A DNA stretch of 61,265 nucleotides, filler included, from Sphacelaria rigidula (taxonomy: Eukaryota): NCBI GenBank assembly GCA_964200075.2. It is 9 parts of 9 records of this genome, joined end to end, with 100 filler letters (N's around TTAATTAATTAA, not from the genome) between each part and the next. Parts side by side here need not be neighbours in the genome. Positions count along the whole stretch, not along the records: positions 13,639 to 20,357 come from CAXNAA020018437.1; 8 more parts are not named here. One strand, 5' to 3'. A model generated the notes under the pieces. The model was not told the origin of the DNA. It searched no databases and was given only the letters and a program-made list of their open reading frames with translations. This document shows positions 1 through 61,265 of this stretch, one piece after another. How positions within the stretch are numbered: the stretch's first letter is position 1; the number at the start of each line of letters is the position of its first letter. The translations under genes and the position numbers were made by a program.

Positions 1-1059
1 ACTCACTTGAAGCGAATGATCAAAGCCGCTTTCAATCGTATCATCTACTCTCAATCTCACGAAAACATTGTTAACTGCCGGTTTCGGTGATTTTACAACA
101 GATTTGACTGTGCACCTCTTCACCCTACCTCGACGATCAGACACGACAGTTGGCACACTGGTTCGGTATGATACAAGCAGCGAGTGTACCGAACGGCGCC
201 GCGTGCCGAGGCAATCGTAACACGATAACCGCGATCTCCGAATTTCTGGTAATGCGACCGCAACGCCGCCAACACCACGATTCGAGGACAAAATTTCGTT
301 CATCCGAAATTGAAGGTCATGTGGACAGGATACTGCAAGAGTCTCCACATTGTGTGCAGCAGGGCGGCTCCTACGCTGGCGAACAATTTCGATCTGTACT
401 AGGGCACTCTCTGGATGATGACTTCGTACAGAAAACAGAAATTACCATCGGAGAATTACCTGTACAGGTCCCAACTCTACTCGGTACAACCGTACGCGGG
501 CTGTCGGAGGTGCGAGGCACTGAATCTTTGCACGCTTTGCGTCTGAACCTCAGCCAACAACGCCATGCCCATAGATTTCCAGTTGCGAGCTGTAGCAGCG
601 CGCAACGGGGCGGAAGCAGATCAGATTTTGTCTCAAAAAAAGCATTTTGTTCCTATTGAGGCGCAGCACTGCTCCACATTCTGTACTGACCCATTTCACT
701 TGAGCCCGTTGTACTCCCGCTATCCAGCGGTATGAAGTAAGACTACAACCGAACCTTTCTGCATGGCGACCTGCCAAAAGCGTTGAGGTAACTGGAACCA
801 CCACGCCATTTGAGGTAAAATCAACGGAAAGTCAACCAGCAAGCAGATCACCATGCCGCGCAAACGTTTACTGAAGATCAGCACTAGTCACAGAATGATC
901 CACAAACATGATCCACCCGTGTCTGCCTCCCCCAGCTACCATCGAAACACAGCGACACCATACATCCCGGAAACAACCAAGCTGATGCCTATCGCGTAGA
1001 TGTGTACGAAAAAATCACCTGCTTACAAGACACGTGGCGAAACATCACTATGTCGAATA

Positions 1060-3354
1060 TCAGCCGGGATAAGGATGTCCAGGGGCGCTCACATCAAGTA
1101 ATAGATCTCGCGTGCCGGATACTGCCGCTGACACTTGCCGATAACGGGCGGACACATCCAATTCTAACTTCACATCGGCTCCCCTCTTTTCAGCCATCCC
1201 TCTATCCCCCGCTGTCACATCGAATAACGGCTCCACCCGCAACGTCCTACGTAGTCGCTTTGTGTTCCTTTCACTTGTAATACTACCACCGCAACCCCCA
1301 TTTATAGCCGTGCTGCTGGAGCCGCCGTTGCTCATATTGATGCAACTGCTGGATAGCGCAGTATCTAGCTCGCCGCTAGTTCCTATCCCCTCGAAAACTC
1401 CCCGAGACGTAATGGTCGCCTCCAGCTCCACTTTCATGCGTGCCTGTGCACCACCTAAAGGAATCTCATATGCTACCACAGCGCCGGGGAATTGTCCCGA
1501 GGCGGCAGGCGATGTGTTCAAAAACTTCGCCCTCCGTCGTTCGACACGAATGGCACGCGGACTGTGACGAGAATGAGCGTCACATTCCCCCTCTTTCGTG
1601 TCGGGATCGGCATCCGATCGATGGCTGGATCCTTGATGACCAGTAATACCGACACCATTCTCTCCCACGGCCGAATCATGGTTCAGGCGACTTGTTTCCC
1701 GGACACGTCCTGGTGTATCACACGCCATGGCTACGTCATGTGAGCCATGACGGTTGGCGATCTCGTGCTCCCGCACCCGGGTTAAAGAAGGCTGCAAGGC
1801 ATATTCACTGCCAATCATAGAGCTTGCGCAGGCGTGAGTTGTGCAAAACGCCTTCATGCCACGGGCTTCAACGAACGATGGGTACTTTGAGCAGTCCTCC
1901 TTGCCGCACCGTTTGCTTCGTACGTCAACCATACCTGGACGCGCGTGTGTGGCGCAGAACTCCGCCTTTCCGCCAGCGGCTGCACCGAACGATGGTTGGT
2001 TTGAGCAGCCCTCCTCGCCGCACCGCTTGTTTCTTCCATCGCCAAAGCCCGCCGGAGCGTGTGTGGCGCAGAACTCCACCTTCCCGCCACCAGCTGCTCC
2101 GAGCGATGGTTGGTTTGAGCAGCCCTCCTCGCCGCACCGCTTGTGTCTTACATCGACCATGCCCGCCGGGGCGTGTTCGGCGCAGAACTCCGCCTTTCTG
2201 CCGAATGCTGCACCGAAGGATGGGTAGATGGGGCAGCCCTCCTCGCCGCACCACTTGTGTCTTACATTGACCATGCCCGCCGGGGCGTGTTCGGCGCAGA
2301 ACTCTGCCTTCCTGCCACCGGCTGCACCGAACAATGGGTATTTGGAGCAGCCCTCCTTGCCGCACCGCTTGTGTCGTACATTGACCATGCCCGCCGGAGC
2401 GTGTGCGGCGCAGAATTGCGGCTTTTTGCCACCGGCTGCACCGAACCATGGTTGGTTTGAGCAGCCCTCCTCGCCGCACCGCTTGTTTCTTACATCTATC
2501 CTACCCGCCGGGGCGTGTTCGGCGCAGAACTCCGCCTTTCTGCCGAATGCTGCACCGAACGATGGGTATTTGGGGCAGCCCTCCTTGCCGCACCTCTTGT
2601 CTCTTACATTGACCATGCCCGCCGGGGCGTGTTCGGCGCAGAACTCCGCCTTCCTGCCACCGGCTGCACCGAACGATGGGTATTTGGAACAGCCCTCCTT
2701 GCCGCACGGCTTGTTTCTTACATTGACCATGCCCGCCGGGGCGTGTTCGGCGCAGAACTGCGGCTTTCTGCCACCGGCTGCACCGAACGATGGGCATTTG
2801 GAACAGCCCTCTTTGCCACACCGCTTGTGTCTCACATTAACCATGCCCGCCGGGGCGTGTGCGGCGCAGAACTCCGCCTTCCTGCTACCGGGTGCACCGA
2901 ACGATGGGTATTTGGAACAGCCCTCCTTGCCGCACAGCTTGTTTGTTACGTCGACCATGCCCGCCGGAGCGTGTGCGGCGCAAAACTGCGCTTTCCCGCC
3001 ACTGGCTGCACCGAACAATGGCCGTTTGGAACAGCCCTCCTTGCCGCACCGGTTGCCCCTTGTCTTGACCATGCCCACCGGGGCGTGTGTGAAGCAGAAA
3101 TCCGCTTTCCTGCCACCGGCTGCACCTAACAAAGGGTGTGTGGAGCAGCTCTCCTCGCCGCAGATCCCCGCCTTTCTGCCAACGGCTGCACCGAACGATG
3201 AGTGTTTGGAGCAGTCCTCCTTGCCGCACTGCTTGCTTACTACATCGACCATGCCCGCCGCAGCGTGAATGGCGCAGAAATCCGGCTTGCTGCTACCCTC
3301 TAAGGCATACAATGCTCTCGTAGTGCAATTCATATGGGTGCACACAAAAGGCAT
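1060..3354 (-). CDS. EsV-1-7 cysteine-rich repeat protein, 764 aa, intronless, about 14 repeats of 38 aa plus a low-complexity C-terminal tail
   Basis: Uninterrupted ATG-to-TGA ORF. The repeat consensus CGxEGCSKxPSFGAAGGRKAEFCAxHAPAGMVxVRxKR (C-X4-C...FC-X2-H) matches the EsV-1-7 domain family known from brown algae and Ectocarpus siliculosus virus 1. Confidence 0.9.
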   Translation of the reverse strand: MPFVCTHMNCTTRALYALEGSSKPDFCAIHAAAGMVDVVSKQCGKEDCSKHSSFGAAVGRKAGICGEESCSTHPLLGAAGGRKADFCFTHAPVGMVKTRGNRCGKEGCSKRPLFGAASGGKAQFCAAHAPAGMVDVTNKLCGKEGCSKYPSFGAPGSRKAEFCAAHAPAGMVNVRHKRCGKEGCSKCPSFGAAGGRKPQFCAEHAPAGMVNVRNKPCGKEGCSKYPSFGAAGGRKAEFCAEHAPAGMVNVRDKRCGKEGCPKYPSFGAAFGRKAEFCAEHAPAGRIDVRNKRCGEEGCSNQPWFGAAGGKKPQFCAAHAPAGMVNVRHKRCGKEGCSKYPLFGAAGGRKAEFCAEHAPAGMVNVRHKWCGEEGCPIYPSFGAAFGRKAEFCAEHAPAGMVDVRHKRCGEEGCSNQPSLGAAGGGKVEFCATHAPAGFGDGRNKRCGEEGCSNQPSFGAAAGGKAEFCATHARPGMVDVRSKRCGKEDCSKYPSFVEARGMKAFCTTHACASSMIGSEYALQPSLTRVREHEIANRHGSHDVAMACDTPGRVRETSRLNHDSAVGENGVGITGHQGSSHRSDADPDTKEGECDAHSRHSPRAIRVERRRAKFLNTSPAASGQFPGAVVAYEIPLGGAQARMKVELEATITSRGVFEGIGTSGELDTALSSSCINMSNGGSSSTAINGGCGGSITSERNTKRLRRTLRVEPLFDVTAGDRGMAEKRGADVKLELDVSARYRQVSAAVSGTRDLLLDVSAPGHPYPG
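1825..3342 (-). repeat. 114-bp coding tandem repeat array (EsV-1-7 units)
   Basis: Motifs such as gaccatgcccgccggggcgtg and gcagccctcc(t)tgccgcac recur about every 114 bp. The second unit is shortened. Confidence 0.9.
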
Positions 3355-6244
3355 CTTTACGTCTGTACTAGAAAAATATTCGCAGCCGCGGTTGTCCCGT
3401 TACCGCTGCTGCTATCTTCGCCGTCACGCGCCCGCTCTTGAAGACCAGCTCACCAACCCAGCAGCAGCCTGTTTCAAACAACCAACAAATATTACGATAC
3501 GTTGAGCCCACATGGAGGGTAGGCAAACCTTTATGTTTGAAGCTTGGTTGCAATATGCTCGTGGGCCGGAGTGGACGGACAGGCAAACCGTGGAGTCACC
3601 AGTCGACAGAAACAGCTACTGCAGCACGGTCGCTACAGCATCGACAGCACTTTCTACGACAAAGGCGGTACTAAGAGACCTTTCGAAAAAGGTTGGGTCG
3701 ACTGAGTATAGGGAGGGGCATCGAACTCTTGACGTGCAAAAAAGTCTTCAGCGCCGACGTCGCTCGTGTGGCTTCTCCACCGATCAGAAGTCCTTTGCAC
3801 AAGATGCGTCCATGGCCACTCAGATTTTTGCGCCTCGTGCCGGGGGTCAGGTTCACGTGAATGATATCCCTCAGCAGTAAACAATCTGCGCCGGGAGCCA
3901 CACTAGGCGGGTATTGAAGTAGGGGTGCGCAGATCTGTCGATATATCACGTATTGAGCGTACTGTCATGCGCGGTTTGGAAAAATCACCCTATCCTGCGT
4001 GGGCAGGGAAAGGGTCCTTCACAGTGCTTATAGTGACGGTAGGCTCTGACAGGGAAATTGTAAACGCCACTGAACGCGCCACATGGCATTCGCCCGGGAA
4101 GCGCTACTTCGTTGTTGGATCTTTGCAGCAGTAATAGCTGTAGTTGTTGTTGCCGCTGCTGGTGTGAACACTGATACGTGCAACGCGATGAAGTGGCAGG
4201 AAAAACTTGAATGAGCTGACCGGGTGTCGGGCTCTGAAGCGTTTCTGTACAACATTCGGATGCGTAAACAATGACTTTCGGACGCTCTCATCCTCCCACC
4301 AACCGGTGCCTTCCGGCACAACACATCAGCATGACGCGAGACAACGGCTACCGGCAGGCCATGCAATGCGTGGAGCTGTGGGGCTGCAGGGACGTGAGAT
4401 GCTGTGGGGCGCCAGGGCCTTGAGTAGCTATAGCACGTAGGTCGATCTTCCACATGGTGCAGTTCAAAAGCGCAGGGATTAGTGCAATTGGAATCGGGAC
4501 TGCTCTGAGGTCATCTTTGTGATGCGTGTTTACTCGAAGCCTCAAGATCGGGCATTTCTTTGCCGCTGGGGACGACCATACTCTTACGTGACGTTTTCAA
4601 TTCGAGCGAGAATTCCTCAACGAACGTGAATGATGGAAACGCACGAAATCAGCGCCTCCCCCGTTTGACGTACTGTGACACGGCCAAAACTGTTCTCCGA
4701 ATGACTGCATGATGTCAGGGCCAAAACACGACGTGTCAGTACATATTCTTGTATACAAGTAAAATAAAATTATGTTGCGTTCGTTGAGACTGCTGCACAC
4801 CAGCCTAAAACGCAACAGTGCGCTGAAGGAGGGCCTGTTTAGATCTCCAAAAGAGAAAACGAAGCTATCAAAGGCCGTACGAATGGTCATTTGTCTGACG
4901 ATTGATTTTAGTGAAGTTTAATCGAATAATACGAACAAATCATGGCGCTTTGATTTCAGAAACGCACCCCACGTACCGCATCCTACACACGTGGAATAGC
5001 GCAACACCGCGTACAGAATGTTCTGATCCGAGCATCCAGGCGAAAAAAATGGTATGTTCGTTCATTCTCACCAGCCATGATTCGTCGAACCCAAGGAAGC
5101 GATCACCCAGTCAAATCACGAGGAGGAATTGACATCATAACCTACTTAGTTTACCGGCTACGAGCGACATCCACAGGTGAGTCGTTATCCTGAGACGAAG
5201 GGGACACGTATGAAGAAGCAGCGGGAAACACGCGCAAACACGGACCTCAAGGTACAGCTGTAAAAACACCCTTAACATCAACGTCACGTCACGAGTGGCA
5301 CACCGGGTTTCACGGTATCGAGTAAGGTATGCTTGAATGATTGGTGCGATGTGTGAGGTGAGATTCAGGCTACATCTCTTCAGAAAAAATACATGAACAA
5401 GGCAGGACTCCCTCTCGCCCGGAATTATTGTCGCGTGGAACTCTGTACTTCAAGTTCCCCGGGTTCCACACAAATGAGCGAATCCAGCACCGTATTGTAC
5501 CGAGGAAACGGGAGATCATGACTCCTATTCGCAATAATGACCGAATCACGAATCTCTGGCACAGTCTCGTATTATATTGTTCCATGACGCGTACCAATCC
5601 TCATCGTACCGCCAATCACATATCACTTGGTAAAGAAGATGTGAAAATTCCAGGTCCCGCGACAACGGCACCATGAAAAACCCAGGGCAACTATACGTGG
5701 TGTGTGACTAAAGGATGGAAGGGGCGCATCAAACTGCAGTTGGGTTCCTAGAAATATCCATCATGTCTTCTTCACTGTCCTTCTTTTTAGGCCGTCTCCC
5801 GGAACCATTTCACGACTCTTGAAAGGGTTTCGCGTCTGTCACACCAACACGGGTTAGTCTGTCGCTCTGATGCTTGCCATCGTTTACTCGGTACTACACC
5901 ACGGCCGATGTACCGTCAGTCGTCTTGGGCCATGTCCTCTACTGTATAGCGTTCTATGTCCGCGGCTGTACTGCGTCGACCGCACAGTGTGGTGCTGCCG
6001 CTTGTGTATGCATGGCACGCGTTGTGCAGCAACGTGCTGCAGCTGTGTTTACTCTCTGTGCAGTTGGACAGCGGAACTGGCTGCATCGTGAAATTCCTGT
6101 ATCGTACGTGGTATCTACCCTCACGCGAAACGCTGTACGTCATCTATGTCTTGTCTGTACGACTTGATGCACCGTGCTTCATGGAAACCTTTCCGACCAT
6201 CCCCTCTTCCGACGAGATACTAGGATTGAGGGATCTATTCGGAT

Positions 6245-6650
6245 ATTTTGATGAGTGAGATTGTATCAAAGTTGTAATATGCAGCAGCGTTGGCGGGGAA
6301 CGCGAAGTTGGTGAATCATTATCAAACAATGCACGTGACTGCCGCCAAGAAAGTATTTGCATGCCCAAAAACGACGAGTAATATGGCACTGGAACCAGGA
6401 TTGGGAACGTATCCACTTGAAATAAACAGAGAAATGAATACACAGAAATCGCCATGTAGTAAAAGTAAGATGCAAAGAAAGATATTGCTAGCCATAGTTG
6501 ATAGGTCTGTGTAGAAGAAAATGACCAAAGGGCAAGCTGGAATAACGTGGGATAGCGTAGTTGAGAAGCTATAACGGTACCTATGAGAAAGCCAAGACGA
6601 AATGATGTCCACAGGTAAATGCACAGGGTATACAACCGAAATACGATATG
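6245..6650 (+). mobile_element. Degenerate LINE fragment, region C-terminal to the RT domain; same family as 29410-31038
   Basis: Nucleotide similarity to about 30020-30450, e.g. gaaagatattgctagccatagttgatagg vs aaaagatattgccagccacagttgagagg, and gtgggatagcgtagttgagaa vs gtgggacagcgtagtcgaaaa. Confidence 0.65.
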
Positions 6651-6719
6651 TGATCAAAATGGGGGGGGGGGGGGGGGGGGGGGGACGATGGGGTTTGGTC
6701 ATCGGATAATTTGTTTGTT

Positions 6720-6819
6720 NNNNNNNNNNNNNNNNNNNNNNNNNNNNNNNNNNNNNNNNNNNNTTAATTAATTAANNNNNNNNNNNNNNNNNNNNNNNNN
6801 NNNNNNNNNNNNNNNNNNN
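6720..6819. other. Artificial contig linker N44-TTAATTAATTAA-N44; also at 13539-13638, 20358-20457, 27177-27276, 33996-34095, 40814-40913, 47632-47731, 54449-54548
   Basis: Identical 100-bp spacer with a six-frame stop cassette. The flanking contigs are 6719, 6719, 6719, 6719, 6719, 6718, 6718, 6717 and 6717 bp, i.e. length-sorted. Confidence 0.97.
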
Positions 6820-7122
6820 ATTGAAATTTCGGTATTCGTCATAACCCTGCAGTTACATACGCGGATTTTCAGCAACACTTGACTGTTTCGTTTAGACGCC
6901 AGGCACGTCATTCCTGACCAGCCTATTGGTCGTTCTGGAGGCCCGGTCCCAAAAGGGTTAAGCTGGCCCAGCTCGTACGCGTCTGACATCTTTGACGGAT
7001 TAGACCAGCACTCCGATACCCCGCCTCTTTCCGTCGGATTGTGGAGAGTCTGTTCCTGACGTCCCTGGAGTTCCGTATTTCCGATCTCCTGGACAAGACT
7101 CACGAGAATCATTTCACGTGAC

Positions 7123-7329
7123 CAAGGGCAGGTCGAGTAGAGTATACTCAATTGCGGGGTATTTTGAAAGATGTACTTGCGGTGCTCAAGTGTCAGGGTA
7201 GAATGTTGGGAGTCGTACCCCGAAAAAAGCTGGGAAGCGATTCCTGAAACCCTACCCCCAATTTGTGTACTTTAAGTACGACTTTCAAAATACCCCGCAA
7301 TTGAGTGTACTCTACTCGACCTACCCTTG
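7123..7329. mobile_element. MITE with ~48-bp TIRs and 8-bp TSD (hAT- or P-element-like)
   Basis: caagggcaggtcgagtagagtatactcaattgcggggtattttgaaag and its near reverse complement at 7282-7329. Flanks cacgtgac / cacatgac differ at one base. Confidence 0.75.
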
Positions 7330-7768
7330 CACATGACTAACACCTTGCTAGTTGTCTGGTCCTCGGGGGACTCTCTCTGTCTGCCTCTATCTGTCTCTCT
7401 CTGTCTCGAAAACGATCACTCTATGTGTAGTTCATTCCACATCCCCGACTCTAGAGTCTACAAGTAAAGCACGAGAACTACCCGCACGGAACGACTTCCT
7501 TGAGAGCATAGTGTTTTCAGAATTTTAACTTCCTTCTCACGTCGTCACGCTTTCAACAGCCACGAAAAATTAGATACTTACTGGAAAATGACGTATATGC
7601 TAGGATCTGAACCCTCAACGTCGCCTCGAGCGGTTTGTCGATGGACCAGTTAGATCACCGGGACGCGTGTGGAGGCGTTTGTTGGTCTCAGTTCTACCTA
7701 TACTATCAAGAACGTAACGAAGCCCCGTGCCCCCTGTCCGTGTCGCTGTACTCGACCCTTTTTTGCAG

Positions 7769-7930
7769 GAGGATCGTCGAGTGGAGGAAATGATAGAGAA
7801 TATCGCGGGAAAGAGTCCACCGTGGCTGGCGAATGTGCTGAGGGCCTTTTCGCCGTTTGTGACTGTCACGTACACGCTCTTGAATATTTTCGGGCCCAGC
7901 ATCATCGCCTTCTACGTGTTCCTTTTCAAG
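7769..7930 (+). CDS. Uncharacterised membrane protein, internal exon A (EDRRVEEMIE...IAFYVFLFK)
   Basis: ttttgcag acceptor and AAG|gtgggt donor; 162 bp; phase 0; joins in frame to 9546. Confidence 0.75.
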
Positions 7931-9545
7931 GTGGGTGGTCTTGTAGTGGTCTCTTTTGATGTTGTCATGACTCAATGTTTATTGTTTAATGCCTATTATG
8001 TTTTACTTCGTTTTGGTTATGATCCAGTGCTGTTTTGATTGGTTGATTGATTGTCGCACTTTAACTAACCTCCGAGGGGTCCAGCCGTAGTCGCATGATG
8101 GACGTAGTTTCAGTTGCGGTTATTGTTGTTGTTACTAGTGACTCTATCAATTGCAGGCCGTGACCCCAACACCCGCCCCACCCGCCCTCCTCGGAGGCTC
8201 ACGAGAATGAGGTGAATCCCAGAATAATGGATGGCAGATATTCCTGTTCTCTCTGTTCCTTCACCAGACTACCCGAGTGAACAACGCCTCCATAACCCAA
8301 GGATCGCCTGAGCGCGAGCAGCTCAGAACCGAGAAATGTATGTATCTCCGTTCTCTCTGGGCCGACGCCGGTGCATTTTTGGCCGCTGGATTATGGCTTC
8401 CTAGTCGTACGGTGGATCAAGAAAGCCGCCGCATTCTGCAACAGGGCTGTAAATGTCGATCACCTACTATACGAACACATCCCCGTACACACCACGAATA
8501 GATCATTGCTCGAAGGCACCATAGGCATCACTTGAATGTACTCCTTCCACCTGCTGTACTGCACAGTACGGTACGCACGCGCAGTGGGGGTGTAGCGCGG
8601 TGGGTTACCATCCTCGTGTGACCGCACTATGGTGGGACCACCACTTTGTTGTTGCTGTACAGTACCTGCTATCGCCATTTTCTATGGCATCGGGGGGATG
8701 AACCCCCTCGGGACGGGGATATGCCCTTCCCCCCGGACCTCGCCCAGAATGAGATTTCCCCAAAATCAAGCGAATGCGTCACAGCCTGCAGTTGCTACGG
8801 TTCCTTGGTTATATTTTTGGTTGATAAACATCATCGAATCGCCTAAATTCACCATAATTTTTTCTCACGTAGGACCCCAAAATTTCGGTTATCGGAAATC
8901 CAAGTTTTTATGGCGTATAGTAGTTGTCGATAGTTACCAGTATGTTGAGGAATGCAACCATGTTTCGAAGCATTGGTGCGGATACGAAGATTTCAATATT
9001 TCGGGTCATTATCATCCTCAATGAAAAGTTCGGTCCTCAATTTTGAAAATCGGCTGTTGATTACGGATTAGCAAGGCAACGTGATCCTCCGTCCGCTTTT
9101 TTTTTTCGTCATATTGCACTTCTTGGCAAAAATGTATATCCATGAAAACGCTATGGCTGTTGCTGTTATGATTGTTGGTGATAGTGCCGTCCACCGTGCA
9201 ATTCGGATCGAGCACCGCTTCTTGCCACGCGCGACTCTTTGTCTTTATCTTCTTTTTTTTGTATCGCCCGAGCATGGTCGTGATATCTGGATACTGCACT
9301 GTTCTGTGCTGTTACTGTATCGTTGTCGTTCGTGTCTTGTCGTGTGACCAACATGCATGCTATCTGCTAACAGATCTGTACCACTTCCCGTTGTTGTGAC
9401 AATGTTGCTTTTGCTTCGCTTTTGCTTTTGCTTTGCTTTGCTTTGCTTTGCTTTGCTTTGCTTCGCACTGCTCGATCGTTGTATCCACATTGTGCCCGAT
9501 TGTCGTTTACACCTGTTTTTTTTTTTTCGGATTCTCGCGGGGCAG

Positions 9546-9644
9546 ATCTACAAGAATCTTCCGCACAACGTGATCGGCATGATTTACGGCTTCATCATGT
9601 GCTTCTTCGGAGGTTTCTTCCACGTAACCATTGCCGCCATTGAG
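9546..9644 (+). CDS. Uncharacterised membrane protein, exon B (IYKNLPHNVIGMIYGFIMCFFGGFFHVTIAAIE)
   Basis: cag acceptor and GAG|gtacag donor; 99 bp; phase 0; hydrophobic segment. Confidence 0.8.
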
Positions 9645-10036
9645 GTACAGTCCGTTGGATACGGTATACTTGAGGCCTATACGCTTAATAACACCTCCTG
9701 TCGAACATCCGCGGATGATGAATTTTCGGCTATCTCGGACACCATTCTGGGATCCCGCACTATACGGGTAGAGGGCAGTTACTTCATATACGAAAAGTTG
9801 GTGAGTAATCGACGGTCACTTCCCGATATTTTTTTCCGTTTCATGTGGTAGTATCCGCAGATATTTGCACACGTCAAACAGATCATGAACTACCGAAATC
9901 TCTAGTTGGTCGGTATCAAATTGATCTATTGGCTGACTTGGTGGATAAATCTGCTCTCACATTTCTTCCGAGAAGATTTTTTTTTTTTTCCTAGAAATAT
10001 TCGGAGATTCGGGGAAAGAAACAATATACCCTTGAT

Positions 10037-10246
10037 AGAGGTATCTCAAACTCGGCTTCTGGTATCCTGGTTTATTCGCTGGCTCTGAGTTGTGTACTAT
10101 TTTTTCAAGTGAAAGTGATCGCGATTCATAGGAGGACCTGACTTGGCGGTCGAAGGGTGTCATTATCTGATGAATCAGCATCACTTTCACTTGAAATAAT
10201 AGAATGAAACAAATCAGGATACCGGGAGCCGAGTATGAGATACCTC
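10037..10246. mobile_element. MITE with ~37-bp TIRs, TA-flanked; second copy at about 51716-52510
   Basis: gaggtatctcaaactcggcttctggtatcctggttt ... aaatcaggataccgggagccgagtatgagatacctc, plus an internal inverted repeat ttcaagtgaaagtgat / atcactttcacttgaa. Confidence 0.75.
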
Positions 10247-10588
10247 TATTAACACCCCCAAAAGGTTATCCCTTTGACTGCCAGGGTTGGTCATCCAGGG
10301 TTTCCAGTTGGTTTTCGAGTCAATATTGTCATGAGCTCCATTGTAGGGGCAATCCCATACAATAGTCGATAAATAAGGCGGCGGGTGGTAGCTTGGCATG
10401 GGCTCAAAATGGTTAGGCTTGATGGCATTTTTTTAAGATGAGGTTGGGCAACTGTGCTGTACTTTTGCCGCTCCAGCCAGCCACGATGTTTGCTATTTGA
10501 AGGTTCAATACAGGGAATGGGATCGTAGGCAACCATGAAGAAGCCACGCACAAAAGCAGTACTACTGTAGTGCACATTCATTCATCCA

Positions 10589-10922
10589 TGGATGTGTTCT
10601 GTACGGTACGGGTATGTTCGGTAGGGGATAAGATTCCTTGCAGAAGTTCCAAAACCGTCGGGTACCGGTGTGGAAGTCTTACAGAGCTTACAAAACCTGT
10701 CGGGTACGATGTGGAGAATATACTGAAATCCCCACCTTCGACCGGGTATTTCTACAAGGGTATACCCGCACCTCGGGCGGGGGTAAAAATCTCGTTCAGA
10801 TCTTACAGAACTGTCGGCTACAGGTATGAGAGACTGACAGAAGTCACGGAACTGTCGGGTACGGGTAATACTCGAGTAAATACCCCGGGTATACAAAAAA
10901 TGATGCCCTACAGAACAAAACC
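10589..10922. repeat. Non-autonomous repeat with short TIRs and internal subrepeats
   Basis: Ends tgttctgta ... tacagaaca; repeated internal acagaa.../gtcgggtac motifs. Confidence 0.5.
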
Positions 10923-12118
10923 TTTTTGCGTTAATCGCTGTGCATCCTGTACCCCCGTGGGTGCATGGATCAGTTGAGCAGACTCCACGCTTATGTGTGG
11001 GGTTGCTTTCACCTGAGTGTGCGGCTCGGAATAGTTAAGAGAGGGTTAACCGTAGCTCCTTCCGCAATCTCCGTTGTGTGCCCATTTTGAAGTCTTCCTA
11101 TATATTGTCTTTCCCTTATCCGAAAAATAAAATTCAACCAACCATGCAACCATCTATCGATCATCCCCAAACAACCTTTGATTAATTTACTGGAGTATTT
11201 ATTTATTTATTTATCATATATTGTGTATATATTGTGTATATATTGTGTTTAATGGGGCCTGGAATAAGTGAAATCGTTTCATTTCACGTGGTTGACTGTC
11301 CGACTCCTGAAACGACCAAGGGTAGGTAGCATTAACGGATTTTTCCCCTGCCCCCCCCAAATCTCCGAATTTTTCGGGGGGGAAACTTCTTCTCCGGACT
11401 TCTTCTCGGGAAAACAGTAGAGTTCACCACTTGATAGGTATTGGATTATAGTGTGGTGTAAATCCGGATCTTCAATGGGGGTGCTGTGCTCCTGGCGTGC
11501 TCCTAGAGTGCGCATAACGCGTTCTTGTCTCTATCGGCGCCTTGGGAGGGCCGATTTCAGGTCTGGCGACGCACACTTTGCCTACAGCAGGAAACACTTT
11601 GCACCCCCCTTGCCCGAGGGTCCTCGATATGCCTTCGCTGGGGTTTGGATTCGAGTTAGTGTTTACGAGTTAGTGTCATTCAAAATCATACATTTCCGAG
11701 AAACTTACCTTACCTACCAAGTGGTAAACCAACCTCCCGGAAGATGTGAGAGTACATATCTTGACCAGCCAGGTCAGGCGCTAGATCAGTTCAAGACTGC
11801 CTACAGATTTCTCCGAAAATCTAAGCGTCGGAATTTTCTCGAGTCTTTTTTTTGGGGGTGCAGGGGGGGGAAAGGGTCACAAACCCCCCCAAAAAATCTG
11901 CAAAAGTCGAAAACGAATCTGAAAAGATTTGTTCATCAATGTGACTCCTACTGACTGTAAGGTGGGCAAAAAGTTGATTTCGCAGACACTCTATTTGTAT
12001 ACATGGTAGCGGTAGCATTCATGGAACTCAGTCAGTTTGATTGCTTCGCGAGTCGTAACGCCTCTTTCATGTTTTGCGTTTTTTTTGTCTTTGCCGCTGC
12101 TTTTGCTGTGTGCCGTAG

Positions 12119-12256
12119 GCGTTCAACATGACCGGCGGGGAGAAGGTTTATCTGTGCATTCACGACCTCAAGCTAGACTTCGACGAGTTTACGAAGGCCA
12201 ACAAGCTAGACGACACACGGGACGATGATCATGACGGGATTCCTGACGTAAAGCAG
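12119..12256 (+). CDS. Uncharacterised membrane protein, exon C (AFNMTGGEKVY...DDDHDGIPDVKQ)
   Basis: Polypyrimidine tract plus gtag acceptor, CAG|gtgggg donor; 138 bp; phase 0; DxDxDGxxD acidic motif. Confidence 0.8.
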
Positions 12257-13222
12257 GTGGGGATGAGTCTTTTTACGGTAGCTCCCCCCCCTCCCCCCCC
12301 CCAAACAAAAGTGGCTGGTTTGGGGAGGCACAATGACAAAAACCCGAGCACAATGAGCAGCTGGGAATTCCCACGCTTGGGTTCGTTTTCGTCAACAATA
12401 TTTCTTTCGTGAAATTGAGAGCAGAGCGTTGATTGAGAGTGGGTTTAATCATTCGTTTCAACTTGGCCAATTTCTCATTCGGTGTGTGCTTTTATTTGCC
12501 TGTAGCACTGGCGTGTGCTTACAGCTACACGATGAATGCAATGAAAATATCGAAAATCAAATATTACATCGTCAAGGATCCGTGCAATCATAAGGACCTT
12601 TACTTTTGGCACAGAGGAAGTAAGAAGTGGCCTCAGGGGTAATACATGTTTGCCGTCGGAAGCGTTAGGGCTTGAGCGGCGAAGACCATTCGACCAACGT
12701 TGGCGCGGTGCAGTGCAGTGCTGGAGTGAGTGCTGTCATGCTCCAGTCCGCGACATCAAATATATGGGGCAGATCCCGCCGTAGCGGGGGATTGAATAGA
12801 TGGGGTGATTCTTTGAGACTACGGACTGTTCCTAAGGAAAGGGAGTGGTCAACTGTTGCAGACAGAAAAAATAAATGATGACTGAACGTGTTCGGCAGAC
12901 AGTGCCGTTGGTACCCTGAAATTATGTAGTTGATCACCTGACATCACATCGTCGGTACCTGTAACCTGAAACATTGAGTATTTTCGACAGTCGAAACCAT
13001 GGGTAACACGGGTATTCTGGAACAGCGCGTACTTCAAATACTCTAATGGACAGAGTACCCCGGGGGAAGAAAGGTACCCTGAGCACCTTTGGAAACTTCA
13101 TGTTCGAGCTACTAATGCCTCCGTCCTGATATCACAAAGTCTACCGAGCAAATCAAAACGATACCCGCCCGCCTCTCCCTTGCTTTGGTTGTGTGTATAC
13201 TCCCGGCATCCCAACTTCACAG

Positions 13223-13318
13223 ATTAGCCACGAGAAGCTGGTTACGCGCAAAACTGCGTTGGCCCTCCGCGTCATCAACCCTGATCGGGCTACGAACGCC
13301 CTCACCGGGATCTGGCAG
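13223..13318 (+). CDS. Uncharacterised membrane protein, exon D (ISHEKLVTRKTALALRVINPDRATNALTGIWQ); gene truncated by contig end
   Basis: cacag acceptor and CAG|gtgtga donor; 96 bp; in frame with exon C. Confidence 0.75.
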
Positions 13319-13690
13319 GTGTGAAGAAAGTTCATATAGCTTCCTTCCCTAACAGAAATCATATCCTAGTCAAGATGTGCTCGGAATCATGACGATACTC
13401 GAGCAATGATACGGTAGGGGTGCACTTTTTTCGCGAATTTTTGTCTGGTTCAGGGGCTTCTAACGATGCTAGACGCACAAGAATACGGGTCAGGACATCC
13501 CCGTTTACAGATTTATTCGGGATATCCCCAGCACATTANNNNNNNNNNNNNNNNNNNNNNNNNNNNNNNNNNNNNNNNNNNNTTAATTAATTAANNNNNN
13601 NNNNNNNNNNNNNNNNNNNNNNNNNNNNNNNNNNNNNNCGTGTTTTGGATGAGATAAAGGGCTCCTAACAATTTTAACCTCAGAAAATAT

Positions 13691-15303
13691 TTGTGTACCC
13701 TTACCGTAGCATCACTCAACAACAATAACCATCATCGTCGTGGAAATCTCCGCCATCGAAATAACAACCGCACCAACAGCAGCAATAACACCAGCAGGAG
13801 TAACCACAACAGCAACATCGGCTGCAACAACTCCGACGGCCATCAACGCCAAGCCAATACAGCCGTCGCCGATTCAGCTTCTACAACCGCACAATCGAAC
13901 AATATCGGCCTACAAACTTCTTCATCAACAGCTTCGACAGTGATCGATTCATATTCACCACCAAACGGTACGGGATTTTCTTTTCTCTCTGGTTCACACG
14001 TCACTAATACATCTGAAAAAATTTCTTCCCAGTTAACAGTGGACAGCGGCAGCACTGGACACTTTCTGGATGATCAGTTGCTGCCCAATATCGGACGTGA
14101 AATGGTCGAAGTTGTCAAACTTGATTCCCCGATGACTATTTTAACAGCGGGACGCCATCTACTGCATGGTACAGCAAAAGGAGTTCTCAACACCGTCGTC
14201 ATTGACTCTGAGGGGTACCAACGTTCTGTTCGGCTCCCAGCCGTGATTGTCCCAGGTTTGGGGGAGCATCTGTTCTCCACTGTGCAAGCTCTTGCTAAGG
14301 GAGCTTCGACTATATTTTCTAACGAGTCCCATATCGACCTTGGAAAGTTCAAAGTGCCTATCAACAGTGACAGCAACGGAGCTTTACAGTATATCAGCGT
14401 GAAAGTTTCTCGGAAACCGCGTAGTATCAACAACAGCTCAGCATTTACATCTACAATTATGTCAGGAGAATCTATGGGCATCGGGACAGCCGTTGTTGCA
14501 GAAGCCATACACCACGACATGCCAGGATTTTCAGCAGCCATGTCTACCACGGCGGGAGCAGACCCGACAGCTTTGTCTACAATGACAGGAGCAGACACTT
14601 GGCATAGGCGACTTGGACATCCCACGGAGCAGGTCATGCGCCGTCTTCTGAATACCCGTGGATCAGGTGTGAACTTTGAGGGGTCAGTGTCACCTTGTGT
14701 AACGTGCAAAATCAATAAAAGTGTACAGAAGGACCGCCCCAAGACTGTTAACTCCACGAATATTTCGGAACGACTGCAACTGGTCAGCACTGACCTAACG
14801 GGACCGATCACGCCCATGGCGCAGAGGGGCTATCGTTACATGGCAAAATTTACGGACCTCTTCACGTGTTTCGAGGTAGTCTACTTCATCACTACGCTCT
14901 GCAGGTTCATCCAAGATTTGGCTATTCCTTGAGGACTCCGTATACACCGCCTGCGGTCAGACCGTGGGGGCGAATATATCGCGGACTGCTTGAAGAGGTA
15001 CTGTAACACTACGGGTACTCGTCAAGAGTTCACCGGCCCATACACTCCTCAGCAGAATGGCATTAGTGAAAGAGACGGGCGGAGTATCTTGAACGTTACA
15101 CGTTGCCTTCTGAACGAATCGAATTTGCCGAATCATGTTTGAGGAGAAATTACTGCAACTGCGGTCTTTTTTATTAACCGTCTGCCGCACACGAGCATCG
15201 GAGATTACACTCCAAATTTTCGGATGTTTCTCAAGCAACCGAAGCTATCATTCTTGCGTACAATCGGCTCGAGGGCGTTTGTGCACAGGGAGCGTCTGTT
15301 ATG
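13691..15303 (+). mobile_element. Ty1/Copia LTR retrotransposon pol fragment (protease, GAG-pre-integrase, integrase), pseudogenised
   Basis: VDSGSTGH protease; WHRRLGH...CVTC zinc region; integrase STDLTGP, LRSDRGGEY, PQQNGISER. In-frame TGA at 14930 and 15140; no RT/RNase H follows. Confidence 0.9.
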
Positions 15304-18300
15304 AATCGCGGCATACATGGAGGAAGGGCAGTACAATGATGGGCCCATCTAATCTGATGGAAAAGTCCCGGAGGGCTGACTGCGGGAACTGGCAATGTGC
15401 CGCAGTCAGGGGGAGGGATGTTTGAGCCCGTACGAAGGCGGTTACATAAACACGCCTCTTTACATCCGACTTGAACACGGTTCTTTCAGAATCGGTGAAA
15501 GCCGGCCCCCTGGCTTTTACTCCTATGGAAGGGAACGAAGTGACCTGAGACATGAGATTCAAAACTACCACTGAAAGAGAGAAACTGAATCGATCCTGAA
15601 GCTGATATCAAGATACCCTGACATTCAGGATGAGCTGCTCCTCGTTAAACTGATCATTCCTTGTGCTAGAAAACTGTTTTGCCCTGCGATAAATGGTGAG
15701 CGAGTACGTACAAATCATTGCATACTGTATTGCACATGGATGAATATGCCGCATGCTTGGTTGAAGTAGGAAATTTCACTTTATGCCCCGTCTTGTGAAG
15801 ATCCGTCATCACAGTGCTTGAGCAGCGATCATGGTAACCATAACAATTGAGACAGTAGTAAAAACGAACTAGTGCACGGACAAGCAAGAGAGGCTACTAT
15901 ACCGTTTGTCCGTATCATGGCGCTTCTACAACCGGGGCTATTGTGTCGACTGTTGTCATCTGTGACATATTGATCACTCCTTCCTACGATTTGCGAAATG
16001 CTCGTGCTAACGAAACATCAGTCGACGTGATGCTTCAGGCGTTATACGATGAAATATTGAAGTGCAATTCCGTTCTTCGCTTCATGTGATAATCGTGGTG
16101 ACGTCTGGGAGTGCGTAGCAGCGCACCAAATGGCCAGCAATGATATGTGATACCCTCACGTCCATGCAAGCATATATGGGTGGTTAAGCTGGGGAGGTTG
16201 CTGCAGCAGTTACCCGCATTTCAGCTCGTGATGCGAGTTAGCTCATGTAATGTTTGCAGACCGTGTCTCCGCAGGAACGCTCAACAAAGTCAGCTGTCCC
16301 GACGTCCGTATGTTGTATACAGACAATATCCGTAGATACATTTTATAGTATAAGTGCGGATGATTCGAATTTTTGGAAATTCAAGTGACCGAGTCAAGCT
16401 ACCGCATGCATCCAGTGTTAATCTCGCGAAGCCGCGTTTCTACAGCATCTGTGCACGACCACAACGCGTCTATAACAAGCTGTGACCTATGGAGGGAAAG
16501 GAAATGATGGCTGATACTGATAACACCGGGCTACCCGCTTGAAGTGATTTCACGGTTTATTGGATGACGTGGGGATGACGCTTGGCCCACTGGATTTAAA
16601 TTCGTGAACCGTCACTCGCTACCGTGAAACGTGGGGCTGATTGTGCAACCCGAGATATACCGAACAGATACGCTGATGCTGTCGCTTTGAGTCAAGTTAC
16701 TGTATCCGTACAGCGCTTATTCTTGGCCACTTGAAGCCGCGTTTCTACGGCATCTCGTGTCTGCAATAAGCGCTCACATGTATATCTACATCATGGGGTG
16801 CATGCTGCATGACAACGGTGCCATATGTATATGCATTCAACAGGATAGCGGGTATTTAAAGTGCAATCCCCCGCCCCAAGTACTATAATCGATCTGCTGC
16901 TATCCAACCTTGCTTTTGCCTCGACAAGTTGTAACCGAGAGGCAAACCGCCGAACAGATAGTGAGTGAAGCGCACGAAGGCGTACACAGGGAAACATCAT
17001 GTTACATGAAGCTAGGGGGGGTGTCACCAGCGTCAACGTAAAATACCATGTTATGCTATGCTTGCTTATACGCGGTGGCAGGTCAAATATTTCGCAAACA
17101 GCAATGAAAGAGTTGAAGCGGTGTGATCTCCCTTGCGCCTTAAAATAAAAACTTGCCCTTACGGGTGAGTGCACAGGATCGAAATGTGAAAGCCCATCGT
17201 GCAAGTAGCTGTGAGATGAGACAGCTTGATGTTTGCTCTATACACCACAACATCACGGTTGACGCCAAGATGAAATGATTCTCTACAACGCTTTGCTGTA
17301 TTCTTGGATGCCATAACTGTGGTACGCCCGAGTTCTGCTGGGTAACGCAGCTGCTCAGTTTTACTGTAGGCTCTGATTTTGCCGTGTGATGAGACAACGC
17401 CATGCTTGCTTTATAGCCATGACAGGTCAAATCTTGTCGTCTAGACCTGATTGAGTAGAGTCACGGTGGATACTAGGATTGCATGACTCTACACACTGCT
17501 TTGCGAAATATTTTCCCGCAACAGCTGCTGAATGTTTTCTGTTGTGCAATGCAGCTGAAAGGAGCGACGCTATGCTGCCTCACACATCAAGCTTGCTGTT
17601 TACTGTATTCCCCACACGTGAGTTTGCACTGCAACTCAAAATGGAGTAAAACCACTGTGCCCGTTTCACACGCCCCGTTTACAGCCGCCAGCTGGGGTTG
17701 AAGTGAAGTGGTTCACCCCAAGCCTGCGCAATGATACCCCTGCAGCTCCGTCGTAAAGCAACCGTTTTATTTATTGTGATGCTATTACAGGATGGCTGTA
17801 CAAGATGTCTGAACTGAGTGTTTGTTGGCCTTGGTGTGAATGTGCAAACAATGCTCGTCCAACAGCTGTTGTATTTTACACCGACAGCCAATTGCTTGAC
17901 AGAATCATCTTTCTTGCTTCATGATTCACCCTGCACATGAGGCGTACTGCGATACTTTTGGATACCGACGCTCGGTTCTTCCACATGCTACCGCCTGATT
18001 GATCATGATTGCTATTACAATATGGATGTACAGGATGACGGTACTGACTGTTTACGGCTTGCACCATCTTCTCGGTGAAATCCTTGACTTTGTACTCAGT
18101 CTAACAGTGCATGAGTAATGTGCTTTCACTGTAGGAACAAAACTGTTCCGAGTCACCATCGAATATCAAATGTCGAACTATAAATGCGGAAGAACCTCTG
18201 CCGTGTACTGTTTATTTGCGTCTATATACTGTAGGGACACATGAAGTAGTGATGGCAGTGTTGCCTGAGTGAAACTACTGAACGCGATATCAACCAGCAG

Positions 18301-18518
18301 ATGGGAGTTAAAGAACTGCCTGTAGAAGAGATACACAGGGCTATCGAGATGTTGTCGGCTACAATTAGTACCGAGTACATACAGCATCATATATATACTT
18401 TTAGGAACGCGAACCACTTGCTCGAGTATATCATGCATGACCACGTATGCAACGGTGAAAGAACGTCGTTTTACTCTATGCTTTGCAAATTCACGAAACT
18501 GCTTGTGTGACCGTAATA

Positions 18519-19380
18519 CCATACTGGTTGTGCATACATGCTACAAGGCACGATACCATGTGAGCCGATTCGTCGTGAACGGAAATTGCGAAGCTTGAAT
18601 CAACATGGGGTATTTGCCCTACCCCGGTCAGGGGGGGGGGGCGTACTCATTTACCCCGGTCAGGGGGAGAGCAGATCATTGATGCATTAAATGTGTGTTA
18701 TTGTCATGGAAATTGAATGTCACTTCAACGTGGTTCCCCCTGATTGATAGTTTTACCCTTGGTGGATAGCTCCAAAGGGTATGGGCGAGTCATACATGCT
18801 TGAGAACTTCGGGGCTATGTGGTGTCTGCTTCGATTTTGAAGAAATCAGACCCAATCATGTGCTTTCACTTTACTTCACGGCTTTCAATACATGGGGGAT
18901 CGTTTCCGTGTGCACCTAATACCCGCACCTCGTACATGACCGTGTATGCAACTGATAGAGAATGGCATTGTTACGCTGCCGTCCGCTAATGCACGGAAAC
19001 TTGCCTGTCTAACCGTAATGCCATACTGCCTGCATACATGCCACCAGGCACGGTACCGATTAGCCGTGAACATGAATTGCGAGGCTTGAATGAACGAAAC
19101 ATGAGGTATTTACCCTACCCCCTGGTCAGGGGGGGCAAATCATTAATGCTCGAAATGCTATTTTGTCATGTAAAACGGATGAAATCTCTACGTGGTCCCC
19201 TTGTTTGATCGTTTGCGCCCTTGGTAGATATCTTCAAAGAGTATAAACGAGCCATGCATGCGTTAAACGAATGGAGAGTTATGTGAAGTTGTTTCGATTC
19301 TAAGAGATCAAACCCAACCATATACTTCTAGCTTACATTTCGACTGCGAATACGTGGGTGGGTGTTTCCAGGTTCACTGT
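18519..19380. repeat. Diverged tandem duplication, period about 500 bp (copies start near 18519 and 19021)
   Basis: Collinear matches tgcatacatgc, gcttgaat, ggtcaggggg, acgtggt, ccttggt in both copies. Confidence 0.7.
18636..18651 (-). mobile_element. 16-nt 3'-terminal remnant of the oligo(C)-tailed LINE with 16-bp TSD
   Basis: taccccggtcaggggg at 18620-18635 and 18652-18667 flanks ggggggcgtactcatt (sense AATGAGTACGCCCCCC), which matches the LINE ends near 47802 and 48497. Confidence 0.75.
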
Positions 19381-19629
19381 TGAACATACCATTGTTTGAT
19401 TAATATTACCCGCAGCGGTGGGTCACTGGACTGCATGAAGCCTGCAACAGTTGCTCGTCAACAATTATTGTTGGTGCCCACCTGCCGATTTCTATGTAGC
19501 TACTCATGAGTGTGACAATCAATCCAGATCCACAACGATTGAGCGTCTATGAGTGAAGCTGCATGCTAATGTGTTTGCATGAGGCCACCAGGCAAATGCT
19601 CCGTCAGTTCCCGTTGACCGTTTATACTC

Positions 19630-19750
19630 GTGCACACTCCGACAATCAATTCGAAGATGACCGTCTACTTGTGCACACTCTGACAATCCATTCAAAGATA
19701 ACCGTCTACATGCGCGTGCTCCGACAATCAATTCGAAGATGACCGTCTAC
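19630..19750. repeat. Minisatellite, 3 x ~40 bp
   Basis: ctccgacaatcaattcgaagatgaccgtctac repeated three times with substitutions. Confidence 0.8.
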
Positions 19751-20081
19751 CTGTCTGCGCGCTATAACCGTCCCGCGGGCAGGGCTGCATTCTTCTGGTC
19801 TTGAGAGTCCATGGGTTCCACACATTCCTTTGCCGAGATTTGCACCGGAAATAATCTGATAAAAATGTTGTTGGCTTGTAATGAACGACTCGTCTGTTTA
19901 CCGCGGAGACTATGCAAGTTGCCAACATACAAATCGGACATCGAATGGATGGACGAGAAAGTTGTATGAACCATATATATATATATATATATATATATGC
20001 TTGCACCATACAGCGAACAAGCAGCATTTGATTGCATAGAGGAAAATGGGCGAGGACGAAGGCTCAAGATGTCAAGACCAT

Positions 20082-20357
20082 GTGTTTTCGAACAGGTTGA
20101 CAGGGGGGCAGGAGTTTACCTTCTGCGCGCGAACCGGTTGACAGAGATCGAGGATTTCCCGTATGTTTTTGAACAGGTTGACAGGGAGCTAGGATTTCCC
20201 ATATGGTTTTGAACAGGTTGACAGGGGGCCAGGAGCTTCCCTTGTGCGCGCGAACAGGTTGACAGAGATCCAGGATTTCCCATATGTTTTCGAACAGGTT
20301 GACAGGGGACCAGGAGTTTCCCTTTCGCGTGCGAACAGGTTGACAGGGAGACAGGAT
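20082..20357. repeat. Minisatellite, about 7 x ~40 bp, two unit types, running into the contig end
   Basis: gaacaggttgacag core repeated; units alternate irregularly between ...gcgcgc and ...atgtttt types. Confidence 0.85.
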
Positions 20358-20529
20358 NNNNNNNNNNNNNNNNNNNNNNNNNNNNNNNNNNNNNNNNNNN
20401 NTTAATTAATTAANNNNNNNNNNNNNNNNNNNNNNNNNNNNNNNNNNNNNNNNNNNNGTATGGGATACCCTGGTAAATACCGGGGGTACGCTCGGTACGG
20501 TACCTTACCTACGGTGCCTGTGGAATAGT

Positions 20530-23500
20530 TTGTTCTCTTTCACGACACTTGGTGCAAATCCTTCCGGTTGTTGGCAAGGTCTATCTGGGCAATCCATACT
20601 TACGATGTGCAGTAAGGCTTATCGTCGTATTTTCGATGCTGAAAACCTGTACGCCAATGAGACACGACCGCTATGTAGTACTGCGCGATTTAATGTCTAT
20701 GGCGGCGAGCAAAGGACACACGGTGAGAGTCTTGGAATCGATCCGTCTATCGTTGATTCAATCAGAAACCTGCTTGGTGAACACAACTCCTGGGTTAAAT
20801 CGTACAGAAGCGCGGTAGACGAGATTGTGCGAAATGACCATGACATTCACGATGCCCAAATATGCTTCGGTCCCGTCAATCGAACGACTCATGGGCCGAT
20901 TCTCGGCGAATTGCCTACGACGTCTGAAATCGCGGCGTGCATCTTCCAGGAAGACACTACACAATTGTTCCGGCAAGTGTATACTTTCCCACGCAATAGC
21001 GATTCAGGTAGACCCCGATTCGTACCAATATTTAGCGCCACTTACGAGCCTCTGCGCTAACCCCTTCTATTTTTTCTCGGACAGTAGTGATTGGTCAAAG
21101 GGCACCTGGATACCTGGTGAGGGACTCGTTGGTGTCACTGTCGGACCTGGCGGGGAAAAGGTACCACTAGCGTATTATGTCAGACAACGATTGCTGTCCG
21201 AGCCTGTCTTTCATAGATCAAGTAGAGTAACACAAGGGTACCTGTGTGATATGTACTCTCGCTACGAAGAAAAGTCCCTCCAGTATCCATCTGCCCCAGC
21301 AGGACAGAAACGTGTTACGACGTACAAGGTATTGGCAGATGCACCTGAAGGTGGTCAAAACGGTAAGGTATTGCCCAAGGATTTTCACGGTCACCCCGCC
21401 AAAATGAAGGAAAACATTAGAGATTCTCTAGCAGTCGTTGCAAGAAAGGGCCGTCCTAGTGCAATGATCAACATGACGTGTAACGGCAACTGGGAGATCC
21501 AAGCAAATCTTCTACCGGGTCAGACGGCATATGATAAACCGGATTTCTGTGCCAGGGTTTTCAAAATAAAAAATGACGAGCTTTTGAAGGACCTGAGAAG
21601 TGGCCGTATATTTGATCCGGTTAGCTTTGAAATGAGTGTCATCGAGATTCAGAAAAGAGGGACGCCCCACATGCATTTAGTCATTAAATTACACGGACCC
21701 ACACCCGATCAGCTGGGTGAAATGGACGAATGGTGCTGGGCAGAAATTCCTCCCGCTGGCCTCAACAACAGCAAATCTAGACAACAGGTGTTGAATCTCA
21801 TGGTACACAGACCACGTGAAAGTCACAACATGACTTCACCGTGCATGCAAGACGATCGTAATCGGCCTGGCGTGAAAGTATGTAGTGAAAAATATCCTCA
21901 ACCATGGCGCAATGCTGCAGTCGTAAATGGCAAAACCGGTAGAGCAGAGTCCCGTCGTCGTGACACCGGAGAAACATTTCCATACAAGCAGAAAGTAAAT
22001 GGCAAATTTGTCGACGCGTTCGCCACAAACCAGTGGATCGCCACGTACAATATTTGGCTTTTATCTAAATACAACTGTCATACGTGCTTCGATGTTTGCA
22101 CCGCAAGCGCTGTAGTCAAATATATTTACAAGTACATCAACAAGGGCGCTGACTTCGTGAAAGCTACGATTTTGTGCGGTGGCAATGAAATTGAAGCCCA
22201 CCGTTCGGCGCGATACGTATCAGCGGCCGAGGCTGCCTGGCGCCTCCTAGGGTTCCACACCATGGACCGTCACCCTTCCGTATCGTCCCTGCGACTACAT
22301 CTTCCCGACCTACAACAAGTTATTCTCGACGACTCCCTCCCCGGCTCTGACCAGCTCTCCGCCGCGCAAAACACACTGTCTGACCTCATTCTTCACCTCG
22401 GCAGGCCCACTGAGTCCGCATTTGAATCCCTGACTTACCTCGACTAGTACGAAAATTATGTCGTTCAAAAAGTTCGAAAATCTCGAACAACAGGGACTGT
22501 TTTCCGAGACACCTACGGCAGTTTCGTTACCCCACCTTCTTCTAAAAAACATGTCGCCCGAATCGTCGCCATCACACCTGATAAAAGCGATGTGTTTTAC
22601 CTGCGCCTGGTTCTTCACCACAAACCGGCGAGATCATTCCAACAACTGAGAAGTCACGACGGAACCGTGCATGACACTGTTCAGGACGCCGCCAGAGCTA
22701 TGGGTATCGTCAAGCACAACGACGAGTATAGAATTTGTTTGAAGGAGACCACCGTAATCGACACGGGTAGATAACTCCGTCAACTCCTCTTTACCCTTAT
22801 TCTCGACGGTGCGCCCGCGAAACACCTCTGGGAACAATTCAAACAAGACTTCACTGAAGATTTACGTCCATCCATGTCCGACATTGATGCCGACAACGGC
22901 GCACTTCGCGAAATCGATATCGCCTTGCAGCACCATGGACGAACAAATGACATGGTCGGCCTGCCTCCCGTTATTCATTTGGACACAGAGTACTTGCGTT
23001 TCAAACACATGTTCCACGCCGCTCAAATGCATGCTTTTGCTGATGAACACCTCCCAAATTTCACTCATGAGCAACGACATGTTTACGACAAAGTTATCGG
23101 TAGCGTGATGTCAGGGGCACCTAATATGTTCATGATAGATGCGCCTGCCGGCACAGGCAAAACATACACGGAAAGTGTACTTGCGCTCATCTCAGGTCCC
23201 GCTCTAAGTTGGTACTTCGTGTCGCCAGTATGGGTATAGCCGGTCTGCAGCTGCCTGGAGCTTGGACTGCACATTCCGTGTTCAAGCTCCCCCTCGATGA
23301 CAGAGACATCAGTGGCGCCATGTGCAACATCGCTGCCGAATCTCAGCGCGCCGAACTGCTGCGAAAATGTGCCCTCATCGTTTGGGATGAAATTCCGATG
23401 AGTCACTGATTTTCCGTTGAAGCTTTAAACCTTACTCTCCAAGACCTCATGGGCAACACCCATTTAATGGGCGGTAAGTCTGTCTTGCTCGATGGTGATT

Positions 23501-24482
23501 TACAACAAATAGGGCCTGTGGTAAAACGTGGTGGCGCCGCCGAAACAATCGACGCCTCCATCATCTCCAGCCCGCTTTGGATGCATATCAACCGGATGCG
23601 GCTCACAATCTCGCAACGCGATCGTGAGGACGCTTCGTACGGTACTTTTGTACGTATTATTGGAATCGGAACGCAACCACACATGACTACTGACGACGGA
23701 GTTGACGCCGCGCCCTTAGCTTACATTCCCGACACCTCAAATCATACTTTAGATCATTTCGTCATCGACACTCCGTCGATCCTGATGAAACTGATGCAAA
23801 CACTTTAGACTTCCTCCCGACTGCTGACCTCAACGCCATTGATGTCGCAGGAATACCGCCACATGCCTTGAATTTGAAGTTGAACTCGATCGTCATGATC
23901 ACACGAAATCTAAATTCCAAGCAAGGCTTGGTCAATGGACAAAAGGCAACTGTTCGTGGATTTTCCACGCGTGTTGTCCATGTTGAACTACTTGACGGAC
24001 AATCATCGCTCGTGCTTATTCCCCGAGTATGTTTTGAAACAAAAGTTGGCCGAAATGGAATTACTTTCACGCGACAACAGCTACTGCTTCGTGTATGTTA
24101 CGCACTGACCATCAACAAAAGCCAGGGGCAAACCCTCTCTAAAATTGGACTTGATTTGAGATCTGACGTCTTTACTCATGGCCAACTGTACGTCGCACTC
24201 AGTAGAGCGCAGAGACGATCCGCGATCATGTGCTTAACCTTGCCCTCTCGCTTGCGTGGTCATTTACGGCGGACTGCATTTGTTGCTAACGTTACTTTCC
24301 CCGCCTTCGTCACGGCTGCAAATGACTCTAACACTGCCTCGCTCCTGCTACCGCCGCCATACAATGACTACATCGGATGCATCTCTTCAGATGCAAACAC
24401 TCACGACGCCGACGATCGACGACATCCTCATCAGTGCCATGACAATGGCTGGATTGAGGCCAAAGGAACGCCCGACCGCTGA
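20530..24482 (+). mobile_element. Helitron RepHel gene (HUH endonuclease plus PIF1-family helicase), decayed
   Basis: Rep motifs MTCNGNW, EIQKRGTPHMH and YIYKYINKG. Helicase motifs DAPAGTGKT, IVWDEIPM, GDLQQIGPV, YALTINKSQGQTL and FTHGQLYVALSR. Stops or frameshifts near 21058, 22445, 22772, 23200, 23407 and 23770. Confidence 0.93.
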
Positions 24483-27400
24483 AAATTGTTTCGGATAGTT
24501 TCGAGTTCGTACTCCGGTCGTATGTGCCATAGTTGGTCGCGTTGCGAGTACTGTGTGTCATGTCACTGTCACGATCCCACGTTGCGGCTGTCGTGTGCTC
24601 AACTGTCCTGCTATTTCTGGAGCCTGTTTCGTACAATGGGTCATGTCGGTGATGTTGAATCCGGGGTTGTCCGTGTTTCGGGGGATATCGGTCGCTACTG
24701 TTGGTCGAGTGTTCTATGCTGTTTATGGACGGCTTTCGCACGACGGGATAGTTTGTGATGATGAATCCGTGGTCGTCGTTTACCGTGTTTTGGGGGATAT
24801 CGGTCTCTACTGTTGGTCGATTGTTGTCTTACTTCTTCCGTTTCTCTTATATATCCACTACATTGCGGGTATTGCCTGCTTCGTTGTTGCCCACGACGGA
24901 GGGGGAATGAATATTTTATGCCTTTTCAGTTGCTGTTTCTAGACCCTGTTCCGTACGGTGGGCGTTTCTGCAGTGCAATAGTACTGGACTCATGCTTGCG
25001 AACACTCGTGTGTGTCCATCGCAAGTCTTTGTGTCCCCGGGTATCGGGTTCCTATTTGTTGCTGTGGGTGGAAAACGTAAATGAGCGTCTTCGTATCTGT
25101 TCTTCGACGGTGGAAGTAGTCTTTTGCCCGTTCTACCGTATCGGTACAATCGTCAAAACATCATTAAGCCTCTTCTTCATATCCTGCCCCCGGGACACGG
25201 GTCTCCATAATATGCACACAGCGCAATATACTGCACTTGAAGCTATGATCAGCTCTGTCACCTAATGCGAGCAACGATGACCAGTCCTCATGTACCTTGG
25301 CTATCGATCTCATTGAGCGTGGCAGCGGAAGCCCCCGAACCCCTTATATATATATACATTATGGAAAACTCGTGTGTGGGCGGGTGCGGATATTGCATAC
25401 TCATTTCAGTATAAATCGCCTGAAACATTGCAGGACCACCGCGATTATGCGTTCGTTCAAACGGTCGCGAACGCTTGTGTACCCCCGAACCAACTGTAGC
25501 ACGAATCCGCGAACTGGATCCCTAGCATTGGCATTGGCCCGAACAGTCATCTCCCGGGGCGGGTGCGGAGGGACTTGCACATTTAAATCAGCACTAAAGC
25601 TCGTGGACGCCTCGTTACAAGGTATGCTTGACGCTCGTGAGTTCGAAATATTCCCTCTCTATATATATACTATATGTTGATACGGCATAGTATGTTTGCA
25701 TTGTCTTCGACGAAATCCCTCGCTCGATTCATGATCGAAGATGAGAACCAGCATTCAAAAAGTACCAAGAGTTGGTGCTATGTGGGCTGCCTGATGACTT
25801 TTACTAAGGGTTGCTTTCTTACTGATGATGAGATTCAGCATATACTGGCTGCTTCCGCAGCCAATATGCCGGAGCCTGGCTTGACTACAGGGCAGCTTCC
25901 CGCCAGCGCCAATAATATTATCCAGAGGTTTTAGTGGAATCTGTACGGCCGAAGAAAATGTGCTTTGTCTGCCCGATGCTTTCACGCTCCTCAGGTCTGA
26001 TTATTTATCAACTGGCGAGCTTCTCCGAGAGCTTCCCCACAAGGCGGTTCACCGACAAGGCGGTTCACGGACAAGGCGCTTCAGGCGGTCGGTCTCAGCC
26101 TCCTGGACTCGGATCTTGGCATTCTGCTCCGAAACGAGCTTGTGCAGGGCGTTAACCACCGCTCCGAGGTCTTCTGCCTTAGCCTCGTATCTCCTGAGAC
26201 GCCCGAGTAGCGCTTAGAAACCTACGTCTGACATATGTGGAGAATTTAGACGCTCTTTACCGTGACCACCAAGAAGCGCGGCATGAAGCTCCAGTACAGT
26301 ACAGGTCTGAACTCCAGGACAGTATATAAAGGTATGACACTGCGCACGTACAGTAGTGCATGCGACAACTCTCGGATGAGAAGCATATGCAACTAGTTGT
26401 TAGTGTTCACAGTCGCAGCTGCTGCCGCTAGTAAAACAACTGCGCCAAGAAGCACGAGTACAGTCGACCCCGCTTCAAGGACACCGAAATTGAGGACACT
26501 CCGCGCTGAAAAGGCACTTTTTTTTCGAAAGTATGGTGCCCCCCGCAGATTTGAACATGCAGGGGGGGTACAGTATTACATTTTCACGAAGTGAATTTGG
26601 TTTCTGCTCCGGGTAGAAATCCGACTAACCGTTTTTTTGCGACTCGATTTTTGCGACTTTTTTCATGCTAAATTTTTCCACCCTGAAACCCGTGTTGATT
26701 TCGGTTTTTTTAGGAAACCTTTAAACAGAAACCAAACGCATCTTGCTCCAAGGGGCGCCTATACACACAGAAGCTGCTGCTGCCTACCTAGTATCATCCT
26801 CGAAATCAAAGTCTTGAGTGAGAACGCCCAGCGTGCAGCTGCTTAGCGCGATCACTGCGTTTTGCCATAGACCCTTCCCCACGTACCCGACAAGGGGGCA
26901 ACATGCTCGTACAAACAGTAGCAATCCTAGCGGATCCTACGTCCTGACAGTCTGACAGCCGGCAAGGTGGTTATTGTAGTGTCCTTCTAATGATATCAAC
27001 TTACCGCGAGTAAGTACACTGGAGCAGATGTTGCAGGTGAATATTTCGGCGATTGCCTCACCTGCAGTTCACCCAGATGTCCCGATCCCACTATGTAACA
27101 TTGGTTAGACACCCATGAGGCAGTGTAAAAGCCGTGGCTGTCTCTGGAAGTGGCGATACCACAGAATAAAGCAACTNNNNNNNNNNNNNNNNNNNNNNNN
27201 NNNNNNNNNNNNNNNNNNNNTTAATTAATTAANNNNNNNNNNNNNNNNNNNNNNNNNNNNNNNNNNNNNNNNNNNNCAGCCTCGGAGTTCCTTCGGCACC
27301 AGGACGGCAGTCTCCCCTCGTAGGTCTCTGACCACTCTAGCGATACGCCTTCCTTACATATATAGCAAAAGACCACAATCTCGCGGGGGGAGGAAGGGAG

Positions 27401-27624
27401 CGGGGGTGGGGGCGGCTATAATATACTGGTACATACCGTTTCATTGATTCTCACATCTTGCCGCTATCGTACTTGTAGCATTCTAGCCACGCCATCGCTT
27501 CGTTGCCTTCGCTCATATGTGTGCCAAATAAAATTATTCTCTCATGAAAGATAGTTAATACATTTTTATGTCATAAGAAAAACCTTTTTAAAAATGACAA
27601 TATTGCGGAACTTCCCCGTCTCAC

Positions 27625-27768
27625 CCCTCGTCGCCGCGCCCACTCCTTGACCGCGCGCAGGGTAGTCCTGAAGTTGTTGTGGTTCGGAACGAGATCCAGG
27701 ATGAGCTCCGCTACCCTCACCCCGTTAAGACTACGCACTCCGGCATCGTCCAGGTGTCGCAGGTGCTC
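27625..27768 (-). CDS. PAP: Canonical nuclear poly(A) polymerase, exon (EHLRHLDDAGVRSLNGVRVAELILDLVPNHNNFRTTLRAVKEWARRRG)
   Basis: Matches the conserved PAP segments RSLNG.RV and FR..LR..K.WA.RRG. aacag acceptor, GGG|gtgaga donor; 144 bp. The 3' part of the gene is missing at the contig edge. Confidence 0.92.
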
Positions 27769-28172
27769 CTGTTCCCAAGAGCGTTAATTTGACGGCCATG
27801 CACGCACACAAGTACACATACAGACGTACATACACAGTGCACGAGGGTAATCCGACAGCAACCAAAGCATGTGCGGACGGGGATATCGCGGGTCAAACCA
27901 TCGTGCCGCATCCATCTCTCGATACCCTTCCTTCCCCTCGCGCATTGGCCTTCTACTGCAAGATCGTTTTGGGCGGGAGATACCAGTGGACTACGGACTA
28001 TAATCTCGGTAAAACAGACGTCCAGGCAGGGTCAATGACAGCATGCTGAACCCTGCCGCTGCAAGAAGCCATAAGCCCATCGCACCTCGAACACACTACA
28101 CCCCCCCCGCGCGCGCCTGGACCCCGAACCTCTTTCGAGAAGCAAGGGCTGTATTTCAAGTACTGCACATAC

Positions 28173-28268
28173 CTCGACGTGTACATCGCAGGGAATCGGC
28201 AAGCGCGGGTAGTGCAGAGAGCAAAACAGCATGTCGATGCTCACGCCCTGAGCCTTAAACTTGATGAC
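28173..28268 (-). CDS. PAP: Poly(A) polymerase exon (VIKFKAQGVSIDMLFCSL...), carrying the third catalytic Asp
   Basis: gacag acceptor, GAG|gtatgt donor; 96 bp; phase 0. Confidence 0.9.
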
Positions 28269-29099
28269 CTGTCAAGAATTAATTTGGAAAAAAAAAAAAA
28301 AGGGTCGGAAAGAAAGAAAAGATAACAATAAATAATATTAAAACGAGTCGGACAAATTAATTAGTCGTCTGGAATTTACTTGATGTTAGTGTGATTGATT
28401 TGTGCCGTACGAATCAATCCTTGGGCTTTGTTTTCGGCGTTGCAACCCAGGTGCGCTCAGCCCAGACACGCGGAATGGCGCAAAAGTTGCATAGGACCCT
28501 TTTTGACCATCGGTCGACTTTTTTTCTCTCTTTCGAGCAATCAGGCCTGAAAAATGGTAGATTTGGCGATTCGAACCGGCGAAGATTCGTCCGAACCGTG
28601 AATGTTTTCGTGAGATTGACTGAGACGCGGTCAATTAATGAATGGCATAGTTTGCGTTCCCAAGTGTCCCTCGGGCCTGATACGAGGCCCGATACGCTTC
28701 CTGTGATAGCTTGCTGCTGAAGCCTTTGATATCCCGGAGTAGGATATTGACGTGTAGCTGTGAGCACACGACAGTGTTACAGGCAAAAAAACGGACGCAC
28801 GAAATAAAAAATTAGTCATTGCTAACAGCAAATGAACTTCATTTTATCAGGTGCTGTCCTCTGCTGCATTAGTCGCGTGCGTCCAAGAAGGAGCGTCGCG
28901 TTATGTATACGTCACCCTACACAATACGGGGCTCTTCACGGCCATCCATGACCGCTGGATGTGTTGTTGTTATTCTTTCACCATCATCTTGACTTCGCAT
29001 TCCAGCGATTCATCCTCCTACAGTAGCCGTCCGGCGGTTCAAAACTACACCGCTGACACCAGTATATCTGTACTCTACACACTCTTCTTTTGATTGTCA

Positions 29100-29330
29100 A
29101 ACTTTGAACCCCTCCCCCCTTCCTCGGGACAGGTGCGTGGTCTCATGGGACCAATCAACGCATCCCTCCCCGGCCCGAGCGTTGCATATTGGTCTCGCGG
29201 ATTGGGTAGGCACTCCCGTGAAACAAATTCAGTCAGCCACTTTTTCGTCAACTCACGTACCCAGGCTTTCGACGGTGGAAAATCAGACACTTCGAACAAA
29301 AAAACGAACGCATCGGGAAAACTTCGACGG
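29100..29330 (-). mobile_element. tRNA-derived SINE copy with truncated head, in a PAP intron
   Basis: Collinear with 52655-52968 and 55698-55989 (cttcctcgggac, gtggtctca, ggtctcgcggattgg, gctttc.acggtggaaa, aacgcatcgg). Confidence 0.7.
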
Positions 29331-29409
29331 GGAATCCGAGAAAGAAGCCAAATGTGTGGGCAGAGTAAAATGTAGAGGAAACGAACGGTAAGATAGGGGT
29401 TCAAAATAA

Positions 29410-31038
29410 TTGCAAGGAGAGTTCACGAGAGATGGAATGCAGGAGTGTGTAGATAAGCTCGACGATAAAATGGCAGCAGGCGTAGACGAAATAGTGAATG
29501 AGTGTATGAAGAACGGGGGAGAAAGAATCATCATAATGGTTATGGTGTATAATTGGATCTGGGAAAACGGGTACACACCCAAGAGGTGGAAGGAAAGACT
29601 AGGAGTAAACCATTCCAAGAAAGGAGGAGACAAGGCTAGCCCAGGAAATGATGGAGGGATGACGCTACTGAGCACCACAGGGAAAGCATACTGTAAGGTT
29701 GTGAACGGTAGAGTGGGAGCGATGCTGAAGAAGGAAGAAAAAGTCAGCGAGGGGCGAGCAGGGTTTAGACCAAACCGTAGCTGCATAGACCATGTGTACG
29801 AATTAGGCAAGATTATTCAAGGTAGGAAAGACGCAGGGCTAACACCATACCTTAGAGATCTATGAAACTGTGCTTGGGATGGACACATGAAGAAATTAAT
29901 AGGAAAGGGTAAGGAACGTATAGCCCAGATGGAAGTGGCCCTAAGAAACTCGCACCTACACACTAGGATCAAGACATGTTTTCTGATGAATATGAGTGTA
30001 CCGAAGCTAAAATGCGTACAGGTATGGAAAGGAAGCGCGAAGTTTGTGGGTGAAGCAGCTGGAAACAGTACAGACGACAGCAGCCAAGAAAATATGTGGA
30101 TACTCAAAAACGACAATGTGACGACGGCTAGATCCCTGGGGGGTCACTTGAAGTGCGAAAGTCAATCAAATCGATTCAAGAACGACGAGTGGTACAGCAT
30201 TGAGAGAAAAAATGAGGATGTGCTCACTTCAAACATATGATGGGCATGAGAAAATTGAAATGGCAGTATAATGTAAGGAACATGCCAAAAAAGATATTGC
30301 CAGCCACAGTTGAGAGGGCTGTATTGAAGGACGTGACGGTAGGGCAGGGTGGGAAAAGGTGGGACAGCGTAGTCGAAAAAGTATGGAAGGATGTAGGAGG
30401 AAACCGAGACGAGATAATGTTCATAGGTGAATGAGGGGGGTGCAAGACAAAAGTAATATCATATGAATGAAGCGGAAACTAGCACTGAGGAAGAAAGTGG
30501 GCGAGGAAGAGCGCCCGAAGATATAAGGGGGGTTGAGAGAATGGATAGGGATAAAAACATATCTGCACGGCCCAATGGACTACGCGAAAAAATTGCGAGC
30601 GCGATTTCGGGTGGGGGGCCTGGACCTGCCAGACAGGAGCAGGTATATCAGTAGTCGGGTGGAGGAGGAAGTAAAAGCACAGAATTGCCGGTGGCAAAGC
30701 AATTGAGAGTAGAACTCATAGAGTGCGATAGCGTGAACTATACAAGGAGGGGTGAGACGTATTAGAGAGGGGAATGTGGGAAGTAAACTACTGTGGCATT
30801 AAATAATTCGTTACATTAGACAGTAGTGAGGAAACGATGTCTATACTGGGAAATATATGGTAGCCACAGACGGCGAACGGGGATGGGACAAGATATGTCA
30901 AAGGTTTGTGTTATCTATGGAAGAACCGTAGTGAGCGATGACGGAGGTGTCTCTATCAGGAGTACGGACGGTGCTCCATCTCGAAAGGGATGCAACAGTC
31001 AAATGACTAAGGCAAGCAACGAATGAGTGTGCCCCCCC
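29410..31038 (+). mobile_element. Degenerate, internally deleted LINE (RT N-terminal part through the 3' end, finishing in oligo(C)), antisense within a PAP intron
   Basis: AAGVDEI, KKGGDK..PGN.GGMTLLST.GK.Y and GFRPNRSCIDH resemble non-LTR RT. The 3' end ...gactaaggcaagcaacgaatgagtgtgccccccc matches the minus-strand copies at 47802-48882. Confidence 0.85.
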
Positions 31039-31282
31039 GCCCTTCCCTAGTCACCCCCTGGAAGTAAACCATGGTATTGCCGAGTCAGTCATCATCCAGG
31101 TCGGAATAACTTTGGTCCCTGAGCATACATACCACAGTTTGCACTCATGCAAAATAATGTACCCGACATTTCACGCTTCGGTAACTTGCTAACTTCTACA
31201 TCATCAGGCGCACTCTCATCAATTCTACACCACGGACACCACGAGGGAGTACTTCAGCAACAACAACAAGCGAAACACTCAC

Positions 31283-31430
31283 GGGCGTGTAGGCCTCGGG
31301 TACCGGGAATAGCTCATCGACCTCGGGATGGTCACGAAGCATGCCAACGAAGGTGGAGAAAAAGTCCTCTCGACGGCAGTGTTGCGGGGCCAGGCACAGC
31401 ACGTCGATGTCTGCGTCTGGCGTGTGAACC
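31283..31430 (-). CDS. PAP: Poly(A) polymerase exon with catalytic DxD (VHTPDADIDVLCLAP...PVPEAYTP)
   Basis: aatag acceptor (phase 2), CCC|gtgagt donor; 148 bp; nucleotidyltransferase signature. Confidence 0.92.
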
Positions 31431-31761
31431 CTATTATCGCAAGAACGTGACCGTCAAGAGGCGTTTGTCGTTTTTCAAGGCCGCGCGGGGGAGGACGGGT
31501 GCGCGGGCGAAAGAGCGGCGAGGGTGACGCAGGAGGGACAACGAGTGGATGGAAGGGGAAGGAGGAAGAAGGGCGCGTGTTGGCTGAAGTGGTGTAGGGG
31601 GATAAGCGCGTCGGCGGTGTTAAGGACCCAACACGGGAAACTCAGATTCTACAATGAGAGCAAAAAGGCTGTTTTTGTTTGTCGTTTGTTCCAGCAATCG
31701 AGCTGCCGTTCGTCAATTGGCGTTGTATGGTGTTGAGAATGCAACGCGTGTCTACACAACG

Positions 31762-31763
<2 letters not shown>

Positions 31764-31835
<72 letters not shown>
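31764..31835. repeat. (CA)n microsatellite
   Basis: About 36 perfect CA units. Confidence 0.95.
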
Positions 31836-31840
<5 letters not shown>

Positions 31841-32437
31841 CATACAGGGGATGCGATTGTGGCTCGAGCTGAGGCCTACTGCCGTACGCAATATGCTGCC
31901 GGTATGTAACGATCACAACAACACGCACGAATAGGAGATACAAAAGGCACTGCCGAGGACTCAGGTGAACGAACCACACTTGACCGTTTCAAGTGTACTG
32001 TAGCCCAGACACGCGCCATCATCCACCGACCGAAACAATTCATCTAGAAGAATAGTACTATTAACAACCGGTCGTGTAGCCAGGGTGCACCACACAAGAC
32101 GGTTTCCGAACGAAAGTGACAGAAAAAAGGAGCAAAGGATTCAAGCACTTGATATGACCCTTTTCACGCAAAGAGTGCTTGGTCATCCGAGCTCGCGTTC
32201 GCATGGTGCCCTTCGCTCTGCAAGGAACTCCTCGAGTAGTTTTGTGTACCAACGCGCTGGCAACTTAAGAACCGAGGTTCGCGATCACAGGGACATTCTG
32301 CAGGACGTATAATCACCGCTACTTTTTTTACAGCCGGCCGAATCGTGCTGCTGAGCCCCCCGCGTGTCCCGCGTTTCTCGTGCTCGACCCAGGGTATAAA
32401 TATGGCATCCCCGGGAAAAGCAAATGAAAGCTCTCAC

Positions 32438-32562
32438 CCAAGGTGGTATGATCCGAAGGTTTTGAGGGTCGCTGGAGAAACCTCTTCCCGTAACATACCC
32501 CTCTGCGCCGCCAGCTTGAGGCTCCAGTCCTTCACTAGGCTCAGCAGCATTCGTAGCACCGA
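32438..32562 (-). CDS. PAP: Poly(A) polymerase exon (SVLRMLLSLVKDW...LKTFGSYHLG)
   Basis: ttgtag acceptor, GG|gtgaga donor (phase 2, compatible with the next exon); FGSYxLG motif. The first exon(s) were not identified. Confidence 0.88.
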
Positions 32563-33828
32563 CTACAAGAAGCGGAGGGAACGACAACGGACGTATAGCG
32601 CAAGCGTTCTTTGAGAGGGGGGAACACCCATTGATAACCCGCAAACGTATCTCCGGTAGAGTTTAAATCAACTGATCCACAAAATCCATGGCTGAAGCAC
32701 TTGGTTTTTTCAAGTGTGGCCAGCTACAATCGGTTTGGAGGGAGGCTGATGGACCCAGGTGCCCGCGTAACATGCGCAGGGCACGTTTTCCCTGCCAACA
32801 CACACTTTACGCAGGGCATAATGTCCATCTCCCTTCCCCGACGGTTCTCAGCATGTCTTGAGTTGGGGGTAGAGAGTAGAATTAGCGTTAGCGTTTGGAC
32901 TTGGTGAAAGAGAAATATGTTCAACCTTGGAAATTATCCACCTGCGAAAGGGGGTGTTATCAGGGGTAAGTTGATGAAACTGAGCTACATGCAAGACCAA
33001 GATAGACCCAGATTACCCTTTTCCTTGTTATTTAAATGAAGCGATCTGGCAGCTCTGGCTGATGGGGAGGACTCGAGCACATTTTCATATCTTATCACGT
33101 ACGTACAACATCACGTTTGCTCACTTTTGCAGCCACGGGCTGGTGTGCGAGTGCTTGATGACAACCCCCAGTGCAACTCGGACTGAATATGAGTGATGAC
33201 GGACAACACCGCGCGGTGTCTTGAGCTGTATTGTAGTCTTTGCAGGCGACGCTTGGTGGTTCAACGTCCACACTTCATTGCATGACACATCGCCCCGGTA
33301 CACACAGTCATGCAATGGCCTGTGGTCAGCGCTTGTGGGGTCACTATCACCCATCGTTTCCTTTCCACCCCCACATGCACGGCGGTGCCAGTATTTATTT
33401 CTTGTCCGCAAACCGCTGTACTGCGCCTTGTTTAAATCTGTTTTTCATCTTTCTATATGCAGACAAAACAGACAGTCTGTACCGTTTGTACTGCACACTG
33501 TTCAAAACGTTTTATACACGCTCTTGTATGCAAACAGTACATACTGTACCGTACTGTCTGTACAGCACCTTGTTCACATACTAATTGCTTCAGTACATGG
33601 TTGCAGATACTCCCGCGGGACTGTCAGCTAAAATACTGTACCGAAACGAGCCCCCGTCCTCCAAGGGTCGACATATTTCCAGTGGTCTACGTAGGGTCCA
33701 TCTGAGGGTTGTGGTGCCCAAGGGCTCACGGCTTGCAGCTCCAGCGATCTTTCCTACTATAGCTCTGTCTCACTTGCAGTCTCTATTTGTTCTTGAGTTT
33801 TTTTTTTTCATGTCTAGGTTTTCACGGG

Positions 33829-33995
33829 CACCGTAGGTATCGTAGGTATGACATTTCAAAATACCGGATCGGGCCGGTACGGTAGGTATCGAAATCTCGA
33901 AATACCCTGGTATCGTAGGTATCGTAAGTATGAGTTTCGAGAATACCGGATTGGGCGGGTACGGTAGGTTTTGAAATCTCGAAATACCGTGGTAT
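33829..33995. repeat. Tandem subrepeats at the contig end
   Basis: ggtatcgtaggtat...aataccggat...ggtacggtaggt...gaaatctcgaaatacc present twice. Confidence 0.7.
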
Positions 33996-34397
33996 NNNNN
34001 NNNNNNNNNNNNNNNNNNNNNNNNNNNNNNNNNNNNNNNTTAATTAATTAANNNNNNNNNNNNNNNNNNNNNNNNNNNNNNNNNNNNNNNNNNNNGACGG
34101 TTCAAGCTGAAAACTTGTGATCGAATGCGATCCCCTTCGCGTCCTCAGTGTTGCAAGCTGGCAGTATCCAGGAACATGGATGTATGACCACGTCCACTCC
34201 TTGTGGGATGTACCTATAACGTTGTGCCTTGAGGTCCCCTCTGATGGGAAAACCGTTGACCAAGTACACAGGCCGCTCGATCGCGGACGATAACGGATAT
34301 CACTGGGGTCGACAAGATATATACGTCCGCTCCTCTTCTATGAAGGATCACTGTATTTTTGCGCAGGCCGCTGGTCTGATTGCGAAAATTGCCGAGT

Positions 34398-34522
34398 CCT
34401 TGGGAGCCCAGTGCTGTTTTTTGTGGTTGTTGTGAATCGGCATCAATTTTAGACATTTCAAACTCAAAATAAATGATGCCGATTCACAACAACCACAAAA
34501 ATCAGCATTAGGTTCCCAAAGG
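34398..34522. repeat. Hairpin / mini-MITE with ~48-bp arms
   Basis: tttttgtggttgttgtgaatcggcatca and tgatgccgattcacaacaaccacaaaaa are perfect reverse complements; the outer arms are imperfect. Confidence 0.8.
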
Positions 34523-34537
34523 GTTAGATTTTTTATC

Positions 34538-35016
34538 CATATTGTCTTTCCCTTGCTCAAAAAAATAAATCAAATGACCAACCATCCATCCATCCATCCA
34601 TCCATCCATCATATCTTTCCCTTGCTCAAAAAATAAATCAAATGACCATCCATCCATCCATCCATCCATCCATCCATCCATCCATCCAATTAATTATTTA
34701 ATTAATTAATCAATTAATTAAATATATATATATATTAGTATAATTTAGTAACATGAACAGATCGCCTTGCCCTCTCAGTGCCAAAGAAAGTGGCAGTTGA
34801 TTTTACCGAACAATATGAGTAGATACCTTGTTTATCAGAAGAGTGTTTTTGACCATGACAACAGTTTTTCGGCCCTAGTGCAATGCAAAACCATTAAAAT
34901 AAAATATAAGTTATTAAACTGTAAAAGATATAATTAATTAATTAATTGGATGGATGGATGGATGGATGGTTGGTTGGTCATTTGATTTATTTTTTTGAGC
35001 AAGGGAAAGACAATAT
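34538..35016. repeat. Inverted pair of a short repeat with (CCAT)n/(TAAT)n tail; left copy duplicated
   Basis: atattgtctttcccttgctcaaaaaaataaatcaaatgaccaaccatcc at 34538, again from about 34614, and reverse-complemented at about 34932-35016. A related copy lies at about 11102. Confidence 0.75.
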
Positions 35017-38000
35017 TTCTATTGATAGATTGATCGATTATCTCACGTTGGCTAATTGCAACAATCCAGCCCGTGGTCAGAAGCAACAAACACAAAAAAA
35101 ACAGATGCAATCTATGTACTGCAATCACACAACTGTGTGCTGAATGCTGCATTACAGTGCTGCTGGCCGTGCAGCACTCAGCGGAGAATTGGTGGATTTA
35201 TAACATGAGCGCCCATGGGAACAAGCGGTCAGCAAGTACTATTCATAATTCTCGGCCATTTCTTTTTTCCTCAAAGGAAGGAGGAAACCTTACCCGACAC
35301 TTATTGCTCGTACCCCACAAGCGTGTAGACCGCCTCGCGGCAGTCATGTGCGGTAGGCGCCTCGATAAAAGTTTGGGGGTCGAACCTACTAAAACCCTCC
35401 GTCAACTTGGCGCGGTGCACGAGTCGCCCCACTCTTACGAGCTCCGGCCCTCGTCATGTTTACAATGAGCGGATACCTGCACGGAAATCTAAAATCGTCA
35501 TCCTGTCTTTCGACCACGGGCCTGAGTGCAGGGGCCGATGCGATGGTAAAAAAGACTGCCTGAGGTTGCTTGTTTGACACGTTTACTACTTCCCTATCGC
35601 CACATGCGGACACGGTGTAGTAGCACTCGAGCCAAGCCCCCCTCGTTTCGGCACTGTCACCTTGCCACATACACTCACATCTTCTGCACCTAAACCTAGA
35701 AATCGTCACTATATTATTTTATCGTCAACATGACAAAGTATCACTTTCCTGTGTGGTGACCCGGTTGTGATGAAGATCACAATTGAAACGGACAGTACAG
35801 ACAGAGTAACATTTCTGTCCACACAGCACCAATATACACTGCACGACTACTACCACTGACCGTACAATACTGTCTGTGACTTGGAAGCTCCTGTGATGTT
35901 CTCTGCCCGACCATGCGTACATCCAAGTCGAGTCACCAGCATAATATGCACTCGCATTCACACATGCGACCTCGTCATACGATCCACGATACAAATCTGT
36001 ACGCTTTTCGCCTTAGGCCCTGAGCCATCCTGAAAGTGGTGTAGAGGTATAGCAGAAAAATACAATCGCAAATGAATAGAATCCTTGATTTTCGAGATAC
36101 GCAAAGGGACAACCCAGAGGGGAAGTGCGAATCTAGCGAAGCAGGGTTCATCATATGTACATCTAACTACATACTATTGTCCATCCTGCCCTACACGCTG
36201 CCAGTGCCACCGGGGGTTTGTGTACGAGTGCCTGATGAGAGTGCTGCGCAAGTTGCGAGATCAGCAAAAACGGCTGACCACCACTCTGCATGGTGCGCAA
36301 ACAGCCATTTGCATTCTTTACTCGTAGTGTACAGAGAGACTGCAGTCAGTACTCTACTGCACGCAGGTTGACATCACGAATAATTTTCTTGCTCCAGCAC
36401 TGAAATTTCCTTTGCTTTGGTGAAATTTGACGACGGACCGAAGCTCTTCCGCTTATTTCCAATTCCACATACTCAATGTATGAAAGCTCGAGGCGCTGCC
36501 ACAGGCTGACAGTACACGTGAGCCCTTCTGATCAAGTCCCATCTCGGACAACAGACAACATGCGGCACATCAATTGGTTGATCGTGTGTGACGAGGGCGG
36601 CGAAACAGCACTGTTGTGTACTGGACCGGATCCAAACCTATCGCTCCCCCACCAAGCTCCCACGGGAATATTTACATACGCCGCACGTCTCTTTTTGTAA
36701 CACCCAATAATGACAGACAATGTAGCCGCACAGAGTAATTCGCGCGTTCAGCGTCCAACCGAAAGCCCGCGTCGCGACGCCTAAACAGGCATTGACCCTC
36801 TCGTGTACAAGTATACTACACAAGCGTACAAGCTCACTCATGGTGGGTCGTGTGTGTGTGACCAGATCGAGCGCTTACGTCCGGCCATCACCTCCCAATC
36901 ATCGGCTTTCTCTCACCCCTCACCAGGACGCCCGCAGCGGATTTTTTTTGGACATATATTTTTTTACAGAGTGTAGTCGCTCACCCGCCTACCAACCATG
37001 CCAACATGCCATGAGAGGACTTCACTACGAGCACGAGCACCAACTGCCGTCGTAAGTGTAGATATTCACCTACAAGCCATCTCTTGCTAGCGAGCTCCAC
37101 CCCGCACTCACCTCCTAGGACCTGCTGCGCTGCTGTCGTGCTCCCAAGACGTTGACACGCTGTGCTGTGCTGCCCTGCCTATCCTCTTCGACTGAACGTC
37201 TTTTTAACCCTATCTCACGTACAAGTAGATGCCGCACGGCACAAACGATGTCGTCAAAAAGCTAACACTACTAGTTGTTGCCGTTGCTGTTGCCGTTGCT
37301 GCGTTGTCGTTGTCGTCGTTGTTGTTGATGTTGATAACCCTCCGTCTTGCGATATGTCGTGTCTGCTGCTTGATGCCTAAGGGGCAGTCCACACTGCCTG
37401 ATGTTGACCTACACACGTCACTCAGCTCACAATAACTTCCCACGCGAATACAACATGGAGTGATATTTGGTACTATTGTTGTACTGCTGCCGTGTGCCCT
37501 CTGCTTGTCTTGTGTCCATTTTTCTTCCTTGTCTGCGGCTAGTTTTGGAAAATAACAACCATTGACGTATGGTTTATAAGTTCCTCCGCCCGAAACGCCA
37601 CCGTCAAACTTCAGATATCCAGTGCCAGTGTTCCGCTGTTTTTTTGTTACTGCGAAACAGACGACTCCGAGTGAAACGGTGGATGATGGCAAAAGTCCCA
37701 ACTTCACCCCGGAGTTCCGCACGCCCCTGTTCATGCAGCTGCGGACGTGAAAGCATTGCCCACATGGAAGGAGTGGTCTCGAAGACGATCGAGGTGTGTT
37801 GATATATAGACAAGCAGTTCTTCTCGCAACGTGAAGCAATAACAGTACTGTCTACAACGAGCATTTTCAGAATCCGTGCAGCGTAGGGTAACCCCCCCCC
37901 CGCCCCCCCCCTCCCCGCGTCAAACCTGACCTCCGGTGTCATTGCAGAGCACCGCGCTCGCATTACGCCACCGGCAGAGACACGGGAGGTGTTTTCACCA

Positions 38001-39329
38001 GCCAGAGAGATCGCCTTTTCATTGGAAAAGGTTGTGCTGAAATCGATCCATTCCGCAGATGAGATGAGGCGACTGAAGTTTGAAAAGGTTTTAACTTACT
38101 CTCCGCACCAGTGCATGGACCATCTGGACTACTGTCGTGTACTGCACAACAGCACATACCAGCTGGGTACAGCACACCACAGCGCAGCACACCACAGTAC
38201 ACTATAGCACACCGCAGTACAGTATAGTACAGTACAGTAACGCTCAGGGCAGTGCAGAGCATTGCGCTGTCGACGAATTACGTAGTAGTTGCGGTATAGC
38301 TTCGTGCTGAAGTGCGTCCACAGCAAGAAGAACACGCCATGTATACTAAAAGTACGCGCAACAGTGTTGTTCCTTCTCCGTAATAGTGATGGATTTGTTT
38401 GAGAGAACTGATTGATTGATTGATTATCTCACATTAGCTGATTGCAACAATCCAGCCCGTGGTCAGGAGCAGCAAAAATAGAACATCATAATAATTAAAA
38501 AAAATACAAAAAATAAAGAAAGGAACAGAAAAACGACAGAAGCAACGGCCTCAGAAAGGAAAGAAAGGGGGCAGCGATAACAACAAAAAAACAACACCAC
38601 CAACAACAACAAACAACAACAGCAGTAACAACAAAATAACGACAAACACAAACACAAGAACGAACAAAGACAAAAAGGTTGATGATCGCGCATCACGTAG
38701 CTGATTGCAACACTCCAGCTCGTAATCAGAAACGAAAAGAAGAAACATCAAAAAAATGAGAGAAAAATGAAACAAAGGAAAACAAAAATAAAATATTAGG
38801 ACGCAAAAAAAGGGGAATACAATACTCGTACGGGCTCGTTCCGGCGGCGGGGGGGGAGGGGGGGGGGGAGAACAGACGAAACAAAAGCAAACAAATATGC
38901 AGCTTCTAGCAGATCCTGCCATATTCCGCAGTTTCATTTGTCTGAGACCAAGAGTGGAGATCATCACGGGAAGAGGAGGCAGGCACTTCCAGCATCAAGA
39001 GCTCGCTTCACCGGCGGTGTGCGAAGGTGTAAAAAGCACCATCACGCACGAGACCCGTCACAGCACACATCGCCAGCGATTGCTACTGAAAACAGGTGGC
39101 GTCCCGGTAGTACACAGCGACGTTGTACAGGATTCTCTACATGCCGGCCCCACCCCGCACGCACGGATTTCAAATCACACTTGTGCACAGTACAGTAGAA
39201 CAGTACGCGTGTGATGTGTTTCATGACGAGCCGCATGGACACAACTTACGATCTCACGACCAAGTACTGGTGGCAACAACTGTGTCGGATTCTTTTCAAC
39301 TGAGTGCTGATCGAGCAAAGTTTTCGACC

Positions 39330-39545
39330 GCCACCCAAGAATCCCTTTCGAAACATCGGTATCAAGCCGTTCCGACTCGAGTCTGTTTCTTCGTTGCGTC
39401 AAAATATGCCCACTCTGCGAGGATGCTCGTTCTGAGGGACCTGATGATGCTGGAACAGCCAGGGCTTTCCGAGCGACATGCGCAAGAAATGGGTATTTAT
39501 GCGCATGCAGCGCCAACCACTTGAGCGAGTTCTCGTTGATGGCCA
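39330..39545 (-). mobile_element. hAT transposase C-terminal dimerisation-domain fragment
   Basis: NSLKWLALHAHKYPFLAHVARKALAVPASSGPSERASSQSGHILTQRRNRLESERL matches the W...YP.L...AR..L.VPASS...ER.FS..G.....RR.RL pattern. Confidence 0.85.
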
Positions 39546-41344
39546 GAGCAGGTTCCATCGCAATGTCCAAAAATAAAAGAATAAAATCCGTGGATTTTTT
39601 CAAACGGCGCGGATTAGGATTGGAGTCAAACGGAGCGGATATCCGGAGTGGACGGAGCGGAGCACATCTCTAGTTTCGACACGACATTTTTTTATCATCT
39701 ACGCACAACCAGTGTTGCGCAAAAAAAAAAAAAGAAGCGTTTTTCGGAACAGAATCTGACCGCTTTTCTCTCTAGTGCGCAGTACTGCAGCGCACAGCAC
39801 CAGATAGAACGACGTGGAACTGTTGACTGTGCTTCGCACAGCATATGGGCGAAGTTTCAGCGCCTCGCAGCGGCTAGAGCGCGCGTAGGGCCGTGCATCA
39901 TGAACTGCGCAGCTCTACAGATTATATGCCGATCGGTACACTACAGGTGATCATGATCCAGAAAGGGTCGCAGTACAGACCGGTTTCAGTTTGCTTCCAC
40001 ATCACCCGCCCAGCCGCTCAACATGTCTAAGTATGTCCATCTACGCGTGCATATATGCATTCGCCTGTAGTGCGCAAAGTCTGGGCTGCTGTATAGCCTA
40101 TTTGAGGGCGCATGGACGACATTCCCCGAAATCGCTTGTGGCCATGTTGTAGGAGAATCTGGGGCCCAATCGCGCGGATGCTTCGCGCATATGCTGTCGG
40201 TGTTGTGTCCAACTAGTGTGCAAAGTTTCATGATGGAATGTGCAGTCGCAGGCGAGAAATCCACAAGCAAAGTTGCACTGGAAATTGTGAGTTATAGCCT
40301 CTGCCAGACGATCTGGACAAGAGGGCTATTCAGTGAGGGACTTCTCCAGAATCCACTGGCCTCACTCTCCATAAGACTTCTCTTAGAGCTTCCATTCATG
40401 AAGTGAGCAGCCACGACCTGTACCATCAGGCTTAGGCTACACAGCAAGGGTCATCAGCCCTTGTCGCCTGGTCATCATCCAGGATCCTACACATGCTACA
40501 TCTACTACGCCTTGGTGTATTTTGGCTACAGCACCCCCAAAGCGAGTTCAAGACAAACGAACGAGCTTGACAACCAACAAAAACCAAGGCAAATTCGCAT
40601 GCTCCAAATCACAGAGAAATGCCATACTCCGACGCTAATTCACTTGTCAGCGCCCGAGTCAACCTCAGTTTACGCAATTCCTGCGCAACAAATTCAGGCG
40701 CAAAAACATATCTTTCGAAGAGACTTCTACGTACTTTCTTCAGCACCGAACCCATCTCAATCGACCAAAACAATAACATGACCATTGCTTCAGAACCATT
40801 CGACCAATGGGTANNNNNNNNNNNNNNNNNNNNNNNNNNNNNNNNNNNNNNNNNNNNTTAATTAATTAANNNNNNNNNNNNNNNNNNNNNNNNNNNNNNN
40901 NNNNNNNNNNNNNCCCCCCCCCCCCTATCGTAGCATGGCTCGGGGGTCGAATTATAACCGAAACCGTGATGTTTCGGTGATGATGACGGATGTTGGCGTC
41001 GTGTAATTCCCGTTAATGATGCGCACGAAGGACCCCGGGAGCCTCGTGACGGTGTCCCCTATATCTGTTGTAGAAAGCTCAGATCGCCCTCAAACTTGGC
41101 AGTCCCGCACGTATTCGTGCTCAAAATGGAAAAAGTGTATTCTTGACATTATTTCGTAGTTGCTCCGTTCTCTACCGACTTCCGGGGGTCCCAGTATGAA
41201 GACCCCTGGAAGGCGGTACAGCATGTCCCAATAGAAACAAAACAACATGATGCGTCCCGGAGGTAGTCCAAGCAACACATGTACAATTTTTGGTGAAGAA
41301 AAATACAGTGTTCCTTGCCTTGACGTGATATTCACCGATAAAGA

Positions 41345-42030
41345 CGTTCCTATACTAAAACCGAGTAGTTAGGAGTTGCACGTTTCAAGCCCACGTCCTC
41401 CACAAAGGCGCAAGCCTTCACGCCGTCATTAGAAGTTAGACCCTGAAACGTTTTCACAGATATGCTGCGTCATTACGCTACTTTCTATGGACGAGGTTTT
41501 GTACTTCCACAGTGTTTTTACCGTTTTCCGGGGGTCCGACGGGATCCAAGTCTTATTTCGAAGTAGTCTCCATTCTGGGACCCCGGAAAACCAGCACTAC
41601 TACGATTTTTTTCAACTTTTTCGCACACGAGCTGTCGCTGGATAACCCAAGGAAGGGTCCCACAAAATCTCGTCGCAAAATTCGATCAACTGAAGCTTGA
41701 ATTTTCATGTTCACGTCAAAGGAAGCCCAAAAACGCCATTTTGATACAAAAATCAAGTAGTTTGCGGTTTCACCGCGGTACGCCAAGGTTTATCGCCCAA
41801 AAGCGAAAACTCTCACGTCGTCTTGAGGAGTTGGATGTTTTCCCGAAAAAATGGGGACCCCCGGAAAACGATGAAGAACTTCGAGGAGTAAAAAAACTCG
41901 CTCTTAGGAAGTTGCGTACTGACCCATAAAACATCTGTGCAAAATTTCAGGGTCTAACTAATTCTTCAAAACGGCGTGAGGTTTTGCCGACGTGTGTTTT
42001 TTGGGTGATGAGCGTGAACCAGCTCGTAGA
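41345..42030. repeat. Interspersed ~700-bp repeat with internal inverted subrepeats; reverse-orientation copy at about 60430-61185
   Basis: Shared motifs agttagaccctgaaa / tttcagggtctaact, ccgttttccgggggtccgacgggatccaagtc / gacttggatcccgtcggacccccgaaaaacgg, and gtagttaggagttgcac / gtgcaaactcctaactac. Confidence 0.75.
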
Positions 42031-43303
42031 TCGGGCTGGCCCCATATCCCAAGGTTTTACACGGACATGTGTAGCTGCTACTTGTGCTGGAATTTCGAGC
42101 GAAGTTCGCACGAGTCGAACGACTCGTGACAATGGTAGTGATTCAGTTGTAAGTTATGGAAATGATATGTGCAAGTTGGTATCGATTCAGATACGAAAAA
42201 TTGCGAATGATGAGTGCGAGTCCGACTCGCGAGTTACACGATTATCGCGGAAAACGATCAGCCCCGCGTCGACTCTCAGTGAAAAAATAATTCCTCTTCT
42301 ACTCACGCCTATGCGCGTTCAACGGCGGAAATCAGACACTCATCGAACAAACCTTGGTGCATCTGAGAGGGTTCGAACCCTAAATCTTCCGCCGCAGCAG
42401 GTTTTAGTTGTATACCATTTTGACGAACATGGCGCGGTGGTTGTTTTACCGCCATGTCGGCTAGCACGGAACCTCACCCTTAACAATAGCAACAGCAATG
42501 CCCAGACAACTGACTGGGGGAAAGTTAGGAATCGAAAGAAATCTTCGGTGGCGTTCACCTCCTCAACGACCCTCGTGACGACCCCCGGCACACACCAGTG
42601 GCCACACGTATCGAATCTAATATCGACGAGACAGTCATGTCATTCGTGTTGCTTCTCTGTACAGAAAACGAAGGATCGAAAGGGGAAACATTTCAGATGT
42701 TCGTGGTACGCGTAATGCGTGAGGGGCCGCGTGTTTCTTACACTCCATCGGAGTTTGAATACCCCCATGGTTTAGGATAGGGTTTATGTCAGCGACGCGG
42801 TCCATGCAGAGACAGGCCCGAGCAGTCATGAAACACGTCGATCCTGTAGTGTCCAAGTTATGATGCGGTTCAACAAGCACGCGGTCCTCCCTCGCATCAC
42901 AGTACGTTTCTTACTTAGTGGATGAGATTGCGTTCCTCTCCGACCTTTTGCATGGTGACGTTATCACCAATGTCCCCATTCATGTGCACAGTAGTCCCAC
43001 GACTTATCATTGCTGTGCTAGTAGCTTTCCCTGTTTACGTACGGAAATGTGGTGTTTGTTCATCGGGGCGAAATTGCAGTCTGTAGTTGAATAATAAGTA
43101 CATGGTCAAACTCAACATATTATGCCCACCTGTATGTACAAATGTCAATGCCGACTTCGTCTTATATTGTCAACCCTCGCAGTTAGCCTGGCCATGACTT
43201 GAAGGGTTAATGCTAGCGCGCTGTTCGAAACCCCTTCTTAGATTCCTAACGACACTGCTGCTACTCTTGTTCACCTGTGTACCGCTGTGCGACCTAATTG
43301 CAG

Positions 43304-43490
43304 CATCGAAGGGGCGCCCATGTGCGGCTGCCTCGAGGAAATGCCTGAGGTTTCAGAGGCAGACTGCAGCGCACCCAATGAAGAGGGCAAGTACAAGGCT
43401 TGCACCAAGAATGACCTCCGCACCCGGTACTTCGAGTTGTACCCCCAGGGCAACATAACAAATCTCGTGGAGACGTGCGACAACGAGTAG
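43304..43490 (+). CDS. Terminal exon of a Cys-rich uncharacterised protein (IEGAPMCGCLEEMPEVSEADC...TCDNE*)
   Basis: Branch-point-like ctaat plus tgcag acceptor, coding-like composition, TAG stop. The GAPMCGC.E.MP.VS.ADC motif looks like one I recall from uncharacterised stramenopile proteins (not verified). Upstream exons not found. Confidence 0.6.
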
Positions 43491-44133
43491 AATGAGTACT
43501 GTAGCAGCTGCGCTGACAACATCGAGCTTTACCACGTCACGACCGTAGTGAGTAGACAGGCCGACACTGTTCGTGGCGATGTGTTCGTAGTTTTCAATGT
43601 TGGTGGTGTCCGTTCGGTGTGCGATGCCACCGCGCGACATACGTCCGTTCGCGTGAATGATGTTGGAAGTGGGTACAACGTTCCTACTTGAGCGTGTTCG
43701 GCGTACGTAATTCACGCGTATCAGGTAGCAAGAGGGTGGTCGATACCCATTCAGGCAAGCGGTGTGGCTTCAACCCAGTCAGGTTTGCCCATCTGTTGAG
43801 CCAGCGTGAAAGTATTGGCACGAACTCTATCTTGAATATTTTATAGCCTCCGTACATGAAGCCATTCGGCAGGGTTCGGTCGTTCTTTTTCATCGGGACC
43901 GGTACCAGGAGGAGGCGTATCTTGACTTCGTCGTTTCGTGTTTCTTTTTTCTCCCGGTGTCCTCTTCGTTTCCCCTACCCCTGTTTTACTTTTCGACTTA
44001 AATTTTATTTATTTTTCTTCTCCTACTTTCGTTTCGTTTCCATCAAGTTGTTCCGTTTACTCTCCTCTGTATTTCTTCATGATAGAAACTACGAGCGAGG
44101 CACGCTCGAGGGTTTTTTGTTTCGCGATAAAAC

Positions 44134-44482
44134 GCGCCCATGAGTGTGTTAGACGACTTCACAAACTCGTGAAGGATTGTAGCATTGAAACAAAATGTTT
44201 TCAAGTTGTTCGAATACGTCCATCCATCATGTTGTCACCAAGAATTCTCGGTTGGATGCTTTTGATTGTATGTGGCGACCGTGTATTATAGTAGAGGGAC
44301 TCAAGGCACGTTCCAGGGGGGTTGTGTTGCGACAAAGCGCGCCCATAAGTGTGTTGGACGACTTCACACACTCGTGATGAACTGTAACATTTGATCAAAA
44401 TATTGTCAAAGTTGTTCGAATGCGTCCATTATATTGCCAAGAATTTTCGGTCGGATACTTCTGATTGTATGTGGCGACTGTG
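44134..44482. repeat. Diverged tandem duplication, period about 205 bp
   Basis: gcgcccat.agtgtgtt.gacgacttcaca ... gattgtatgtggcgac at 44134 and 44339. Confidence 0.75.
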
Positions 44483-45950
44483 TACTGTAGTAGAGTGACT
44501 CCTTCGTGCAAGAACTGGCGTAACCCCCCCCCCCCTCCTCTCGTTAAGATTTGTTTTTCCCCGTGGTGCATCATTGATTGCATGTATAAAATAGATGTAG
44601 AGGAGTACATGGCTACCGCACAAGTCAAGAACCCTGCACAGCGGTGCACGATCAACCGAACATATGTTCAAGATGCTGATCTTGTTGGGTACAAGATATG
44701 AGAAACGGAAGTAGATGCGGGTTAATTGATGTACCGCCACTTTCAGTACACCCGGACTTCTGTGTGGTGTGAGAAATCCAAGCTGTCCTCTTTACCGGTA
44801 GTGGCCTGGCCGATGTGAGGGAAAAAACGAGTCTATACGGTTTACACGATACAATGGTTATATAGTCTGTAGTGGTCACATGTTTTGTATAGTTGACTGG
44901 AGGAACCGAATAGAAGCTTCGTACTGCTGACTGGGTGCAGTTTGAACGGTATACTGCAGAGCCTTGGGTATCGAGAGATATATTGAGACGAGCGAGTCGC
45001 GCGATAACCATAGACTGGCAAGGTTTGGCAGAGAGTTGGAGTGCAGCTCATTGACGTGTTTCAGAAATGTTGAGTCATTATTGGTATATAGCTCCAAGAG
45101 AGCACTGGCCAAAATTGTATATTTGGCGGTTTGCTATGGCGTTGGATCACGGTAATCGCAACCGGCAGATGCCAATGATTTTTGCCGTGACAAGTCAGCT
45201 ATCACGAGTGCCTCTCAGGTGTCTGAAGTGCGGAAGGCTGAGCGTGCAGATTTCAAACCACGAATGGTCGTTCGTGTTAGTACGGGGGAAGGTTGAGTGT
45301 ACAGTGTTGTTCACAGCGTGAACGGTTGTTCGTGAGTAAAGAGCTCATTTTTTGTTCAAGGGGTGTATATCTTGGCCTCATGCTACACCGGTCACTCTCT
45401 TCCAACCACCCTTTTTTCCAGCTTTGTGTTGCTGCAAGAAGACTTGGAGTCTTTTTCTTGTTGGCCAAATACTCGTCTGTGGAACGCATCCGTTTCTTTC
45501 TTCTGCTGCACGATGTTTGAGTGTTTGTAGCTTCGTGGCCCCGTGAGAGGATGGGGTACAGACTCGACTCAGATAGTCGATCAATGACACGACTGCAATA
45601 GTCGATCAATGGACACGGCTGACTGCCGATCAAGATGAGGTAGAAATGTATATAAAGCTTTGTTGATGAAGAAGGAAGGAAGGGGAGTGATCGCAGTTGG
45701 GATCTAGGTCCCAACATGCGACGAGCACCACTCACGTATGTCCAGTCACGAACATCACAAGATAAAGTCATCCCGTGTAGTACCCGGAACTCAAACAGGT
45801 GTATCACTAAACTGTTGTACGTTACCGTGACTAGGTGTATCTTACTGACCAGCGCAGGCTATCCTACGAACACCCCCCCATTGACTGCGGTGTCAAAAGT
45901 AAGGTTCAAGGACCATGCTCAGTGAACAGAACTACCCACCGGAAAAAATA

Positions 45951-46086
45951 AACTCTTCCGCTCACGGCGCATTCAACTGGTGGTGTATCCTCTCAAGAAA
46001 TGATTTCCATCAGCAACAATAAAGAACTCTTCCGCTCACGGCGCATTCAACAGGTGTATCCTCCTAAGAAATGAATTTCATCAGCA
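45951..46086. repeat. Tandem duplication, period about 74 bp
   Basis: aactcttccgctcacggcgcattcaac...ggtgtatcct...aagaaatga...catcagca present twice. Confidence 0.8.
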
Positions 46087-47801
46087 CCCGTAAAACCACC
46101 GTAAATCCCGCAACTCGTCACTTCTTCCAACGACTATGGGACCAGCCTAGAATCAAATACATCGGTACATTTCTTTTCACACCAAGACAAGAAAAAACAG
46201 GGATAGATGAGCTGTGTGCTTTATCACACTGTAGCTCCAGACGGTCAATCCCAGCGAAACGCAAGTCAAATTCTTCGAGTGTACTGGCCCATGCCCCTTA
46301 CAATAGCGTGGGTGGTCGTACTTCGCATTCGAGTAACCTGCACTACGCACGCGAGACCAAGCTCCTAGGTGCCATATATGAACCCACACAACACAGTGCA
46401 GTTGACAACTTTCGAAACTCGGATCACATGTTGCAGAATCCACTTCACCGTCAGTCAACTGCCTACATTACAAGAATCAAATTTCAAAATTCAAAATCAG
46501 CAATCCATACTAGAGTAATACCTACGTCATTAAACCACACTAGACACTCACTACATCTACTTGACCCCTTATTCCCCCTCAATGACTGGCGGAGCAGAGC
46601 AGCTCAACACCTCCAGACAAGACACACGATCAGCATCAGCCCCTCCCAATTCTTGCTCATCAAAGTCTCGCCCCCCCCGCTTCTAGGCCACGGGGAAGGA
46701 GTGCTGCATTCACCATATTTCCCCCGTAGCGGGGAGATTTGGAGCGAGGGGTTGATCTTGATCCTGGTCGGTCACCGCCCTCCAAAACCATCCGTCATGT
46801 CATGCTCGAGTCAGCCTTACAGACAGCACCTGTGTCGGACAAAAATGTTTTTTTTTGGAGGCTCAGCGTCTCACATATCGAGCAGACCCGAGGGGAATGG
46901 GCAGTGGGACAACAGAAAGGAAAAGTATTAATATCCGTGTTACTCAGGCGCGTCAATCACTAACCGATAAACATACTCTCACCACGTACCGTACTGTGGT
47001 GTCGCGTTACGGCAGTCGCGAACGCACACCCACATATTTTACGTGGGTCCAGCACTATTATTTCAACTCTTCAATTCTCCTTCACATACCACACATGGAT
47101 CAAACGGCAGTTCGGCCGCGACCATCCTGGTTGCATGAAACAGTACACTTTGCCTTTTACATGCCGTGCCAACATGTGTAAACCTGTATGGAATTCGCCT
47201 GGCCAGCCAACCGAGCAACGACCAGCGCAATAGCGTAATACAGTGCATTTTTCTTTTATCATGCTGTGCACATGAATCGCATCTCGCACATAACGTCAGC
47301 TCTTCTATCTATTAGCCATCAAACATGGGTCATATGCGTTTTGCTGACCTGTAGCACAGGAACTTTGTGCCCGCAGTCACTCTTCCGATATTATCATGAT
47401 CAGGCCAAGCTACTAGTATTGCGCTATACTCAGCCTTGCTCCTGCCATAACAACGAAGTCTTATCAACCAATCCAGTCAAGAAGCCGATGCCTCGCGAAT
47501 CCTACACCTCTCGGAAGGATACAAATTTTTCACTTAGATGTCGAGTTTCGGAACCCACCTCAAATTTTGTGGTCTCAACCATCGTTCATCCGCATACCCC
47601 TCTGCGGAACATTTTACCGACATCACCCTCTNNNNNNNNNNNNNNNNNNNNNNNNNNNNNNNNNNNNNNNNNNNNTTAATTAATTAANNNNNNNNNNNNN
47701 NNNNNNNNNNNNNNNNNNNNNNNNNNNNNNNCCAACCCCATCGGGTGTCCGCCCCTACAAAGCCGGGACGGAGCATGCCGGGTTCTCGCCGGACCAGGCT
47801 T

Positions 47802-48882
47802 GGGGGGCGCGTACTCATTTGTTGCTTGCCTTAGTCGTTTGGCCGTTGACCATGCATACCCTTCGAGACGAAGCACCGTTTCTACTCCCAATAGAGACAC
47901 GTCCAACATTCAGGTGCTCATCACGTCTCTTCCATATAATGCACATAAACATATATCATCCCCGTCCTCTTTCGCCGTCTATGGCCACCATCTATCTCCT
48001 AATGTAGCCATCGTTTTCTCCCTACTGTCTACTACATCAAACGATTTCATGCCACCTTCGTTCACGTCCCGCAAACCCTTCTCTGGCACGCCCCGTTTCT
48101 CCTTGTATACAAAATTTTACATTCTGCCACTAGATGCTCTTGATTGCTTTGCCACAGGGGTAGTTCTGTGCATCTACTCCCTCCTCCACTCGACTACTGG
48201 TGAATCTCTTTCTGGCAGGTCCAGGTCCCCCACCCGAAATCGCAGTTTGATATTTTTCGCAGCGTCCATGGAGTCATGCAGATATGTTTTGATCCCGATC
48301 CTGTCTTTCAACCCTCATATATCTTCAGGTGTTTTTTCTCGTCTACTTTGCGTATGCGGGGGGGCGTATAGATTTGTTGCTTGGCTTGGTCGTTTGACCA
48401 TTGACCACGCGTCCCTTTCGAGACGGAGCACGTATGCGGGGGGGGGGGAGCGTGAGCTCATGATCATGCATGCCATAGTCACACGGGGGAGGGGCGGCGT
48501 ACTCATTTATTGCTTGCCTCAGTCGTTCGACCATTGACCACGCATACCTTTCGAGACGGAGCACCGTTCCTGCTCCCAATAGAGACACCTTCAACATTCA
48601 GGTGCTCATTACACTTCTTCCATAATTTATACAAAAAATGTTTACATATCTTATACCCGTCCTATTTCGCCGTCTGTGGCCACCATCTATCTCCTAGTAT
48701 AGTCATCGTTTTCTCCCTACTGTCTAATACATCAAACGATTCCATGCCATCTTCGTTTACGTCCCGCATTCCCCCCCCCCAGCACGTCCCGTTTCTCCTT
48801 GTATAGTTCACATCCTGTCACTAAGTGACTTCTGCTCTCTATTGCTCTGCCACAGGGGTCATTCCGTCCATCTACTTCCTCC
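47802..48882 (-). mobile_element. Three stacked 5'-truncated 3' ends of the oligo(C)-tailed LINE (about 47802-48349, 48365-48430, 48491-48882)
   Basis: Each begins on the + strand with a G-run then cgtactcattt.ttgcttgcct, or a variant. The middle copy is flanked by the direct repeat cgtatgcggggggg (48351-48364, 48431-48444). Homologous to 30490-31038. Confidence 0.85.
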
Positions 48883-49081
48883 TGGGGGGGCGGGGCGGGG
48901 GGAGATGGATTAATCCCCTGAGACCACTGATTAGCCCCGAAGGAGGGGAGTAATTGAAAGTATAAATAATCAAATCAAATCAGAAAATATTCCAATGTTG
49001 CATTGACGGAAGTTGAGATATGCTCCCCTCCCCCGTTATCGCCGCCTCTCCCTTCCCTCCCGCCCTGCCCCTTCATTTTAG

Positions 49082-49250
49082 GGTCACAGAAGTTGTGCGG
49101 ATCCTACGCAAGAAACTTGGGTCTAGTAACGTACGGACGCTTTCGGTAGGACTGACGCTGGCGGAGACGCTCGTGAAGAATTGTGGGGTGCCTGTACACC
49201 GCGAGGTGGCCTCGGAACGGTTTATGGCTGCTGTTGCCAAGATCGCAAGG
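49082..49250 (+). CDS. VHS-domain protein (TOM1/TOL-like), internal exon
   Basis: VTEVVRILRKKLGSSNVRTLSVGLTLAETLVKNCGVPVHREVASERFM carries the VHS signature L.L.E.LVKNCG..H.EVA. ttttag acceptor, AGG|gtgagg donor. Confidence 0.88.
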
Positions 49251-49437
49251 GTGAGGTGTATGACGTTTACGGTAAAGCTACAAGGGGGGTTGTTTGGTCA
49301 TTCTTGTCCTCCTCGCTATATCTATCTCACTGATGTTGAAAACAATTTTGCTTGAAGATGACCTGTTTTTTTTTCATTATTCGAGTTTTTTTTTTTCGCC
49401 TGACTTCTATCTAACCCGTTCCCTCTATCTTTTTCGG

Positions 49438-49588
49438 TCCCGAGAGTAATGACATGGTAGGGGTGCACTTTTCAGTCCAAATGTTTTCTGAGGCTCCACA
49501 CTAAGATCCAGATTTTTCATTGAGAGGCTCCTACAGCAAAGAACCTCAGGAATAAAAAGTGCACCCCCACCACGGCATTGCTCGGGAC
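49438..49588. mobile_element. Short MITE-like inverted repeat; related end at about 13398-13430
   Basis: tcccgag..aatg.catggtaggggtgcactttt ... aaaagtgcacccccaccacggcattgctcggga. Confidence 0.6.
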
Positions 49589-51218
49589 AGGATATGAGTC
49601 CTTGATCTCAAGGGATCGACCCATCTCTCCCCTGGAACATGGCTTACATCTTGGTACCATCGCAGGTATGATCATGATCAATACCCCCGTTGCATCGACT
49701 GTCGTGTAATCAACACATATTGTATGTCTGTTCTTAATATATGCGAGCCGTTTGGCGAAGATTCAAGGCGTACGGGTGAGTAACGAACGATGTTGTATAT
49801 ATACCCAACTTCGGAATAATTCGATCTCTTTTTGGGGGAGAAAATGTAGAAGAATACCATACCCTGAAAAATGCATGATCGATAGCTGCGATAGACAGAA
49901 AATGTACTGCGTAAAGTGTAGGCCAATTGCAACTGTTGTAGGCCGACAAGATAATAGTTGCAATAGACCTATTCTTTTCACAGTACATTTTCTGTTTATT
50001 GCAACTATTGACCATATAACATGTAGTCTTCCCCTTATCCAAAAACAACAAGAAACAACAAATTCAAACATATTCTCTTTTCTCATTACACTATTGTCCA
50101 GGATGTGGAAAATATTCCGAATATCATGTTGCAAAGATTTTTGTTGAAAGTCTCGCAGGATATTTTCGCTGATCTGGACATTCTCACGTTTGCAACGAAA
50201 AAAATAAAGAAAAAGAAACATCTGGCGCGGATCGAACTCGAGTGCTTCCCACTTTATTTCATTGTGTCGGTGGGACCATTTCAAGGGTATGTTGGGTACG
50301 GTAAATACCCGGGTATTTTCTCTCCCGATTTTGTGTTGCGATGATCCGATCTTCCAACTCTACGCAAATGGATAAGTAAGGGTAGGCACGACCGCATCAC
50401 TCTGCCCGATATCTGGGCATTGTTGAGTCGGATCTCAATACTCTTACCAAGTTTTTGGGTGCCTGCGTACGCACGATTTTTCCACATACCCCTCTTTCGA
50501 TCCCTCCGGCGCCAGACCTATTTTCGGAACAAAAAAATCCCCGGCCTACCCCAGTTCGCCCGAACCAACCCCGAAGAGCGCATACATTACCGTGAATCTC
50601 GTGATCCTCAAACCCTGACTGGCCCAACTGATCCGTTTAGCCAAATCAGTAGTTTGTCGTCTTCTGTTGACACGGCCTATTTTACCTCTATGGCATTCAA
50701 TGCCCGACGGGTTGAATACTCTTCGGCAGGACAAGGGGTAGGTATGGTACGACGGTAGTGACAACGAACCAGGGTCATGATCCAAATGACTCTCTCGCGG
50801 GGAAGGTGGGTTGATGATTTCACGGAAGAGAGTGCGAGAAAAGCCGACGTGTATATGTATGTACAGTAGTACCGTGTGAAGTGTTGCGTTGCGTGCAACT
50901 ATTCCCCTCTCTCTTTTTGTTTCCTGCATGTACAACGGCGAAGAAACTGACTCCTGTGTCCAGGCTTCGCTATGCTTCCAATAGGCAAGTGACTCGACAC
51001 AGTAGTCGTACAGATGAAAGAGAACCAGGCCGCTGAGTAAAACAGAAGCTGACAATATATAAAGTATCAAATCCTTGTCGTTATCCATAATGCGTGTATT
51101 CTCATATGTTCACCCCCCGCCCGCCCCCGTTTCCCTGCTGTGGTATATATCGGCCTCCTGTCGCTCTCTCGTTTTGCCCTCGGCTGTGGGTTTGTGGACG
51201 TCGCTCCCGTCATGCTAG

Positions 51219-51314
51219 ACCTATTCCTTCAAAACGAGTCGGGATAGTATGGCGCTGTCCGATCAGTCGCTCGACATCATCCAGGCATGGGGGGAAGCAT
51301 TCTTACCTCGAAGG
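51219..51314 (+). CDS. VHS-domain protein, next exon (TYSFKTSRDSMALSDQSLDIIQAWGEAFLPRR)
   Basis: ctag acceptor, AGG|gtgagc donor; 96 bp; phase 0; L.IIQAWGEAF matches the late VHS helix. Confidence 0.85.
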
Positions 51315-51777
51315 GTGAGCGCGAGCAGCGTTTGTTTTGTTTTATTTCGTTTGTCTGTTTGTTCGGGCCGTTTCATGTCTCGCGGTTCACAATCCATATT
51401 TTGTCTCCCCCCCCCCCCCCTGGTGATTGATTGATTGCGAGCCTGATCCGGCGAAAATCCGGCGTGCTCCATCTCGGCTTTGTCGGGATGCGAGGTTAGT
51501 GGCCTTCATGGCCACGGCATGCATGGTAATAGGTACACCGCCCTCCCCCCGAAACCTACGTCAAAAGCAACAAAAGAAAAAACAAGGTGCTCATTTCGCT
51601 CACCGGTCGGTTGGCTTGTGGTTGATTGATGATGCCTTACTCTTCTCTTCTTTTTACTTGTGCATCACGGTCGCTTGTTTCTCTCGCGCTAGAACCCTGC
51701 GTGCACGGAATAACAAAGGTATCTCGAACTCGGCTCCCGGTATCCTGGCTTATTCGCTGGCTCTGAGTTGTGTACTA

Positions 51778-52361
51778 CTTCCTCCAACACATGAGTAAAG
51801 TGCGTTATGTTTACACGAGCCCGCAACCATTTCCGATGCCAATAACGAGGCTATTTTTGAAATTCTTGGCGTTTTTTTAGTTGAAACACGCCGCTTTTGG
51901 CTTTGACCGCGCGGCCTCCTGCACGGGCCAGCGGCTACAAAAAAAACAGTCGGCCCCAAAAAGACGGTTTTCGTCCCGTTTTCCGGAGAAGGGGAAAAAA
52001 GTGGAAATTCGGAAAAGACGGCCAAAAACCCAAAAAACATGCAAAATTGGCATTTCGTTCTCGCTTCATTGTTGAAAAGCGTCCCTACAGTTGTCGGCAA
52101 GGCAGCACGTGGAAATAAGCAAAAATATTCAAAATTCGGCCGCAAAACGGTACAAATCGGTCGAAATCGGTCTAAGTGTGGTCAACTTTGACCCGTACAT
52201 TCTCGACAATGCCAACTCGTTTTTTCTTTTTTCTTTTTTCTTCTTGGGCATCTCCGTGACTGTATCTTTTCAACGAACCTAACTATAGCATTGCACACCA
52301 TTCCGTTCAAAAGACATGATCTGTGCCCCCATAACGCACTATACTTATGTGTTGGAGGAAG
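51778..52361. mobile_element. Tc1/mariner-type (Stowaway-like) MITE, 584 bp, TA TSD, nested in another MITE (about 51716-52510)
   Basis: TIRs cttcctccaacacatgagtaaagtgcgttatg / cataacgcactatacttatgtgttggaggaag with TA on both sides. The empty site gtgtactattttttcaag is seen in the copy near 10092. Confidence 0.85.
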
Positions 52362-52654
52362 TATTTTTTCAAGTGAAAGTGATGGCCATTCATGGGAAGA
52401 CCTGACTTGGCCGTGAAAGGATCTAATCATCTGATGTATCGCCACCACTTTCACGTGAAGAACTAAAACAAACCAAACGAGGATATCGGTAGCCGAGTTT
52501 GAGATACCTCCGACGAGAAAAATAAAAATAAAATCATGATAAATATCGCTTCTTTGATTTCAATTTTGATATAACAGTAGTTGACACGATTTTATTTCGG
52601 GTTCGTGATGCGACCCCATAATTTCATTCATTATTCATTATTCATTTATTTGTG

Positions 52655-52968
52655 GCACTTTGACTCCCTCCTCTTCCTCGAGATGAGTCCGTGGTCTCAA
52701 GGGATCAACCCATCTCTCCCCCGGTACGCGCCTATCATTTTGGTCTCGCGGATTGGATTTGACTATCAGCACTCCCGCACCGGGTTAACTCATGTCAGAC
52801 AAACTCAGTCGACTATTTTGTTTACTCATGTTCTCACGCTTTCCACGGTGGAAATGAGATATTATGAAGGGAAAAAAAAAAACTCAACGCATCGAGAATC
52901 GAATCGTCGTTTTCTCCACCCTAATAGCGGCAGTCGGACCATTACCTCGTACACCACCGGGGCGCGGC
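52655..52968 (-). mobile_element. tRNA-derived SINE, near full length
   Basis: Minus-strand head GCCGCGCCCCGGTGGTGTA...TTCGATTCTCGATGCGTT; body collinear with 55698-55989. Confidence 0.75.
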
Positions 52969-54548
52969 ATAAACCCTGGTAAAGAAATATTTCCCTTCGT
53001 CATGAAAAACGGGCGCTCGACATATTGCCAACCGGTATACGGTTGGGCAAAATCAATCTCCAAAGCACGATTTGAACTATTTTAGCAGGCACGCCGGTCA
53101 TTGAGTTGAGAACGCCCGATTCAGTCGTGTAGAAGCACATCTGCATGCTGAACGGACAATTTCACAAGCATTTTAGATTTTCCGAATGATTAACAAGAAA
53201 AAAACATGGGTAAATTGCGTCGTTGCATATGGTTGTATCGTGTTGTGTAATTTAGCGGGTACCTCGTAATCCTCGTTTCTCGCGTTCATGACCACGGTAA
53301 CTAGCGTAGTGCACGGCCGAAGACAACTCAACGCAGTGCGGCAAGGAGCATTAGCCTTCACTAACACGGCAGTGACGAAGGGTAAAGGCAATACATGTAT
53401 CTTTTTCGAAGGTCCCGTCTTATCCCCTTCGCCGCGAGGATAGTCCATCTGCATCATGCTTGCTTTTTTGTTGAGTGAAAAATTGATGCCGATTCAACAG
53501 ATGATCACTGTATTATCCCTTCTCGAACTCATAATGGAAAATTGAGCATTTACAATTGACGATTTTTGAGCAAGATAAGGTTGATGGTTCACAGCTCAGA
53601 CGCAACAATAGTCGCCCGATGCGTGTTTTTCAGACCCGTGCGAGTGACCAGTGGAAAAAAAAAAGGTTTCCTATATACCGATGTGCCATTTAATAATAAA
53701 ACCGGATCCGGGAACCCATGTCTTTTTTTTTAATGGAATGTTTCGTAGTGTTTTTGCCAATTATTGTCGATGGATACAATTGGACACACGCCATCCGTTG
53801 CGTGGTATGATTGGACAAACCTCATCCGACCTCTCCAGGGAGGACATTTTTCCTGCACCCGCCGCGTGTGCCACTGGATTCTTCTTCGGTCTTCCATTAT
53901 GAAAATGTTCGCCGTCGGCCGTTTCTGTTTCCATATTTTCGTCCTTGCCAGGGCTTCTCTTAATGAGGCCCTTGGCCCGGGGACAGGAGGGGAGGATCCC
54001 AAAAGGGTTAATTACTCTCGCCGTCAAACGGTTAGCAAAATAAAAAATAAAAGTGAGAGGGAGAATCACGAACAGCCGGTGCGCGGCAACCATTTTTACG
54101 TTCCCTTTCGCATCATGATCGTAGTGTTCCTCAGTTTTCACAAAAATGATTTTGGAGATGATTATTATTTTTATTTTGATGAGAGCGGAGGAGTAATCGA
54201 CATATAATATGTATATATATAGTTGGGGGAAATGGGGGTTGGAGTCGGGTTGGGGTGGGATCGTTCGGATTATTACTTTCGGAAAAAAGGGAGCACAATA
54301 TGATGAAAATGCCGAAGGGAAGGTACAATGGCTGCCAGGTGTTGGCTGTTCGTCATAACCATTCTTATTATCATAATTTCAAGGGTCGGACAAATAATGA
54401 TTCGTCCGAAAATTACTTGGTTTTAGTTTGATGAGTCGACTCGTGACGNNNNNNNNNNNNNNNNNNNNNNNNNNNNNNNNNNNNNNNNNNNNTTAATTAA
54501 TTAANNNNNNNNNNNNNNNNNNNNNNNNNNNNNNNNNNNNNNNNNNNN

Positions 54549-54622
54549 TGTGAAGTTAAGCGGCGTCGGGCCAGGCTAGTACTACGGTGGGGGACCACGT
54601 GGGAAGCCCTGGTGCTGTTCCT
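54549..54622 (+). rRNA. 5S rRNA: 5S rRNA, 3' part (5' end cut by the contig start)
   Basis: gaagttaagc...agtactacggtgggggaccacgtgggaagcc...gtgctgttcc followed by a T5 Pol III terminator; eukaryotic 5S internal control region motifs. Confidence 0.9.
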
Positions 54623-55429
54623 TTTTATTTCCCAACGCATTCCCACTCCCCTCACGTACCTTTCCTACTCACTCACTGCATCCACATGCAGAGCGTTCGG
54701 TTTCGTCAGCCTTCTCCCGATCCACGAAAACGTGGCATACCGGTGTGTTTCATGGTCGGACTTGACGACTCCTCATGGCACCAAGAACTATTTGGAAGAA
54801 CACAAATATGTTACCTCCCTTCATTTTTTTCCTCAATTCCACTTCATGTGCCATTTTGTCGCACTGTTTCGTGTCGTTGCAAACATGTGGCCAGTACCCT
54901 CAAAAGTGTACTTTTGAATATTTTGCGATCAAAGAGTGCATCCCCTGTATATTCGTTTGCTTGCACCGCACTCTTGTCAGAGCTTAATTAATCATTCTGG
55001 GTGTATCACGAGGAACATGTGCTTGGGGACACACAACCTGTACCGTAACAATAACATCTCTCACTTGAGTTGTGACAGCGGAGTGGCCAATGGTGTGCAA
55101 CATTAGGTCAAGGGTAGCGCCGTAACAAACATTTCACCACGAGCCACGTTACACTATAGGCAGTGGAGTACCGTACGGGACTGCTTTACGATGTATTTGG
55201 TGGCATTCGGGAGCTTGGCGACAATGGCCTGCGATACGATCGTTACTCAAATTCGGGGGGACGTATGGAGTGGTCGATTTAAACGCACTCCGTTGCCACC
55301 CCCACCTCCCGGTGTTGGCCAACGATTAGGTGCTCTCCGTCGAAGGAAACGGGTGGGGGCTGAAATCAACCGATGGATCAATTTTATCTTGGGGTGCATA
55401 GCGACGTTTCGAACGAGTTTTCGGTCTTG

Positions 55430-56325
55430 CTGACGTCACTCGATGGTTCGATTCCATCTCGGGGTGCACAGTGTGGTTGCGAGCAATTCTTCGGTCTTGC
55501 TGACGTACCAGGATGTAGTCCAGGCGCCAGCGGTGTCTGTCCACCGGCCCCTCGTGTGTGTACGCGATTGAGCTTTTTCCCGCTAGTGGGCGTGCTGAAA
55601 ACTGTGTTGGTGATTGTCGTTCCATGCAGCGCATGTCAGCAGTCACAGTCCGTTGTCATTGTGGATGTATTTATCATTTTCTTTTTTTCTCCCCTCACAC
55701 TTTGAAACCCTCACCTTCCTCGGGACGAGTCCGTGGTCTCAAGGGTTCTTCTCATCTTTCCCCCCGTACACACCTTGCATTTTGACCTCGCGGATTGGAT
55801 CAGCACTCCCGCACCGCGTCAACTCCCGTCACACAAGCGCAGTTGACTACTTTGGTTACTCGCGTTCTCACGCTTTCCACGGTGGAAATCATACATGACG
55901 AAGAAAAACCCAACGCATCGGGAATCGAACGCCCGTTCTCTCAACCCTAATGACGACAGTCGGACCATTACACCACGGGGCGCGGCGGCAATCATATACT
56001 CCTCAAACCCGATCGTCTCCCAGGCCTCCTCCTCCTCCCTCTCCAATGGGGAGCGTTGACATCCACCATGAGTATCAGGTGCTAGCTGGCTGGCTGTCAC
56101 TTGAGCGATGGAATCACCGAGTGTCTTGCAGAACTTGATCTTGTCAGGAGTAGCTGCTGTTTCAGTCGGAGCTTACCCCACGATGAAGGTCGTGGCAAAC
56201 TGTACGTCTTGAATGTATCCGTACCGTGAGCATCCTTGCACTGATGTACTCGGGCACAGCGCCTTCCGGGCCTAGCCCGCCGGCGATGGACTCCTGAATG
56301 GGAAGGCCGACTCCGACCATAGAGC
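55430..56325 (-). mobile_element. Decayed LINE APE-type endonuclease fragment interrupted by a SINE
   Basis: Across frames: GVGLPIQESI, EYISARMLTVRI, TFIVG*APTE, LMVDVNA, then RWRLDYILVRQQDRR...MESNH (SDH motif equivalent). Confidence 0.75.
55698..55989 (-). mobile_element. tRNA-derived SINE, about 290 bp
   Basis: Minus-strand head GCCGCGCCCCGTGGTGTAATGG (A box) ... GTTCGATTCCC (B box), followed by a tRNA-unrelated body shared with two other copies. Confidence 0.8.
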
Positions 56326-57555
56326 TGTATAATTTTGGCTTGGTATTCGGACGTCCTCTAGGAAAGTACCAAAAGTCGGTTCGTCCTGTATCATTTCCAG
56401 GAGCTAGAACTTGACATAAGAGGGTAGATATGCTGTGAAAATGCGAAGACCATCACCGAAGGGTCGAGGAGAAGAAGTTTCTGTCCAGACGTCAATTGCT
56501 CTGTATTGGTATTTTGTTGTTGGATCAATCGTCATGGGGATTAATCCCGATTCTGTAGATATCTCAATCTGTGCAAGATTGTGGGGACTCATGTTCGCGG
56601 AAGGAAGATCCGTGGAGACCCTACTATGGTCTCGAAGATTTGTTTCTATAGTTTTCTGCAGGGGTGTGGTATCGCTTACGAGTGAAAACGAAAAGCGGGC
56701 GGGCGGTGAATCATCCTTCGAGTACAGTGTCGTACCGTGGTTTCCTAGGGTAATACAGTGCAAGACACCCCATCATCACAGTACACGATAATGCCGTGTG
56801 GCAATACATGATGGCACTGTCGGTAATGCGAAAATAGTGAACGGTGTGCGAGAAGAGTCACTACCGGTGGAGTGCCGTACATCACCCTGCAAGTACAACG
56901 ACAGCAGATAGTAGGATTGTACAACACGGTTCGTTGCGGTTACACATACGGCGATGTAGCACATAAAATTACCATCGCCTCAGGGCGTCAACACTTCTTA
57001 TGCGCTTGTCAAACCCCGTGCGAAGTTGCTCCAGCAGCTGGCACGGGCGGGCACCGCCTGCGCTGTCACGAGGCGGTTTGTTGCTGCGGTCACAAAAATA
57101 TCAAACGTTTGTTGCCCTATCACCGTACGTCACTGTTCTTACGTCACCTTCCTTCGTATTGCGGGGACCTAAACTTCCCCCCGATCTGTAGTACATTGGA
57201 GAAAATCGTGCGAGAATCTAGAAACCCCGATTTGAGGTCCCCCGATTTGGGCCATATTGGGGTCCGTAAAAGGCGTTTCCCGATTTGAGGTCCCCTGGTC
57301 TGTGCACAGATCAAGATTGGTGACTGCCATAAAAGCTGGTCTCATCTAGTCGGACTCATCTTCCTCCATACAATTTTGCTTCTGGACCCTTCGATGAGTG
57401 AGTGCCTCTGAAGCTTTTTTGCTCAAAGTCTACGCTCACTATGTCATACCCGCACTGCTGGACAACGGTTGAAATAGGAGACGAGCCGGTTGGAGGGTTC
57501 CGACCAGCGGTAGAGGTTTTTCACCCGTCTTGCCGCCGATAAAAGGAAACTGTAC

Positions 57556-57710
57556 TGATCGATTGATTGATCGATTGATTGATCGATTGATTGGTCGATT
57601 GATCGGTCGATTGATTGGTCGATTGATTGGTCAATTGATTAGTCAATTGATTAGTCAATTGATTAGTCAATTGATTAGTCAATTGATTAGTCAATTGATT
57701 GGTCGATTGA
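57556..57710. repeat. GATT-based compound microsatellite, 12-bp higher-order units
   Basis: gattgatcgatt, gattggtcgatt and gattagtcaatt units in graded series. Confidence 0.9.
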
Positions 57711-58359
57711 CGGGGCGATCATCTCACGCTGATTGGTCGCTTCGGGATTTGATTTGATTAATTGATTGATTGTCGCACTTTAACTGACCCCCCAGGGGTC
57801 CAGCCGTTGTCTTATTATAGACGTACCCAAGAATTAACGAAACTGAAATGCAGTGGTGAAGACAGGAGATGCATGTTAGGGGTATGCTGCGGGACATACT
57901 TGTGGGTATTTCTTTACCCCACACGTGCTTTCATATTATGCTTGTTGCCTACAGTTGCAATCACCGCTACTTTCGTTCTGTTCTGAATTTCGTCGTGATG
58001 TCATCTAGTCCCGCTGCCTCGGAACAAGTCCACAGTGTCGAGGAACCAGCGCATCTCTGTTCCAACACTTGCTCTCCACGGTAGGTACCATGGCAGCATT
58101 GGATCAGCGCCCCCCCCTGCGGCACGTCGACCGTCGTCATGTGGACTTGTGTCATTTTTGCCCAAAGGCGCGTTCCGACGTTGTCGGAGGACGGAAACTG
58201 AGAAATAACTGTGTTAGGGACTATCGGGATTCGAAGCAGACAAGCCTGCCCTCGAGCTTATGTTGATGGAGTATATTGACCACCTGCGTACAGTACTTTA
58301 GCCGGAGTGTTGATGGTGTGAGGTATGTCAGTCTAGTGAGTGTGTTTCGTTTTTTCAGC

Positions 58360-58477
58360 AGGAACGGCCACACCACGTCGATAGCACCACACCCTATCCG
58401 CTCTGGGAAGTTAAACGGCGTCGGGCCGGGTCAGTACTACGGTGAAGGACTGCGTAGGGAGTCCTAGTGCTCTTCCT
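58360..58477 (+). rRNA. 5S rRNA: Full-length divergent 5S rRNA copy (variant or pseudogene)
   Basis: aggaacggccacaccacgtcgatagcaccac...gaagttaa...agtactacggtg...gtgctcttcct, 118 nt, with complementary ends and a T4 terminator. More than ten substitutions relative to the 54549 copy over the shared part. Confidence 0.8.
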
Positions 58478-58508
58478 TTTATCTCGCTTTTCGCGTTGGC
58501 CCACGTGT

Positions 58509-58806
58509 ATGCAGAGCGTTCCCACAGGCTTTTTCCGATTGACGAATACCGGATTTGACCGTTTTTTAGACCACTTCTTGTGTGTCAAAAAACTTGTCGT
58601 TGATGCAAAGTGTTCGTTTTTTGAAGATTTTTTCCGATTGACGAATACGGGATTTGGCCGCTTTTTGGACCACTTCTCATGTGTGAAGAAAAACTCCCGT
58701 CGATGCAGAGCTTTCGTTCCCTTCAGGCGTTTTCCGTTTCACGAATCCCGGATTTTACTGCTTTATTAGACCACTTCGTTTGTGTCGAGAAAAATATCTC
58801 GTTGAA
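58509..58806. repeat. 3 x ~95-bp tandem repeat downstream of the 5S copy
   Basis: atgca.ag..ttc...ttttccg.tt.acgaat.c.ggattt...gaccacttc...tgtgt repeated three times. Confidence 0.75.
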
Positions 58807-61265
58807 AACTGCTTTTTTGGTCCTTTTGCGTATCTGTACGTCCTGAAAGAGGGCTAGGCGGATGTTGACACCTTGGGATACTTGCCCTACTCGTTGAGGG
58901 CCCTCCTCGTCGAAGTTATTTTTTTCTTCTTTCAAAATCCCCTTTTTTGAAATACGTCTGCTGGTTGGTCGCTGCGATACCACCCCCCAAAAGACGTGCC
59001 CGAAAACCCCCTTTTGAACAGAGATTTTCCGGACGCCTCGAAGGGGAAGATACATAACCCGTTGACAGGGGCACACGCCAAGGCTTAACACACAACCCAA
59101 CACAAATCAGAGCAAACGAAGAGCACACAGCTCGGGCCGTAGCTGCTCTTCAGCTGAGCACGTTGTGCGTGACCTTGCTCAAATCTGTTAGAATTCGTTG
59201 AGAAATGATGATTTATGTGAGATGCGCCCACAGCACACGCTCACAAACGGTCACGAACGACGCATTTTCGGCTGTTTTTCACACGCACGCGGCCGCCATT
59301 CGTCCAATATCGAATGAATTTCTGTCAAACAAAGACTGCCGTGTGTAGATTAGCAAGGGCTAGCGATGGTACCAATGCGCGTGAGTGATGGGTGTCTGTG
59401 TGTGCTTTGTCGGGGCTGGGTATGTAGGTGTTGTGTTGGCTTGTTGCGTCTTGTGCGTAGCATTACAGAGACCTTGGACTAACGACCACTTCCAGACCCG
59501 CCGCATTTCTAAACCTGCATGCAGATCTAGGGCTCGATCTGCACAAAACTGCCTCTCGACTGGACTCAAACCTGGTCGTTGTGGAGGTAATTCCTGAGGC
59601 GATTTCGAAAAAGGAGAAAATCCCCTTCAATAAGAAGGGCCCTGAGACCGTTTCAGGACACCTTCACGTCTTCCGGTGGCATGACCTTTTTGTTGGCCAA
59701 ACGTTCATTTCCAGCAATGGAAGGTCAAGTTATCAGAAACTGCGAAAAAACTGCCTGTCACTGCGGCCAGTACCTGTTTCTACTTCCGCGAAATACATGC
59801 TGCGCTCCACCATAACGTGTACTTTTCAAAAGCATATTTCGTACGTCCTTGGCCAACAAACAAAATCGGCTTTGTTTTTTTTATCGTTTTTTTTATCGTC
59901 TCTTTTATCGTTTCTTTTAAATCGTTTTTTTCTCACGTTTTATTTCACGTATTTTTGTTCTGTTTTCATAATAAATGTTTTAATACACGAGATGAAAAGG
60001 CCGTTCAATAGATACGAGAAACGTTTGCGGGGCTAGAAATAATAATTACCTGTCGCCAAATGTACCCAACAAATGGGGTACCCAGCAATCCCGTTTAGTG
60101 GCAGAAATCACGGCGTTTTTGATGCACGCTCAGTTTCATTTCTTATTTCCGGTGGTTCGACGCCTCATGGGTGAAAACTTATGACACTTTTTAGAATAGT
60201 CCCCCCCCAAAAGTGCCTGGTTTGGGGAGGCAAAATCTTCACGTAAATTAAAATGGAAAAAGCCGAGCACAGCAAGCAGCTGGGAATTCCCACGCTTGGG
60301 TTCGTTCTCGTCATTGTCGCCCATATGAGTGGCTTCATGCAGCCTGAACCCAAACATCAGGCGCTGTATGACCATTTTTCGTGACACGTTTGGGCTGGCT
60401 TTGGGGGGTAGCTACAGGCTGGTTCACGGGAAAAAAACCCCAAATACACTCATCGGCAAAACTTCACGCCGTTTTAGGGAGTTAGACCCTGAAAAATTGC
60501 ACAGGTGCTCTACGGGTCATTACGCAACCTGTGCAAGGACGAGGTTTTTTTTACTTGTTGACTTTTTCACCGTTTTTCCGGGGTCCCAGTTTTGTCGGGA
60601 AAACTTTGATCCACTCGGACCCCCGTCAAACGGTAAAAAAAAACCTCGTCCTTGAAACGTTGCGTAATGACCCATGGCACAGTTGTGCACATTTTCAGGG
60701 TCTAACTCCTTTAACGGCGTGAAGTTTTTCGCGTTTGTGCGATGAACCTTGCCGTGCCACGGTGAAACGGCAAACTACTAGATTTTGGTATGAAAATGGC
60801 GTTTCAGGGCCTTTTTCGGCGTGAACATGAAAATTCAAGCACCAGGTAATCGATGTTGGCCACGAAATTCTGTGGGATTCTTCCTTGGGTGTGCGGCGAC
60901 AGAGCGTTCGCGAAAAAAATGAAAAAAAAGACTTTCGTGCCGGTTTTCCGGGGTCCCAAAATGGAGGACCTCGAAAAAACGACTTGGATCCCGTCGGACC
61001 CCCGAAAAACGGTAATCAATTCAAGAAATAGAAAAACCTCGTTGATCGAAACTTGTGTGATGATTCATAGCACATTTGTGCAAAGTTTCATGGTCTAACT
61101 CCTCAGAAATGCGTCAAGATTGCGCGTATGTGCGAGGATGTGAGCTTAAAAAGTGCAAACTCCTAACTACTTGGTTTGAGTATGCAAACATCTCTTAGGA
61201 TGAATTTATAGCCTCTGCCAGACGATCTGGACAAGAGGGCTATTCAGTGAGGGACTTCTCCAGAA

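Follow-up and report, generated by a model that had tools for sequence, protein, structure and literature searches.

Human and mammalian L1 elements nick their target at 5'-TTTT/AA-3', prime reverse transcription on poly(A) and leave target site duplications (TSDs) that start with A. In the available passages of PMC3747384, L1 is described as dependent on poly(A), while other LINE tails are given as (CA)n, (CAA)n or (CCAT)n for green-algal RTEX (also in its Table 3), (TTG)n for plant RTE, (TAA)n for the I element and (TGTAA)n for UnaL2. Such non-A tails are thought to act via pairing and slippage (PMC3747384, same passages).

The closest described elements come from the brown alga Ectocarpus. 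As far as the consulted part of Supplementary Material 3 of PMC12477816 (Genome Biol 2025) goes, RTEX-1_Ec32 is annotated as 'single EN-RT ORF; (C)n 3'' with a 'C-rich' TSD, RTEX-2_Ec32 carries '(C)n termini/TSD', and the TSDs of the non-autonomous RTEX-N1/N2_Ec32 are likewise termed 'C-rich'. The same source gives (CAA)n ends for Ectocarpus RTE-1/2 and a (CA)n end for CRE-1, and counts 16,418 RTE-X copies, or 3.41% of the genome. The available portion of its main text uses 'C-rich' 0 times and is silent on the C tail, the nick site and priming. The name RTEX-1 also appears for Saccharina in the available part of PMC4421812. Searching the literature for LINE tails of poly-C or oligo-C, with the spelling 'poly(C)' outside the scope, returned nothing relevant.

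The insert locus

The window analysed here is a 61,265-nt stretch of DNA from Sphacelaria rigidula, fillers included. At 18620-18667 it holds a 16-nt insert between perfect repeats, which is very probably an extremely 5'-truncated, target-primed insertion of an APE-type LINE, most likely an RTE-X relative of Ectocarpus RTEX-1/2_Ec32, into one unit of a ~497-bp repeat. Direct reading of the plus strand gives TACCCCGGTCAGGGGG at 18620-18635, GGGGGGCGTACTCATT at 18636-18651 and TACCCCGGTCAGGGGG again at 18652-18667. The minus strand from 18667 to 18620 accordingly reads CCCCCTGACCGGGGTA - AATGAGTACGCCCCCC - CCCCCTGACCGGGGTA, that is, a 16-nt TSD, AATGAGTACG followed by C6, and the TSD once more. 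This is the layout that the original prediction had written down, with a duplication matching at 16/16 positions around 16 nt. A repeat search found this pair (16 nt twice, 100% identical, spacing 32 nt) as the sole direct repeat in 18400-18900. The parts of the locus and its surroundings are as follows.

18652..18667 (-): upstream (5') TSD copy in element orientation, CCCCCTGACCGGGGTA, 16 bp (sequence and repeat search)
18642..18651 (-): last 10 unique LINE bases, AATGAGTACG, including the ORF stop TGA and then GTACG (sequence and alignment)
18636..18641 (-): oligo(C) tail, six C beyond what the target supplies (run-length count)
18620..18635 (-): downstream (3') TSD copy, CCCCCTGACCGGGGTA (sequence and repeat search)
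19116..19135 (-): empty site of the adjacent tandem unit, reading CCCCCCCTGACCAGGGGGTA on the minus strand (MAFFT alignment)
18100..19300 (.): high-copy repeat with a period of ~497 bp, host sequence of the insertion (public contigs; two tandem units in the window)

The six tail C and the 5 C of the downstream TSD form a continuous 11-C run (18641-18631, minus strand). The target's own run is taken as 5 C, since ...GCTCT stands just before the upstream TSD copy. Since that copy has only 5 C against the 11-C run, at least six C come from the tail and not from the target. Runs of C or G of length at least 6 number 55 in the 61 kb of the whole window, several of them 10-24 long. With such runs so frequent, a C-run alone is weak evidence, and the specific evidence lies in the 10-mer together with the TSD.

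The insert as a LINE 3' terminus

A search with AATGAGTACGCCCC, a 14-mer, allowing at most 2 mismatches, gave four matches in the window against 0.26 expected, a number reached in 0 of 100 shuffles. One is the insert itself (18638, 0 mismatches); the others, at 47806 (-) and 48494 (-) with 1 mismatch each and at 31022 (+) with 2, are all 3' ends of a repeat. The 10-mer AATGAGTACG recurs exactly at 47810-47819 and 48498-48507 and is confined in the window to LINE ends, and in alignment A1, which sets it against eight LINE copies, the insert follows the LINE 3' terminus base by base. The match to the LINE end near 31022 and 47802 that had been proposed from the sequence stands, and the chance commonness of the insert sequence that had been named as a way to refute it was not seen in the window. 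Together with the TSD and the empty site described below, this terminus match bears out the proposal that the very 3' end of a LINE was retro-inserted here. As it holds only 10 unique nt, the insert could also derive from the RNA of a non-autonomous partner with the same LINE 3' end.

A perfect 16-bp flanking duplication is not made by break repair, and at any one fixed position the probability that all of the last 10 nt of the LINE are matched by chance, with a C-run right behind them, is about 1e-6. Both points, like the outcome of the 14-mer search, make it highly improbable that the locus records a non-LINE event, namely templated filler DNA or slippage where a break in a satellite unit was repaired, with a likeness to the LINE end arising by chance, even though high-copy tandem repeats such as the one around the locus often rearrange, and C/G runs are as common in the 61 kb as counted above.

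The LINE copies to which the insert corresponds are the following; all but copy A are on the minus strand.

29247..31042 (+): degenerate LINE copy A, from which about aa 812-992 are deleted internally; ends AATGAGTGTG followed by C7 G C3 (tblastn with P0001, local alignment)
47802..48357 (-): LINE copy B, 5'-truncated, ~550-559 nt; ends AATGAGTACG followed by CG C6 (tblastn and alignment)
48358..48430 (-): LINE copy D, 66-67 nt and a C7 tail; unique end at 48365 (alignment)
48485..48883 (-): LINE copy C, 385 nt and the tail CCGCCCCTCCCCC (alignment)

These copies are 73-82% identical to one another. Copy A demonstrates that internal deletions do happen in the family, and the insert might accordingly be what such a deletion left of a longer LINE copy, its last 10 nt. 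The start of the deletion would, however, need to coincide exactly with the TSD boundary, and the perfection of both TSD copies and of the 10-mer points to a young, simple event; we give this explanation very little credence, and read the locus as a primary insertion of a truncated LINE end.

Copies B, D and C stand head to tail within 1.2 kb, each adjoining a C-run, a clustering that fits existing C tails being themselves targets. The window is composed of nine pieces of ~6719 nt joined by the filler N44 - TTAATTAATTAA - N44, a six-frame stop linker, every 6819 bases (e.g., 6720-6819, 13539-13638 and 20358-20457). The insert, copy A and copies B, C and D fall in three different pieces, so that their genomic adjacency is not assured.

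Several other features were noted in the window. A more distant LINE fragment at 6245-6661 (+) is 44% identical to aa 1030-1169 of P0001, and a 24-C run lies next to it on the opposite strand (6684-6661), just before a join. Some C/G runs follow ...GTAA or ...GTCT (44524, 37892, 51407) and could be the tails of other C-tailed retroposons. A 779-aa open frame at 1060-3399 (-) contains 12 EsV-1-7 cysteine-rich motifs (Pfam PF19114, E 8.6e-170) and overlies a 114-bp tandem repeat array at 1843-3297. Helitron remains occupy 20410-24482 (+), where Helitron_like_N spans 20819-22447 (E 1.2e-30) and part of a Pif1-type helicase spans 23706-24482, and a 424-aa frame with a GAG-pre-integrase domain at 13658-14932 (+) represents a fragment of a Copia-type LTR element.

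The empty site and the host repeat

The original prediction had pointed to a paralogous duplicate without the insert. In the MAFFT alignment this paralogue (19116-19135, TACCCCCTGGTCAGGGGGGG) indeed runs across the insertion site without the 32 bases. The two units of ~500 bp involved, 18930-19358 and 18431-18896, are only ~67% identical by BLAST. Logan contigs of four public runs aligned to 18100-19300 supply further empty forms, found in contigs from 3 of the 4 runs. One contig each of runs X1 and X4 skips from 18619 to 18652, exactly 32 bases, with 15 ambiguous letters at the joint, as expected because a TSD yields such ambiguity. Skips of 32 bases also occur in one X4 contig (18636 to 18669) and one X3 contig (18638 to 18671), and loose contig ends ahead of 18652 read ...GGGGTATTTACCC, the letters between contig joints being those of the site without the insert. 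Among the contig pieces listed, which come from assemblies that drop rare variants, only the empty form of the site is seen. The empty site therefore rests on more than one diverged paralogue, and its existence as originally claimed is confirmed in both tandem paralogue and public contigs lacking exactly 32 bases.

The host sequence is abundant: between 327 and 1235 contigs per run matched 18100-19300 in the four runs, and their joints skip 491-505 bases or go back 429-440, from which the period of ~497 bp follows. Some public contigs have an additional G at 18662, and homopolymer runs differ between repeat units.

This ~497-bp repeat itself ends in AATGATTTG followed by C7, and was considered as a non-autonomous derivative of the LINE tail. 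The candidate was rejected, as its similarity to the LINE tail was not significant: in local alignments against the last 120 nt of the LINE, 234 and 367 of 500 shuffles reached the score, and in end-anchored alignments of 25-60 nt, 142-240 of 2000 did so.

The element and its relatives

The window copies match P0001 in tblastn, a full-length relative of 1360 aa (80% identical) with PF03372, PF14529 and PF00078 in the precomputed Pfam annotation. A second full-length relative, P0002, has 1328 aa (73% identical) with PF03372 and PF00078 from the same source. Both are a single EN-RT ORF from the M to the C-terminal ...NGQMTKASNK. In these full-length relatives the AP-like endonuclease is N-terminal in the same ORF as the reverse transcriptase (RT), and it is missing from the truncated window copies; a C-x-C...H...C motif lies downstream of the RT in the element. 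On its sequence the element is an APE-type non-LTR retrotransposon with one ORF of ~1360 aa encoding an AP endonuclease and a reverse transcriptase. Its C-terminal part is also contained in the Ectocarpus protein model P0003.

Further copies were sought in public contigs. A 21-letter pattern scan of metagenome contigs returned 8 loci, of which L001, L005 and L006 are true homologues and the other five are unrelated coding sequence. L001 and L005 have open 670-aa frames with RVT_1 at E 2.7e-33 and 3.1e-31. Scanning of prokaryote genome contigs returned one locus, L009, whose contig is presumably algal DNA although it had been assigned to a bacterial MAG. The only further match there is on a second contig of the same MAG (L011, 1500-1580), a divergent and unclear LINE-tail-like fragment ending C-rich, which suggests more algal DNA in that bin. 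Viral contigs scanned with P0001 yielded no relative.

The frame stop TGA lies within the motif AAATGAGTACG, and GTACG alone, 5 nt, separates the stop from the C-run; in L001 the stop is at 696-694 and GTACG at 693-689. A conserved 3' stem-loop was not supported by RNAalifold on seven copies (24 pairs, covariation term +0.19, a compensatory change in only 1 pair), in a region that is coding as well.

Tails, TSDs and 5' junctions

A C-run of at least 6 or a C-rich tract follows 9/9 of the 3' ends compared, those of copies A, B, C and D, the insert, L001, L005, L006 and L009. The tails after the unique end are:

insert: C11
copy A: C7 G C3
copy B: CG C6
copy C: CCGCCCCTCCCCC
copy D: C7
L001: C8
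L005: C10
L006: CCT C7
L009: C9 T C9

An A-rich tail of the kind known from L1 was found at 0 of these nine 3' ends, five in the window and four in public contigs. The family tail is hence oligo(C) and not poly(A), as had been predicted, and A-rich tails after the C-run, which would have spoken against that proposal, are absent from all nine copies.

The copies share their 3' end and differ by 5' truncation, with TSDs of variable length. Measured by alignment to L001 and L005, the 5' ends lie before the terminus by 10 nt in the insert, 67 in copy D, 338 in L009, 385 in copy C and ~559 in copy B. In these five the 5' end is defined, whereas that of copy A is uncertain, and the TSD count leaves out L001, L005 and L006, whose 5' ends are beyond the 2 kb of sequence analysed. 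The 5' end of copy A is possibly near 29137, with only weak protein-level hints upstream of 29308. Near 29137 stands CT-CCCCCC-TTCCTCGGGAC, which resembles the 3' flank of the copy, CCCTTCCCTAGTCAC, and gives a possible imperfect TSD (CCCCCC-TTCCTCGGGAC versus CCC-TTCCCTAGTCAC) that depends on this uncertain 5' end. The duplications of the window copies with defined 5' ends are:

insert: 16/16
copy D (-): C(up to 7)+GCATACG; upstream C11-GCATACG at 48448-48431, downstream C7-GCATACG at 48364-48351
copy C (-): CCGCCCC[G/T]CCCCC, 12/13, C-rich; 5' flank 48902-48884 = CCCCCCGCCCCGCCCCCCC
copy B: a C-run alone in common

L009 lacks a TSD, and its 5' junction is free of C-runs. The TSDs starting with C that the original prediction expected of the family are present in the insert, D and C, 3/5 of the copies whose 5' end is defined, whereas B shares only a C-run and L009 shows none. 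At every 5' junction in the window the C-run is preceded, on the element strand, by CT; with n=3-4, a background of 17-19% for CT ahead of C-runs and the motif noticed after the fact, this is a lead and not a finding.

A proposed mechanism for C-tailed insertion

The anatomy of these copies fits target-primed reverse transcription because of the staggered break of ~14-16 nt, the shared 3' end, the variable 5' truncation and TSDs that start with the tail base. For the insert, the element endonuclease would have nicked the bottom strand at the edge of the G-run, 5'-...CAGGGGG^AGAGC-3', as the TSD boundary suggests. The 3'-OH of the G-run may then have paired with the oligo(C) in which the RNA would end, and so have served as primer for reverse transcription. 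As the inserted sequence shows, only about 10 nt of RNA were copied, namely GTACG, the TGA and the two or three A before it. The cDNA would finally have been joined to the far side of a break staggered by 16 nt, possibly helped by microhomology of a single A; the 16-bp TSD seen at the locus would be what that break left.

The observed 16-bp duplication, the insert's match to the LINE terminus, the surplus of C relative to the target and the family-wide C tail all enter this scheme as direct observations. We infer, on the other hand, that the C is borne in the RNA rather than added untemplated, and likewise the nick motif. The same LINE may instead have inserted with a C-run that was not RNA-borne: either the template ends ...GTACG and the RT adds untemplated G, or the endonuclease prefers C/G runs and the C represents target sequence with later slippage. 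The insert, with 11 C where its target has 5, does not sit easily with this, and a C-run right after GTACG in 9/9 copies, whatever comes next, is what would be expected of a transmitted part of the element; the Ectocarpus curators, too, put '(C)n 3'' into the consensus (PMC12477816, consulted part). What lends it some weight is copy D, whose C-run is shorter at the 3' side (7) than in the 5' flank (11), so that extra C is unneeded there, as well as tail lengths that range from 6 to >10 with frequent interruptions (CG, CCT, CCG) and the homopolymer variation between repeat units, including the extra G at 18662 in some contigs. On the whole we consider a C-run of such origin unlikely.

Priming of a G-run on an RNA-borne C tail is, in turn, a plausible step towards which we lean slightly. 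It had been put forward in the original prediction as a G/C mirror image of L1 priming, and it fits every junction seen; as a mechanism it stays conjectural, with at most 3-4 of the junctions informative. The literature searched, including the available portion of the PMC12477816 main text, holds no description of G-run/oligo(C) priming or of the nick motif. Whether this brown-algal RTE-X lineage is a true G/C mirror of L1, nicking at 5'-G(n)^AG-3' and priming from the G-run on RNA-borne oligo(C), appears to us evenly balanced. With the ORF stop 5 nt before the tail, such a mirror mechanism would place the RNA signal recognised by the RT inside coding sequence.

Discussion

The features reported for RTEX-1/2_Ec32, a single EN-RT ORF, a (C)n 3' terminus and C-rich TSDs, recur in the window element, the last of them in the insert and copies D and C. 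Brown-algal host and high copy number are further points in common, and the Ectocarpus protein P0003 contains the C-terminal region of the window element. Because the ends curated for Ectocarpus are (CAA)n in RTE elements and (CA)n in CRE, the element is quite probably an RTE-X relative, an assignment made by shared features and elimination, not by RT phylogeny. The novelty of the family, of which the original prediction was aware of no description, has thus to be given up: C-tailed RTEX-1/2_Ec32 are already in the Ectocarpus TE library, according to the consulted part of PMC12477816.

The comparison with better-known LINEs is instructive in both directions. As in L1, a homopolymer at the nicked end would pair with a homopolymer RNA tail in target-primed reverse transcription, 5' truncation is frequent, and the variable TSDs of ~14-16 nt start with the tail base. 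Unlike L1, the element has a C tail and one ORF only, lacks both an ORF1 and a 3' UTR (5 nt from stop to tail) and belongs to another clade; a C tail lies beyond polyadenylation and must be encoded or otherwise added. With the short-repeat-tailed LINEs it shares a non-A 3' repeat that would pair with the target and can slip, and a 3' end common to non-autonomous partners, whereas the repeat unit of the window element is a single base, C.

These observations do not define a new class, as C-tailed RTE-X LINEs with C-rich TSDs are catalogued and non-A tails are common in RTE and RTE-X. What the locus offers is a clean, minimal case of target-primed insertion by a LINE with an oligo(C) instead of a poly(A) tail, one in which part of the C-run is element-borne and which shows that an insertion copied from a mere 10 nt of template can become fixed. 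If the mirror mechanism holds, the 16-nt insert would be its minimal natural product, with at least six C travelling with the RNA.
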